Positions 1 to 64,000 of a stretch of DNA of 64,000 nt are shown piece after piece. The DNA is taken from assembly GCA_965202625.1 (NCBI GenBank), contig CBDBBI010000010.1, positions 2,441,142 through 2,505,141 on the forward strand. The letters are read 5' to 3'. Below the pieces are notes generated by a model, which saw only the letters and a program-made list of their open reading frames with translations, did not search any database and had not been told where the DNA came from. Position numbers and translations under genes: made by a program. Positions within the stretch are counted from its first letter, which is position 1, and each line of letters starts with the position of its first letter. This stretch comes from a bacterium (GTDB lineage: Bacteria; UBA8248).

Positions 1-66
1 GAAGACCGTCCACGAGCTGATTCCGCATCTTCCGGACGGCTAGACGTATAGGATCGAGGGGGCGAT

Positions 67-642
67 TTGGCGCAGATTCTCTATGAAGTCAAAGACAGGC
101 TGGCCTACGGCACGCTGAACAGGCCGGAGAAAATGAACGCGATCAACCATGAGACGAGCGAGCGTATATTCTCGCTTTTTGCCAGGATGGAGCGCGACCC
201 CGAGGTATGGGAATGCTTAATCACGGGCGCGGGAGAGGTGTTCTCAAGCGGTCATGATCTCACGGACGAAATTCCCGAGGGCAGGGAGGTCAAGCCCGTC
301 TCCGACCTCTATCAGGTTGTCATGGAATTTTACAAGCCTTGGCTTCGCCCACTATCGCCTGTTCACCGGCGAGTTCATCGACGCGCAAGACGCCCTGCGG
401 ATTGGCCTGGCGAACGCGCCGCTGGCGGTGCGCGCCATCAAGAAGATCACCGCCAGCGCGACATGACGATGGAGGACGCCCTGGGCTTCGGAGACGTGAT
501 CCTCCAGCGTCTTTTGGAGATCGAGGATGCGGAGGAGAGGGCATACGGTCGTTCCATGAGAAAAGACCGCCTCGCTTCAAGGGAAAGTAAATCGTCCTTC
601 GTCCCATACTACCATCGGAGAGGATGCCGCGGTGAAGTTTGA
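67..642 (+). pseudogene. enoyl-CoA hydratase/isomerase (crotonase) gene remnant; N-term, middle and C-term segments lie in two frames (67-~350 frame 1, 254-466 frame 2, back to frame 1) and total ~190 aa vs ~260 expected
   Basis: Frame-1 translation starts with a crotonase N-terminus (LNRPEKMNAIN...ITGAGEVFSSGHDL); frame 2 carries the FTGEFIDAQDALRIGLAN segment; frame 1 resumes with the MEDALxFG...EDAEE C-terminal segment. No single intact ORF. Confidence 0.5.
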
Positions 643-1792
643 TCTCACGGACTCTCAAAAACGAATTCAACGCAAAGCCCGCGAACTCGCCGTGCGCCGA
701 ATCGCGCCCAAGGCGGTGCTTTGGGATCGCACCGAAGAATACCCTTGGGAGAACGCCCGACTCCTGGCGGATGCGGGTTTCATGGGCATGAACGTTCCCA
801 AGGAATTTGGCGGGCCTGAGCGGCCGTTGATAGAGGCCGTTCTGGTGGTCGAGGAGATGGCGAAGGTCTGCGGCATCACGGGGCGCATCGTCGTGGACAG
901 CAACATGGGCGTGGTGGGCGCCATCATTCAATACGGAACCGAGGCGCAGAAAAGAAAGTATTTGCCGATGGTGCTCGCAGGAGACAAGCCGGCCATCGCC
1001 ATCACTGAGCCCGAGGCGGGAAGCGCCGCCACCGACATGACGACGAAGGCTGTGTTGGATGGCGATGAATACGTATTGAACGGGAAGAAGAAATGGATCA
1101 CCGGCGCGGGCGTCTCTCGCATCAACCTCGTCTTTGCCCGCGTGGCGCACGGTGGGGAGGAGCAGGGCATCGGCGCGTTGATCGTGGAGTTGGGCGCAGA
1201 GGGCTTTCGGGTGGGGGAGCGCGCCTTCATGATGGGCTTGAGAGGAATCCCCGAGGGGGAGGAGATTTTTGAAAACTGCCGCGTGCCCCGCGAGAATTTG
1301 GTGACGGTCGGATTTGGGCGCTTGATGGCTGCCTACAACGCCCAGAGGGTGGGCGCCGGCACGGTAGCCTTGGGCATTGCCGAGGGCGCCTTCGCGCAAG
1401 CGGTGGAATACGCCAAGAAGCGCGAGCAGTTTGGCCGCCCGATCGCCGAGTTTCAGGGGTTGCAGTGGATTCTGGCGGACGCGCGCATTCAACTCGACGC
1501 CGCCCGTCTCTTGCTTCATCGCGCGGCGGTGCAAGAAGACCCCCAAACGGGGTTTCCTGATATGCGCCTGGCCGCCATCGCCAAGACATTCTCGGCGGAA
1601 GCGTCGATCAAGGTGACGAACGACGCGCTCCAGATTTTCGGGGCGGAGGGCTATTCGCGCGACTTGCCGATTGAGCGCATGGCGCGCGACGTGAGGATGT
1701 TCACCATCGGCGGCGGCACCACCCAGGCGCAGCGAAACGTGATCGCCTCAAGCATCTTCGGCAGAAAGTTCTCTCAGCGTCGGGAAGGGTGA
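632..1792 (+). CDS. acyl-CoA dehydrogenase
   Basis: 386-aa ORF with ACAD hallmarks (FMGMNVPKEFGG, AIAITEPEAGSA, QIFGAEGY, C-terminal ERMARDVRMFTIGGGTTQAQR). Confidence 0.85.
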   Translation: MKFDLTDSQKRIQRKARELAVRRIAPKAVLWDRTEEYPWENARLLADAGFMGMNVPKEFGGPERPLIEAVLVVEEMAKVCGITGRIVVDSNMGVVGAIIQYGTEAQKRKYLPMVLAGDKPAIAITEPEAGSAATDMTTKAVLDGDEYVLNGKKKWITGAGVSRINLVFARVAHGGEEQGIGALIVELGAEGFRVGERAFMMGLRGIPEGEEIFENCRVPRENLVTVGFGRLMAAYNAQRVGAGTVALGIAEGAFAQAVEYAKKREQFGRPIAEFQGLQWILADARIQLDAARLLLHRAAVQEDPQTGFPDMRLAAIAKTFSAEASIKVTNDALQIFGAEGYSRDLPIERMARDVRMFTIGGGTTQAQRNVIASSIFGRKFSQRREG

Positions 1793-2254
1793 GATAATCC
1801 TCGGCCCCGCCCCGCTGAAAGGTTCGCGCGTGAGGCCCGCAGCTCGGCGCTCAACTCCCCAAACGTGCTCTGGTACAACTCGTTGTGGCTCAACGGCTCG
1901 GGGTGGGTGGGGTATTTCGTCGTTCTCACGTCATGCACCAGGTGTGCGTAGGCGATCTGCGGCGTCAGGGCTTTCACCGCGTCCAGGATTATTTGTCGCA
2001 TTTCAGTTCTATCAGCGTTTCATACGACGGAATTGCCGCGGCAATGGAATTCATGGCGTCCCCTCCTGTGCGACAAAGGGGAATCGCGCCGCGAGAGGCG
2101 TCTTATCAGATAGCTCCTTGCGATTGACAGCGTTTCACGCGAGCAGATAACCTCCGAGCGAGTTTCGGAGGTTTTTAATGCTTTAACCGTTGCGATATTT
2201 CGCGCACCAGCCGCAGTGCGGGCTTGATTTCATCAAGCGCGCTTTTGGGGGGGG

Positions 2255-3262
2255 TTGCCGATGGCACTCCGCGTACTTCTCTCCACCATCCCGTTCGGGG
2301 AGATTGACCCGAAGCCCGTCCATATGCTCGAGAGCGCGGGCGTCGACTATGTGCGCAACCCCTTGGGCAGGCGGCCGAACGAGGCCGAGTTCGCCGAGAT
2401 GATTCGCGACGGCTTTGACGCCGTCATCGCGGGTCTGGAGCCGTTCACGCCCAAAGTGCTGGATTTGGCGGCGGGGCTTCGGCTGATTTCACGCGCCACC
2501 GTCGGGCTGGAAACGGTGGATTTGAACGCGGCACGCGACAGAGATATACGCGTTGCGCACACCCCTGGAGCCAACGCCCAGGCGGTGGCGGAACTGACGC
2601 TGAGCCATCTGCTCTCGCTTTTGCGAGGCGTCCACCATTCGCACAATGCGTTGACGCGCGGCGAGTGGGTCCAGTTCATGGGTCGCACGCTCGATGAGAT
2701 CACCTTGGGCGTCGTTGGCGTGGGACGAATCGGCAAGCGGGTGATACGCCACGCCTCCGCGTTCGGGGCGAAAATCATCGCGAACGATCTGACGCCCGAT
2801 GTGGAATTCGGCGAGCGTTACAGCGTGACGTGGGTGGAGAAAGAGGAAATCTATCGGCGCGCCGACGCCGTCTCCCTGCACGTTCCCGCTACGCCGATGA
2901 CGGTCGGCCTGGTGGGAGAGGGTGAATTGGCGATGATGAAAAGGGGCGCTTTCCTCATCAACACGGCGCGCGGCGTCGTCGTGGACGAAGTCGCGCTGGT
3001 GCGCGCGTTGCGCTCGGGGCACCTGGGAGGCGCCGGAATCGACGTTTTTCCGGAAGAACCCTACCGAGGAGTTCTCGCGCAGGCGCCCAACTGCATTCTC
3101 ACCGCGCACCTAGGAGCGCGTGCGCGTTCTGCTCGCCTGCAAATGGAACTGGACGCGACGGAGAACGTCTTGTGTTTTTTGGAGAGCCGGCCGATTCCAG
3201 GGCTTGTGCCGGATGAGGAATACGAGATGCAGCGCGTAGTCATGGCCGAGGCGAAGCGATGA
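2255..3262 (+). CDS. D-isomer-specific 2-hydroxyacid dehydrogenase (phosphoglycerate dehydrogenase-like), NAD-binding
   Basis: 335 aa; GVVGVGRIGKRV Rossmann motif and catalytic-domain arrangement typical of the D-2-hydroxyacid dehydrogenase family. Confidence 0.8.
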   Translation: MPMALRVLLSTIPFGEIDPKPVHMLESAGVDYVRNPLGRRPNEAEFAEMIRDGFDAVIAGLEPFTPKVLDLAAGLRLISRATVGLETVDLNAARDRDIRVAHTPGANAQAVAELTLSHLLSLLRGVHHSHNALTRGEWVQFMGRTLDEITLGVVGVGRIGKRVIRHASAFGAKIIANDLTPDVEFGERYSVTWVEKEEIYRRADAVSLHVPATPMTVGLVGEGELAMMKRGAFLINTARGVVVDEVALVRALRSGHLGGAGIDVFPEEPYRGVLAQAPNCILTAHLGARARSARLQMELDATENVLCFLESRPIPGLVPDEEYEMQRVVMAEAKR

Positions 3263-3286
3263 GTATGTGGGGGCTTCTCCTCACCC

Positions 3287-4063
3287 ATGGGATTTTCTGT
3301 GCCTAGGACGCCCGACTATTTTGTGGGCAAAACTATCGTCATCACCGGCGCGGCCAGCGGTATTGGCAAGGAGACCGCCCTCATATTCGGGCGCGAGGGG
3401 GCGAACGTCCTCTGTGCGGACATGAACGAGGCGGGCGCGGCCGATGCGGCCGAGGGGGTTTCCAAAAAAGGGGGCCGGGGCGTTCATATGCGAGTGGACG
3501 TCACCTCGCGCGAGCAGGTGTTCGCCATGGTACGGCGCGCCAAGGAGCGATTCGGCCGGGTGGATTTCGCGTTGAATTCCGCCGGCGCCGCCTTTCGGTC
3601 TTCCGATTTTTTGGGCATTGATGAGGAACTTTTGCAACGAACGTTCGACCTCAACGTCAAGGGCGTTTTCTACAGCATGCAGGCCGTTCTTCCCGAGATG
3701 TTGGAAAACGGCAAGGGCGTCATCGTCAACATGGGCAGCATGGCCCATCGAGGGGGGGGGGGGGGGCGCGCGGTTCACTACGCGGCGACCAAGGGTGCCG
3801 TGGTGACGATGAGCATGGGCGTGGGTCGCGAATACGCCGACAGGGGCATCCGGTGCATGTCCATATCACCGGGGGCCATCGAAACGCCGTTTTATGACGT
3901 TTCCCCTTCTCCGCCCAAGGAGTATTTGATGGATCGGATACCGATGGGCCGCTACGGCAGGCCGGAGGAGATTGGCGAGCTGGTGTTGTTCATCTGCTCC
4001 GACGCGTGTGAGTTCATGACGGCGGACTCGATATTGGTGAACGGCGGTGCGGGATGGAAGTAG
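3287..4063 (+). CDS. SDR-family short-chain dehydrogenase/reductase
   Basis: TGAASGIGKE cofactor motif, NSAG, and an S...YxxxK active-site region (NMGS...HYAATKGAV). Contains a 15-G homopolymer (3752-3766) encoding GGGGG. Confidence 0.85.
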   Translation: MGFSVPRTPDYFVGKTIVITGAASGIGKETALIFGREGANVLCADMNEAGAADAAEGVSKKGGRGVHMRVDVTSREQVFAMVRRAKERFGRVDFALNSAGAAFRSSDFLGIDEELLQRTFDLNVKGVFYSMQAVLPEMLENGKGVIVNMGSMAHRGGGGGRAVHYAATKGAVVTMSMGVGREYADRGIRCMSISPGAIETPFYDVSPSPPKEYLMDRIPMGRYGRPEEIGELVLFICSDACEFMTADSILVNGGAGWK

Positions 4064-4064
4064 C

Positions 4065-4289
4065 CTACTTTCTGGAGAAAAGGTTCATCAGTATTGTCAA
4101 GACGACGCTGATGACGATGCAGGTTACCACCGGAAAATAAAGACTCCAGTTTTTTCCGCGCAGATGAATGTCGCCGGGCAGCTTCCCGAGAAATGGAATC
4201 TTGGGCGCCACGAGAAACACGACGCCGACCGCCGCCAGGATCGCGCCGAGCAGTATGAGCGTTTTCCCTAAGCCGCTGAGGTGCTCCAT
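4065..4289 (-). CDS. DUF2905-family small membrane protein
   Basis: 74-aa hydrophobic protein immediately downstream of ruvB on the same strand, an arrangement common in many bacteria. Confidence 0.55.
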   Translation of the reverse strand: MEHLSGLGKTLILLGAILAAVGVVFLVAPKIPFLGKLPGDIHLRGKNWSLYFPVVTCIVISVVLTILMNLFSRK

Positions 4290-4333
4290 CTGAGAGGATC
4301 TCTCCCTATACGGGTTTAATCGGTTTCATCACG

Positions 4334-5371
4334 TTACGTGCCGCCGTCCCAGAGATCCTGCTGGGTGCCTTTTGGGGGCGCGATTCCAAGGTGCGCATAG
4401 GCGGCCGGTGCCGCGCGTCTCCCCCCCCGCGTGCGCTGCACGAAGCCCGTGCGCAACAGGAAGGGCTCCACCATGTCCGCCAGCGTCTCGGATTCCTCGT
4501 TCATGCTGGCGGCGATGGCCTCCACGCCCACAGGGCCGCCGCCGTATTGCTCCACGATCGTTCTGAGGTATTTCCTGTCCAATGCGTCGAGACCGGTTTC
4601 GTCCACCCCCTCCATGGCGAGCGCCTCGCGCGTGGTGGAGAGGCCGATGGCACCATCGCCTCGCGCCTGGCTGAAATCGCGCGTCCAGAGCAGGAGCCTG
4701 TTCGCTGTTCGCGGAGTGCCCCGGCTTCTGCGGGCGAGTTCGCGCGCCGCCCCTTTTTCTATCGGCGCGTCCAGGCGCGCCGCGCTTCGTAACAAAATAT
4801 GCTCCAGCTCTTGCTCAGAGTAGAAATCTACGTGATAGACCAGATAGAAGCGTTCTCTGAGGGCGGCGGTCAGGGAGCCGGGGCGCGTCGTGGCGCCCAC
4901 CGTCGTGAACGTTTTTAGGGGAAAATTGATGGTGCGCGCCATGGGGCCCTGATCCACTACGAAGTCCACGCGATAGTCCTCCATGGCGGGATAGAGGAAT
5001 TCTTCCACCGCGCTGGGCATTCGGTGAATCTCGTCGATGAACAAAACGTCGCCCTGCTGGAGCCCCGTGAGGATGCCCATCAAGTCGGCCGGTCTGGATA
5101 GGGAGGGGCCGGAGGTTTTCACGAGGCGGGCGCCCATCTCCTCGGAGATGATGTGGGAGAGCGTAGTTTTTCCGAGACCGGGAGGTCCATGGAACAGGAT
5201 GTGGCCTACGGGTTCGTCTCTTATTCGTGAGGCTTCGAGCGCGATTCGGAGCTTGGCCACGAGGCCGGTCTGACCCACGTATTCCTCAAGTCTCCTCGGC
5301 CGAAGCGACGTGAACGTTTTCTCCTCCTCTGGGCTTGCCGCCCTTGCGCTCACGCGCCGCTGAATGACCAT
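4334..5371 (-). CDS. ruvB: Holliday junction branch-migration helicase RuvB
   Basis: LEEYVGQ..., Walker A GPPGLGKTTL, sensor motifs, RuvB C-terminal winged helix; sits in ruvC-ruvA-ruvB order. Confidence 0.95.
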   Translation of the reverse strand: MVIQRRVSARAASPEEEKTFTSLRPRRLEEYVGQTGLVAKLRIALEASRIRDEPVGHILFHGPPGLGKTTLSHIISEEMGARLVKTSGPSLSRPADLMGILTGLQQGDVLFIDEIHRMPSAVEEFLYPAMEDYRVDFVVDQGPMARTINFPLKTFTTVGATTRPGSLTAALRERFYLVYHVDFYSEQELEHILLRSAARLDAPIEKGAARELARRSRGTPRTANRLLLWTRDFSQARGDGAIGLSTTREALAMEGVDETGLDALDRKYLRTIVEQYGGGPVGVEAIAASMNEESETLADMVEPFLLRTGFVQRTRGGRRAAPAAYAHLGIAPPKGTQQDLWDGGT

Positions 5372-5390
5372 TTTGTCTCCCGCCTCCTTG

Positions 5391-6026
5391 CTATTTGCTC
5401 AGGCGAAATACTTCCTGCAGGATGGCCTCGGCCTCCGCGTCCGTCCCCAGCGTCGCGAGCGCGCGCTCCATGAGATTCTCCGCCTCGGGCGTTCGGTATC
5501 CCAACTGTCCGACCAAAACGGCCATGACGTCCGCGTGAAGGGGCGCTGCCTCGTGACGCTCGACCAGGGGAAGCGCGGGCTCCCGCGCCAGTTGAAGCGC
5601 CGCGATTTCTTCTCTGAGTTTCGAGATCACCTGATCTGCTTTTTTCTTTCCGATGCCCGGCAACTTTGTGAGCAGCGCGGTGTTTGCCGCCACGATGGCC
5701 TCGGCGATTTGAAGAGGAGGGAGGCTCATCGCTCGGACCGCGCTTTTGGGACTGATGCCGGGCACCTTGATGAAGCACAGGAAAAACGCCCTCTCCTCCG
5801 CTGACAGGAAGCCCACCAGTCGAGGCAAAAGCTGACCTGTGGCCACGTTTCCTTCCAGGTAATGATGGGTGTGGAGCTCTGCAGCCTCGCGCGCGTCCAT
5901 GAGCGCCTGCAGCTCGTGAACCGCGTATCCGCCCACCTGCATTTCGTAAGAGATGCCGGACGGTGTTTTCAGAATGACGCTTTCGCCCTGAACGTTGAGG
6001 ATCTCTCCTGAGATTTGGCGAATCAT
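5391..6026 (-). CDS. ruvA: Holliday junction DNA-binding protein RuvA
   Basis: 211 aa; MIRQISGEI...VGGYAV N-terminus and HhH domains (LTKLPGIGKKKADQV) typical of RuvA. Confidence 0.9.
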   Translation of the reverse strand: MIRQISGEILNVQGESVILKTPSGISYEMQVGGYAVHELQALMDAREAAELHTHHYLEGNVATGQLLPRLVGFLSAEERAFFLCFIKVPGISPKSAVRAMSLPPLQIAEAIVAANTALLTKLPGIGKKKADQVISKLREEIAALQLAREPALPLVERHEAAPLHADVMAVLVGQLGYRTPEAENLMERALATLGTDAEAEAILQEVFRLSK

Positions 6027-6562
6027 GCGCTTCTCCCGACGGACTGTGTGCTTCTGAAGTGGTTTCGCTCGACGTGGCAGTATGCTGCTGCGATGGCGTC
6101 GGCCAAATCCGCAGGCTCAGGGGGATCGGCGAGTCCCATTCGGCGCTGGGTCATCTGCTGAACCTGTTTCTTTGTGGCGTGTCCGGTACCAACGAGCGAT
6201 TTTTTGATTTCTGTGGCTGCATAGCTGGCCACCGTAACGTTGGCTTCCGAGGCGGCGAGCAAGATAACCCCCCGCGCGTGTCCCATGATGATGGAAGTGC
6301 GCGGGTGGTTGTAGTGGCTGTAAAGGTTTTCCACCGCCATGACGTTGGGTTTGTGCGTCTCGATGATGCGCGAAAGATCCTTGTGCAGTTCATGCAGGCG
6401 CGTCTCGATGGGTGCCCTTGAGTTGTTCTTGAGCACGCCGCCCTCAATGAGACACGGCTCTTGATTGATTGCGTCCAGGTCCAACGTCAAAAGAGCGTAA
6501 CCCGTGACGCCCAGGCCGGGGTCGACGCCCAGAACGCGAAACGTGTTTTCAGGTTGCGGCAA
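6023..6562 (-). CDS. ruvC: crossover junction endodeoxyribonuclease RuvC
   Basis: RVLGVDPGLGVTGYALL N-terminal catalytic motif; 4-nt overlap with ruvA start. Confidence 0.9.
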   Translation of the reverse strand: MPQPENTFRVLGVDPGLGVTGYALLTLDLDAINQEPCLIEGGVLKNNSRAPIETRLHELHKDLSRIIETHKPNVMAVENLYSHYNHPRTSIIMGHARGVILLAASEANVTVASYAATEIKKSLVGTGHATKKQVQQMTQRRMGLADPPEPADLADAIAAAYCHVERNHFRSTQSVGRSA

Positions 6563-6587
6563 AGAATCACCCCACGGGCGGTGGTGT

Positions 6588-7343
6588 TCAGGTTGACGCG
6601 GACACTTGCGCCATCTGCTCCTCGGAGATGTCGAAATTGGCGTAGATGTTCTGAACGTCGTCGTTGTCCTCGAGTGCCTCCATCAAACGAAGCATTTGCT
6701 CCGCCTCCCTTCCCGTAAGATGCACCGTTGATTTGGGCAGCATGGTGAGCTCGGCGGATTCCACCTGAACGTCGCGCTCCTCCAGTGCCTCGCGCACGGA
6801 TTCAAACGCGTCCGGCGAGGTATGGATTTCGAACGACTCATCGGCGGGTTCCAGATCGTACGCCCCCGCTTCCAGTGCCAGTTCGATGAGCGATTCCTCA
6901 TCAACGCCTTCCTGGGAAATCAGGAAAAGTCCTTTTTTTTCAAAGTTCCACGCCACGGCGTTCGGTTCCGCCATGGCACCGTTGTTTTTCGTCAAAATAT
7001 GGCGGACTTCCGCGCCCGTTCGGTTGCGATTGTCCGTCAGCACCGATATGAGGATGCCCACGCCATTGGGGCCGTAGCCCTCGTAGACGCCTTCTTCATA
7101 ATTCACGCCCTCCAGATCGCCCGTGCCCTTGGCGATGGCGCGCGTGATATTCTCCTGGGGCATATTGGCCCCTTTCGCCGTCTGAATGGCTGTTCTCAAG
7201 CGGGGGTTTCCATCCGGATCTCCACCTCCCTGCTTGGCGGCGATGGTGATTTCCTTGATGAGTTTTGTGAATATCTTGCCGCGTTTGGCGTCGAGCGCGC
7301 CTTTTTTTCGCTTTATCGTGCTCCACTTGGAATGACCGGACAT
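6588..7343 (-). CDS. YebC/PmpR-family DNA-binding transcriptional regulator
   Basis: [29 protein letters not shown]-terminus is diagnostic of the YebC family; conserved upstream neighbour of ruvC. Confidence 0.9.
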
Positions 7344-7593
7344 GATGCGGCCCTCCTGTGACTCTCATGCGGCCGCGCGAATCTTCGGTCCCGCTGAGGG
7401 TGTTCGTTTTTAATGCAAATTCTCACTATATTTTCTAGCATGGGGGCTCATGGGAGTAAAGACGTGAATGGGCCGCAGGGGAGCCAGGCGCCCACAAAAC
7501 GCTTGATGGACACTCTCGTGATGAAGTGATATCTTCTCGCCAAACGTATCCGGAGGAGGATGAGCGCTGCGGTCTGAAAGAACGGTATTTTCG

Positions 7594-8556
7594 GTGAATC
7601 CCTTTGAGAGGGGCGTGCGTACCCTTCAGATTGAAGCGGAGGCGTTGTCCGGGCTTGTTGAACGCCTGGATGATGAATTCATCAAGGCGGTTGACGTCGT
7701 TCTCCAGTGTCGGGGGAGGGTCGCAGTTACCGGCATGGGGAAGAGTGGACTGATCGGGCAAAAAATTTCCGCCACCCTCGCGAGCACGGGGACGCTCTCC
7801 TATTTTCTTCATCCCGCCGAGGGCGTTCACGGCGATTTGGGCATGGTGACGAAGGACGACGTCGTCGTCGCGCTCTCCTACAGCGGCGAGACGGATGAGT
7901 TGGTGCGCATCCTGCCTGTTTTCGCCCGTCTGGGCGCTCCCCTGATCGCTATCACTGGAAGGGAGAATTCCACGCTGGGGCGAGAGGCGCGCGCCGTGTT
8001 GAACGTTTTTGTGAAAGAAGAGGCCTGCCCGATTCAGCTGGCGCCCACGGCGAGCAGCACCGCCGCCCTGGCCATGGGAGACGCGCTTGCGATGGCTGTT
8101 CTGGAGGCAAGGGGATTTCAGCCAGAGGATTTTGCCCGCCTTCACCCCGGAGGTTCTCTGGGAAAAAAACTGATTCGCGTCAAGAAGTTGATGGTCTCGG
8201 GAGATGACGTCCCGCAGGTGGACGAGGCGGTTTCGCTCGCTCGGCTCGTGCGTGAGATAAGTGCCAAAAAACTGGGGATGACGTGCGTGTTGGGTGCGGA
8301 CCGAGAACTGGTGGGCGTCATTACGGACGGGGATTTAAGACGCGCGCTGGAGAAAACCGAGGGATTGTCCGACATGACCGCCAAAGATTTGGTGACGCCC
8401 AACCCCAGGACGATCGATGGCGATGACATGGCGGCCGCGGCGATTCAGCTGATGGAAGCGAATGCCATCACGTCCTTGGTGGTCACCTATGGCGCGCGGA
8501 AGCGTTTGGCGGGCGTGGTGCATCTACACCATCTGTTGCGCGCTGGAGTCGTGTAG
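7594..8556 (+). CDS. KpsF/GutQ-family arabinose-5-phosphate isomerase (SIS + tandem CBS domains)
   Basis: SIS-domain motif VAVTGMGKSGLIGQKI followed by CBS pair at C-terminus; 320 aa. Confidence 0.85.
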   Translation: MNPFERGVRTLQIEAEALSGLVERLDDEFIKAVDVVLQCRGRVAVTGMGKSGLIGQKISATLASTGTLSYFLHPAEGVHGDLGMVTKDDVVVALSYSGETDELVRILPVFARLGAPLIAITGRENSTLGREARAVLNVFVKEEACPIQLAPTASSTAALAMGDALAMAVLEARGFQPEDFARLHPGGSLGKKLIRVKKLMVSGDDVPQVDEAVSLARLVREISAKKLGMTCVLGADRELVGVITDGDLRRALEKTEGLSDMTAKDLVTPNPRTIDGDDMAAAAIQLMEANAITSLVVTYGARKRLAGVVHLHHLLRAGVV

Positions 8557-8618
8557 CTCTCCCCCGTTCTCTGATTTACAAGGAAACTCTTCGCGTCTTT
8601 TGGGTGGCGCGCGGTGCC

Positions 8619-9362
8619 TCATTCCCATCCTGAGGGCCCAAAAACCAGAAGAGCGATCGCTCCCGCTATCATCAGACCCAGACCGCTCGCGTAGCCGAGA
8701 GCGGGAGAGATACGGCCACGAAGCAGCCTTCCCAGAAGAAATCCAGCGACGGCGGGCAGGATCGACACGGCGGAGCGCGCGGACTCGGCGGGCCCCAGTG
8801 CGCCGGCGCCGCTCAGCACGGCTACCTGAACGCTCGCGAACGCCAGCGCGCTGGTATACATCAGCCGCATCATTCGAGCGCGGCCCGCGCCCAGACTATC
8901 GAGATATATGACGCTCAATGCACCGCCGGAGAAGGAAAAACCGCTCAGGCCGCCCGCGAAGAACCCGGCGACGTAGGAGAAGAAAGTCTCATCGCGCATG
9001 TCGAGTTGTATTCGTTGACGCGAGACGCTGTAGACGGCGAACAACAAGACGATGACGCTCGCCGCCCATTTAAGGAAGGTGGGCGGACTCGATATGAGGA
9101 CCAACGCGCCTGCGCCAACCCCCACCGCGCCTGCGCCGAGAAAAGGCATGAGGCGCCGGAGCGACGTGGAGGGAACGCCGCCCCCCATCGCTCGAATCGC
9201 CATCAGAATGAGGTTCGGAAGCGAGAGGATGAGCACGGAATCCCGTACCCCGATGAGGGAGGCCAGCATCGGCGTGGCCGCCAGGCCGAAGTCGATTCCG
9301 GCGGCTCCCTCCAGAAGGGCAGCGGCGAATATGAGAAGCGCGATATCCCAGGATGGCCACAT
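8619..9362 (-). CDS. TauE/SafE-family sulfite/anion exporter membrane protein
   Basis: 247 aa, multi-pass, Gly-rich TM repeats with internal duplication typical of the TauE/SafE (DUF81) family. Confidence 0.65.
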   Translation of the reverse strand: MWPSWDIALLIFAAALLEGAAGIDFGLAATPMLASLIGVRDSVLILSLPNLILMAIRAMGGGVPSTSLRRLMPFLGAGAVGVGAGALVLISSPPTFLKWAASVIVLLFAVYSVSRQRIQLDMRDETFFSYVAGFFAGGLSGFSFSGGALSVIYLDSLGAGRARMMRLMYTSALAFASVQVAVLSGAGALGPAESARSAVSILPAVAGFLLGRLLRGRISPALGYASGLGLMIAGAIALLVFGPSGWE

Positions 9363-9380
9363 GGGTTCAGCGGCGTCCAG

Positions 9381-10364
9381 CTACAGGTTCAACAGGGCTT
9401 GAATGTTTTTGTGGGACACGTTCTCGTATTCTTCCTGGCTCAACCCGGATTTTTGAAGCGTCTCGACTATCTGGACGTCCGTCATGTCGTAGGGCAGGTC
9501 CGTGCCCAGCACAACTCGCTCGCCGCCCATGACGTCCACGAGGAAGCGGACGACGGGCGGGTGAAACACCAGCATGTCCAGATAGAAGTTCGACCTGAGA
9601 TATTCGAGGGGGGGGCGCGATATTTTTTTACACTCCGGCCGCACCTTCCAGCCGTGTGCGAAGCGACCGACGAGATAGGGCACAGTTCCTCCGCCGTGCA
9701 GGAATATGAATCGCAAGTCCGGCAACCTGTCGAATAAGCCGGAGAAAATGAGGCGGCCGATGCTGTTCGCGCTCTCCGTGGGGAATCCGACCAGGTTGAA
9801 CAAGTGGTAATCCTTCATCTGCTCCTTGCCCGCCGGGTTGGCCGGGTGAACGATGATCGGCACTTTCATCTCCGCGGCCGCTTCGTAGAGCGGATAAAAA
9901 CGCTCATCATCCAGATATCGGCCGTTCACGTTCGTGCCCAGAAAACCACCCTTCAATCCGAGTGCGTTGATGGCGCGCTCGAGCTCCTTCACCGAGAGGG
10001 AGACGTTTTGGGCGGGCAGGGCGGCCAGGGCGTGGAATTTATCCGGATGTTTTTCAACGATGCTGGCGTAGGCGTCGTTCGCCGCCTGGGAGAGTTCGTT
10101 GGCCAGGCCATCATCCGCCCAGTACACGCCCGGGTTTGATGAGAACGACAGGACGTTCATGTCCAGATTCATCTCGTCCATGGTTTTGAGCCGTAACTCC
10201 ACGCTGGTGAAAGGCTCCAGGGGCGGGTGCGTCATACCCTTGATGTCTAAGCGGCGCGCGCCTTTCTCGTCGGTGAAGAATCTGACGCCGTATCGTGGAC
10301 CCTCTTTCTCTATAATTTCCAAGTATTCATCGGGATATATGTGGCAATGGGCGTCAATGTGCAT
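9381..10364 (-). CDS. amidohydrolase-2 family metal-dependent hydrolase (ACMSD-like decarboxylase/hydratase)
   Basis: MHIDAHCHIYP metal-binding N-terminus, ...GTDLPYDM C-terminal motif; paralog of 53621..54616. Confidence 0.75.
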   Translation of the reverse strand: MHIDAHCHIYPDEYLEIIEKEGPRYGVRFFTDEKGARRLDIKGMTHPPLEPFTSVELRLKTMDEMNLDMNVLSFSSNPGVYWADDGLANELSQAANDAYASIVEKHPDKFHALAALPAQNVSLSVKELERAINALGLKGGFLGTNVNGRYLDDERFYPLYEAAAEMKVPIIVHPANPAGKEQMKDYHLFNLVGFPTESANSIGRLIFSGLFDRLPDLRFIFLHGGGTVPYLVGRFAHGWKVRPECKKISRPPLEYLRSNFYLDMLVFHPPVVRFLVDVMGGERVVLGTDLPYDMTDVQIVETLQKSGLSQEEYENVSHKNIQALLNL

Positions 10365-10613
10365 TCTCTCCGTCTCCGCGCCTGGAGGGGGGCAAACCCG
10401 ATAGTTAGCACCCGTAGACGAGGGGTGTCAACGATGGATCAAGGACGCTTGAATACATCTTTTGCGGGTTGAAGGATTTTTCCATCTGTTTTGTTTTCGT
10501 TTATCGCGTCGTTCACGCGCTTTCGCCGCGTTGCGCGCGTCTGTGACGGTGTGTGCGATGAGGGTTTTGTGTTTTCCGATACCCGAGAAAGGGAGGGTGC
10601 GAGCGAAGTCCAT

Positions 10614-11396
10614 TCAAGGCTTGACGGCTTTGATGGTCGCACTCTCCAGGTTGGGTGCTGCATAGGGTTTTCGGTTTATGATTTCCACCTCGACGAAACC
10701 GGCCTCGTGCAATCCGGCCACATAGGCGTCGTCTCGAATGGCACCGGCAGCACAGGCGCACCAATCCTTGATGAAAGCCTCCCCTAAAGGCCCGGCCGCT
10801 TCGTCTTCCATGGGTTTTTGGGCCGCCCTGATGACGTCTGAGACCGCGAACCGACCGCCTGTGCGCAACACGCGAAAGGATTCCCGAAACACGGCGGATT
10901 TGTCCGGTGAGAGATTGATCACGCAATTGCTGATGAGAACGTCGACCTTACCGTCTTCAATCGGCATGTTCTCCATGTCCCCCTTTCGGAACGAGACGTT
11001 TCGAAAGGCCAAGATTCGTCTGCTCTCCTCCGCCCTTTCCAGCATGGCGTCCGTCATGTCCAAACCGATGACGCTTCCCCGAGGCCCCACCTCCTTCGCG
11101 GCGAGAAAACAATCGAGACCCGCACCCGACCCTAAGTCCAGGACCGTCTCGCCCGGTTGCGGGCGGGCGTTCAATATGGGGTTTCCGCACCCTGCGTTGG
11201 AGGTGAGAACGTCATCGGGAAGCTGCCGAACGGCCTCTTTTGGGTAGCCTATGGCTTCGACGTTTCCCGCGCCCGTGGGCGCACTGACGCTCTCGTCCCC
11301 GCAACAGCAGGAAACCTCTCCGGCTGCTACCTTCGCGTAGAGATCGCACACGGCGTTTTTTATGCGTCCCTCCTCATCACAACACCATGAGGACAT
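10614..11396 (-). CDS. arsM: SAM-dependent methyltransferase, arsenite methyltransferase (ArsM)-like
   Basis: Class-I MTase motif VLDLGSGAGLDCF, Cys-rich N-terminus (SWCCDEEG...VCDLYAK...CCCG) as in ArsM. Start set at internal ATG (MSSWCC); the 75-aa upstream extension in the ORF track looks spurious. Confidence 0.6.
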   Translation of the reverse strand: MSSWCCDEEGRIKNAVCDLYAKVAAGEVSCCCGDESVSAPTGAGNVEAIGYPKEAVRQLPDDVLTSNAGCGNPILNARPQPGETVLDLGSGAGLDCFLAAKEVGPRGSVIGLDMTDAMLERAEESRRILAFRNVSFRKGDMENMPIEDGKVDVLISNCVINLSPDKSAVFRESFRVLRTGGRFAVSDVIRAAQKPMEDEAAGPLGEAFIKDWCACAAGAIRDDAYVAGLHEAGFVEVEIINRKPYAAPNLESATIKAVKP

Positions 11397-11663
11397 GGAT
11401 GAGAACCTCCTCGCGCGTGACGTGCGCAGACCCCCTTGAACGCAGGCAGGATAGCAAGAATGCGGAGGAGCGGGAAAGCGCAAAGCGGGGTTTCGCGCGC
11501 ACTCGATAGCAACGATCAAATAGAGGGGGAGAATACCGAAGACGGAGCGTCGCTCGAATGGTCTGGCGGGTGGCTGAAATGATGGATGCGCAGTTGCGGG
11601 AAAATCGTTCTCGTGCAAACTTGGGCCAGAAATGTCCCATTTCCTTTTTGCTTGTGTTGAGAC

Positions 11664-14420
11664 ATGACGAAAGAGAAAAAACAGATCTATCTGATCGACG
11701 GTTCCGGGTATATGTTCAGGGCCTACTTCGCCATGATGCGCCAGCGCCTCTCGAACTCAAAAGGAACCCCCACGGGCGCCACCCTCGCTTTCACCCGAAT
11801 GCTTTTGAAGGTGATTCGGGAGCGAGCGCCCGAATACGTCGCCATCGCCTTCGATCGTCCCGAACGCACCTTTCGCCACGATATCTACCCTGCCTACAAG
11901 GCGAACCGAGATGCCGCGCCTGAGGATTTGGTCGAGCAAATCCCCTACATGCACCGCGTCGTTGAGGCGTTGCGCATTCCCCTTCTTGCCCAGGCAGGGT
12001 TCGAGGCGGACGACATTGTCGGGACCCTGGCCGCGCGGGCGGAGCGGGAGGGCTACGACGTGATTCTGGTGACGGCCGACAAGGATTTCGCTCAGCTCGT
12101 CTCCGAGAGCGTGCGCATTTGGGATCCGATGAAGGATGAGGAGATGGGGCCTGCGGAGGTCGAAGCTAAATGGGGCGTGCCTCCGGAGAAATTCGTGGAC
12201 CTCCAGGCACTCATGGGAGATACTACGGACAACGTTCCGGGCGTTCCAGGCATCGGAGAAAAAACTGCCGCCGCGCTCATTCAACAGTTCGGCGGATTCG
12301 ATGAAATCCTCGCCTCCACGGCAGAAATCAAGCGGCCCAAGCAGCGGGAGAGCATCAAGGAAAACGTGGAGATAGCGAGAATTTCCCGCGCGCTTTGCAC
12401 CATCAAACGTGACTTGCCGCTTGAGGGAGACCTTGAGTCGTGTCGCTTGGGTGACGCCGATTTTGAGGCAAGCAGGAAACTCTTCCTGGACGAGCTGGAG
12501 TTTAAGAGGGATTTCATGGAGGAGCTTCCTGGATACGGCGCGTCCGGCCAAGAGGAGGACGCGCCCGAGGAGACGACCTCTCCATCCGGGACGGACGAGA
12601 GCGACTACCACGTCGTCCGAACGCTCAAGGAGCTGAAATCCGCCTTGAGGGAGCTGGAGAGAGCGGGGCGTTTCGCGTTCGACCTGGAGACCACCTCGCT
12701 CGACCCAATGAAGGCGCGCATTGTGGGTTTGAGCCTGTCCGCCAGCCCGGGACGCGCGTTTTACGTCCCCGTGGGCCATGAAACCGTGGATTCCGGCCCC
12801 CAGCTTCGGCTGGAGGACGTGTTAGAGGAAGCCTCTCGCTTGTTGGAATCGCCCACGGTTGAGAAAATCGGACAGAACGTCAAATACGACGTCGCGGTGC
12901 TGGAGGAAAATGGATACGGTGTTCGCGGCCCTTTGTTCGACACCATGCTCGCTTCCTATCTCCTACGCTCGGACCACACGGCTTTGGGCGCCGGTCGAAC
13001 GCGGCATGGGATAGACCATCTGGCGCAAGAGTTTTTCGGGATCAGGACGATAAAGTATGCTGATCTTTGCGGGAAGGGCGTCAAGGAAATCCCGTTCTCG
13101 CACGTCCCTATTGACGCGGCGGCGCCTTACGCCTGCCAGGATGCAGACCTCGCCTATCGTTTGGCTGAAGTGATGGCCCCGCAGCTGCGAGACGCTGGCC
13201 TGATGAATCTTTTCGAGGAACTGGAAATTCCTCTCCTGCGCGTTTTGATCGACATGGAGCGCGCGGGCATTCGTCTGGATCAGGACTTGTTGCAAAACAT
13301 GGGGAAGGAGCTCGAAGCGCGTCTTGCGGGAATGAGAGATCATATCCACGAGCTGGCGGGTGAGGAATTCAACGTCAATTCCACCCAGCAGCTCAGGGTC
13401 ATCCTGTTTGAGAAACTGAACCTTCCGGTGATCAAAAAAACGAAGACCGGCGCTTCCACCGACATCGACACGCTTCAGAAACTCGCGCCCCAGCATCCCT
13501 TGCCCCAGGAGATTTTAAGTTTCAGGCAACTCTTCAAGCTCAAGAGCACCTATGTCGATACCTTACCCGAGCTGGTGAATCCGGACACGGGCCGCATCCA
13601 CGCGCGCTTCAACCAAACCGTCGCCGCCACGGGCCGACTGAGCAGCTCTGACCCCAATTTGCAGAACATCCCCGTCCGAACAGACTTGGGCCGTCAGATA
13701 CGCCAAGCTTTCCTGCCCGAGGAAGGGTGGAAACTTCTCTCTGCGGATTACAGCCAGATAGAACTCAGGGTTTTGGCGCATTTTACGAACGATACGGCCC
13801 TCGTCGACGCTTTCGGCAAGGGGGAGGACATTCACGCCACGACCGCCTCCGCCGTCTATGGCGTACCGCTCGACGAGGTGAACTCCGAGATGCGCCGCGT
13901 CGCCAAGGCGGTGAATTTCGGCATCATATATGGGCAGGGCGCTTTTGGTCTTTCCCAAGCCATCGGCATCCCTCAGTCCGAGGCGCGCTCGTTCATCGAA
14001 ACCTACTTCGAGCGCTTCGCCAGCGTGCCCGCCTTCGTGGACGGGACCATCGAGGATGGAAGGATGCGCGGTTATGTCTCCACCATCATGGGGCGGCGGC
14101 GGTATTTGCCTGATCTGAACAGCCGAAATCGTAATTTGAAGAACGCCGCCGAACGAACGGCGGTGAACTCCGTCATCCAGGGCAGCGCAGCCGATATCAT
14201 CAAGCGGGCGATGATAGCTATTGCGGCTCGGCTCAACAGAGAAAGGAGAGAGGCGCGAATGCTCGTGCAGGTGCACGATGAACTTCTGTTCGAAATACCG
14301 CCCCGGGAGGTCGAGAGCGTCGCCGCCCTGGTTGAGGAGGAGATGAAGGGCGCGATGCGCCTTCACGTTCCTATCGAGGTGGACGTGAGCGCGGGCAAGA
14401 ATTGGGGCGCTTTGAAGTAG
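11664..14420 (+). CDS. polA: DNA polymerase I
   Basis: 918 aa; 5'-3' exonuclease N-terminus (LIDGSGYMFRAYFA), 3'-5' exo and polymerase motifs (RRxAKAVNFGIIYG, VHDELLFE). Confidence 0.95.
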   Translation: MTKEKKQIYLIDGSGYMFRAYFAMMRQRLSNSKGTPTGATLAFTRMLLKVIRERAPEYVAIAFDRPERTFRHDIYPAYKANRDAAPEDLVEQIPYMHRVVEALRIPLLAQAGFEADDIVGTLAARAEREGYDVILVTADKDFAQLVSESVRIWDPMKDEEMGPAEVEAKWGVPPEKFVDLQALMGDTTDNVPGVPGIGEKTAAALIQQFGGFDEILASTAEIKRPKQRESIKENVEIARISRALCTIKRDLPLEGDLESCRLGDADFEASRKLFLDELEFKRDFMEELPGYGASGQEEDAPEETTSPSGTDESDYHVVRTLKELKSALRELERAGRFAFDLETTSLDPMKARIVGLSLSASPGRAFYVPVGHETVDSGPQLRLEDVLEEASRLLESPTVEKIGQNVKYDVAVLEENGYGVRGPLFDTMLASYLLRSDHTALGAGRTRHGIDHLAQEFFGIRTIKYADLCGKGVKEIPFSHVPIDAAAPYACQDADLAYRLAEVMAPQLRDAGLMNLFEELEIPLLRVLIDMERAGIRLDQDLLQNMGKELEARLAGMRDHIHELAGEEFNVNSTQQLRVILFEKLNLPVIKKTKTGASTDIDTLQKLAPQHPLPQEILSFRQLFKLKSTYVDTLPELVNPDTGRIHARFNQTVAATGRLSSSDPNLQNIPVRTDLGRQIRQAFLPEEGWKLLSADYSQIELRVLAHFTNDTALVDAFGKGEDIHATTASAVYGVPLDEVNSEMRRVAKAVNFGIIYGQGAFGLSQAIGIPQSEARSFIETYFERFASVPAFVDGTIEDGRMRGYVSTIMGRRRYLPDLNSRNRNLKNAAERTAVNSVIQGSAADIIKRAMIAIAARLNRERREARMLVQVHDELLFEIPPREVESVAALVEEEMKGAMRLHVPIEVDVSAGKNWGALK

Positions 14421-14620
14421 CTCGCTTCTCTCGCAGGAATTGAACCTTCCGTTGATTTTCGAGGACGCGTTTTTTCCCTTTCCTCTCTGATCCACCATGA
14501 AGGCGCGTCTCTCGCCTTGCGCGTTTCCGCCGGTGCTCATAGAATCGAGCGCGTCGTTCCCCTCCACGCGCCAGGATGACGGGGATTTGCTCGAACCCTC
14601 CGGAAGGCGGTCGCTTCTTT

Positions 14621-15286
14621 ATGTCCAACCTCTATGCCATCGGCGACGTTCATGGCCAGCTGCACATGCTGGACGCCTTGGCGCGGCGCGTGCCCTTTCG
14701 GGAGGATGATGAAATCGTCTTTCTCGGGGATTTCATCGATCGGGGGCCGGATTCTAGAGGGGTGGTCGAATTCTTAATGGAATTCAGGCGGAAATATCCC
14801 AAGACCGTGTGCTTGCGGGGAAATCACGAGGACATGTTCTTGGACTATCTGGCTGGAGGCGGAATCTATCATCCGGACGTCTACGCCATGAACGGCGGCT
14901 TGGAAACCCTCAGGGGTTACGGCCTTGATCGGCAAGGCAAGGTTCGGCTTCCCCCCTTGCATCGGGAATTCTTCAATGCGCTCGTGTGGATGCACGAAAC
15001 CCGTGGGTTTATCTTCGCACATGCGGGCTTAAGGCCAGGAGTTCCCATCAACCAGCAAGAGCAGATGGATTTGGTCTGGATACGAGAGGAATTTATCGAG
15101 GCGGAACATGATTTTGGAAAGCCGGTCGTTTTTGGGCACACTCCGGCCTCGGGGATAAGAGACAAACTCCCCTTGTTTTTGGGGATCGACACGCGCGCCG
15201 TATTCGGCGGGTGCTTGACGTGCGCACAACTCGCCGACAACGCGCTCGTAGATTGCTATCAGGTGTTCTCTCAAGAAGTGCAATGA
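14621..15286 (+). CDS. PPP-family serine/threonine protein phosphatase / metallophosphoesterase
   Basis: GDVHG, GDFIDRGPDS and GNHE motifs in canonical order; start placed at MSNLYAIGDVHG. Confidence 0.8.
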   Translation: MSNLYAIGDVHGQLHMLDALARRVPFREDDEIVFLGDFIDRGPDSRGVVEFLMEFRRKYPKTVCLRGNHEDMFLDYLAGGGIYHPDVYAMNGGLETLRGYGLDRQGKVRLPPLHREFFNALVWMHETRGFIFAHAGLRPGVPINQQEQMDLVWIREEFIEAEHDFGKPVVFGHTPASGIRDKLPLFLGIDTRAVFGGCLTCAQLADNALVDCYQVFSQEVQ

Positions 15287-15298
15287 GTTGAATCGTTC

Positions 15299-17584
15299 GT
15301 GAAGCGGAACCCGAACGCAATTCCCGATGACAAGACGATTCTGGACCTGCTCATCCAACAGGGTCGGCCGGTGGCCGTGCGTGAGATACTCCGCCTGCTC
15401 AAGACCCCCTCCGACGCGCGGCCTTCGCTCAGAAAGCACCTGCGCGTCATGGCGGAGGAGGGCGCTTTGTCCCGGATTCGCGGTCGCTATTCGGCTCCGG
15501 GTTTTCTCTCCATTTGTCAGGGAATCTTCCGTGGCCACCGGCAGGGGTATGGGTTTGTCATTCCGGACAAAGTGCTCGGAAAGGAGAGAGCCCCCGATAT
15601 CCTGATCAAGAAAACGCGCGCGAGGGGGGCTGTGGACGGAGATCGGGTCTCCGCCAGGGTGGAGAGAGTCGATTCCGACGGAAGATGCGAGGGCAGCGTG
15701 ATCGACGTGCTTGAGCGCGCGCATGCAACCTTGGTGGGCAGGCTTTGTGTCGAGGGAGGGAGTGCCTGGGTCGCGCCTCAGGAAGAGCGCATACCGCATC
15801 TTGTGACGCTCGACTCCGAACAATGCGAAGGGGCCAAGCCGGGCGAATGGGTGGAAGTGGAGATCAGTCGATATCCGACCCAAAGAGAGCCCGCCAAGGG
15901 GCGCATTCTCAGGGCGTTCGGCTATCCGAAAAACCCGGCTTCCGAGCAGAAGATGATACTCGCCAAGTACGGAATTCGCGAGGATTTCCCTCCCGGGGTT
16001 CTCGATGAGGAAAGAGGGCTGTTTCCGCCGGAGGAGGACGCGCCTTTTCCGAAGGGGGTGGAGGATTTCAGAGACTTGTGCGCGTTCACCATCGATCCTG
16101 TTAATGCGCGAGACAGGGATGACGCGATTTCGATTGAAAGCGCAACCCGTGGCCGCCGCCGTCTCGGCGTGCACATCGCCGACGTGGGTCATTACGTGAA
16201 GTTCGGTGGCACGATTGACAAAGAAGCGTGCGAGCGCGGCGTGAGCGTGTATTTTCCGGATAGGGCCATACCGATGCTCCCGCCCCGTCTCACCCGCGAG
16301 GTATGTTCCTTGAGCGCGGGGGCGGTTCGGCGCACTTTGAGCGTCTTGCTCGATTTTGATGGGCGTGGAGAGCAAACGGGTCTGCGGCTCGTCTTCGCGC
16401 GGATTCGCTCGCGCGCCTCTTTGACCTATCGGGGAGCGGCCGCCGTTTTGGCGGGCAGCGAGATTCCGCAAAAAAACGAAATGGAAAGCGCTCGCGATCT
16501 TCAGGCACCGCTCAGGGAATTATCGGCTCTGGCGGATGACCTTCGCGCGCGGCGCATGCGTCGGGGCAGTCTCGACTTCGACCTTCCGGAGGCCCATATC
16601 CTGCTTGATGCGAGGGGAGTGCCCACTGGCGTTGCGCGTGCGCCGAGGACTGCGGCGCACCGCCTGGTCGAGGAGTGTATGTTGGCGGCGAATCGGGCGG
16701 TGGCCCAATATCTCGCCGAGGCGGGCGGTGCCGCAATCTTCCGCGTGCATGAGCCGCCCGGAGAGGAGGATTTGGAGGGTGTACGCATGATGCTCTCGAA
16801 GTTGGGCCTCAAAGCGCCCCGCCTTTCCATTCTAAGGAGTCCGGGAGGATTGCAAGAAGTTTTTGACGCCGTGCGAGGCTCCGACGTGGAGCGTTACGTG
16901 AATCTCGCCGCCCTCAGAAGCATGAAGATTGCGCGCTACGATGCCGCCCCCGCCCTTCATTTCGGGCTGGGTTTTGAGCGTTACGCGCATTTCACGTCCC
17001 CCATTCGCCGATATGCGGATTTGTGCGTTCATAGAAGGCTGAAAAGGCTTATGCGTGGCGAAAGGCGAAAGCCAAAACCTGAGCGCATCGCTGCCCTTTG
17101 TCGGGATATTTCGGAAAAAGACCGCACGGCGGAGGCGGCCTCGCGCGAGATGGCGGATTTTATGAAGGCGCTTTTTATGCGGGGCAAGGTGGGCGAGCGT
17201 TTCCGAGGGCACGTTTCGGGAGTCACGAATTTCGGAATTTTTGTGGAGCTGAGTGATATTTTCGTGCAGGGCATGGTGCCGCTTCAATTCATGACGGACG
17301 ACGACTACCGCTTCATTCCGGAGGAGCACGCGGTTCTCGGCCGCAGAACGGGACGGCGGTTTCGTTTGGGGGACGCCGTCACTGTGCGGGTGGAGGGGGT
17401 TGATTTGGCGGCGAGGCGCGTCACCTTTCATCTGCAGGGGGGTGGCACGAAGGGGAAGGTCGGCGACGCTCCAGTCTCATACCGCGCCTCCGAAAACCCC
17501 GGCCGCCACCTGGGAGAGAGACGCTCAAATCCTCGACGTCAAAAGAGGGGCAAGCCGAAGAGGAGAGGAAGTCGGCGCCGTTGA
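15299..17584 (+). CDS. rnr: ribonuclease R
   Basis: 761 aa with RNB catalytic domain (DRDDAISIE, ...), cold-shock/S1 domains and basic C-terminal tail; GTG start. Confidence 0.9.
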   Translation: MKRNPNAIPDDKTILDLLIQQGRPVAVREILRLLKTPSDARPSLRKHLRVMAEEGALSRIRGRYSAPGFLSICQGIFRGHRQGYGFVIPDKVLGKERAPDILIKKTRARGAVDGDRVSARVERVDSDGRCEGSVIDVLERAHATLVGRLCVEGGSAWVAPQEERIPHLVTLDSEQCEGAKPGEWVEVEISRYPTQREPAKGRILRAFGYPKNPASEQKMILAKYGIREDFPPGVLDEERGLFPPEEDAPFPKGVEDFRDLCAFTIDPVNARDRDDAISIESATRGRRRLGVHIADVGHYVKFGGTIDKEACERGVSVYFPDRAIPMLPPRLTREVCSLSAGAVRRTLSVLLDFDGRGEQTGLRLVFARIRSRASLTYRGAAAVLAGSEIPQKNEMESARDLQAPLRELSALADDLRARRMRRGSLDFDLPEAHILLDARGVPTGVARAPRTAAHRLVEECMLAANRAVAQYLAEAGGAAIFRVHEPPGEEDLEGVRMMLSKLGLKAPRLSILRSPGGLQEVFDAVRGSDVERYVNLAALRSMKIARYDAAPALHFGLGFERYAHFTSPIRRYADLCVHRRLKRLMRGERRKPKPERIAALCRDISEKDRTAEAASREMADFMKALFMRGKVGERFRGHVSGVTNFGIFVELSDIFVQGMVPLQFMTDDDYRFIPEEHAVLGRRTGRRFRLGDAVTVRVEGVDLAARRVTFHLQGGGTKGKVGDAPVSYRASENPGRHLGERRSNPRRQKRGKPKRRGSRRR

Positions 17585-17754
17585 CTCCCGCAGATGCTGC
17601 CTGGATGCTTGATAGAGAAGCGTCCTGTTCGTGTTGTTTGGTTTCTCCAGTGGCAGAAAATCCTGTGAGGGGCTATATTGATTCCTGAGGATAGAAGATA
17701 TGGGAGGGGCGATCCGCTCCTTTTTCTTTTTCCAGTTTTTCGTGAGGTGCGGCG

Positions 17755-18219
17755 ATGGCGGGCGGCGTGAAAATCATTGCGGAAAACAGGCGCGCCCGCG
17801 CCGATTATGCGATTGATGAAACCTACGAGGCGGGCCTAGTGCTCACGGGCACGGAGGTGAAAGCGCTTCGAGAGGGTCGTGCGAACTTAAAGGAGAGCTA
17901 TGGCGACATCGTCGGTGGCGAGGCTTGGCTGGTCGATTGTCACATTAGCCCTTATGGACATGGCAACATACACAATCATGTGCCCACGCGCAGAAGGAAG
18001 CTGTTGCTCCACAAACGCGAAATTGGGCGCTTGATTGGCCGCGTGAACGAAAAGGGGATGGCGCTCGTGCCAATGAAGATGTATTTCGCCCGAGGCCGCG
18101 CCAAGGTGGAGATTGGCGTGGGGAAGGGTAAGAAACGCCATGACCGTCGCGAGGAATTGAAAAAGCGCGCGGCCAATCGTGATATTGAGCGCGCGCTCGC
18201 AGAAAGGAATCGGGGATGA
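17755..18219 (+). CDS. smpB: SsrA-binding protein SmpB
   Basis: IAENRRARADYAIDETYEAGLVLTGTEVKALR signature; immediately upstream of tmRNA. Confidence 0.95.
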   Translation: MAGGVKIIAENRRARADYAIDETYEAGLVLTGTEVKALREGRANLKESYGDIVGGEAWLVDCHISPYGHGNIHNHVPTRRRKLLLHKREIGRLIGRVNEKGMALVPMKMYFARGRAKVEIGVGKGKKRHDRREELKKRAANRDIERALAERNRG

Positions 18220-18422
18220 TACGCATTTTCAGAGAATATACAATGTCCTGGTTGCAAGTGGGTTTGCTCAAAATTTCGATGATGGCGTTCGGCTTGGCGA
18301 TTGGCGCCACCTGGCCGGAACTTTTTCGGGAGAGGGTGGTCTGGCTCTGGCTGATGTTCGCTCTGCCCGCCGTTTATTTGGGCATCGTCTTCTACCCCAG
18401 CATGTGGGGCGGGCGCAAATAG
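18216..18422 (+). CDS. hypothetical small membrane protein (2 predicted TM helices)
   Basis: 68-aa ORF overlapping smpB stop (ATGA), hydrophobic; no other support. Confidence 0.3.
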   Translation: MIRIFREYTMSWLQVGLLKISMMAFGLAIGATWPELFRERVVWLWLMFALPAVYLGIVFYPSMWGGRK

Positions 18423-18485
18423 GGTGCGCAAAGTCGGGTCTGGGGCGTATGATCGCCGCCCCTGACGCCGGCGTTCATCTCTCAT

Positions 18486-18846
18486 GGGGGCGATCTGGTT
18501 TCGACGGGAGGATTTGAAGTCTGAGCTGCGTGCCGGGGACGCCACTTGGCCCCGTTATCAATGTGGCAAAATCACACCAGCCGACAACGAGCTGGCTCTC
18601 GCGGCCTAGACGCTAGCGAGCGCTCCCCCTCGCCTCGTCCGCAGGGGAGGTGTGGAGCGTCATGATGCGGACTAGCCGACCCAGGTTTCTGTCCGGAGCT
18701 TGTTAGGCGAATATCAATCGGACTAGCCCGGAGGATGGCCCGCCGGTGGGCTTGAGACCGAGCAAAATCCTCACCACCGGCTACGCACGTAGACGCTCAC
18801 GACGGAAGCCTTGCGGACGCGGGTTCGATTCCCGCCGCCTCCACCA
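18486..18846 (+). ncRNA. ssrA: tmRNA (SsrA), tag peptide reading frame ...ADNELALAA*
   Basis: 5' GGGGGCGATCTGGTTTCGACGGGAGG pairs with the 3' acceptor strand; tRNA-like 3' end GGTTCGATTCCCGCCGCCTCCACCA; tag ORF GCC GAC AAC GAG CTG GCT CTC GCG GCC TAG at 18580-18609. Confidence 0.9.
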
Positions 18847-19497
18847 AAATTTCATATGTTTTGGGTAATGGTCTGCGCGTTGGAATATACCCATTGGAGG
18901 GGAGAATGTAAGCATGGGGAGTCCCCTAGTCCTTTCCGTTGACGACTGCGCGATGCCCGGTTCAAGTAGGGCGTATTGACGAGGCCTCGGCGGTTTTCTC
19001 AAAAAAGCTTTGGCTTGCGCGTTCGCCGGATGAGCCGGAACGCGAATGCGCCGCCTGGATTCGGCATGACGCAATCAAACGCCGCGCACAACCAAATCCG
19101 TCCCGTCCCAGCCGGTGACCTCAGACGTGATGACGGCGTTGGAGGCCGCTTCGGTTTCATCCAAGAACATTTTGACGTCCAATTCGGGTGCCGTCTGAAG
19201 CCTGGCGCGCCGTCACAGAAGGTCCGCCCTGAAGAAGCTCTCGACCAAAATTCCGTTTTTCTGCCGATGAAGGTTTGATTGTCCTGCGCGTGATGCGTTA
19301 TTGCAACTCTAGAAATCTTGCCTTGGCTATTGACGCCAGAGTGCCCAGTGTCAGAGATTCGCTCTGTCGCGGAGCCGATTCGAAGGGCGTGCGGTGCGGC
19401 ACAGCAACGGTCCGGATTCCTCACCTTGTCGCCCGTGAATCACCGTTGAGCGCGATCTGATGACAATGGGGCCCTGGCACTACAATCCAACTATGGT

Positions 19498-19905
19498 TTG
19501 ACAGACTTAAGGGAAGGAATGAAATCAATGAAAGTCGCATACGTTTTCGCCACGAGTATGTCGGCGACTTACAAGCTCGCCACCATGATCCTCCCGCAGC
19601 TCGAAGCCGGCTCGCACGGGGCGACCGTCGTCGGCATGTTCTTCTTCGACGACAATATGTTCTGCCTGCGCGAGGGCGATCCGATCGGAGAGCGTCTGGC
19701 CAAAGTTGCCGAGGAGCAGAGCATCCTTCTCATGATCTGCGATCAATGCGCCGTGAGGCGCAACCTCGCCGAGGGGACCTTTGAGCAGTGTGGGTCAGGA
19801 GAGGTGACGGCAAGGGGCACCGTCGCCGGAGTGCAGGCAGGCTGCTTTCCACAGCTCTATTCCGCGCTCGCCCCTCATCCGCCGGATCAGGTTATCACGC
19901 TTTAG
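19498..19905 (+). CDS. DsrE/DsrF-like sulfur-relay family protein
   Basis: MKVAYVFATS...VVGMFFFDDN...LLMICDQCAVRR pattern resembles the DsrE/DsrF fold with active-site Cys. Confidence 0.5.
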   Translation: MTDLREGMKSMKVAYVFATSMSATYKLATMILPQLEAGSHGATVVGMFFFDDNMFCLREGDPIGERLAKVAEEQSILLMICDQCAVRRNLAEGTFEQCGSGEVTARGTVAGVQAGCFPQLYSALAPHPPDQVITL

Positions 19906-20230
19906 AGGGGCGTCATATAGGGAGATTTGGTGCCAGTTCCTGTGTTACGAGCCATTCTGCCGAAGTCGGATATGCCCCGCAGTGTAGTTGTTGTAGTGCC
20001 GTGGCCCAGGCGCAACTGCGCCGGCAGTTCTGGAGAATGGATGGGAACAGATATATTGAGAAGGTTGGTTTATGTGATTGCTTCTGAACGTCTCGCGAGA
20101 AACTTCGGGCCAGAAATGATGGTCGTGGGCAAAATTTCCGCTTGCCTCGCCGTCGCTGGGGCCGGATGGCGCGTCTCTCGCATCAAACCTCTTTGCGTAG
20201 AGGTTTGGAAGATGACCAAAGACAGATTGG

Positions 20231-20932
20231 TCACCAAACTATATCGAGCGTATTTTCTCGCCCGGTTGCCGGCAGCCGGGCGCAGCCTCTAGGTTTCAGG
20301 GCGACTTGAGTCCGTAATAGGAGTACCACCCGATCAAGTCGGAGAAAGCCGCCGCGGATTTTGGGGCATGTCGAAACCCGTGCCAGTGAGACGATCTGCC
20401 TTGCGTCGTCCTTGATGACGCGCCTGAAGATATCGTTCATAGTGCAAACCCGATAACGAACCAAATCTCTCGGCGACGGGAAAATATGGATGAGATGCTG
20501 AACCTCCTCCTTTACCTCCTCATAGGGAACAACGCCGCATAAGGATCGTCGCACAATTTGTGTCCTCATCTTCCTCCATCGCCTAAATGCAGGAAATGAC
20601 GAAAGCCGTTGAGCCGACTTCGTTGATATCCGTGTGTGATGGTCGTTGCGGAAATGTTTGCTTCTGACGTTAGCTCGCAAAACTATGATGGGGCCATCAG
20701 CGGCATCGAACCTCTTGAGGTAGGGGACGGAAGTCTCGCATAATGCCCTCGGGCTTGATAGATTACCTCTCTCACGCGATTTCATAACGTTCGCCTCTAT
20801 GCGCAGAAGCGCATCGCGTTTGATCACTTTCTGCTTGATAAAGCGGCGCGTTGTGAGGATATCGTCCGTCAAAACAATGCGAGAGAGCCTGCAAGGCGTA
20901 AAATGTAAAACGTGGGGAGGCCGGATGCTCAT
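20231..20932 (-). CDS. hypothetical protein in AT-richer tract (possible degraded mobile-element gene)
   Basis: 233-aa ORF in a region of visibly lower GC than flanks; no recognisable motifs. Confidence 0.25.
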   Translation of the reverse strand: MSIRPPHVLHFTPCRLSRIVLTDDILTTRRFIKQKVIKRDALLRIEANVMKSRERGNLSSPRALCETSVPYLKRFDAADGPIIVLRANVRSKHFRNDHHTRISTKSAQRLSSFPAFRRWRKMRTQIVRRSLCGVVPYEEVKEEVQHLIHIFPSPRDLVRYRVCTMNDIFRRVIKDDARQIVSLARVSTCPKIRGGFLRLDRVVLLLRTQVALKPRGCARLPATGRENTLDIVW

Positions 20933-22010
20933 TTTAAGACGTCAGATGTTGCAGACCGCAGCCCGTGCCGCGCTCTTGGCCATCGTCGGCGTCCCTCACA
21001 ACGCGCGCGCCTCGATGATGGGCCGTTTGTTCGATTGGCTGAATAGCCGCCCCGTCGAGACTCCCGCTTCCGGAGAGGGAATTCTGGATTTCGCCGCGCG
21101 TGTTCTTCCCGAAGTCACGCCGACTGAAAAATTCTACGTGCAGAGCATCGGTGCCGCGCCGCCCGCGATATCTCCTCGAGAATGGCGGCTGAAGGTAAAG
21201 GGCGAAGTGGTCGCGCCGTTTTCCGCCTCTTTGTCCGAGATGAACGTGCTGGGACGAGTGAAAACTTGGGCGACGATGACCTGTATCGGAAATCCAGTGG
21301 GCGGCGGACAGATAGGAAACGCCTTGTGGGAGGGGATGCCGCTCAAAACGCTTTTGGAGCGCGTCGGCGTGGCGGAGCGTGTCCGCCGCTCCGTCGCTGC
21401 CAGGGTCATCTTTCGCGCGGCGGATGGCTACCACGATTCGATATCTCTCGAACGGGCGCTGGACGCGAGGACGCTTCTTTGCACGAAGATGAACGGAGAG
21501 AATCTTCCGCGAGATCATGGCGCCCCGCTCAGGCTCCTGGCGCCGGGCGTCTATGGTCTCAAGAACGTGAAATGGATTGAATCCATTGAAATCTCCACCC
21601 AAGGTCATGGTGGGGGGTATTGGCAAAGGCGCGGCTGGTCAGATGAGGAGATTGTCGAGACGCTGAGTCGCTTCGAGGCTCCCAGAAGGCGCGTTCAGGT
21701 GCGCGTCCCCCGCATCTGGCTCGTGGGTTCCGCTTTTGCGGGCGATAGGGGAATTCGCAGGGTGGAAGTAACCTACGGCCAAGGAAGACGTTTGCGTCCC
21801 TGGACGCCCGCTTTGCTCAAGAAACCCCTCGGTACCCTCGCGTGGAGCGTCTGGGCGTTTCCTCTGCGTTTTGAGGGGAATGGATTTTATCCAGTGACGG
21901 TGCGGGCGGTGGATGGGACTGGAGAGACGCAGACGGATCGGATTTCCGATCCGCAACCCGGTGGATCGACCGGACGAATGGGGCTTAGCGTATATGTGAG
22001 AGACTTATAG
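20925..22010 (+). CDS. sulfite-oxidase-family molybdopterin oxidoreductase, Tat-secreted
   Basis: Twin-arginine signal (LILRRQMLQTAARAALLAIVG...ARA), Moco-binding Cys context TMTCIGNPVGGG, dimerisation domain; start placed at internal Met preceding the Tat motif. Confidence 0.7.
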   Translation: MLILRRQMLQTAARAALLAIVGVPHNARASMMGRLFDWLNSRPVETPASGEGILDFAARVLPEVTPTEKFYVQSIGAAPPAISPREWRLKVKGEVVAPFSASLSEMNVLGRVKTWATMTCIGNPVGGGQIGNALWEGMPLKTLLERVGVAERVRRSVAARVIFRAADGYHDSISLERALDARTLLCTKMNGENLPRDHGAPLRLLAPGVYGLKNVKWIESIEISTQGHGGGYWQRRGWSDEEIVETLSRFEAPRRRVQVRVPRIWLVGSAFAGDRGIRRVEVTYGQGRRLRPWTPALLKKPLGTLAWSVWAFPLRFEGNGFYPVTVRAVDGTGETQTDRISDPQPGGSTGRMGLSVYVRDL

Positions 22011-22031
22011 GCGAATCAAGAGACGCACACG

Positions 22032-22066
22032 AAAAACCCCCGCCGAGCGCGTCCGGCGGGGGTTTG
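22032..22066. terminator. bidirectional rho-independent terminator between convergent genes
   Basis: GAAAAACCCCCGCCG-AGCGCGTC-CGGCGGGGGTTT: GC stem flanked by A-run and T-run. Confidence 0.7.
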
Positions 22067-22086
22067 GTCTTCTAGGAGCGTGAGGG

Positions 22087-23145
22087 TTAGCGGCGTTTGC
22101 CACCCACGATGTTCGTCGCGCGCTTCTGGCGCTTGATCATCCACTCTTTGGGCGCCTCAATGCCGCTGCGATCCATAATGTCGAGATTGTGTTGATACGC
22201 CATGAAATTCTGGATGTAGCTCAGCGTACCGCCTCGGTGAGGCGCTCCAGACGGCTGGCGACCCTCAATCAGGTCGATCATGTTGTAAACCGCCTCTTTC
22301 GCCATGGCGATCTGCTCGGCCAGCACCGCCGCGTGCACCCAGCCGTCGCGAATGTCTTTTTCGATGCCGACGACAAGGTTGTGCGTCACGATCTTGATCT
22401 GGCCCGGCTTGTAGCCGGCCGCTTTCACGGCGTCCACGGTGCCTCGGGCGATGAGCGTCGCCCAAGGGTAAATGCCCTTTACGTCCGGGTGCTTCTTGAG
22501 CAGATCCTCCGCCGTCTGGTAGGCGGCCTGCACGTTCGATTTAGTGAATTCCTTCGCCACGATCTGGATTTTGGGATAGTGGCTTATGTAATCCTCAAAA
22601 CCTTTGGCCATGGAAGTCACCATCTCGATGCCGCTGGGCCCAGGCAGCATCATCACTTTGCCTTGGTAGTTGATGGAGTGCGCCAAGGTAGAGCCGATGA
22701 GAAGACCCAATTCGTAACTGTTTTTCATGACGCGGTTTTTGACGCGACTGCTGTCTAGGTCAATGTTGTCCACGACGACCTTAATGCCTTTGTCCATCGC
22801 TTTGTGCACGGCGTCCACCATGCCCTTGGTGCTGATGGGGCAGATGATCATCCCGTCGTATCTCGCGGCGATGATGTCCTCCACGTGGGCCACCTGCTTG
22901 GGCAGGAACTCATAGCCGCCCGCGTCGAACATGGTCACGCTCACGCCGGCGTCTTTTGCCGCCTGAACGCTGCCGTACCATTTCGAGAAGAAATAGGGGT
23001 CGACGCCATTCGGCACGACCACGGCGATCTTGTAATTCTTCTTCGCCTTCCTTGCCGCCTCAGCGTCCGGTGCCGCTGTTATCGTTGCGAAGACGAACGT
23101 GAAGACAGAAGCGAGAACCATGAAAGAGCGAAACAGTTTTTTCAT
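22087..23145 (-). CDS. sugar ABC transporter periplasmic substrate-binding protein (RbsB-like)
   Basis: Signal peptide MKKLFRSFMVLASVFTFVFATITA then periplasmic-binding-protein type I fold (KIAVVVPNGVDPYF...); the ORF-track N-terminal extension is rejected. RBS GAGGAG upstream of the chosen ATG. Confidence 0.8.
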   Translation of the reverse strand: MKKLFRSFMVLASVFTFVFATITAAPDAEAARKAKKNYKIAVVVPNGVDPYFFSKWYGSVQAAKDAGVSVTMFDAGGYEFLPKQVAHVEDIIAARYDGMIICPISTKGMVDAVHKAMDKGIKVVVDNIDLDSSRVKNRVMKNSYELGLLIGSTLAHSINYQGKVMMLPGPSGIEMVTSMAKGFEDYISHYPKIQIVAKEFTKSNVQAAYQTAEDLLKKHPDVKGIYPWATLIARGTVDAVKAAGYKPGQIKIVTHNLVVGIEKDIRDGWVHAAVLAEQIAMAKEAVYNMIDLIEGRQPSGAPHRGGTLSYIQNFMAYQHNLDIMDRSGIEAPKEWMIKRQKRATNIVGGKRR

Positions 23146-23237
23146 TTTGAATCTTCTCCTCGCAGAATGGGTTTCACGGACGAAATCGCTCTCCTCCGCG
23201 AAAGGAAAAATACCTGCTGCAATAATCGTATTTCCTA

Positions 23238-24233
23238 TTATTCCCGCCGTTTGCGGGAGCTTGCCACCACAGCCGCGATGAGCAAGACGCCTACCACCAC
23301 CTCCCGGGCAAACGTGCCTACGCCCAAGAGAATCAGGCCATTGAGCAAAAATGTGAGGAACAGCGTCCCGATCGCCGCTTGTACCACGCCTCCCTCTCCG
23401 CCGTGAAACGTCGTTCCTCCCACCACGGTGGCCGCCAGGGATTGAAACTCGAGCTGAAACCCCGCGAGGCCGTTCGTGGCGGGGAGTCTCGCCAAATAGA
23501 GGAACGAGGTGATGCCCACGCAGATGCCGCTGATCAGATAGCAAATGAGTTTCACCTTGCCTGTATCGATGCCCGAGAGGCGCGCGGCCTCTTCGTTCCC
23601 GCCGGTCAAATATATCGCCCGGCCCAGTATCGTTCGTTTTGTCAGCAGGTAGAGAGCGATGAAAAAGACGATGGCGATGAAGAGCGTTCCAGGAATGTGA
23701 AAGAAATCCGTGAGGCCGATGGCTTGCAGAATGTCTTTTTGTTTACCCGTGAACTGATGAATGGTGCGCCCGCCCGTAAAGACCAAGGCGATGCCGGCAC
23801 AGATGAAAAGCATGCTCAGGGTGACGATGAAGGGCTGTATCTTCACGCGGCCTACGAGGTAGCCGTTGATGAAGCCGAACATCGTCGCCATTGCGATGCC
23901 CATCAAAACGCCCACCGCGAGGCCGAAGTCCAGAATGCCTTGGGCCATCACCACGCTGGAGAGGCTGAGCAGGGAGCCCTGGCTCAGGTCGATTCCCGAC
24001 ACGAGCAGCACCATGCTTTGGCCGGCGACGATGAAGAACAGGAGAGAGGCGTTCCTGAGCTGGTTGGTCAGGTTATGGGTTTCGATGAAGTTGTGCACGT
24101 AGCCCATCAACTGAAGAAGGTAGAAAACGACCATCATTATGATGAACACCATGAACAAACCGTATTTCTCGTAATTGAACATGGTCAGGAAAGAGGCGGA
24201 AGGTCTGGATGGGGTCTCCGCTATGTTTGCCAT
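23238..24233 (-). CDS. sugar ABC transporter permease
   Basis: 331 aa, ~9-10 TM segments, RbsC-type permease signature. Confidence 0.85.
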   Translation of the reverse strand: MANIAETPSRPSASFLTMFNYEKYGLFMVFIIMMVVFYLLQLMGYVHNFIETHNLTNQLRNASLLFFIVAGQSMVLLVSGIDLSQGSLLSLSSVVMAQGILDFGLAVGVLMGIAMATMFGFINGYLVGRVKIQPFIVTLSMLFICAGIALVFTGGRTIHQFTGKQKDILQAIGLTDFFHIPGTLFIAIVFFIALYLLTKRTILGRAIYLTGGNEEAARLSGIDTGKVKLICYLISGICVGITSFLYLARLPATNGLAGFQLEFQSLAATVVGGTTFHGGEGGVVQAAIGTLFLTFLLNGLILLGVGTFAREVVVGVLLIAAVVASSRKRRE

Positions 24234-24248
24234 GATGTGGAGTCTCCC

Positions 24249-25262
24249 TTAGTTTTTTCGCTCGCGCAGGGTGCTGACCCAGATGGAGGAGAGGATGACC
24301 AAACCGACGATGATTTGCTGCCGGTAGGTGTCGATTCCCATGATGTTCAGTCCGTTCACGAGGAATATGATCAGAAAAACGCCGAGTGTTGTGCCCAACA
24401 CGCCGCCTCGTCCTCCGAAGATATGCGTGCCGCCGATGATGGTCGCCCCGATCGATTGGAGCAACTGATCACCGCCGCCCAGCCTCGGCTCGCCCGCCGC
24501 GCTGACGTTCGCTGAGAGAAGAAGGCCCGCGAAGCCGCACAAAAGTCCGCCGATGCCGAAAATGGCGATCTTCATGGCGGGAAAGTTGATGCCTGCGGAA
24601 ATCGCCGTCTGTTCGTTTCCGCCAAGAGCGTATACGTAGGTGCCAAAGCGGGTGTGTTTGAGTAAATACCACATGGACGCCAGCGCGATAAGTATCCAGA
24701 TGAACGTGAACGGAACCGGCCCTAAGTTTCCTTTCGCCAAGAATACGTATGCCTCCTCAACATGTTTTTGTAGCGTCGCGCCCTCTCTCGCGCCCCCCAT
24801 TTGAAGGCCGCCGGTCCAAAGTTGCGCTGTACCGCTTCCGACGAAGAGCATCCCCAATGTGGCGATGAACGGCTGAACCCTGACCACGCCGACGAGGAAC
24901 CCGTTGATGACGCCGCACAACAGGCCGATGCCGATGCCGGCGATGAGGCCGACGAAAAACCCGAAGTGCAGCATCGCGCTCCAGGCCATCACGCTCACCA
25001 CGCTCATGATCGAACCCTGGGATAGGTCAAATCCCCCCGAGAGAATGACCAACGTTTGCGCGTAGGCGAGGAAGAAGAGCCAGGCGTCGCGTCGCACGAC
25101 GTTAGCGAAGTTCTCGAGGGTCAGGAAATTCTCGGTCGCAAAGGTGTAGAAGATCATCAAAACGGCGAACGCGAAGATGAGGAGCGCGCGTTCCCACGGG
25201 ATATCCTTGGCCGGGTATCCCAGAATGCGCTTTTCATACCCCATAGATGTCGCAGCACTCAT
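24249..25262 (-). CDS. sugar ABC transporter permease
   Basis: 337 aa paralog of the neighbouring permease. Confidence 0.85.
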   Translation of the reverse strand: MSAATSMGYEKRILGYPAKDIPWERALLIFAFAVLMIFYTFATENFLTLENFANVVRRDAWLFFLAYAQTLVILSGGFDLSQGSIMSVVSVMAWSAMLHFGFFVGLIAGIGIGLLCGVINGFLVGVVRVQPFIATLGMLFVGSGTAQLWTGGLQMGGAREGATLQKHVEEAYVFLAKGNLGPVPFTFIWILIALASMWYLLKHTRFGTYVYALGGNEQTAISAGINFPAMKIAIFGIGGLLCGFAGLLLSANVSAAGEPRLGGGDQLLQSIGATIIGGTHIFGGRGGVLGTTLGVFLIIFLVNGLNIMGIDTYRQQIIVGLVILSSIWVSTLRERKN

Positions 25263-25317
25263 TGCGCCTAAACTCCTATCGCTCGCATTTGGGCGAAACG
25301 TTCCGGCAAAACGCGGA

Positions 25318-27279
25318 TCATTCCGCCGTCATGGCGTAGCGCAGAATTTGCTCTTGCGTCGCGTCTTCCCTGCCGATATTCGCGGTGAGCCGTCCCTCGC
25401 GCATCACCAAAATGCGGTCGCTCATTCCGAGAATCTCCGGCAGTTCGCTTGAGATCATCATCACCGCCGCGCCGTCCTTGGCGAGTTGCAGCATCTGTGA
25501 GTGGACCTCAAACTTCGCGCCTATGTCGATCCCGCGAGTCGGCTCGTCGAAGATGAGCACGTTGGCGCGCCTGAAGAGCCACTTGGCGAGAACGACCTTT
25601 TGCTGGTTGCCGCCCGATAGAAAACGTACCTGCGTCTCCTGGCTCGGCGTTATGATTTTGAGCTGATTGATGTGCGTATCCACGAGGTCCTTCTCCATGC
25701 CCAAATTGAGCAGCCACCATCGCTTGATGAGGCGGATAAGGTTCGCGCTCGTGGTGTTGAAGGCGACTGAGAGTACCTGGGTGAGGCCCTGGGTTTTTCT
25801 GTCCTCGGGCAACAGCCCAAGCCCTCGTCGTATAGCCAGGCTCGGAGTCCACTTGCGCTCATGGGTGAGCGTTTTCAAGAATCGAATGAGGACCATGGCG
25901 ACGCCGCCCCAGATCATGACCCATTCGAGAACGAAATTTTGGGTGAACAAACTCGTCACGACCATCGCGCATGTCGCCAGGGCGTACCAGTTTGCGAAGT
26001 CGAAAGCCATGGTGTGCCAGTGATACTGCCGTTCCAGAAACCAGAGCCCTGCCTGCCGTATGACGGCCAGCCCGGCGGCGGCGACGTAGGGAGCCGGTCC
26101 ATCCGGTATGTTGTACAAGGGTCCACCGAGTGTCCACTCGTAAAACCACGCGCTGCTGAACAAAGGAGGAGGCGTGTTCATGTTGAGCGTGATAGGGTCG
26201 TAAATTCCCTGAAAAATCACGGTGAAGAGGGGTAAAGCCAGAATGAAGACGACCACGTCCACGATTGCGATCCAAAATGGGTAATGCGGGAGACGCTGAA
26301 TATATTCTTTCTCTTTTGTCGCGCTTGTCATCTCTACGGTACCGCTATCCACAGGGTCCGCCCCCATGACGGCTCGGGCCATTTCGGTTCTCCCTGCGCC
26401 GACGAGACCTGAGAGGCCCACGATTTCGCCGTAATGCAGGTCGAAGTCGATGTCTTCAAATACGCCGTTTCGTGTGAGTCCACGCACGCGCAGGGCCACT
26501 TCTCCGCGCGTCCTAGGCGTCCATGGAAATTTTTCATCTAGTGTGCGTCCCACCATCTGCGTGATCAGAAAATCAAGCGCAATGTTCTGAATTTCCCATG
26601 TGCCCATGTATTCCCCGTCGCGCAAGACTGTGACGCGATCTCCAATTTCGTGGACTTCCTCGAGCCGATGGGAAATGTAGATGATGCCAACGCCCTGCTC
26701 GCGCAGCAGCTTGACCGCCTTGAATAGTTCCTCGATCTCGTGCCCGCTTAAGGAGGAGGTGGGCTCGTCCATCACCAGAATCTTGCAGTCGAAGGCGAGC
26801 GCGCGGGCGATCTCCACCATTTGCTGATCCGCCACGCTTAAAGAGCGGATCGGCGCGTTGACGTCGATTCTCACGTCCAGGCGTTCCATGATCGCCTGTG
26901 ACTCTCGTTCGACTTTTGCCCAATCCACGCGCTTCATGACGCCGGCAAGGACGGGTTCTCTGCCCAGGAATATGTTTTTTGCCACGCTTAAATCGGGCAC
27001 GAGATTCAGTTCCTGGTAGATGACGCTGATGCCTAAATCGCGTCCGGTTCTGGCGTCGGAAACCACAGTGGGCGTTTCGTTGATCTCGATTTCGCCTGAA
27101 TCGGCTTGATAGATGCCCGCCAAAATTTTAATGAGCGTGGATTTTCCGGCCCCGTTCTCACCCAGGAGAATGTGAACCTCGCCTTCTCTGAGGTTGAAAT
27201 CGACTTCCTTGAGCGCATGAACGCCCGGAAAGGATTTGTCGATTTTCCGCATTTGAAGCAAATTCGGGGATGTGGGCAC
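25318..27279 (-). CDS. sugar ABC transporter ATP-binding protein with two NBDs and an internal ~160-aa hydrophobic insertion
   Basis: NBD1 Walker A GENGAGKST, LSGG signature, Walker B; NBD2 Walker A GLVGAGRTE ... then a 4-helix hydrophobic insertion (IAIVDVVVFILALPLFTVIF...) before the canonical PEDRKxxGL continuation. Confidence 0.85.
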   Translation of the reverse strand: MPTSPNLLQMRKIDKSFPGVHALKEVDFNLREGEVHILLGENGAGKSTLIKILAGIYQADSGEIEINETPTVVSDARTGRDLGISVIYQELNLVPDLSVAKNIFLGREPVLAGVMKRVDWAKVERESQAIMERLDVRIDVNAPIRSLSVADQQMVEIARALAFDCKILVMDEPTSSLSGHEIEELFKAVKLLREQGVGIIYISHRLEEVHEIGDRVTVLRDGEYMGTWEIQNIALDFLITQMVGRTLDEKFPWTPRTRGEVALRVRGLTRNGVFEDIDFDLHYGEIVGLSGLVGAGRTEMARAVMGADPVDSGTVEMTSATKEKEYIQRLPHYPFWIAIVDVVVFILALPLFTVIFQGIYDPITLNMNTPPPLFSSAWFYEWTLGGPLYNIPDGPAPYVAAAGLAVIRQAGLWFLERQYHWHTMAFDFANWYALATCAMVVTSLFTQNFVLEWVMIWGGVAMVLIRFLKTLTHERKWTPSLAIRRGLGLLPEDRKTQGLTQVLSVAFNTTSANLIRLIKRWWLLNLGMEKDLVDTHINQLKIITPSQETQVRFLSGGNQQKVVLAKWLFRRANVLIFDEPTRGIDIGAKFEVHSQMLQLAKDGAAVMMISSELPEILGMSDRILVMREGRLTANIGREDATQEQILRYAMTAE

Positions 27280-27520
27280 GAAAGGTCACTTTCAAAACAA
27301 GGCTTTACGAATTGGAAATGCGCGGCGAACAACCAGGGGCAAACCCCCTTTCCCCAAGTCTCTATTTTTCATTTTTGAAAACGGAAAGTACTTTATCGGA
27401 GTTGGGTTTGCTTTTCAACCTGAAAATCTTGCGGAGATCGGAGCGAAAAATGATTTCATCAAAAATTGTGGTATGATTTGTACGTGCGCTTCAGCAAAAA
27501 ATTCTTCGCATGGGGTTTTT

Positions 27521-27778
27521 ATGCGTTTTTTCAAGATGATGGGGTTTGTCGCTCTCATTCTCATGGGCGTGACGAGCGCGGCCGTCGCGCAGACGCACGG
27601 TAAGATCGACGGCTGTTTGGCCTCGCTCTACAACTACCCCTCTGAGACGCTTCCGCATAGCGCTTCAAAGAAGGCGTCCTCGCCTTTGGAGGCGAGAGGA
27701 AAACTCCGGGTGGGCGAAGCGGGCGAGGGCGTCCATTCGCAGCTGGGTCTTCGGTTGCAACATCACGCCAGGGAATGA
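27521..27778 (+). CDS. hypothetical small secreted protein
   Basis: MRFFKMMGFVALILMGVTSAAVAQT signal peptide; 85 aa; followed by a strong terminator. Confidence 0.3.
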   Translation: MRFFKMMGFVALILMGVTSAAVAQTHGKIDGCLASLYNYPSETLPHSASKKASSPLEARGKLRVGEAGEGVHSQLGLRLQHHARE

Positions 27779-28051
27779 ACCTTCTCTCCTTGGTGACGAA
27801 ATCCGTCGAGGGGCGCCCTCATCGGTCGATGACGTTTAGGCAAGTGGCGGATGGCGCATGTTGCGCCGGCCAATCCATCCCGTCTTCAAAGCGCGCCCAA
27901 ATGCTCGTGTCCCGGGCGAAGCCGCTCTCCGGTAATGCGACCAAGGCGATATCCACGATCGCCGACTCATCAAAGCCGCTCTCGCGCAACGCCTGGAACC
28001 CCTCGTGTCTCATTCATTGTTCGTTGCGCGTGCGCGCTTTCTGGCCACGAA

Positions 28052-28085
28052 GAAAAAACCCCCTGCCGAAGCAGGGGGTTTTTAG
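28052..28085. terminator. bidirectional rho-independent terminator
   Basis: AGAAAAAACCCCCTGC-CGAA-GCAGGGGGTTTTTAGG perfect 8-bp GC stem with A/T runs on either side. Confidence 0.8.
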
Positions 28086-28100
28086 GGATTTTGTTGATTT

Positions 28101-29078
28101 TTACATCATGCCGGCTTCTTTCCAGTAGCGCGCCGCGCCGGGATGCATTTTGAGTTTTTTCAAGCCGCGAAGTCCGGTCTTTTTGGTGATGAACTTTCCA
28201 GCAGGATGGTATTTGGTGATTTGCTCGTGATTGTCATAGAGGGATTTGACGATCGCATATGCGTTGTCGTTGCTCATCTTGCTGTTGGTCATAATGGTCC
28301 ACATCTGGCCCCAACTCACGACGTCCTTGTCGTAGCCTGGAATGGAGCCGGCGCTGACGACGTCGCGCACGATGCCCGCTTCGTTCTCGGCCAGTTTTTT
28401 GATCGTGGCTTCATCCGGGCCAAAGAAGTGAAGTTTGCCCGAGAGAGTGCGCGACAGGTCCATATACACGGGCGCGGGAACGCCCCCGTTCAGGAAGAAA
28501 AAGCCGGCGTCCACCCTTTGGTCTTTGAGGGCGGCGGAATTCTGGTTGTTGTTGAAGAATTCCCGTTTCACCTTCTCGAACATGCCGCTGTGCTTGAGCG
28601 CGATTTGCGTAACGATGTAAATTGAGCCGCCGCGACCGCCGACGACGAATCTTTTGCCGTCCAGGTCGGCCCAGTTCTTGATTCCCGTGGATTTGAAGGT
28701 GGTGTAGACGACCGTCAGCGGATAAAGAGCGCCAAGCGCCATAACGTCTTGGGGCTTCTTGAAGGGTTTTCTGCCCGTTTGCCCCCAGGCGACGGCTGGT
28801 GCCGTGGCCATGCCCATGCGGAAGGGCTGGTTTTTGTTTTTCTTCTGAAGGATGCGGACGTTGGCGGTAGAGCCGCCTGTGACGGATGCGGATACCGAAA
28901 TCTTTCCGCCCGAGTTATCCGTGATGACTTTGCCCATCGCGGTTCCGATCTCGAAGGTGGCACCGCCGGGCTGGGACGTTCCCAGAAGTATTTTGGCTGC
29001 GTCCGCCATCGGGGCCGTCCCGACAATAAAGGCGAGGCCTGCTGCCAAGGTAAGCAGGCGAAGCGTGGACTTGCTCAT
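28101..29078 (-). CDS. TAXI-family TRAP transporter solute-binding protein
   Basis: Signal peptide MSKSTLRLLTLAAGLAFIVGTAPMADA, then TAXI motifs (ILLGTSQPGGATFEIG...); AGGAG RBS 6 nt upstream of the chosen ATG. Confidence 0.8.
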   Translation of the reverse strand: MSKSTLRLLTLAAGLAFIVGTAPMADAAKILLGTSQPGGATFEIGTAMGKVITDNSGGKISVSASVTGGSTANVRILQKKNKNQPFRMGMATAPAVAWGQTGRKPFKKPQDVMALGALYPLTVVYTTFKSTGIKNWADLDGKRFVVGGRGGSIYIVTQIALKHSGMFEKVKREFFNNNQNSAALKDQRVDAGFFFLNGGVPAPVYMDLSRTLSGKLHFFGPDEATIKKLAENEAGIVRDVVSAGSIPGYDKDVVSWGQMWTIMTNSKMSNDNAYAIVKSLYDNHEQITKYHPAGKFITKKTGLRGLKKLKMHPGAARYWKEAGMM

Positions 29079-29372
29079 TTGCATCTCCTTTTGGGTATAA
29101 AGGTTGCTTGACTCCACTCTTGTTTCGATTCGTGATGCCGAAACGCATGAATAGACACCAAGCGTTCAGGTTTTCCAAATTCTTGATGCTGATACTAAAG
29201 CAAAACCTCGTAGTTTGGTCAAGTACTGAAATGCGCAGCGCGGAAGGTTTGATCGAGAAATTGCGTGAGTCACTGGAAAAAGAGGGAGGCTATCCGTTAG
29301 AATGAATAGGTTCAAGTCCATCGCTTCGTTTCGTCATGGCGCATCCACCACGGTGGAGAAAGAAGGAGACTC

Positions 29373-32300
29373 ATGAGCACTGAATCAGACCCCACCCGGT
29401 CGGCTCCTCTCGTCCGGGCTCTGGTTTTCATCACGTCCTGGCTGTGCGTGCTCTCTGGCTTGTACCACATTTCGGCAGTCTATCTGCGGCCCTTGCCAGG
29501 CGAGATGCACCCCAACATGCACATGCTGCTCGCTTACGCCATTCTTCTCATCGGCGGCGCCGGGGCGATGCCCCAGATTTACGGAGACAAGATTCGGAAG
29601 TTGCAGTTTTTGCCCGTTTTGTATCTTTTCTCTTTGGTTCCCGCCGTTATTTTTTACTATTTCGTCTATGAGATGGGAGAAGACTGGTCCGACGCGAGCG
29701 TTTGGTGGGTGTATGCGCTTCCGTTTTTCATATGGATGGCGATGATGGTCATGGAGAAGTCGTGGCTCGCGCTCCTGCTCTGGATTTTGGGCTTTGCTCC
29801 GGCACCGATACTGTTCTGGTATTGGGATTCCCTGCCCGAGAGCACGCATGAGCCCACGTTCTGGTGGCTGCTGGTCGCGTGTTCCGTCATTCCTGCGATG
29901 TGGACCTTGTTCGCGATTTTTTTCAGACCCGCCGAGGGCGTGAGAAAAGCGGGCGTCTTCCTCGTGGTGTTTTTCGTGGCGCTCATCCTGGGCGGGTGGC
30001 GGATAGGTTTGTGGGCCGCGCAGAGCGATGCGGTGCGAAGCGTGTTTTACCTTTGGCCGGTCGCCATATGCGCTTTTCCGCTTTTTTGGGCGAAAAAACG
30101 CGCCAAGGAGGTATTTGAGGCTTATCCGGCACACCCTTTTCCGGCGGGATTCACGATCGGGCTGAACGCCGGAATGCTTTTCTTCGTGGCTACCGCCTGT
30201 CTGTATCTTTTCTACTACCATGAAGACATGGTGGACCGCCCCGGCGCGCCGACGATCGGCGATGCGCGCGTTGGCTTCGTCATGCTCGTCGTCGCCCTCG
30301 AACTGACGAGGCGCTGCTTCGGCCCCCCGCTTCCGACTTTGGCGGTTATCGCCTTCGCCTATGGGGTCTGGGGCAATCTGTTCGCCCCTCCATTCGGGCA
30401 CGGCGGCCATACGTGGCTCGAGCTTCAGGCGAAACTCTCGACCGATTTCATCGGAGGCGTTTTGGGTTTTCTGGTGGTCATCTCGGCCACGTTCATTATC
30501 ATGTTCTTGATCTTGGGGGCGTTCCTGCACGAATCGGGCGCCGGACGCTTTTTCGTAAATTTCGCCTTGGGCCTGTTCGGAAAGATGCGCGCGGGCGCGG
30601 GCCTCGCCGCGGTGGGATCAAGCGCGCTCATGGGCACGGTATCGGGCAGCGCTTCCGGCAACGTCGTCACCACCGGCACGTTCACGATTCCGCTGATGAA
30701 GCGCATCGGACTGAGTCCGCACATTGCCGGGGCGGCGGAGGCGGCGGCCAGCAGCGGCGGGCAGATCATGCCTCCCGTCATGGGCGCGGGCGCCTTCATC
30801 ATGAGCGAACTCATTGAGGTGCCGTATTTCCAGCTCATCGGATACGCTACCATTCCGGCGATTTTGTATTTCACCATCGTGGGGATCAACATCCACTTCG
30901 CGGCCGGGGCGCTGAACATTCAGCCGTTGCCCAGTTCCGAGATTCCGAGCTGGAGGGCGGAGCTGAGAGACGGGTGGTTCTATCTCGTGCCCCTGGCGTT
31001 TTTGGTCTATTTCCTCTTTGAGGGCAGAACGCCCGTGTTCGCCGGTGTGATGTCGGTTTTCATCATGGTGGGGGTGTGGTTTTATCGGAACGTGGTGGAA
31101 TTTCTTGGAACATTGCGGAAGGGCGAGAAGACCATCCCCGATGAGATTTTCGTTTTCGTGCCGGTGACGTTCTGGGTTTTCGCGTTCTTCCTTTTTGGAC
31201 TTCTCACGGTTTTGGAGTGGGGTCTCGCGCTGCCGCTGGGAATGTATGGAGCACCCACCTGGGGCGGGGCCATGCGCGCCGCCCTGGCGTTGGGCGTCGC
31301 CGGCTTCGTCCTCCTCAGCGTTTTCACCCGCGCTCTCTCCTGGGCGGGCGAGTTTTGGGCGGAGACAGAGCGCAATTGGCTCGGCATCTTCCCGCTCGCT
31401 TTTCTGGGCTTGTGGGGCGTTTTCGGCCTCTCCTCGGGCGTGATCGGAGCCGCCGTTGTTCTGGCTCTCCTCGGCGCGCGCGCCGTCCTCAAAGGCAACG
31501 CCCCGCAGCCCGCCGCGACCATACCCTGGTATTTCGCCATGATTTGGGTGGGCGCCTATTACGTCCAGACGGGGCTCTACGCGCTCCTTCCGGGGCTTGC
31601 GAACTTTGGCGAATGGTTCACCCCCTTCGGGTTCATCTACCACGCGCTCATCTTTTTCGGTCTCGCCGTGATCGTGCAGAAGGTCATTCTTTCGTTTGGT
31701 TCGCAGGCGGCGGAAGCGGATAGGCAGACGCCGAGCGTCAGGCAGGTGCTGGCCGTATCCTGTAATCCGTTCACCTATCTGGGATGGGCGAACAAGGGGG
31801 GCGAGACGGGAGCGGGGGTGCGCGCCGCCCAGGGTGCCTCCAGGTGGATTTTGAGCATCCGCGACGCCTTGCGGGTGGGGGGCAGGCAAGGGGCGGAATT
31901 CGCCGTGACGCTCGCCACCATTGAAGTCGTCGTCCAGGTACTGACCATCACGGGCGTGGGCAACAAGTTCGCCTTCATGATAGAGGCTCTCTCCAAGGAC
32001 TTATGCCTGTTCGGGGCGGCGGCCGGCGGCGGGTGTGCGTATTACATCGGTCTTGACGGCTTCTTCGTCGCCTTGCTGCTGACGGCGGTTTGCTGCGCGA
32101 TTCTGGGCATGGGGATGCCGACGACGGCCGCCTACGTGCTGCTCGCCATTCTGGGCGGACCCGTGCTGATCAAACTCGTCGGCCCCGAGCTCACGCACGT
32201 CTATGGAGCGGAGTGGACGCAAGCGTTCGTGGCCGCCAAAGGCGACCGGGTGGCCGCCCACATGTTCATCTTTTATTTCGCGATACTCTCCGCCATCACT

Positions 32301-32714
32301 CCGCCCGTGGCGATAGCCTCGCTCGTGGGGGCCAAGCTGGCGGGGGCGACTTACTTCAAGACGTCCATGATGTCGCTGCGCTTCGCCATCGTGGGCTTCA
32401 TCGTTCCCTTTTTGTTCATGTTCGACCCGGCTCTGCTCACCTTCGGACATCCGGCGCGCGTCGCCCTTTCCGCGTCCATGACCCTTCTGGGCTTCGTCGC
32501 CTTCTCGGCCGGAACGCAGGGCTGGCTTCTGGACAGGCTCCATGGATACGAGCGCATTCTCTTGTTCGTCTGTTTCGTCTCGCTCATCCTGTTCGTCATC
32601 TTCTTCAGCTTCGCCATGCTGGCGACGGGCCTGGTGTGCGGAGGCATTCCGCTCGTCCGGCAAATGCGGGACAGGGGGGCAAGCGCGGGACAGGAGGGGA
32701 GGCTGAACGCCTGA
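29373..32714 (+). CDS. TRAP transporter fused permease (TAXI-associated 4TM/12TM fusion), unusually large (1113 aa)
   Basis: Highly hydrophobic, >25 predicted TM segments; divergent from the TAXI SBP gene. Confidence 0.75.
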   Translation: MSTESDPTRSAPLVRALVFITSWLCVLSGLYHISAVYLRPLPGEMHPNMHMLLAYAILLIGGAGAMPQIYGDKIRKLQFLPVLYLFSLVPAVIFYYFVYEMGEDWSDASVWWVYALPFFIWMAMMVMEKSWLALLLWILGFAPAPILFWYWDSLPESTHEPTFWWLLVACSVIPAMWTLFAIFFRPAEGVRKAGVFLVVFFVALILGGWRIGLWAAQSDAVRSVFYLWPVAICAFPLFWAKKRAKEVFEAYPAHPFPAGFTIGLNAGMLFFVATACLYLFYYHEDMVDRPGAPTIGDARVGFVMLVVALELTRRCFGPPLPTLAVIAFAYGVWGNLFAPPFGHGGHTWLELQAKLSTDFIGGVLGFLVVISATFIIMFLILGAFLHESGAGRFFVNFALGLFGKMRAGAGLAAVGSSALMGTVSGSASGNVVTTGTFTIPLMKRIGLSPHIAGAAEAAASSGGQIMPPVMGAGAFIMSELIEVPYFQLIGYATIPAILYFTIVGINIHFAAGALNIQPLPSSEIPSWRAELRDGWFYLVPLAFLVYFLFEGRTPVFAGVMSVFIMVGVWFYRNVVEFLGTLRKGEKTIPDEIFVFVPVTFWVFAFFLFGLLTVLEWGLALPLGMYGAPTWGGAMRAALALGVAGFVLLSVFTRALSWAGEFWAETERNWLGIFPLAFLGLWGVFGLSSGVIGAAVVLALLGARAVLKGNAPQPAATIPWYFAMIWVGAYYVQTGLYALLPGLANFGEWFTPFGFIYHALIFFGLAVIVQKVILSFGSQAAEADRQTPSVRQVLAVSCNPFTYLGWANKGGETGAGVRAAQGASRWILSIRDALRVGGRQGAEFAVTLATIEVVVQVLTITGVGNKFAFMIEALSKDLCLFGAAAGGGCAYYIGLDGFFVALLLTAVCCAILGMGMPTTAAYVLLAILGGPVLIKLVGPELTHVYGAEWTQAFVAAKGDRVAAHMFIFYFAILSAITPPVAIASLVGAKLAGATYFKTSMMSLRFAIVGFIVPFLFMFDPALLTFGHPARVALSASMTLLGFVAFSAGTQGWLLDRLHGYERILLFVCFVSLILFVIFFSFAMLATGLVCGGIPLVRQMRDRGASAGQEGRLNA

Positions 32715-32761
32715 GTCAAAAGGGATTCCCCCGTCCTTTTCTCTTTTTTGAGGCACAGACC

Positions 32762-34000
32762 ATGCTCTTTCATCGGGAACGCGCCCTTGGGTTCATGGAG
32801 AGGTTCGACCTCGACGCGCTGATAGCGACGACGCGGCACAACGTCCTCTATCTCTCCGGCTTTCAAGGGTGGGCACAGGAGACCTACGGAGACGCTGTGA
32901 CGGAGACCTTCGCCCTGTTCTTTCGGAATCCGTCCTCTCCGCCCGCCCTCATACTCTCCCGGCAGGACGAGACCTACTACGCGGCCATGGGTTCATGGAT
33001 AGAGGACGTGCGGGGGTATGGCCCCCGCTCGGCACTCGACGTGCCGCCCGGCGAGAGAGGCACCAACGAGGAGGAGAGGAATTACGTATCCCTCATCGCC
33101 GAGGACGCCCCGCGCGAGGGGAGTGCGACGGACGCCCTTCTCAGAGTTTTGCGGGAGCGGGGCCTATCGAGCGGCAGGGTGGCACTCGACGGCGAGGGGG
33201 TGCGCCCCAGCACGCGCGCGCGCGCCGAGGCGGCTGTGCCGGGCGCGTCTTTTCTGGACGCCTCTCAGTTGTTTCGGCTCATTCGCCTGCAAAAGACGCC
33301 GGAGGAGGTCGAGCGGATGCGGGCCGCCGCGCTTTTGAACGAGCGGGCGGTCGCCGCCTTCCATGCGGAGATGGCCCCGGGGCGCACCGAGCGCGAGGCG
33401 GCGCGCCGTTATTATCGGACCGTCGCCGAGGGCGGCGGGAAGTGGAGCTGGTTTCACCTGGGCGGCGGCAGGCGCTCGGCCTCCATTTTTCCGCCCTCTG
33501 ACAGGAGGTTCGCAGCAGGCGACGGCTTTTTCTTTGACGCCGGAATGCGGCTGAACCACTACTGCGCGGACGTGGGCTGCTGCGGTTCGTTCGGCGAGCC
33601 GGACGCGGAGCGCAAGGCGCAGTGGCGCGCGATTCAGGCGGGGCTCGAGGCCGCCCTGGGCGCGATCAGGGCGGGAGTGCGGCCCTCCGCTATTTTTCGC
33701 GCGGCGGTCACAGCGGCGAGAAAATCCGGGCTGCCCCGCTACAACGGCTCCTTCTGCGGACACACCATCGGAATCGAGGCGCGCGAGCTGCCCTGGACGC
33801 TGAGCGAGCCTGTCAAGCTCGACGACCCGTTTCTGCCTCCCGATTCGGACATTCCGCTGCCCGCCGGCGCCGTGCTCTCGGTGGAGTTGCCTTCCGGCAG
33901 GTTCGGCGAGGGCGGCGTCCACGCGGAATACACCGTCCTCGTCACCGAGACGGGCATGACGCACCTGGGCGAACCCGCGCGCGAACACGTCGTGGTGTAG
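32762..34000 (+). CDS. M24-family metallopeptidase (creatinase / Xaa-Pro aminopeptidase-like)
   Basis: Creatinase N-terminal domain followed by pita-bread domain with metal ligands (DAGMRLNHYCADVG..., HTIGIEARE, ...VELP). Confidence 0.75.
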   Translation: MLFHRERALGFMERFDLDALIATTRHNVLYLSGFQGWAQETYGDAVTETFALFFRNPSSPPALILSRQDETYYAAMGSWIEDVRGYGPRSALDVPPGERGTNEEERNYVSLIAEDAPREGSATDALLRVLRERGLSSGRVALDGEGVRPSTRARAEAAVPGASFLDASQLFRLIRLQKTPEEVERMRAAALLNERAVAAFHAEMAPGRTEREAARRYYRTVAEGGGKWSWFHLGGGRRSASIFPPSDRRFAAGDGFFFDAGMRLNHYCADVGCCGSFGEPDAERKAQWRAIQAGLEAALGAIRAGVRPSAIFRAAVTAARKSGLPRYNGSFCGHTIGIEARELPWTLSEPVKLDDPFLPPDSDIPLPAGAVLSVELPSGRFGEGGVHAEYTVLVTETGMTHLGEPAREHVVV

Positions 34001-34014
34001 AGGTGCACAGGACG

Positions 34015-34160
34015 CCCGACGCCCTGCCTTGAACGGGTTTTGCAACGCCCTTTCACGGCCGTTTCACAAGCCGTTCACGCCCCGAAAAACGGCTTTTCCA
34101 GGCCATGCAATGTTTTTGTCCGGCTACGCTGCGCCCTTTATCTGAACCGCGCGTTCACGT
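34015..34160. repeat. ~145-bp conserved 3'-flank module of ankyrin gene unit (copy 1)
   Basis: Near-identical to 36450-36595; contains imperfect hairpin GCCGTTTCACAAGCCGTTCACGCCCCGAAAAACGGC. Confidence 0.7.
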
Positions 34161-34884
34161 CCATTCCGGCCTTGATGAGCACGTCCGCGACACCGGGCGT
34201 ATTGAACACCGCCGCGTCCAGCAGGGGCGTCATTCCGCCCTTGTCCCGCGCGTTCACGTCCGCTCCGGCCTTGATGAGCGCGGCCGCGAATTCGGGCGTA
34301 TTGAACACCGCCGCCAGGTGCAGGGGCGTCATTCCGCCCTCGTCCTCCCGCGCGTTCACGTCCGCTCCGGCCTTGATGAGCACCGCTACGACTTCGGGCG
34401 TCTTGCTGTATTTTGCCGCCTGGTGCAGGGGCGTCCATCCGGCTTGCCATCCTGTCTTGATCCGCGCGTTCACGTCCGCTTCGGCCTTGATGAGGGCGGC
34501 CACGACTTCGGGCGTATTGAACCCCGCCGCCCGGTGCAGGGGCGTCCCTCCGAACTTGTCCCGCGCGTTCAGGTCCGCTCCGCGCTTCAGCAAAGCCTTC
34601 ACGACACCGGGCGTCTCGCTGTATCTTGCCGCCCGGTGCAGGGGCGTCGCTCCGATCTTGTCCCGCGCGTTCACGTCCTTGCCGTACGCAATACAACGAG
34701 AAACGTCCGCCGCCGAAGCGCGCTTGAAGAACGCCTTGGTGGGCCATCCTTCAGTGTACAATCCTTCGCACGAGACCTGCGCCGCCAGAGCGGGCGCACC
34801 GGGCGTCAGGGCCAACAAAAGAAAAAACGTCGCTGGAAAAAACCTCCTTATCTTTTTGCTCCTTTTTCCTGCTCGCAACCGCAA
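34138..34884 (-). CDS. ankyrin-repeat protein paralog A (degenerate: canonical ATG is ATA, only TTG start available; divergent N-motif; C-terminal conserved motif lost by deletion) - possible pseudogene
   Basis: Signal-peptide-like FFPATFFLLLALTPGAPALAAQ then ANK repeats (TPLHRAARYSETPGVVKALLKRGADLNARD...). Ends ...DVNARFR* where paralogs have a further C-terminal domain ending ...RLNEGRFK*. Confidence 0.5.
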   Translation of the reverse strand: MRLRAGKRSKKIRRFFPATFFLLLALTPGAPALAAQVSCEGLYTEGWPTKAFFKRASAADVSRCIAYGKDVNARDKIGATPLHRAARYSETPGVVKALLKRGADLNARDKFGGTPLHRAAGFNTPEVVAALIKAEADVNARIKTGWQAGWTPLHQAAKYSKTPEVVAVLIKAGADVNAREDEGGMTPLHLAAVFNTPEFAAALIKAGADVNARDKGGMTPLLDAAVFNTPGVADVLIKAGMDVNARFR

Positions 34885-34934
34885 AACGCCGCTCTCCGAC
34901 CGGAGAGGCGCACCTTATCTGAACCGCACCTCGT

Positions 34935-36302
34935 TCACGGTATCACGCATCCTTCTCGTTTGAAGACGCATTCGTTGATCCGCTCTCTCCCATACCTGTA
35001 TTCGTTGAGCCACTCTCTCCCATACCTGTATTTTTTCTTTCTCTCTGCGATTGATAATTCCTTCATTCTTTCTCTCATTCTTTCTCTCTCTCCTTTTGCG
35101 ATTTTTATTTGCCACGGCGTTTTGCCGTCTTTGTTTTTTGCCGCCCGGTCTGCTCCGGCCTTGATGAGCGCGGCCACGACTTCGGGTGGATGGGTCCTTC
35201 TGCTCCACGACCGCCAATTCGCCTGCGCAGCCGCGTGCAGGGGCGTCCATCCGTCCTTGTCTCGCGCGTTCACGTCCGCTCCGGCCTTTACGAGCGCTGC
35301 CACGATTTCGAGCGTCTCGCTGTCTCTCGCCGCCCAGTACAGGGGCGTCTCTCCGTCCTCGGTCCGCGCGTTCACGTCCGCTCCGGCCTTGATGAGCGCG
35401 GCCGCGACTTCGAGCGTCCCTCTCTTCGCTGCCCAGTACAGGGGCGTCTCTCCGTCCTCGGTCCGCGCGTTCACGTCCGCTCCGGCCTTGATGAGCGCGG
35501 CCGCGACTTCGAGCGTCCCTCTCTTCGCTGCCCAGTGCAGGGGCGTCTCTCCGTCCTCGGTCCGCGCGTTCACGTCCGCTCCGGCCTTGATGAGCGCGGC
35601 CGCGACACCGGGCTTCTTGCTGTATCTTGCCGCCAGGTGCAGGGGCGTCCTTCCGAACTTGTCCCGCGCGTTCACGTTCGCTTCGGCCTTCAGGGGCGTC
35701 TCCACGACACCGAGCATCTTGCTGTCTATCGCCGGCATCGGTATGCCCAGGGGCGTCCATCTGCGCTTGTCCCGCGCGTTCACGTCCGCTCCGCGCTTCA
35801 GCAAGGCCTCCACGACACCGGGCGTTTGGCTGAACTCCGCCGCCCAGAGCAGAGGCGTCTCTCCGTGCTTTTCCCGCGCGTTTGGGTCCGCTCCGGCTTT
35901 CAGGAGCGCTGCCACGACACCGGGCGTCTCGCTGAGTGCCGCCGTGTGCAGGGGCGTCTCTCCGTATTTAGTATCCCGCGCGTTCAGGTCCGCTCCGGCC
36001 TTTACAAGTGCCGCTACGACACCGGGCGTCTGGTTGAACCTCGCCGCCCGGTGCAGGGGTGTCCATCCATTCTTGTCCCGTGCGTTCACGTTCGCTCCGG
36101 CTTTCAGGAGCGCGGCTACGACCTCGGGCGTCTCGCTTTGCTCCGCCGCCCAGTGCAGAGGCGTCCATCCGGCCTTGCCCCGTGCGTTCACGTCCGCTCC
36201 GGCAGCAAGGCAGCGGGCAACGTCGGCCGCCGAAGCGTGCTTGAAGAATGCTTCTGTGTTCCATTCTTCGCATGAGACCTGCTCCCCCATGCGTTTCTTC
36301 AT
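34935..36302 (-). CDS. ankyrin-repeat protein paralog B (signal peptide deleted; C-terminus replaced by AT-rich low-complexity insert)
   Basis: MKKRMGEQVSCEEWNTEAFF... lacks the hydrophobic h-region present in paralogs; ~13 ANK repeats including two identical 33-aa repeats; 34960-35100 is an AT-rich imperfect tandem-repeat tract that shifts the frame before the conserved NE.RF(K/R)* end. Confidence 0.6.
   Translation of the reverse strand: MKKRMGEQVSCEEWNTEAFFKHASAADVARCLAAGADVNARGKAGWTPLHWAAEQSETPEVVAALLKAGANVNARDKNGWTPLHRAARFNQTPGVVAALVKAGADLNARDTKYGETPLHTAALSETPGVVAALLKAGADPNAREKHGETPLLWAAEFSQTPGVVEALLKRGADVNARDKRRWTPLGIPMPAIDSKMLGVVETPLKAEANVNARDKFGRTPLHLAARYSKKPGVAAALIKAGADVNARTEDGETPLHWAAKRGTLEVAAALIKAGADVNARTEDGETPLYWAAKRGTLEVAAALIKAGADVNARTEDGETPLYWAARDSETLEIVAALVKAGADVNARDKDGWTPLHAAAQANWRSWSRRTHPPEVVAALIKAGADRAAKNKDGKTPWQIKIAKGERERMRERMKELSIAERKKKYRYGREWLNEYRYGRERINECVFKREGCVIP
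35367..35564. repeat. two 99-bp tandem copies (1 mismatch) encoding identical ANK repeats inside paralog B; a third more diverged copy precedes
   Basis: Direct reading: unit CGCGTTCACGTCCGCTCCGGCCTTGATGAGCGCGGCCGCGACTTCGAGCGTCCCTCTCTTCGCTGCCCAGTACAGGGGCGTCTCTCCGTCCTCGGTCCG repeated head-to-tail. Confidence 0.85.
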
Positions 36303-36449
36303 CTTTTTGCTCCTCTTTTGTTGCTTGCTCTTCACGTCATCGCCTCGCCTCCGGCGGGCGATGCGCCGGCGCTATCCAAACACCCCGCCGAACGGGAGAG
36401 AGGATGCGAAATATCGCATTCGCAAAGGCGTCTGCGGTTCCATCACGCG

Positions 36450-36595
36450 TGACGCCCTGCTTTGAACGGCTTTTGCAACGCCCTTTCAAGGCCGTTTCAC
36501 AAGCCGTTCACGCCCCGAAAAACGGCTTTTCCAGGCCATGCAATGTTTTTGTCCGGCTACACTGCGCCCTTTATTTGAACCGCGCATCATTCAGC
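36450..36595. repeat. ~145-bp conserved 3'-flank module of ankyrin gene unit (copy 2)
   Basis: Near-identical to 34015-34160, including last codons (...RFK*) and hairpin. Confidence 0.7.
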
Positions 36596-37698
36596 CGCCG
36601 ATAGACTTTCGTTTCCTTGAGCGCGGCGTTTTCTTTCGCGTAATCCCACGGCGTTTTGCCTGCTTGGGTTTTTGCCGTCGGGTTCGCTCCGGCATCCAGC
36701 AAAGCCGCTATGATTTCGGGCGTCTTGCTGTTCGCCGCCGCCAGGTGCAGGGGCGTCATTCCGTATTTAGTTCCCCGCGCGTTCACGTCTGCTCCAGCCT
36801 TCACGAGTGCTGCCACGACACCGGGCGTCTTGCTGTTCGCCGCCGCCGCCGCGTGCAGGGGCGTGAATCCATTCTCGTTTCGCGCGTTCACGTCCGCTCC
36901 GGCTCTCGCGAGAACCGCTACGACACCCGGCGTCTTGCTTTTCAACGCCGCCGCATGCAAGGGCGTCCATCCATCCTCGTTTCGCGCGTTCACGTTTGCT
37001 CCGGCGTTCACGAGCATTGCCACGACTTCAGGCGTCTTGCTGAACCCCGCCGCCAGGTGCAGGGGCGTCATTCTGCCCTTGGCCCGCGCGTTCACGTCCA
37101 CTCCGGCGTCCAGCAAAGCCTCCACGACTTCGGGCGTCTGGCTGACTATCACCGCCGTGTACAGGGGCGTCATTCCCTTCTCGTCCCGCGCGTTCGTGTC
37201 CGCTCCGGCCTTCACGAGTGCTGCCACGACACCGGGCGTCTTGCTTTTCGCCGCTGCCGCGTGCAGGGGCGTCCATCCATCCTCGCTGCGCGCGTTCACG
37301 TCCGCTCCGGCGTTCACGAGCACTGCCACGACTTCGGGCGTCCTGCTGAACACCGCTGCCGCGTGCAGGGGTGTCAATCCCCTCTTGGCCCGCGCGTTCA
37401 CATCGGCTCCGGCGTTCACGAGCGCGGCTACGACTTCGGGCGTCCTGCTGAACACCGCTGCCGTGTGCAGGGGCGTCAATTCGTTCTCGTCCCGCGCGTT
37501 CACGTTCGCTCCGGTCTCCAGGCAGCGGGAAACGTCCGCCGCCGAAGCGCGCTCGAAGAACGCCTTGGTGTTCCATCCTTCGCACCAGACCTGTGCCGCC
37601 AGAGGGAGCTGCGTCGCCCGAGGGGGTGCAGCACAGCCGACCATTAGGGCGAGCAAAAGAAAAAGCACTGCTGAAAACGTCCCCGTGCGTTTCTTCAT
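36571..37698 (-). CDS. ankyrin-repeat protein paralog C, signal peptide/possible lipoprotein (LALMVGC)
   Basis: AGGAGC RBS then MKKRTGTFSAVLFLLLALMVGCAAPPRATQLPLAAQVWCEGWNTKAFFERASAADVSRCL...; ~9 ANK repeats; C-terminal KTPWDYAKENAALKETKVYRRLNDARFK*. The upstream 220 codons in the ORF track are out-of-frame read-through of the neighbouring paralog and rejected. Confidence 0.75.
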   Translation of the reverse strand: MKKRTGTFSAVLFLLLALMVGCAAPPRATQLPLAAQVWCEGWNTKAFFERASAADVSRCLETGANVNARDENELTPLHTAAVFSRTPEVVAALVNAGADVNARAKRGLTPLHAAAVFSRTPEVVAVLVNAGADVNARSEDGWTPLHAAAAKSKTPGVVAALVKAGADTNARDEKGMTPLYTAVIVSQTPEVVEALLDAGVDVNARAKGRMTPLHLAAGFSKTPEVVAMLVNAGANVNARNEDGWTPLHAAALKSKTPGVVAVLARAGADVNARNENGFTPLHAAAAANSKTPGVVAALVKAGADVNARGTKYGMTPLHLAAANSKTPEIIAALLDAGANPTAKTQAGKTPWDYAKENAALKETKVYRRLNDARFK

Positions 37699-37757
37699 TT
37701 TTTTGCTCCTCCTTGGTTGTTTGTTCTTAACGTCATCGCATCGCCTCAAGGAGCGCT

Positions 37758-46305: not shown

Positions 46306-46478
46306 GGTGCCGCGCGCATGAAGATAGGCGAGGAGACGGGGACGCTCGCTCCGGGCGACATCGCCCACATTCCGGCGAACGCGGTGCATTCCTGCGAAAT
46401 TCTCGGCGATGCGGACTACGTCTTCGTCACGGCGAAGGACACCTCATGAGGCATCGGGGGCGTGAAGGTTTGAGGGGG
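46306..46478 (+). pseudogene. duplicated 3' fragment of the bicupin gene (last ~55 codons; TGG->TGA nonsense 4 codons before native stop)
   Basis: Near-identical to 43838-44010; joined to the pdxH fragment across shared GGT(G/A)CCGCGCG microhomology. Confidence 0.8.
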
Positions 46479-46525
46479 GAGGTTTGTGAACCGCAAGCCC
46501 TGTCGGGTTTTGCTGGCTTGTTCAC

Positions 46526-47005
46526 TTAATTTGTTTTCCTTATCTTGATTGCTTCTTCCACTACATTTGATAAATGCGTTGAAATCCAGGCATATACTTC
46601 GTGGCTATTCCTTCCTGCCGGCTCATAACATTTGACCAAGTGTGAGAGATACAGAAAATCAAAAGGATTTTGCCCTTTTCCCGAACTATATCCTTGACTA
46701 TCTTTTAATCCATGAATATGGATACCCACGATGCCCATACCCTGTTTCCATGACTCTATTATTTCATAGTTAATCCATTTTCTGCCTGCGGTATTTGTTC
46801 CAACCAAAACAACAGTGCAAGATCTATACTGCATTTGCTCGTCAATCCACCGTTTTATAGCGTTTTCGCCGCCTCTTTTGACTTGCTCCCAACCGTTATC
46901 AGATGTTGGTTCGTTTCCCTCAATAACGCCTATATTGCGCACTTGGGCCACACGCCAACTGTCTGGCTTATAGTCAAAACTGTAGAACACTTGTCTTTTT
47001 GTCAT
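46526..47005 (-). CDS. TIR-like domain protein, Thoeris ThsB family (DUF1863-type)
   Basis: MTKRQVFYSFDYKPDSWRVAQVRNIG ... SCTVVLVGTNTAGRKWINYEIIESWKQGMGIVGIHIHGLKDSQGYSSGKGQNPFDFL matches ThsB block-for-block (KRVFFSFHY..D..RVN.VRN.W ... VLIG..T..R.WV.YEI..S...G..IIGIHI...KD..G...SKG.NPFD.L). Gene is markedly AT-rich relative to the chromosome. Alternative starts at 47029/47152. Confidence 0.8.
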   Translation of the reverse strand: MTKRQVFYSFDYKPDSWRVAQVRNIGVIEGNEPTSDNGWEQVKRGGENAIKRWIDEQMQYRSCTVVLVGTNTAGRKWINYEIIESWKQGMGIVGIHIHGLKDSQGYSSGKGQNPFDFLYLSHLVKCYEPAGRNSHEVYAWISTHLSNVVEEAIKIRKTN

Positions 47006-47129
47006 GACGGTTTTCCTTTTTATTCTCATGCTCCTCCACAATAAATTATTGCGAACACTAAAAAAATGAAGAAAAACTCCACCAAATAAAAAATGAAAAG
47101 AGTTTGAGAAAAAATAGCGGATGACCCGA

Positions 47130-47513
47130 CTACATTTCAGGTTTGTTTCCATGTTTCATCACGTCCATCTTGAAATCTGTATCGGATTGCACCCTGATCT
47201 CGTCATATACTTGCCGGAAAAGTCTTTCCTGCCAGAGAAAATATCCGTCCAGCCACCAGAACCCTATAACGGGTGGAATAAGGAGAAGAACAATAAACGG
47301 ATTTTGTATCTCGCTCCTTGCAGTCAAGACTATGGCGGCGACAATGACAGTCATGCTCCAATTTTTCACGAGAAAGGAGTTGTTGCCCAAACGGTTGATA
47401 ATGGCTTGGGTCATTTCCAGGTGTTTGATGACCTTCTCTGTGCCGTTCATATTCTCGCTCGCCGGCCAGCAATTTTCTGATTGAGGTTGGCGTTGCTCGT
47501 CTTTGTCTTTCAA
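47130..47513 (-). CDS. small 2-TM membrane protein (SLATT-like architecture), putative effector partner of the TIR protein
   Basis: 127 aa (TTG start; alternative ATG at 47450): amphipathic helix, TM1 WSMTVIVAAIVLTA, short loop, TM2 PFIVLLLIPPVIGFWWLDGYFLW, C-terminal helix; overlaps/abuts ThsB-like gene, same strand, same AT-rich block. Confidence 0.4.
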   Translation of the reverse strand: MKDKDEQRQPQSENCWPASENMNGTEKVIKHLEMTQAIINRLGNNSFLVKNWSMTVIVAAIVLTARSEIQNPFIVLLLIPPVIGFWWLDGYFLWQERLFRQVYDEIRVQSDTDFKMDVMKHGNKPEM

Positions 47514-47676
47514 GATTTGAGCGCAATCCCAAAAGCGAAACTACACCACGAAATCACATGGCTACTACAAAAGATATAGTGTTTGTCAAGTGCGCGCATA
47601 TACCGCATGTTTGATTTTGTTCTTTGTCCGCAGGGTGCAGCGCATAAAGGGATAGGCCCTCACGGGGCGAGGCGCT

Positions 47677-48372
47677 CTATCCGCCAGCCGCCGTCCGTCT
47701 CCAGGGCGTAGCGCACGCGGTCGTGGAGGCGGCTGTCCCTGTGCCGCCAGAACTCCACAGAACGGGGGTGAGGAGGTAGCCGCCCCAGCCCGGCGGCCTC
47801 GGTACCGCGCGGCCCGCGTATTTCTCCTCCGCCTCGCGCGCGCCTCGCTCAAGAAACGCCCTGTCGCGTATCGCGCGGCTCTGGGGGGAGGCCCACGCGC
47901 CTGTCTGGCTGCCGCGCGGGCGGGAGGCGAAATACGCGTCCGAGACTTCGGCGGGCAGTTTTTCGGTCACGCCCTCGGCGCGCACCTGCCGGCCCGCCTC
48001 TTTCCAGTGAAAGACGAGGGCGGCTCTGGGGTCGCCCTCCAGGTGTGCGGCCTTGTCGCTCTCGTAGTTGGTGAAAAAGAGAAAGCCCGGCGCATCGACC
48101 CCCAGAGTTTCCGGATCCTTATACAGGACGATCCGGGCGGCGGGAGCACCGTCCGGCTGGACGGTGGCGAGCGTCATCGCGTCTTCGCGGTGAATTCCCG
48201 CGCTTTGGGCCTGGGCGTACCAGCGGCGAAACTGTGTGATCGGGTCGCGCGCGACGCGTGCCGCATCCAGATCTTCTGCCGCCATCTTCCGAAGCAGATC
48301 GTCGTTCATGGCGCTCCTCTGCGGTGTTTGCGCATTCTCGGGCGCGTCGGCCCGCGTGGGGTTCTCGCCCAT
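47677..48372 (-). CDS. pdxH: pyridoxamine 5'-phosphate oxidase PdxH, with -1 frameshift ~35 codons before the native stop (native stop at 47650-47652)
   Basis: FMN-binding split-barrel motifs (ARIVLYKD..., [10 protein letters not shown], ...[11 protein letters not shown]); after [10 protein letters not shown] the frame departs from the conserved ...[12 protein letters not shown]...RLAP end, which is intact in the duplicate at 46161-46305 (GGGGCACGAGG there vs GGGGGTGAGG here). Confidence 0.75.
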
Positions 48373-48454
48373 CAGACGCCTCGCCCAGAGGCTGTCGGGT
48401 GCGAATGCGCCTTTTCCGCAAAGTCGAATTGCACAGGGACTCTCATCCGCAGCT

Positions 48455-49114
48455 CTAGACGTCGTTCCGGGCGGGATCGTTGGGGTGTGCCCTGTCCGGC
48501 ATGACGTAGGGAGGGCGCATCTCGAAAATCTCCCCCGTCCGACAGTATCTCGGGCCGCCCAGCCTGCCCACCGGCCCGAGTTTCGCCGGGTCGATGTATT
48601 TGCCCTCCCGCATCAAATCCTCCCGGACGTGCCACCTGAGTACCTCTCCGATGATCAGGTGCGTCACCCATTCATCGCCGAAGGGAATCATCCGCTCGAA
48701 GCGGCACTCCATCGCCACGGGCGCGTTCTTGAGGCGCGGGGCGTCCACCAGGTCGGAGGGGAGGGTTTCGAGGCCGACGGCCTCAAACTCGCTCTCCTCG
48801 GGAGCGTAATTCCCCGCGCTCTGGTTCATCGCCTCCTCCCAGCCGTTCGTCACCGTGTGAATGACGTAGCCTCTCGTCTCCATAATGTTGCGCGCGGTGT
48901 CCTTGGGCTTCTTCTCGCGCTCGCCGACGGAAATGGACGCCATGGGCGGATAGTGAGAGACCATGGTGAAGAAGCTGAAAGGGGCGAGATTGGGCACACC
49001 CGCCGCGCTCATCGTGCTCACCCAGGCGATGGGCCGGGGGACGACGGAGCCGATGAGCAGGCGATAGGTTTGCTGGTGATCCATCTCCTCGCTGTCGAAA
49101 ACGCGGTAGCCCAT
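48455..49114 (-). CDS. flavin reductase-like FMN-binding protein
   Basis: Flavin_Reduct fold motifs (LLIGSVVPRPIAWVST...PNLAPFSFF...); downstream of and co-directional with the LLM monooxygenase (two-component monooxygenase arrangement). Confidence 0.8.
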   Translation of the reverse strand: MGYRVFDSEEMDHQQTYRLLIGSVVPRPIAWVSTMSAAGVPNLAPFSFFTMVSHYPPMASISVGEREKKPKDTARNIMETRGYVIHTVTNGWEEAMNQSAGNYAPEESEFEAVGLETLPSDLVDAPRLKNAPVAMECRFERMIPFGDEWVTHLIIGEVLRWHVREDLMREGKYIDPAKLGPVGRLGGPRYCRTGEIFEMRPPYVMPDRAHPNDPARNDV

Positions 49115-49117
49115 CGT

Positions 49118-50257
49118 TCATCCTTTCGTTGAAAGGGCGGGGGACGCACCCGCCCCGTCCGCATAGGCGAGTCGTGCGGGCCGGGTGTCCTTCAACAGCG
49201 GCATGACCTCACGACCGAAAATCTCCGCCTCCTCCAGATGCGGCCAGCCGGAGAGGATGAAGTTCCCAACGCCCAGAGCGACGTATTCCCTGAGTGCGTC
49301 GGCCACCATCTCGGGCGTGCCCACCAGGGTGGCGGCGGCACCCGAACGCACCTTGTTCACCCCCATCCAGAGGGTGTCCGTCAGCCAGGGGGAGCCGCCC
49401 TCGGAGAGGGCGTTCATGCGTCGCTGGCCCTCGCTCTCGGAGTGGTTGCGCTGATCCGCCCAGACGCGCGTGTTCTCGATCGCGCTGTCGGCGATTAACG
49501 CCTCCGCCGCGCGGCGGGCCTCTTTTTTGCTCTCACGGCAGAGCACGTGCAGGCGCAGGCCGAAGCGCAAGTCCTCGCGCCCGCGCGCCTGGGCGCGGCA
49601 CCGCATGTCCGATACGTCCTCGGCGACCTGGCCCGGCGCCACCGCCCACATCATGTGCACGTCGGCGTGCTTGGCGCCCACGCGCCGCCCCGCCTCCGAG
49701 CTGCCGCCCAGATATATCGCGGGATGCGGCCTGGAGACCGCCCGGGCGTAGAGGGCGGCGTTCTCGATTTTGTAGTATCGGCCCGCGTGGCTGACCGGCT
49801 CCTCGCTCCTCCAGAGCGCCTTGATGACGTCGAGATATTCCTCCGTCCGCGCGTAGCGCTCCTCGTGCGCGAGATGATCGCCGTATCGCTTTTGATCCAG
49901 AGGGGTCGAGCCGGTCACGACGTTCACCGTCAGCCGCCCGCCCGTGATGGCGTCGTAGGTGTTCGCCTGCTGGGCGGTGAGTACGGGGCTCATCAGTCCG
50001 GGGCGGAAGGCCACGCAGAACCTGATGCGCTCGGTGTGCCCGGCGACGGCCAGGGTGATCATCCAGGCGTCGAGGCAGTGGGAACCGGTCGGAACGAGGA
50101 GGTTCACGAAGCCGGCACTCTCCGCCGCGCGCGCCACCTCTGTGAGGTATTCCACGGTGGGAGGACGCTCGGGAACCCTGGCGTTGATCTTCCGCCCGTC
50201 GCCGTATCTGCCCGTCGGAAGAAACCATGCGTATTCCGTGGACGCCTCCGTAGGCAT
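49118..50257 (-). CDS. LLM-class flavin-dependent monooxygenase (luciferase-like; SsuD/SfnG-type)
   Basis: 379-aa TIM-barrel LLM motifs (WFLPT...DAWM..., ...ILSGWPHLEE...); the ORF-track 977-aa ORF is an antisense read-through of ftsH and is trimmed to the ATG with GAGGG RBS. Confidence 0.8.
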   Translation of the reverse strand: MPTEASTEYAWFLPTGRYGDGRKINARVPERPPTVEYLTEVARAAESAGFVNLLVPTGSHCLDAWMITLAVAGHTERIRFCVAFRPGLMSPVLTAQQANTYDAITGGRLTVNVVTGSTPLDQKRYGDHLAHEERYARTEEYLDVIKALWRSEEPVSHAGRYYKIENAALYARAVSRPHPAIYLGGSSEAGRRVGAKHADVHMMWAVAPGQVAEDVSDMRCRAQARGREDLRFGLRLHVLCRESKKEARRAAEALIADSAIENTRVWADQRNHSESEGQRRMNALSEGGSPWLTDTLWMGVNKVRSGAAATLVGTPEMVADALREYVALGVGNFILSGWPHLEEAEIFGREVMPLLKDTRPARLAYADGAGASPALSTKG

Positions 50258-50488
50258 GGAACCCTCTGCCCCCCGCGCGGGAACGATGCAAAAAGGCGGC
50301 CCGCTTCCAGCCCCCCGCGCCCTGAAAATATGAAAAGAATCGCCTCCATCATTAAGGACGAATAGGGTGCGGGACGCAAGCGCGTCGCCGTCCCCGCCAA
50401 ATTCCCGTATCCATGGGAGTCTGCTATATTCGGGGAGAGGCGCGCGCCGGGTGCGCGCATCCGCCGCTTTTCCCCGAAGGAGGGGACG

Positions 50489-52330
50489 ATGAACAAAAAA
50501 ACGCAATTCTCCATCGGCTATTTCCTCTTCATCTTCGTCATCATGTCCTTGATTCACTCCCTGTTCTTTCAGGGTGCCCGATACCAGCGGATTCCCTACA
50601 ACGAGTTTCGCGCCATGGTGAAGGAGGGGGAGGTGGAGCGGGTGGACATCAGGGGAGATCGTCTTCAGGGCGTTCTCAGAAAGCGCGATGCGAACGACCG
50701 GCAGCGCTTCTTCGAGACGGCGAAAGTGGCGGACACCGAGCTCATCAACCTTCTGGAGGGTGCGGGCGTCACCTTTCAGGGCCAGTTCGATCCGCCCTGG
50801 CTGGTGCGGATGCTCACGAGCTGGGTACTGCCTCTCGGAATTCTCTTCGCCATCTACTTCTTCGTGCTGCGGCGCATGGGGCCGGGCCAGGGGGTGATGG
50901 CTTTTGGCCGGAACAAGGCGAAGATATACGCGGAGAAAGAGGTGGACGCGCGCTTCTCCGACGTGGCGGGGGTGGACGAGGCGAAGGAGGAGCTCGCCGA
51001 GGTGGTGGATTATCTGAAAAACCCGGACCGCTATTTGCGGCTGGGCGGAAAGATTCCGCGCGGCGTCCTGCTGGTGGGTCCGCCCGGCTGCGGGAAGACG
51101 CTGATGGCGAAGGCCGTGGCGGGCGAGGCGGGCGTCTTTTTCTTCAGCATCAGCGGCTCGGAGTTCGTGGAGATGTTCGTGGGCCTGGGCGCTGCGCGCG
51201 TGCGCGATTTGTTCGAGCAGGCGATGGAGAAGGCCCCCTGCATCGTGTTCATCGACGAGCTCGACGCGCTGGGCAAGGCGCGCGGCGTGGGAAACCTGAT
51301 GGGCGGCCACGACGAGCGCGAGCAGACGCTGAACCAGCTTCTCGTCGAGATGGACGGCTTCGACACCCGCAAGGGGGTCATCATCATGGCGGCGACGAAC
51401 CGGCCGGAGATTCTCGACCCCGCCCTCCTGCGTCCGGGGCGCTTCGACAGGCAGGTGCTCGTGGACAAACCGGATTTGATCGGCAGGCGCCACATTCTGG
51501 AGGTGCACACCAGAACGTTGACCAAGGGGGCGGACGTGGACGTGCAAAGGCTCGCCGAGATGACGCCGGGCCTCTCGGGTGCGGACCTCGCCAACCTGGC
51601 GAACGAGGCCGCCCTGCTCGCCGCGCGCCATGACAGGGACGCGGTGATGATGGCCGACTTCGAGGAGGCGTTCGAGCGCGTGGCGGCCGGGCTGGAGAAG
51701 AAATCCCGCGTCATGACGACCGAGGAGCGCCGCCGCGTGGCCTATCACGAGTTGGGCCACGCCATGACGGCCGAGCTCGTGGGCACGGCGGACCCGGTAC
51801 AGAAGGTCTCGATCATCCCCAGGGGGCTGGCCGCCCTGGGCTACACCTTGCAGCGCCCGACGGAGGACAGGTATCTGCTCTCGAAGAAGGAACTGGAAGA
51901 TCGGATCGCCGTGCTCCTGGCGGGCCGCGCGGCGGAGGAGGCGGTTTTTGACGAGGTCTCCACGGGTGCGCAAAACGACCTCCAGCGCGCCACCGACATG
52001 GCGCGCTCCATGGTGACCGAATACGGCATGAGCGCGCGCTTCGGCCCCCACGCCCTGCGCGTCGCGTCGCGCCCGCTGTTTCTGGGCGGGGCGATGAACG
52101 GCGCCTCGGGGGATGCCGACATCAGCGAGGCGACCCGGCGCGAGGTGGACGAGGAGGTGGAAAAGATACTGGACGGGGCGTATGCGCGCGCGATGGGGAT
52201 ATTGCGGGAGCGGCGCGACGATCTGGAAGCCCTCGCCGCGCGATTGCTGAATCAGGAAACCATCGGCGGAGACGAGTTGCGGGCTGTGCTCAGAGCGGGG
52301 GAGGACGCCCGGGGCGGGGCAGGGCCTTAG
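50489..52330 (+). CDS. ftsH: ATP-dependent zinc metalloprotease FtsH
   Basis: N-terminal TM, AAA module ([24 protein letters not shown]..., SRF), HEXXH zinc site (HELGHA). Confidence 0.95.
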
Positions 52331-52359
52331 CGTCCCGCGTCATCTTATGCGTGAAATTC

Positions 52360-53532
52360 TCACCCCCCATCGCTCAGCGTGAACGCGGCGTCCGCCGCCG
52401 GTATATAGGTCTCCGGAAGCCCCAACTCCTTTTTCACGATGTTCGTCCCCCTGGCGAGGGCCACCATCTTGTAGAAGGCGTGGCGGCGGCTCATGCCCTC
52501 CCGGCCGAAGCCGCAGTCCGTGGAGATGCAGAGCCGCTCGGCGGGAATCGCCTCAAGCCCCTTGCGGATGAGGGCGGCCACCTCCTCGGGACGCTCCACC
52601 TGCAGTCCCCGATGGTTGATGACCCCGATCGCCACCTTGGGCCTGGTGATGCGCTTTCCGATCTCCGCCAGGTCCATTCCCCCCGTGCTCGCACACTCGA
52701 ACGTCAGCACGTCCACGTCCAGCCCGTTCATGTGCTCCAGGGCGGGGGCGTAGCTTTTTGAGGATTCATAAAACCTCTGCTGGGCGGGGTTGCCCCAGCA
52801 GGTGTGGCACCACAGCTCGAGCTTCTCCCTGAGGCCCGCCACGCTCTTGTTGAACGCCTCGACGTAGAACGCCATCGACATCTCCGCATCCTCCGCGTGA
52901 AAGTCGAAGCGGTGTACCCAGGGTTCCTCCACCTGAAAAATTTTGCAGCCCGCATCCGCCAGGCGGTGGAATTCCGCGCGCATGACGCGGCACAGATCCA
53001 GACAAAGCTCCCGCCTGTCGTCGTAGAACTCGTTCGATGCGATGGATTCGAGGCAATCCGCGCTGATGGAGCCGAACTTGAGGGGTTTTTCCGTCATCGC
53101 TTGCGCACAGCGCCACATCTGGGCGTATTCGAGGGGGCCTGCACCCACTCTGGCCGTGACCCTGGGGAGCATTCGGGCCTCCAGTACCTCGAACATGATC
53201 TCTCCGGGGACGGAGCCTCCCCAGGCGGCGTGGCTTCTCGACGTTTCACGTCCCGAGAAGCCCTCCAGCCTGTCGACGACGTAGCCCACCCAGTCGCGTC
53301 CGCCCACGTTGGCGTCGAAGCGCGCGTCCCCGTCCGTCACGATGTCCAGCCCCGCGCGCTCCTGGTCCCGAATGACGCAGGATACGTTGTCGAGATACTG
53401 CTCCCGGAAGTCCGCGTCGATCATCGCCTCCCGAAACGACCTCCTGCCGATGTTCTGGCGAAACCAGCCGGGCCGGGGCAGGGAGCCCGTGATGGTGGTG
53501 GGCAGTATGGCGTCCTTTGTGGCGGTGTACAT
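52360..53532 (-). CDS. cobalamin-independent methionine synthase (MetE) C-terminal-domain family protein
   Basis: LPTTITGSLPRPGW and following (UROD/MetE-like) TIM-barrel motifs; 390 aa single-domain homolog. Confidence 0.7.
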   Translation of the reverse strand: MYTATKDAILPTTITGSLPRPGWFRQNIGRRSFREAMIDADFREQYLDNVSCVIRDQERAGLDIVTDGDARFDANVGGRDWVGYVVDRLEGFSGRETSRSHAAWGGSVPGEIMFEVLEARMLPRVTARVGAGPLEYAQMWRCAQAMTEKPLKFGSISADCLESIASNEFYDDRRELCLDLCRVMRAEFHRLADAGCKIFQVEEPWVHRFDFHAEDAEMSMAFYVEAFNKSVAGLREKLELWCHTCWGNPAQQRFYESSKSYAPALEHMNGLDVDVLTFECASTGGMDLAEIGKRITRPKVAIGVINHRGLQVERPEEVAALIRKGLEAIPAERLCISTDCGFGREGMSRRHAFYKMVALARGTNIVKKELGLPETYIPAADAAFTLSDGG

Positions 53533-53620
53533 CTCGGGTTCCTCCCCTCAAATTGTTCGCGTCGCGTCTGGAAGGTCCGGCCCGCTCCGCTCTGGCCGCC
53601 TCCTGTATTCCGCGCGTCCC

Positions 53621-54616
53621 TTAGAGCCGCATGAGCCGCGCCGGCGTGGCGCGCAGGATTTTCTCCTGCGCCTCCCCGGAGAGGCCCGCCCCCTCCACGA
53701 AATCCACCACGCGCTCCTGCATCATGTCGTAGGGGTAGTCCGTGCCGCAGACGACGCGCTCCGCTCCCACCTCCTCGACCATCCACCTGAGCGCGGAGGG
53801 GTTGAAGGTGATGACGTCGAAATAGAGGTTCCTGAAGTAGTGGCGCGGCGGATGCGGAGTGAGTGCCCTCGTCTCCGGACGCGCCTCCCAGGCGTGCTGT
53901 ATGCGGCCAATCGCCCAGGGGAGGTTTCCGCCGGCGTGGGCGAGCAGTACCTCGAGGTTCGGGTAGCGCTCGAAGTGCCCCGAGAGGATGAGCCTCGTCG
54001 CCGCGATGGTGGTGGCGAGCGGGTTGCCGACGCAGTTCGCCATGTAGAAGGGATACAGCGGCTTGAAGTCCGCAAAATCAGGGTGAATGAACACCAGCGC
54101 GCCGAGCCTCTCCGCGGCGGCCCAGAATTCCTCGTATTGCGGCTCATCGAGCGCGTGGGCACCGATGCGATCGGAGATGATGCAGCCGAGCAGCCCCCGC
54201 TCCATGGCGCGGGCGAGCTCGGCCGCCGCCGCCTCGCCCCCGTTCTGCATGGGCAGGTTGCAAAGGCCCCGGAAATGATCGGCGTTCTTGCGGCAGAACT
54301 CGGCCACGCCGTCGTTTTGCGTCCTGATGATCGCCTCCCCCTCTCTTCCGCCTATCCAGTAGTAAAAGGTGGGCGGAGGGGGGGAGACCAGCGCCATGTC
54401 GAGGCGGTCCGCCCGCATGTCGCGCAGCTTTCGATCCACGTCGGCGAGCTGCGTCCCCCAGTGCTCCCGCGTCATCTTGGCGTTGTATCGAGAGGAGACC
54501 GGCGGAAAGAACCCCTCGAAACTGTCGGCGTGCTGGGGACGGCTTTCGCGCTGCTTGGCGGCGCGCTCCTCCGCTTCGTGAACGTAGATGTGATGGTGCA
54601 GGTCGATGTTGGGCAA
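53621..54616 (-). CDS. amidohydrolase-2 family metal-dependent hydrolase (paralog of 9381..10364)
   Basis: IDLHHHIY metal-binding start, ...GTDYPYDM C-terminal motif. Confidence 0.75.
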   Translation of the reverse strand: MPNIDLHHHIYVHEAEERAAKQRESRPQHADSFEGFFPPVSSRYNAKMTREHWGTQLADVDRKLRDMRADRLDMALVSPPPPTFYYWIGGREGEAIIRTQNDGVAEFCRKNADHFRGLCNLPMQNGGEAAAAELARAMERGLLGCIISDRIGAHALDEPQYEEFWAAAERLGALVFIHPDFADFKPLYPFYMANCVGNPLATTIAATRLILSGHFERYPNLEVLLAHAGGNLPWAIGRIQHAWEARPETRALTPHPPRHYFRNLYFDVITFNPSALRWMVEEVGAERVVCGTDYPYDMMQERVVDFVEGAGLSGEAQEKILRATPARLMRL

Positions 54617-54900
54617 AAGGGCTTCCTCCGTTTGGGGGTGCTTGGGGGGCGTCGTCGCGCCCGCCTGGTTGTCGAGGCGAATATCGATCTGGCCCAGAGG
54701 GTAGAATCTGGGGCTTTTGGCGTCAATCCATGCTGCGGTCTCTGGTTTGACGCCCCCGCTTCAGGGTGAGAAACTGTAATTCGCTCATTCGCGCGTGCGA
54801 GGACGTTCGTTGTCTTGTCATGCGGAGGTTGCGGGCTTTCGGGTTTGCGCGCGGAATCGGACAGGTTCGCGCACCTTGTGGGGAGGAGATTTTCCGCCTG

Positions 54901-55254
54901 ATGGAGGATGGCGAGCAAGTGAACCAAGAGGACGCTCCGCCGCTCCCGCGCTCTTATAAGGGGTTGCGCGCCCTGCAGGCGGAGTTCGCGCGGTATCAGG
55001 CGGAGGCGTTTCCCGAACGCGCGCCCCGGTTTTTCGCCCTGGAGCTGGCGGGCGAGACGGGCGAGCTCGCCAATCTCGAGAAAAAGGAATGGAAGGGCCG
55101 CAGGGTGGACGCGGCGGCCTATACAGACGAGGCGGCGGATGTCATGATCGCCGTGATGAACTACGCCAACGCGCGGGGGATCGACCTGGGTGCGGCCGTA
55201 TCTGCGAAGATGGCCGAAATCGAGCGCAGAAGAGGGCGGGACCCCGAAAAATAA
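54901..55254 (+). CDS. MazG-like nucleotide pyrophosphohydrolase
   Basis: EFARYQAEAFP...LAGETGELANLEKK...DEAADVMIAVMNYANARGIDL is the MazG/NTP-PPase EExxE...D motif set; start uncertain (ORF opens at 54766). Confidence 0.55.
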   Translation: MEDGEQVNQEDAPPLPRSYKGLRALQAEFARYQAEAFPERAPRFFALELAGETGELANLEKKEWKGRRVDAAAYTDEAADVMIAVMNYANARGIDLGAAVSAKMAEIERRRGRDPEK

Positions 55255-55302
55255 GCCGCCGGACCGATTTTTCCAGAACCGACGAAAGGGGATGAAACTC
55301 CA

Positions 55303-56112
55303 ATGCCAGGTCTTCCGACCGACTCCGCCGACCTCGCCGACGTGCAGGCGGGCTCCGATGCGCGCAACGTCAAGATAGACAAGGTGGGCGTCAAGAACAT
55401 CCGCTATCCCATCGTGGTGAAGGACAGGGCGAAGGAGGCCCAGCACACCATCGGCAACATCAACATGTACGTGGACCTGCCGCACCACTTCAAGGGCACC
55501 CACATGAGCCGCTTTCTGGAGGTGCTGAACGAGCACATCGACGCGATCAGCGTGGACGGCGTGCCGTCCATATTGCGGACGATTCGGGAGCGCCTCGACG
55601 CGGAGACGGCGCATTTCTCGGTATCCTTCCCCTATTTCATGGAAAAGGCGGCTCCGGTGTCGGGTGCGGAGGGCTTGATGGCGCTCGAGTGCGGCTTCGA
55701 CGCCTCCTCGGGTGCGGTGGACGACTTCATTCTGGGCATCATGGTGCGCATCGCTACGCTGTGTCCGTGCTCGAAGGAGATCAGCCTGCGCGGGGCGCAC
55801 AACCAAAGGGGACACGTGCGCATCAAGGTGCGCTTCGACGGCGAGTTCTGGATAGAGGAGCTCGTGGAGATCGCCGAGAACGCGGGCAGCTGCGCACTCT
55901 ATCCGATACTCAAGCGCGAGGACGAGAAGTTCGTCACCGAAACGGCGTTCGACAACCCGCGCTTCGTGGAGGACGTGGTGCGCGAGGCTGCCCTTCTGCT
56001 CAGAGACGACAAGCGCATCAGATGGTTTCAGGTGGAGGTGGAGAATTTTGAATCCATCCACGATCACAACGCCTACGCCTTCGTCGAGGAGACGGTGAGA
56101 CGCGAGGGGTAG
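55303..56112 (+). CDS. folE2: GTP cyclohydrolase FolE2/MptA (type IB)
   Basis: DVQAGSDARNVKIDKVGVKNIRYPIVV...LPHHFKGTHMSRF...CPCSKEIS signature of FolE2. Confidence 0.85.
   Translation: MPGLPTDSADLADVQAGSDARNVKIDKVGVKNIRYPIVVKDRAKEAQHTIGNINMYVDLPHHFKGTHMSRFLEVLNEHIDAISVDGVPSILRTIRERLDAETAHFSVSFPYFMEKAAPVSGAEGLMALECGFDASSGAVDDFILGIMVRIATLCPCSKEISLRGAHNQRGHVRIKVRFDGEFWIEELVEIAENAGSCALYPILKREDEKFVTETAFDNPRFVEDVVREAALLLRDDKRIRWFQVEVENFESIHDHNAYAFVEETVRREG

Positions 56113-64000: not shown

Follow-up and report, generated by a model that had tools for sequence, protein, structure and literature searches.

The stretch of DNA that we analysed, 64,000 nucleotides long and hereafter called the window, contains an AT-rich islet of 1.18 kb (46480–47656, GC 0.425). 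The islet, delimited by its composition and by repeat boundaries, sits where two convergent genes, cupin and pdxH, face each other, between their stop codons. It holds only thsF and thsB, two co-oriented minus-strand ORFs within 46526–47513, and this block has a GC content of 0.40–0.43, against 0.63–0.69 in the adjacent flanks and 0.599 over the whole window. A scan of the islet for promoters and terminators gave nothing above chance. The neighbouring genes encode the cupin, PdxH, an AAA_15 ATPase, three ankyrin-repeat proteins, FtsH, a MetE-like protein and MetH. An earlier note on this DNA had held that the partner of the TIR protein is neither the SIR2-SLOG nor the TM-Macro ThsA of described Thoeris types. 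This proved right: the islet comprises two genes only, and no SIR2, SLOG, Macro or other ThsA-like gene was found among the ORFs examined within ~10 kb.

The thsB gene (46526–47005, minus strand) is apparently intact and encodes a ThsB-family TIR protein of 159 aa; a second possible in-frame start is the ATG at 47029. The assignment to ThsB, already proposed from the letters of the sequence, is borne out by matches to Pfam PF08937 (E=7e-27) and to the PADLOC ThsB model (1.4e-65). The protein shares 37% identity with the TIR domain of the Bacillus cereus type I ThsB, and the alignment sets its W-I-N-Y-E-I against R-Y-E-I of the B. cereus protein, so that a catalytic-type Glu is conserved. We take the Glu of this YEI motif to be the catalytic residue E85 of the Thoeris literature. 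The protein is a short single domain with no sensor or effector fusion.

As encoded, thsF is broken. Its 5′ part (47130–47450, minus strand) specifies 106 aa. All homologues start at MNGTEKV, which corresponds to the ATG at 47450, and the 21 residues ahead of it are unconserved; the 127-aa effector read from a TTG in the earlier note is thus an over-extension. The 106-aa product opens at its N terminus with an amphipathic helix, continues through TM1 and TM2 and closes with a cytosolic helix and loop, and its hydropathy profile has two hydrophobic segments only, at about residues 30–48 and 48–68. It matches positions 1–105 of the family HMM with 203 bits and is terminated by a premature TAG at 47132–47130.

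A MAFFT DNA alignment with nine homologous loci located two separate +1 insertions in a short frameshift zone (47125–47139, minus strand). The first, at CC(T/G)AAA, falls at 47139 or 47138 and produces the premature TAG; the second falls within a CGGG run at 47127–47125 and lengthens the G run. They are spaced by ~10 nt, and neither extra base occurs in the aligned homologues. In the other frame, a 3′ remnant of thsF (47026–47136, minus strand), recognised by translation and by the family HMM, encodes TM3 (SSAIFSQTLFIFYLVEFFFIFLVFAIIYCGGA). It matches family HMM positions 109–135 at 47136–47029 (E=8e-6 within the window). Its stop codon, TGA at 47028–47026, overlaps the ATG at 47029 that is in frame with thsB, giving the ATGA arrangement of homologous operons. 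When all six frames of the window were scanned with the family HMM, positions 1–105 were recovered at 47133–47540 and positions 109–135 at 47029–47136, and no other copy of the family was found.

An intact allele of 140 aa, P0121, reads exactly as the repaired thsF of the window (…KPKCSRSSAIF…), and its C terminus is identical to the TM3 remnant. It belongs to the same 90% cluster and has a third hydrophobic segment at residues 111–140; its source is a close relative, in which one 18-kb contig carries both this allele and the gene for the neighbouring cupin. Real substitutions separate the window allele from P0121 (SEIQNP versus SEMLNP), so the window represents a distinct strain.

The third helix is a family trait. 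About 13 aligned full-length homologues (135–162 aa) carry ~30 more C-terminal residues, which form a third hydrophobic helix with the consensus KPKCSW.SAIFSVTL.IFY.VE, and this helix is also present in most columns of a 110-sequence alignment. The full set of three TM helices is therefore incomplete in thsF as encoded and is restored only by conceptual repair. The effector had been described as natively 2TM, a description that does not survive the comparison: all of the ~13 aligned homologues have the third TM, and the window ORF has its 2TM look because the frameshifts, two insertions of 1 nt relative to the nine loci, cut TM3 off. Judged from its sequence, ThsF lacking TM3 is most likely non-functional, and the system is most likely decaying.

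Searches with the thsF ORF of the window returned 722 homologues at E≤1e-3. Among the 120 matches listed, all are 135–162 aa long and 68–80% identical, the one exception being P0001, the window's own 106-aa product. In an exhaustive profile search the number of cluster representatives rose to 4,249 at E≤1e-3, of which 2,297 also pass E≤1e-10; among the 150 listed, the majority measure 130–145 aa. We found no SLATT domain among the Pfam matches of the window protein (E≤1), of 14 close members (E≤10) or of 110 diverse members (E≤0.01), and in PADLOC the window effector matched PDC-M50A alone, with no SLATT model. The SLATT-like character ascribed to the effector earlier is thus contradicted at each of these levels. 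Pfam gave only sub-threshold matches for the family, to DUF3278, 8xMP and DUF2270. The DUF2270 model (PF10028) matched neither the window protein nor its 14 close relatives at E≤10; five of the 110 diverse members matched it weakly, with a best E of 0.004, well below the cut-off. We do not take the sub-threshold matches to DUF3278, 8xMP and DUF2270 as membership, and SLATT, DUF4231 and other 2TM effector families were rejected as giving no matches.

An AlphaFold2 monomer model built with the 110-sequence alignment (pLDDT 95.7, pTM 0.86) consists of three long helices, residues 3–45, 51–86 and 115–137. Among solved structures, nothing similar to it was found beyond generic helical bundles. The effector has no recognisable ligand-binding domain besides its own helices. 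The near-invariant residues of the family (R20, K29, R79, E75, D68, H10 and Q15) sit in the N-terminal amphipathic helix and in the helix after TM2. The positive-inside rule would place them on the cytoplasmic side, and we regard them as candidates for a ligand pocket. One family member, P0226 (378 aa), carries a SLOG cluster-2 domain (PF18163, 1.7e-15) fused to a C-terminal ThsF module at residues 246–374, a domain combination that supports a role for ThsF downstream of a nucleotide signal. In P0191 (362 aa), which is also long, the N-terminal domain carries no annotation.

Thoeris types V to XI were validated in a survey of TIR operons (Yirmiya et al., bioRxiv, 3 December 2025, doi 10.64898/2025.12.03.692087). 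According to that preprint, type V consists of ThsB and ThsF, the latter being described as a three-TM, DUF2270-annotated protein that is modelled as a homo-heptameric channel, its basic pockets lying where protomers meet; type VII is a combination of TIR and SLATT proteins, the latter named ThsH. [quoted passage not shown] A second type V system is described there as giving no response to added 3′cADPR. Experimental demonstration of type V defence and of 3′cADPR production is confined to the Bacillus systems. In Table S1 of the preprint, TIR proteins of the window's type are labelled 'DUF2270 - Type V', as are the two other TIR types met at related loci (TIR-a and the 222-aa upstream TIRs, see below), and the window ThsB is 61% identical (2e-72) to a TIR protein carrying that label. 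The ThsB of the window belongs to a TIR clade different from that of the B. thuringiensis ThsB.

We took the ThsB sequence of B. thuringiensis DAR 81934 from Table S1. It is identical to P0276, which is encoded at locus L092 (GCA_900108905.1, FNYB01000013.1, 4001–5198). Immediately downstream of this validated ThsB lies a 141-aa gene, which we call ThsF by adjacency and by consecutive IMG gene numbers rather than from a deposited ThsF sequence. Its product is 40% identical to P0121 over the full length (BLASTP 1e-29), scores 216 bits on the 110-sequence family HMM and 113 bits on a second family HMM, and matches the PADLOC model PDC-M50A at 1.8e-48. Hydropathy profiles have three hydrophobic segments both in this B. 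thuringiensis ThsF and in the intact allele P0121. The precomputed Pfam record of L092 is empty for both ThsB and ThsF. The two plasmid-borne proteins that best match the B. thuringiensis ThsB, at L090 and L091, have no ThsF next to them.

The two proteins of the window are adjacent matches to both component models of PDC-M50 in PADLOC-DB v2.0.0 (PDC-M50A, 1.9e-31; PDC-M50B, 3e-60). In the library searched, no paper mentions the name PDC-M50. Since the validated ThsF matches PDC-M50A at 1.8e-48, PDC-M50 is type V Thoeris, and by sequence homology the effector of the window is a ThsF homologue. The 'DUF2270' label given to ThsF in the preprint rests on the clustering of that study and is not reproducible with the current Pfam model. 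The locus is very probably a member of a system already described, listed as a PADLOC candidate in 2023 and validated in December 2025, and probably inactivated here. Of the minimal, undescribed Thoeris variant proposed earlier, one half stands, namely a TIR protein paired with a small membrane effector and no ThsA, an arrangement recovered at 43 of 80 related loci. The other half falls, the pair having been described both as PDC-M50 and as type V with ThsF.

Conservation of the pairing was assessed by a locus scan with one genome per species, which yielded 80 loci, nearly all from MAGs. Poribacteria, Binatia and Nitrospirales are the chief sources, and other loci belong to Latescibacterota, Opitutales, Gammaproteobacteria and further groups. 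A same-strand TIR gene starts within ~1 kb of the effector at the 43 loci just mentioned and is drawn from four TIR families; at 34 of the 80 no TIR gene starts within ~3 kb. In a common layout the effector is followed by two TIR genes, TIR-a and TIR-b, the second being of the window's type. This arrangement, thsF with two ThsB paralogues, occurs at L051, L052, L055, L057, L064, L073, L077 and L085; at some such loci a further TIR gene, of 222 aa, precedes them as the third, and the window has TIR-b alone. The family is also present on 136 plasmids, 40 of them from Klebsiella and 36 from Escherichia, and an adjacent TIR gene was seen on all three plasmids inspected (Priestia, Klebsiella and Campylobacter; L087–L089). 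The search for the same gene pair in other genomes, suggested with the original proposal, thus recovered a conserved pairing. A ThsA-like gene was sought as well, and the neighbour-gene clusters of the 80 loci contained no SIR2, SLOG or Macro gene. An HMM search of the 86 loci L001–L086 found no TIR protein of the B. thuringiensis ThsB type.

ThsF proteins with 51–83% amino-acid identity to the query occur in MAGs of at least 12 taxonomic groups (loci L007–L086), which also take in Terriglobia, Fibrobacteria and Dehalococcoidia. This spread of similar sequences points to recent cross-phylum transfer. Together with the GC difference from the flanks, it upholds the view that the AT-rich block was horizontally acquired.

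The islet is one of two. A duplicated flank block (46161–46479), made of a copy of the pdxH 3′ end (46161–46316) and a copy of the cupin 3′ end (46305–46479) and defined by repeat families D1–D3, parts the thsF-thsB islet from an ATPase islet; its junction lies on a 12-nt microhomology, CGGT(G/A)CCGCGCG. The microhomology is found in both genes, at 43837–43848 and 47800–47811, and the layout across 43837–47811 runs from the cupin end (43837–44011) through islet 1, the pdxH-end and cupin-end copies and islet 2 to the pdxH end (47657–47811). Two origins are suggested by this arrangement: a tandem duplication mediated by the microhomology, after which the cargo was replaced, or the integration of a circularised piece of DNA derived from a related strain. 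An artefact is improbable, since a 51-aa ORF of the duplicated cupin end is on record from a different assembly.

The neighbouring islet (44055–46057, minus strand, GC 0.55) encodes a 509-aa AAA_15/AAA_21 ATPase that matches PADLOC PD-T4-4_A (3.6e-35) and PDC-M47A (1.5e-28); overlapping the ATPase gene is an ORF of 158 aa that matches PDC-M47B and HSDR_N weakly. The pair resembles PD-T4-4 or PDC-M47 and probably forms another two-gene defence system, one that combines an ATPase with a nuclease. On the other side, pdxH (47677–48372, minus strand) has an apparent frameshift near 47768, ~30 codons before its end, through which the canonical …EFW..RLHDR..RLAP C terminus is lost; the orphan duplicated pdxH fragment at 46164–46316 keeps the correct frame. 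The pdxH frameshift may be a scar left when the insertion took place, or else the assembly may be wrong at this point. Further away, three consecutive ankyrin-repeat genes (310, 413 and 896 aa) occupy 37758–42443 on the minus strand. Clusters of ankyrin-repeat genes are typical of sponge-associated symbionts, and the host looks like one, in agreement with the many Poribacteria, Binatia and Nitrospirales MAGs that hold the closest ThsF homologues.

Set beside known systems, the window resembles type V Thoeris in being a two-gene operon of a ThsB TIR protein and, after repair, a three-TM effector of ~140 aa, and in having a TIR clade that appears under type V in Table S1. It departs from the B. 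thuringiensis system in gene order, thsF preceding thsB where B. thuringiensis has thsB first, in the clade of its ThsB, in the frameshifted thsF that as encoded lacks TM3, and in its sponge-symbiont-like host. Both component models of PDC-M50 are matched, PDC-M50 itself being a bioinformatic candidate only. Type VII, in which ThsB is paired with the SLATT protein ThsH and the signal is canonical cADPR, offers a likeness in that a TIR signal is read by a small membrane-spanning effector that, in the case of ThsH, is likewise predicted to oligomerise; unlike ThsH, the window protein and its relatives have no SLATT signature. With type I (ThsB and a SIR2-SLOG ThsA) the window shares a ThsB TIR protein, as the identity to the B. 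cereus domain indicates, whereas the SIR2, SLOG or Macro effector genes of types I and II (the latter with a TM-Macro effector) are absent in and near the islet.

We consider it very probable that the locus is a type V Thoeris operon, thsF-thsB, acquired horizontally between cupin and pdxH of a GC-rich genome, and probable that its thsF has been inactivated. In an intact system, by analogy with the B. thuringiensis homologue, ThsB would sense phage infection and convert NAD+ to a cyclic ADP-ribose isomer, 3′cADPR in the B. thuringiensis system. The signal would then bind the small three-TM ThsF, for which a homo-oligomeric ring is predicted, with pockets of positive charge where protomers meet. 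Binding would disrupt the membrane, the infected cell would stop growing or die, and the infection would be aborted. Whether 3′cADPR would be the signal made by the window's ThsB clade is uncertain, because that clade differs from the B. thuringiensis one and because the second type V system was unresponsive to 3′cADPR. The homology of both genes, their order, the frameshifts and the conserved pairing are observed directly, and the oligomeric pore and the loss of function proposed for thsF are, like the signal, what we infer.

The reading that competes most directly with inactivation is that the operon is intact and functional, and that the thsF insertions and the pdxH frameshift are assembly or polishing errors in a low-GC, strain-variable islet. 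The closeness of three frameshifts, the thsF pair and the pdxH one near 47768, within ~0.7 kb would suit such errors, as would the unbroken state of the long genes checked elsewhere (FtsH, 613 aa; MetH, 1,262 aa; ankyrin, 896 aa; ATPase, 509 aa), the perfect preservation of TM3 past the shifts and the extension of a G run by one of the insertions. The other insertion, at CC(T/G)AAA, extends no homopolymer, however, and the substitutions relative to P0121 are real and mark a distinct strain; toxic effectors, moreover, commonly become inactivated. On balance we think this account unlikely, though it keeps a substantial share of the probability. Should the frameshifts be real, the signal of the intact ThsB might still be read by a ThsF or a different protein encoded elsewhere in the genome, or the truncated 106-aa product, with its two TM helices, might have a modified function, both of which we regard as improbable. 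If true, reading in trans would fit the 34 of 80 loci that have an intact thsF and no nearby TIR gene; TIR producers and ThsF readers would then form a distributed network, spread across phyla in sponge microbiomes.

Two further readings concern the nature of the proteins themselves. The TIR protein could be an NAD+-depleting effector as in CBASS, Pycsar and pAgo systems, with the membrane protein acting as a sensor or anchor or being unrelated. Some bacterial TIR proteins do act in this way, according to the type V preprint (doi 10.64898/2025.12.03.692087), and the loci at which the membrane gene stands with no adjacent TIR gene could be taken in its favour. That preprint also reports that the validated type V ThsB alone makes 3′cADPR on infection, and the system-dependent toxicity of 3′cADPR and the effect of Tad1 described there also speak against depletion, as do the short, single-domain, unfused form of the window ThsB and the existence of the SLOG-ThsF fusion P0226. 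We judge this reading very improbable. Scarcely any credence can be given to an undescribed minimal Thoeris variant with a native 2TM SLATT-like pore former. The encoded ORF does have two TM segments flanked by an N-terminal and a C-terminal helix, and systems of TIR and SLATT proteins exist as type VII; but the searches of close and diverse members and of PADLOC returned no SLATT match, the aligned homologues have a third TM helix, the frameshifts cause the truncation, and the family is that of ThsF and PDC-M50A.

Inactivation of a horizontally acquired type V operon remains our preferred reading, and the locus alone matters little, the pair having been in PADLOC since 2023 and the family having been validated as type V in December 2025. 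If both thsF insertions were assembly errors, the system would be intact. Two points bear on annotation: type V systems will be missed by annotation that relies on Pfam, because its current models fail to assign ThsF to DUF2270, and a frameshift at the 3′ end can make ThsF resemble a '2TM' protein. The locus also illustrates cleanly how two small defence islets can be stacked within one convergent housekeeping pair and joined at a microhomology, and the relatives of its ThsF, at 51–83% identity, circulate among phylogenetically distant sponge symbionts.
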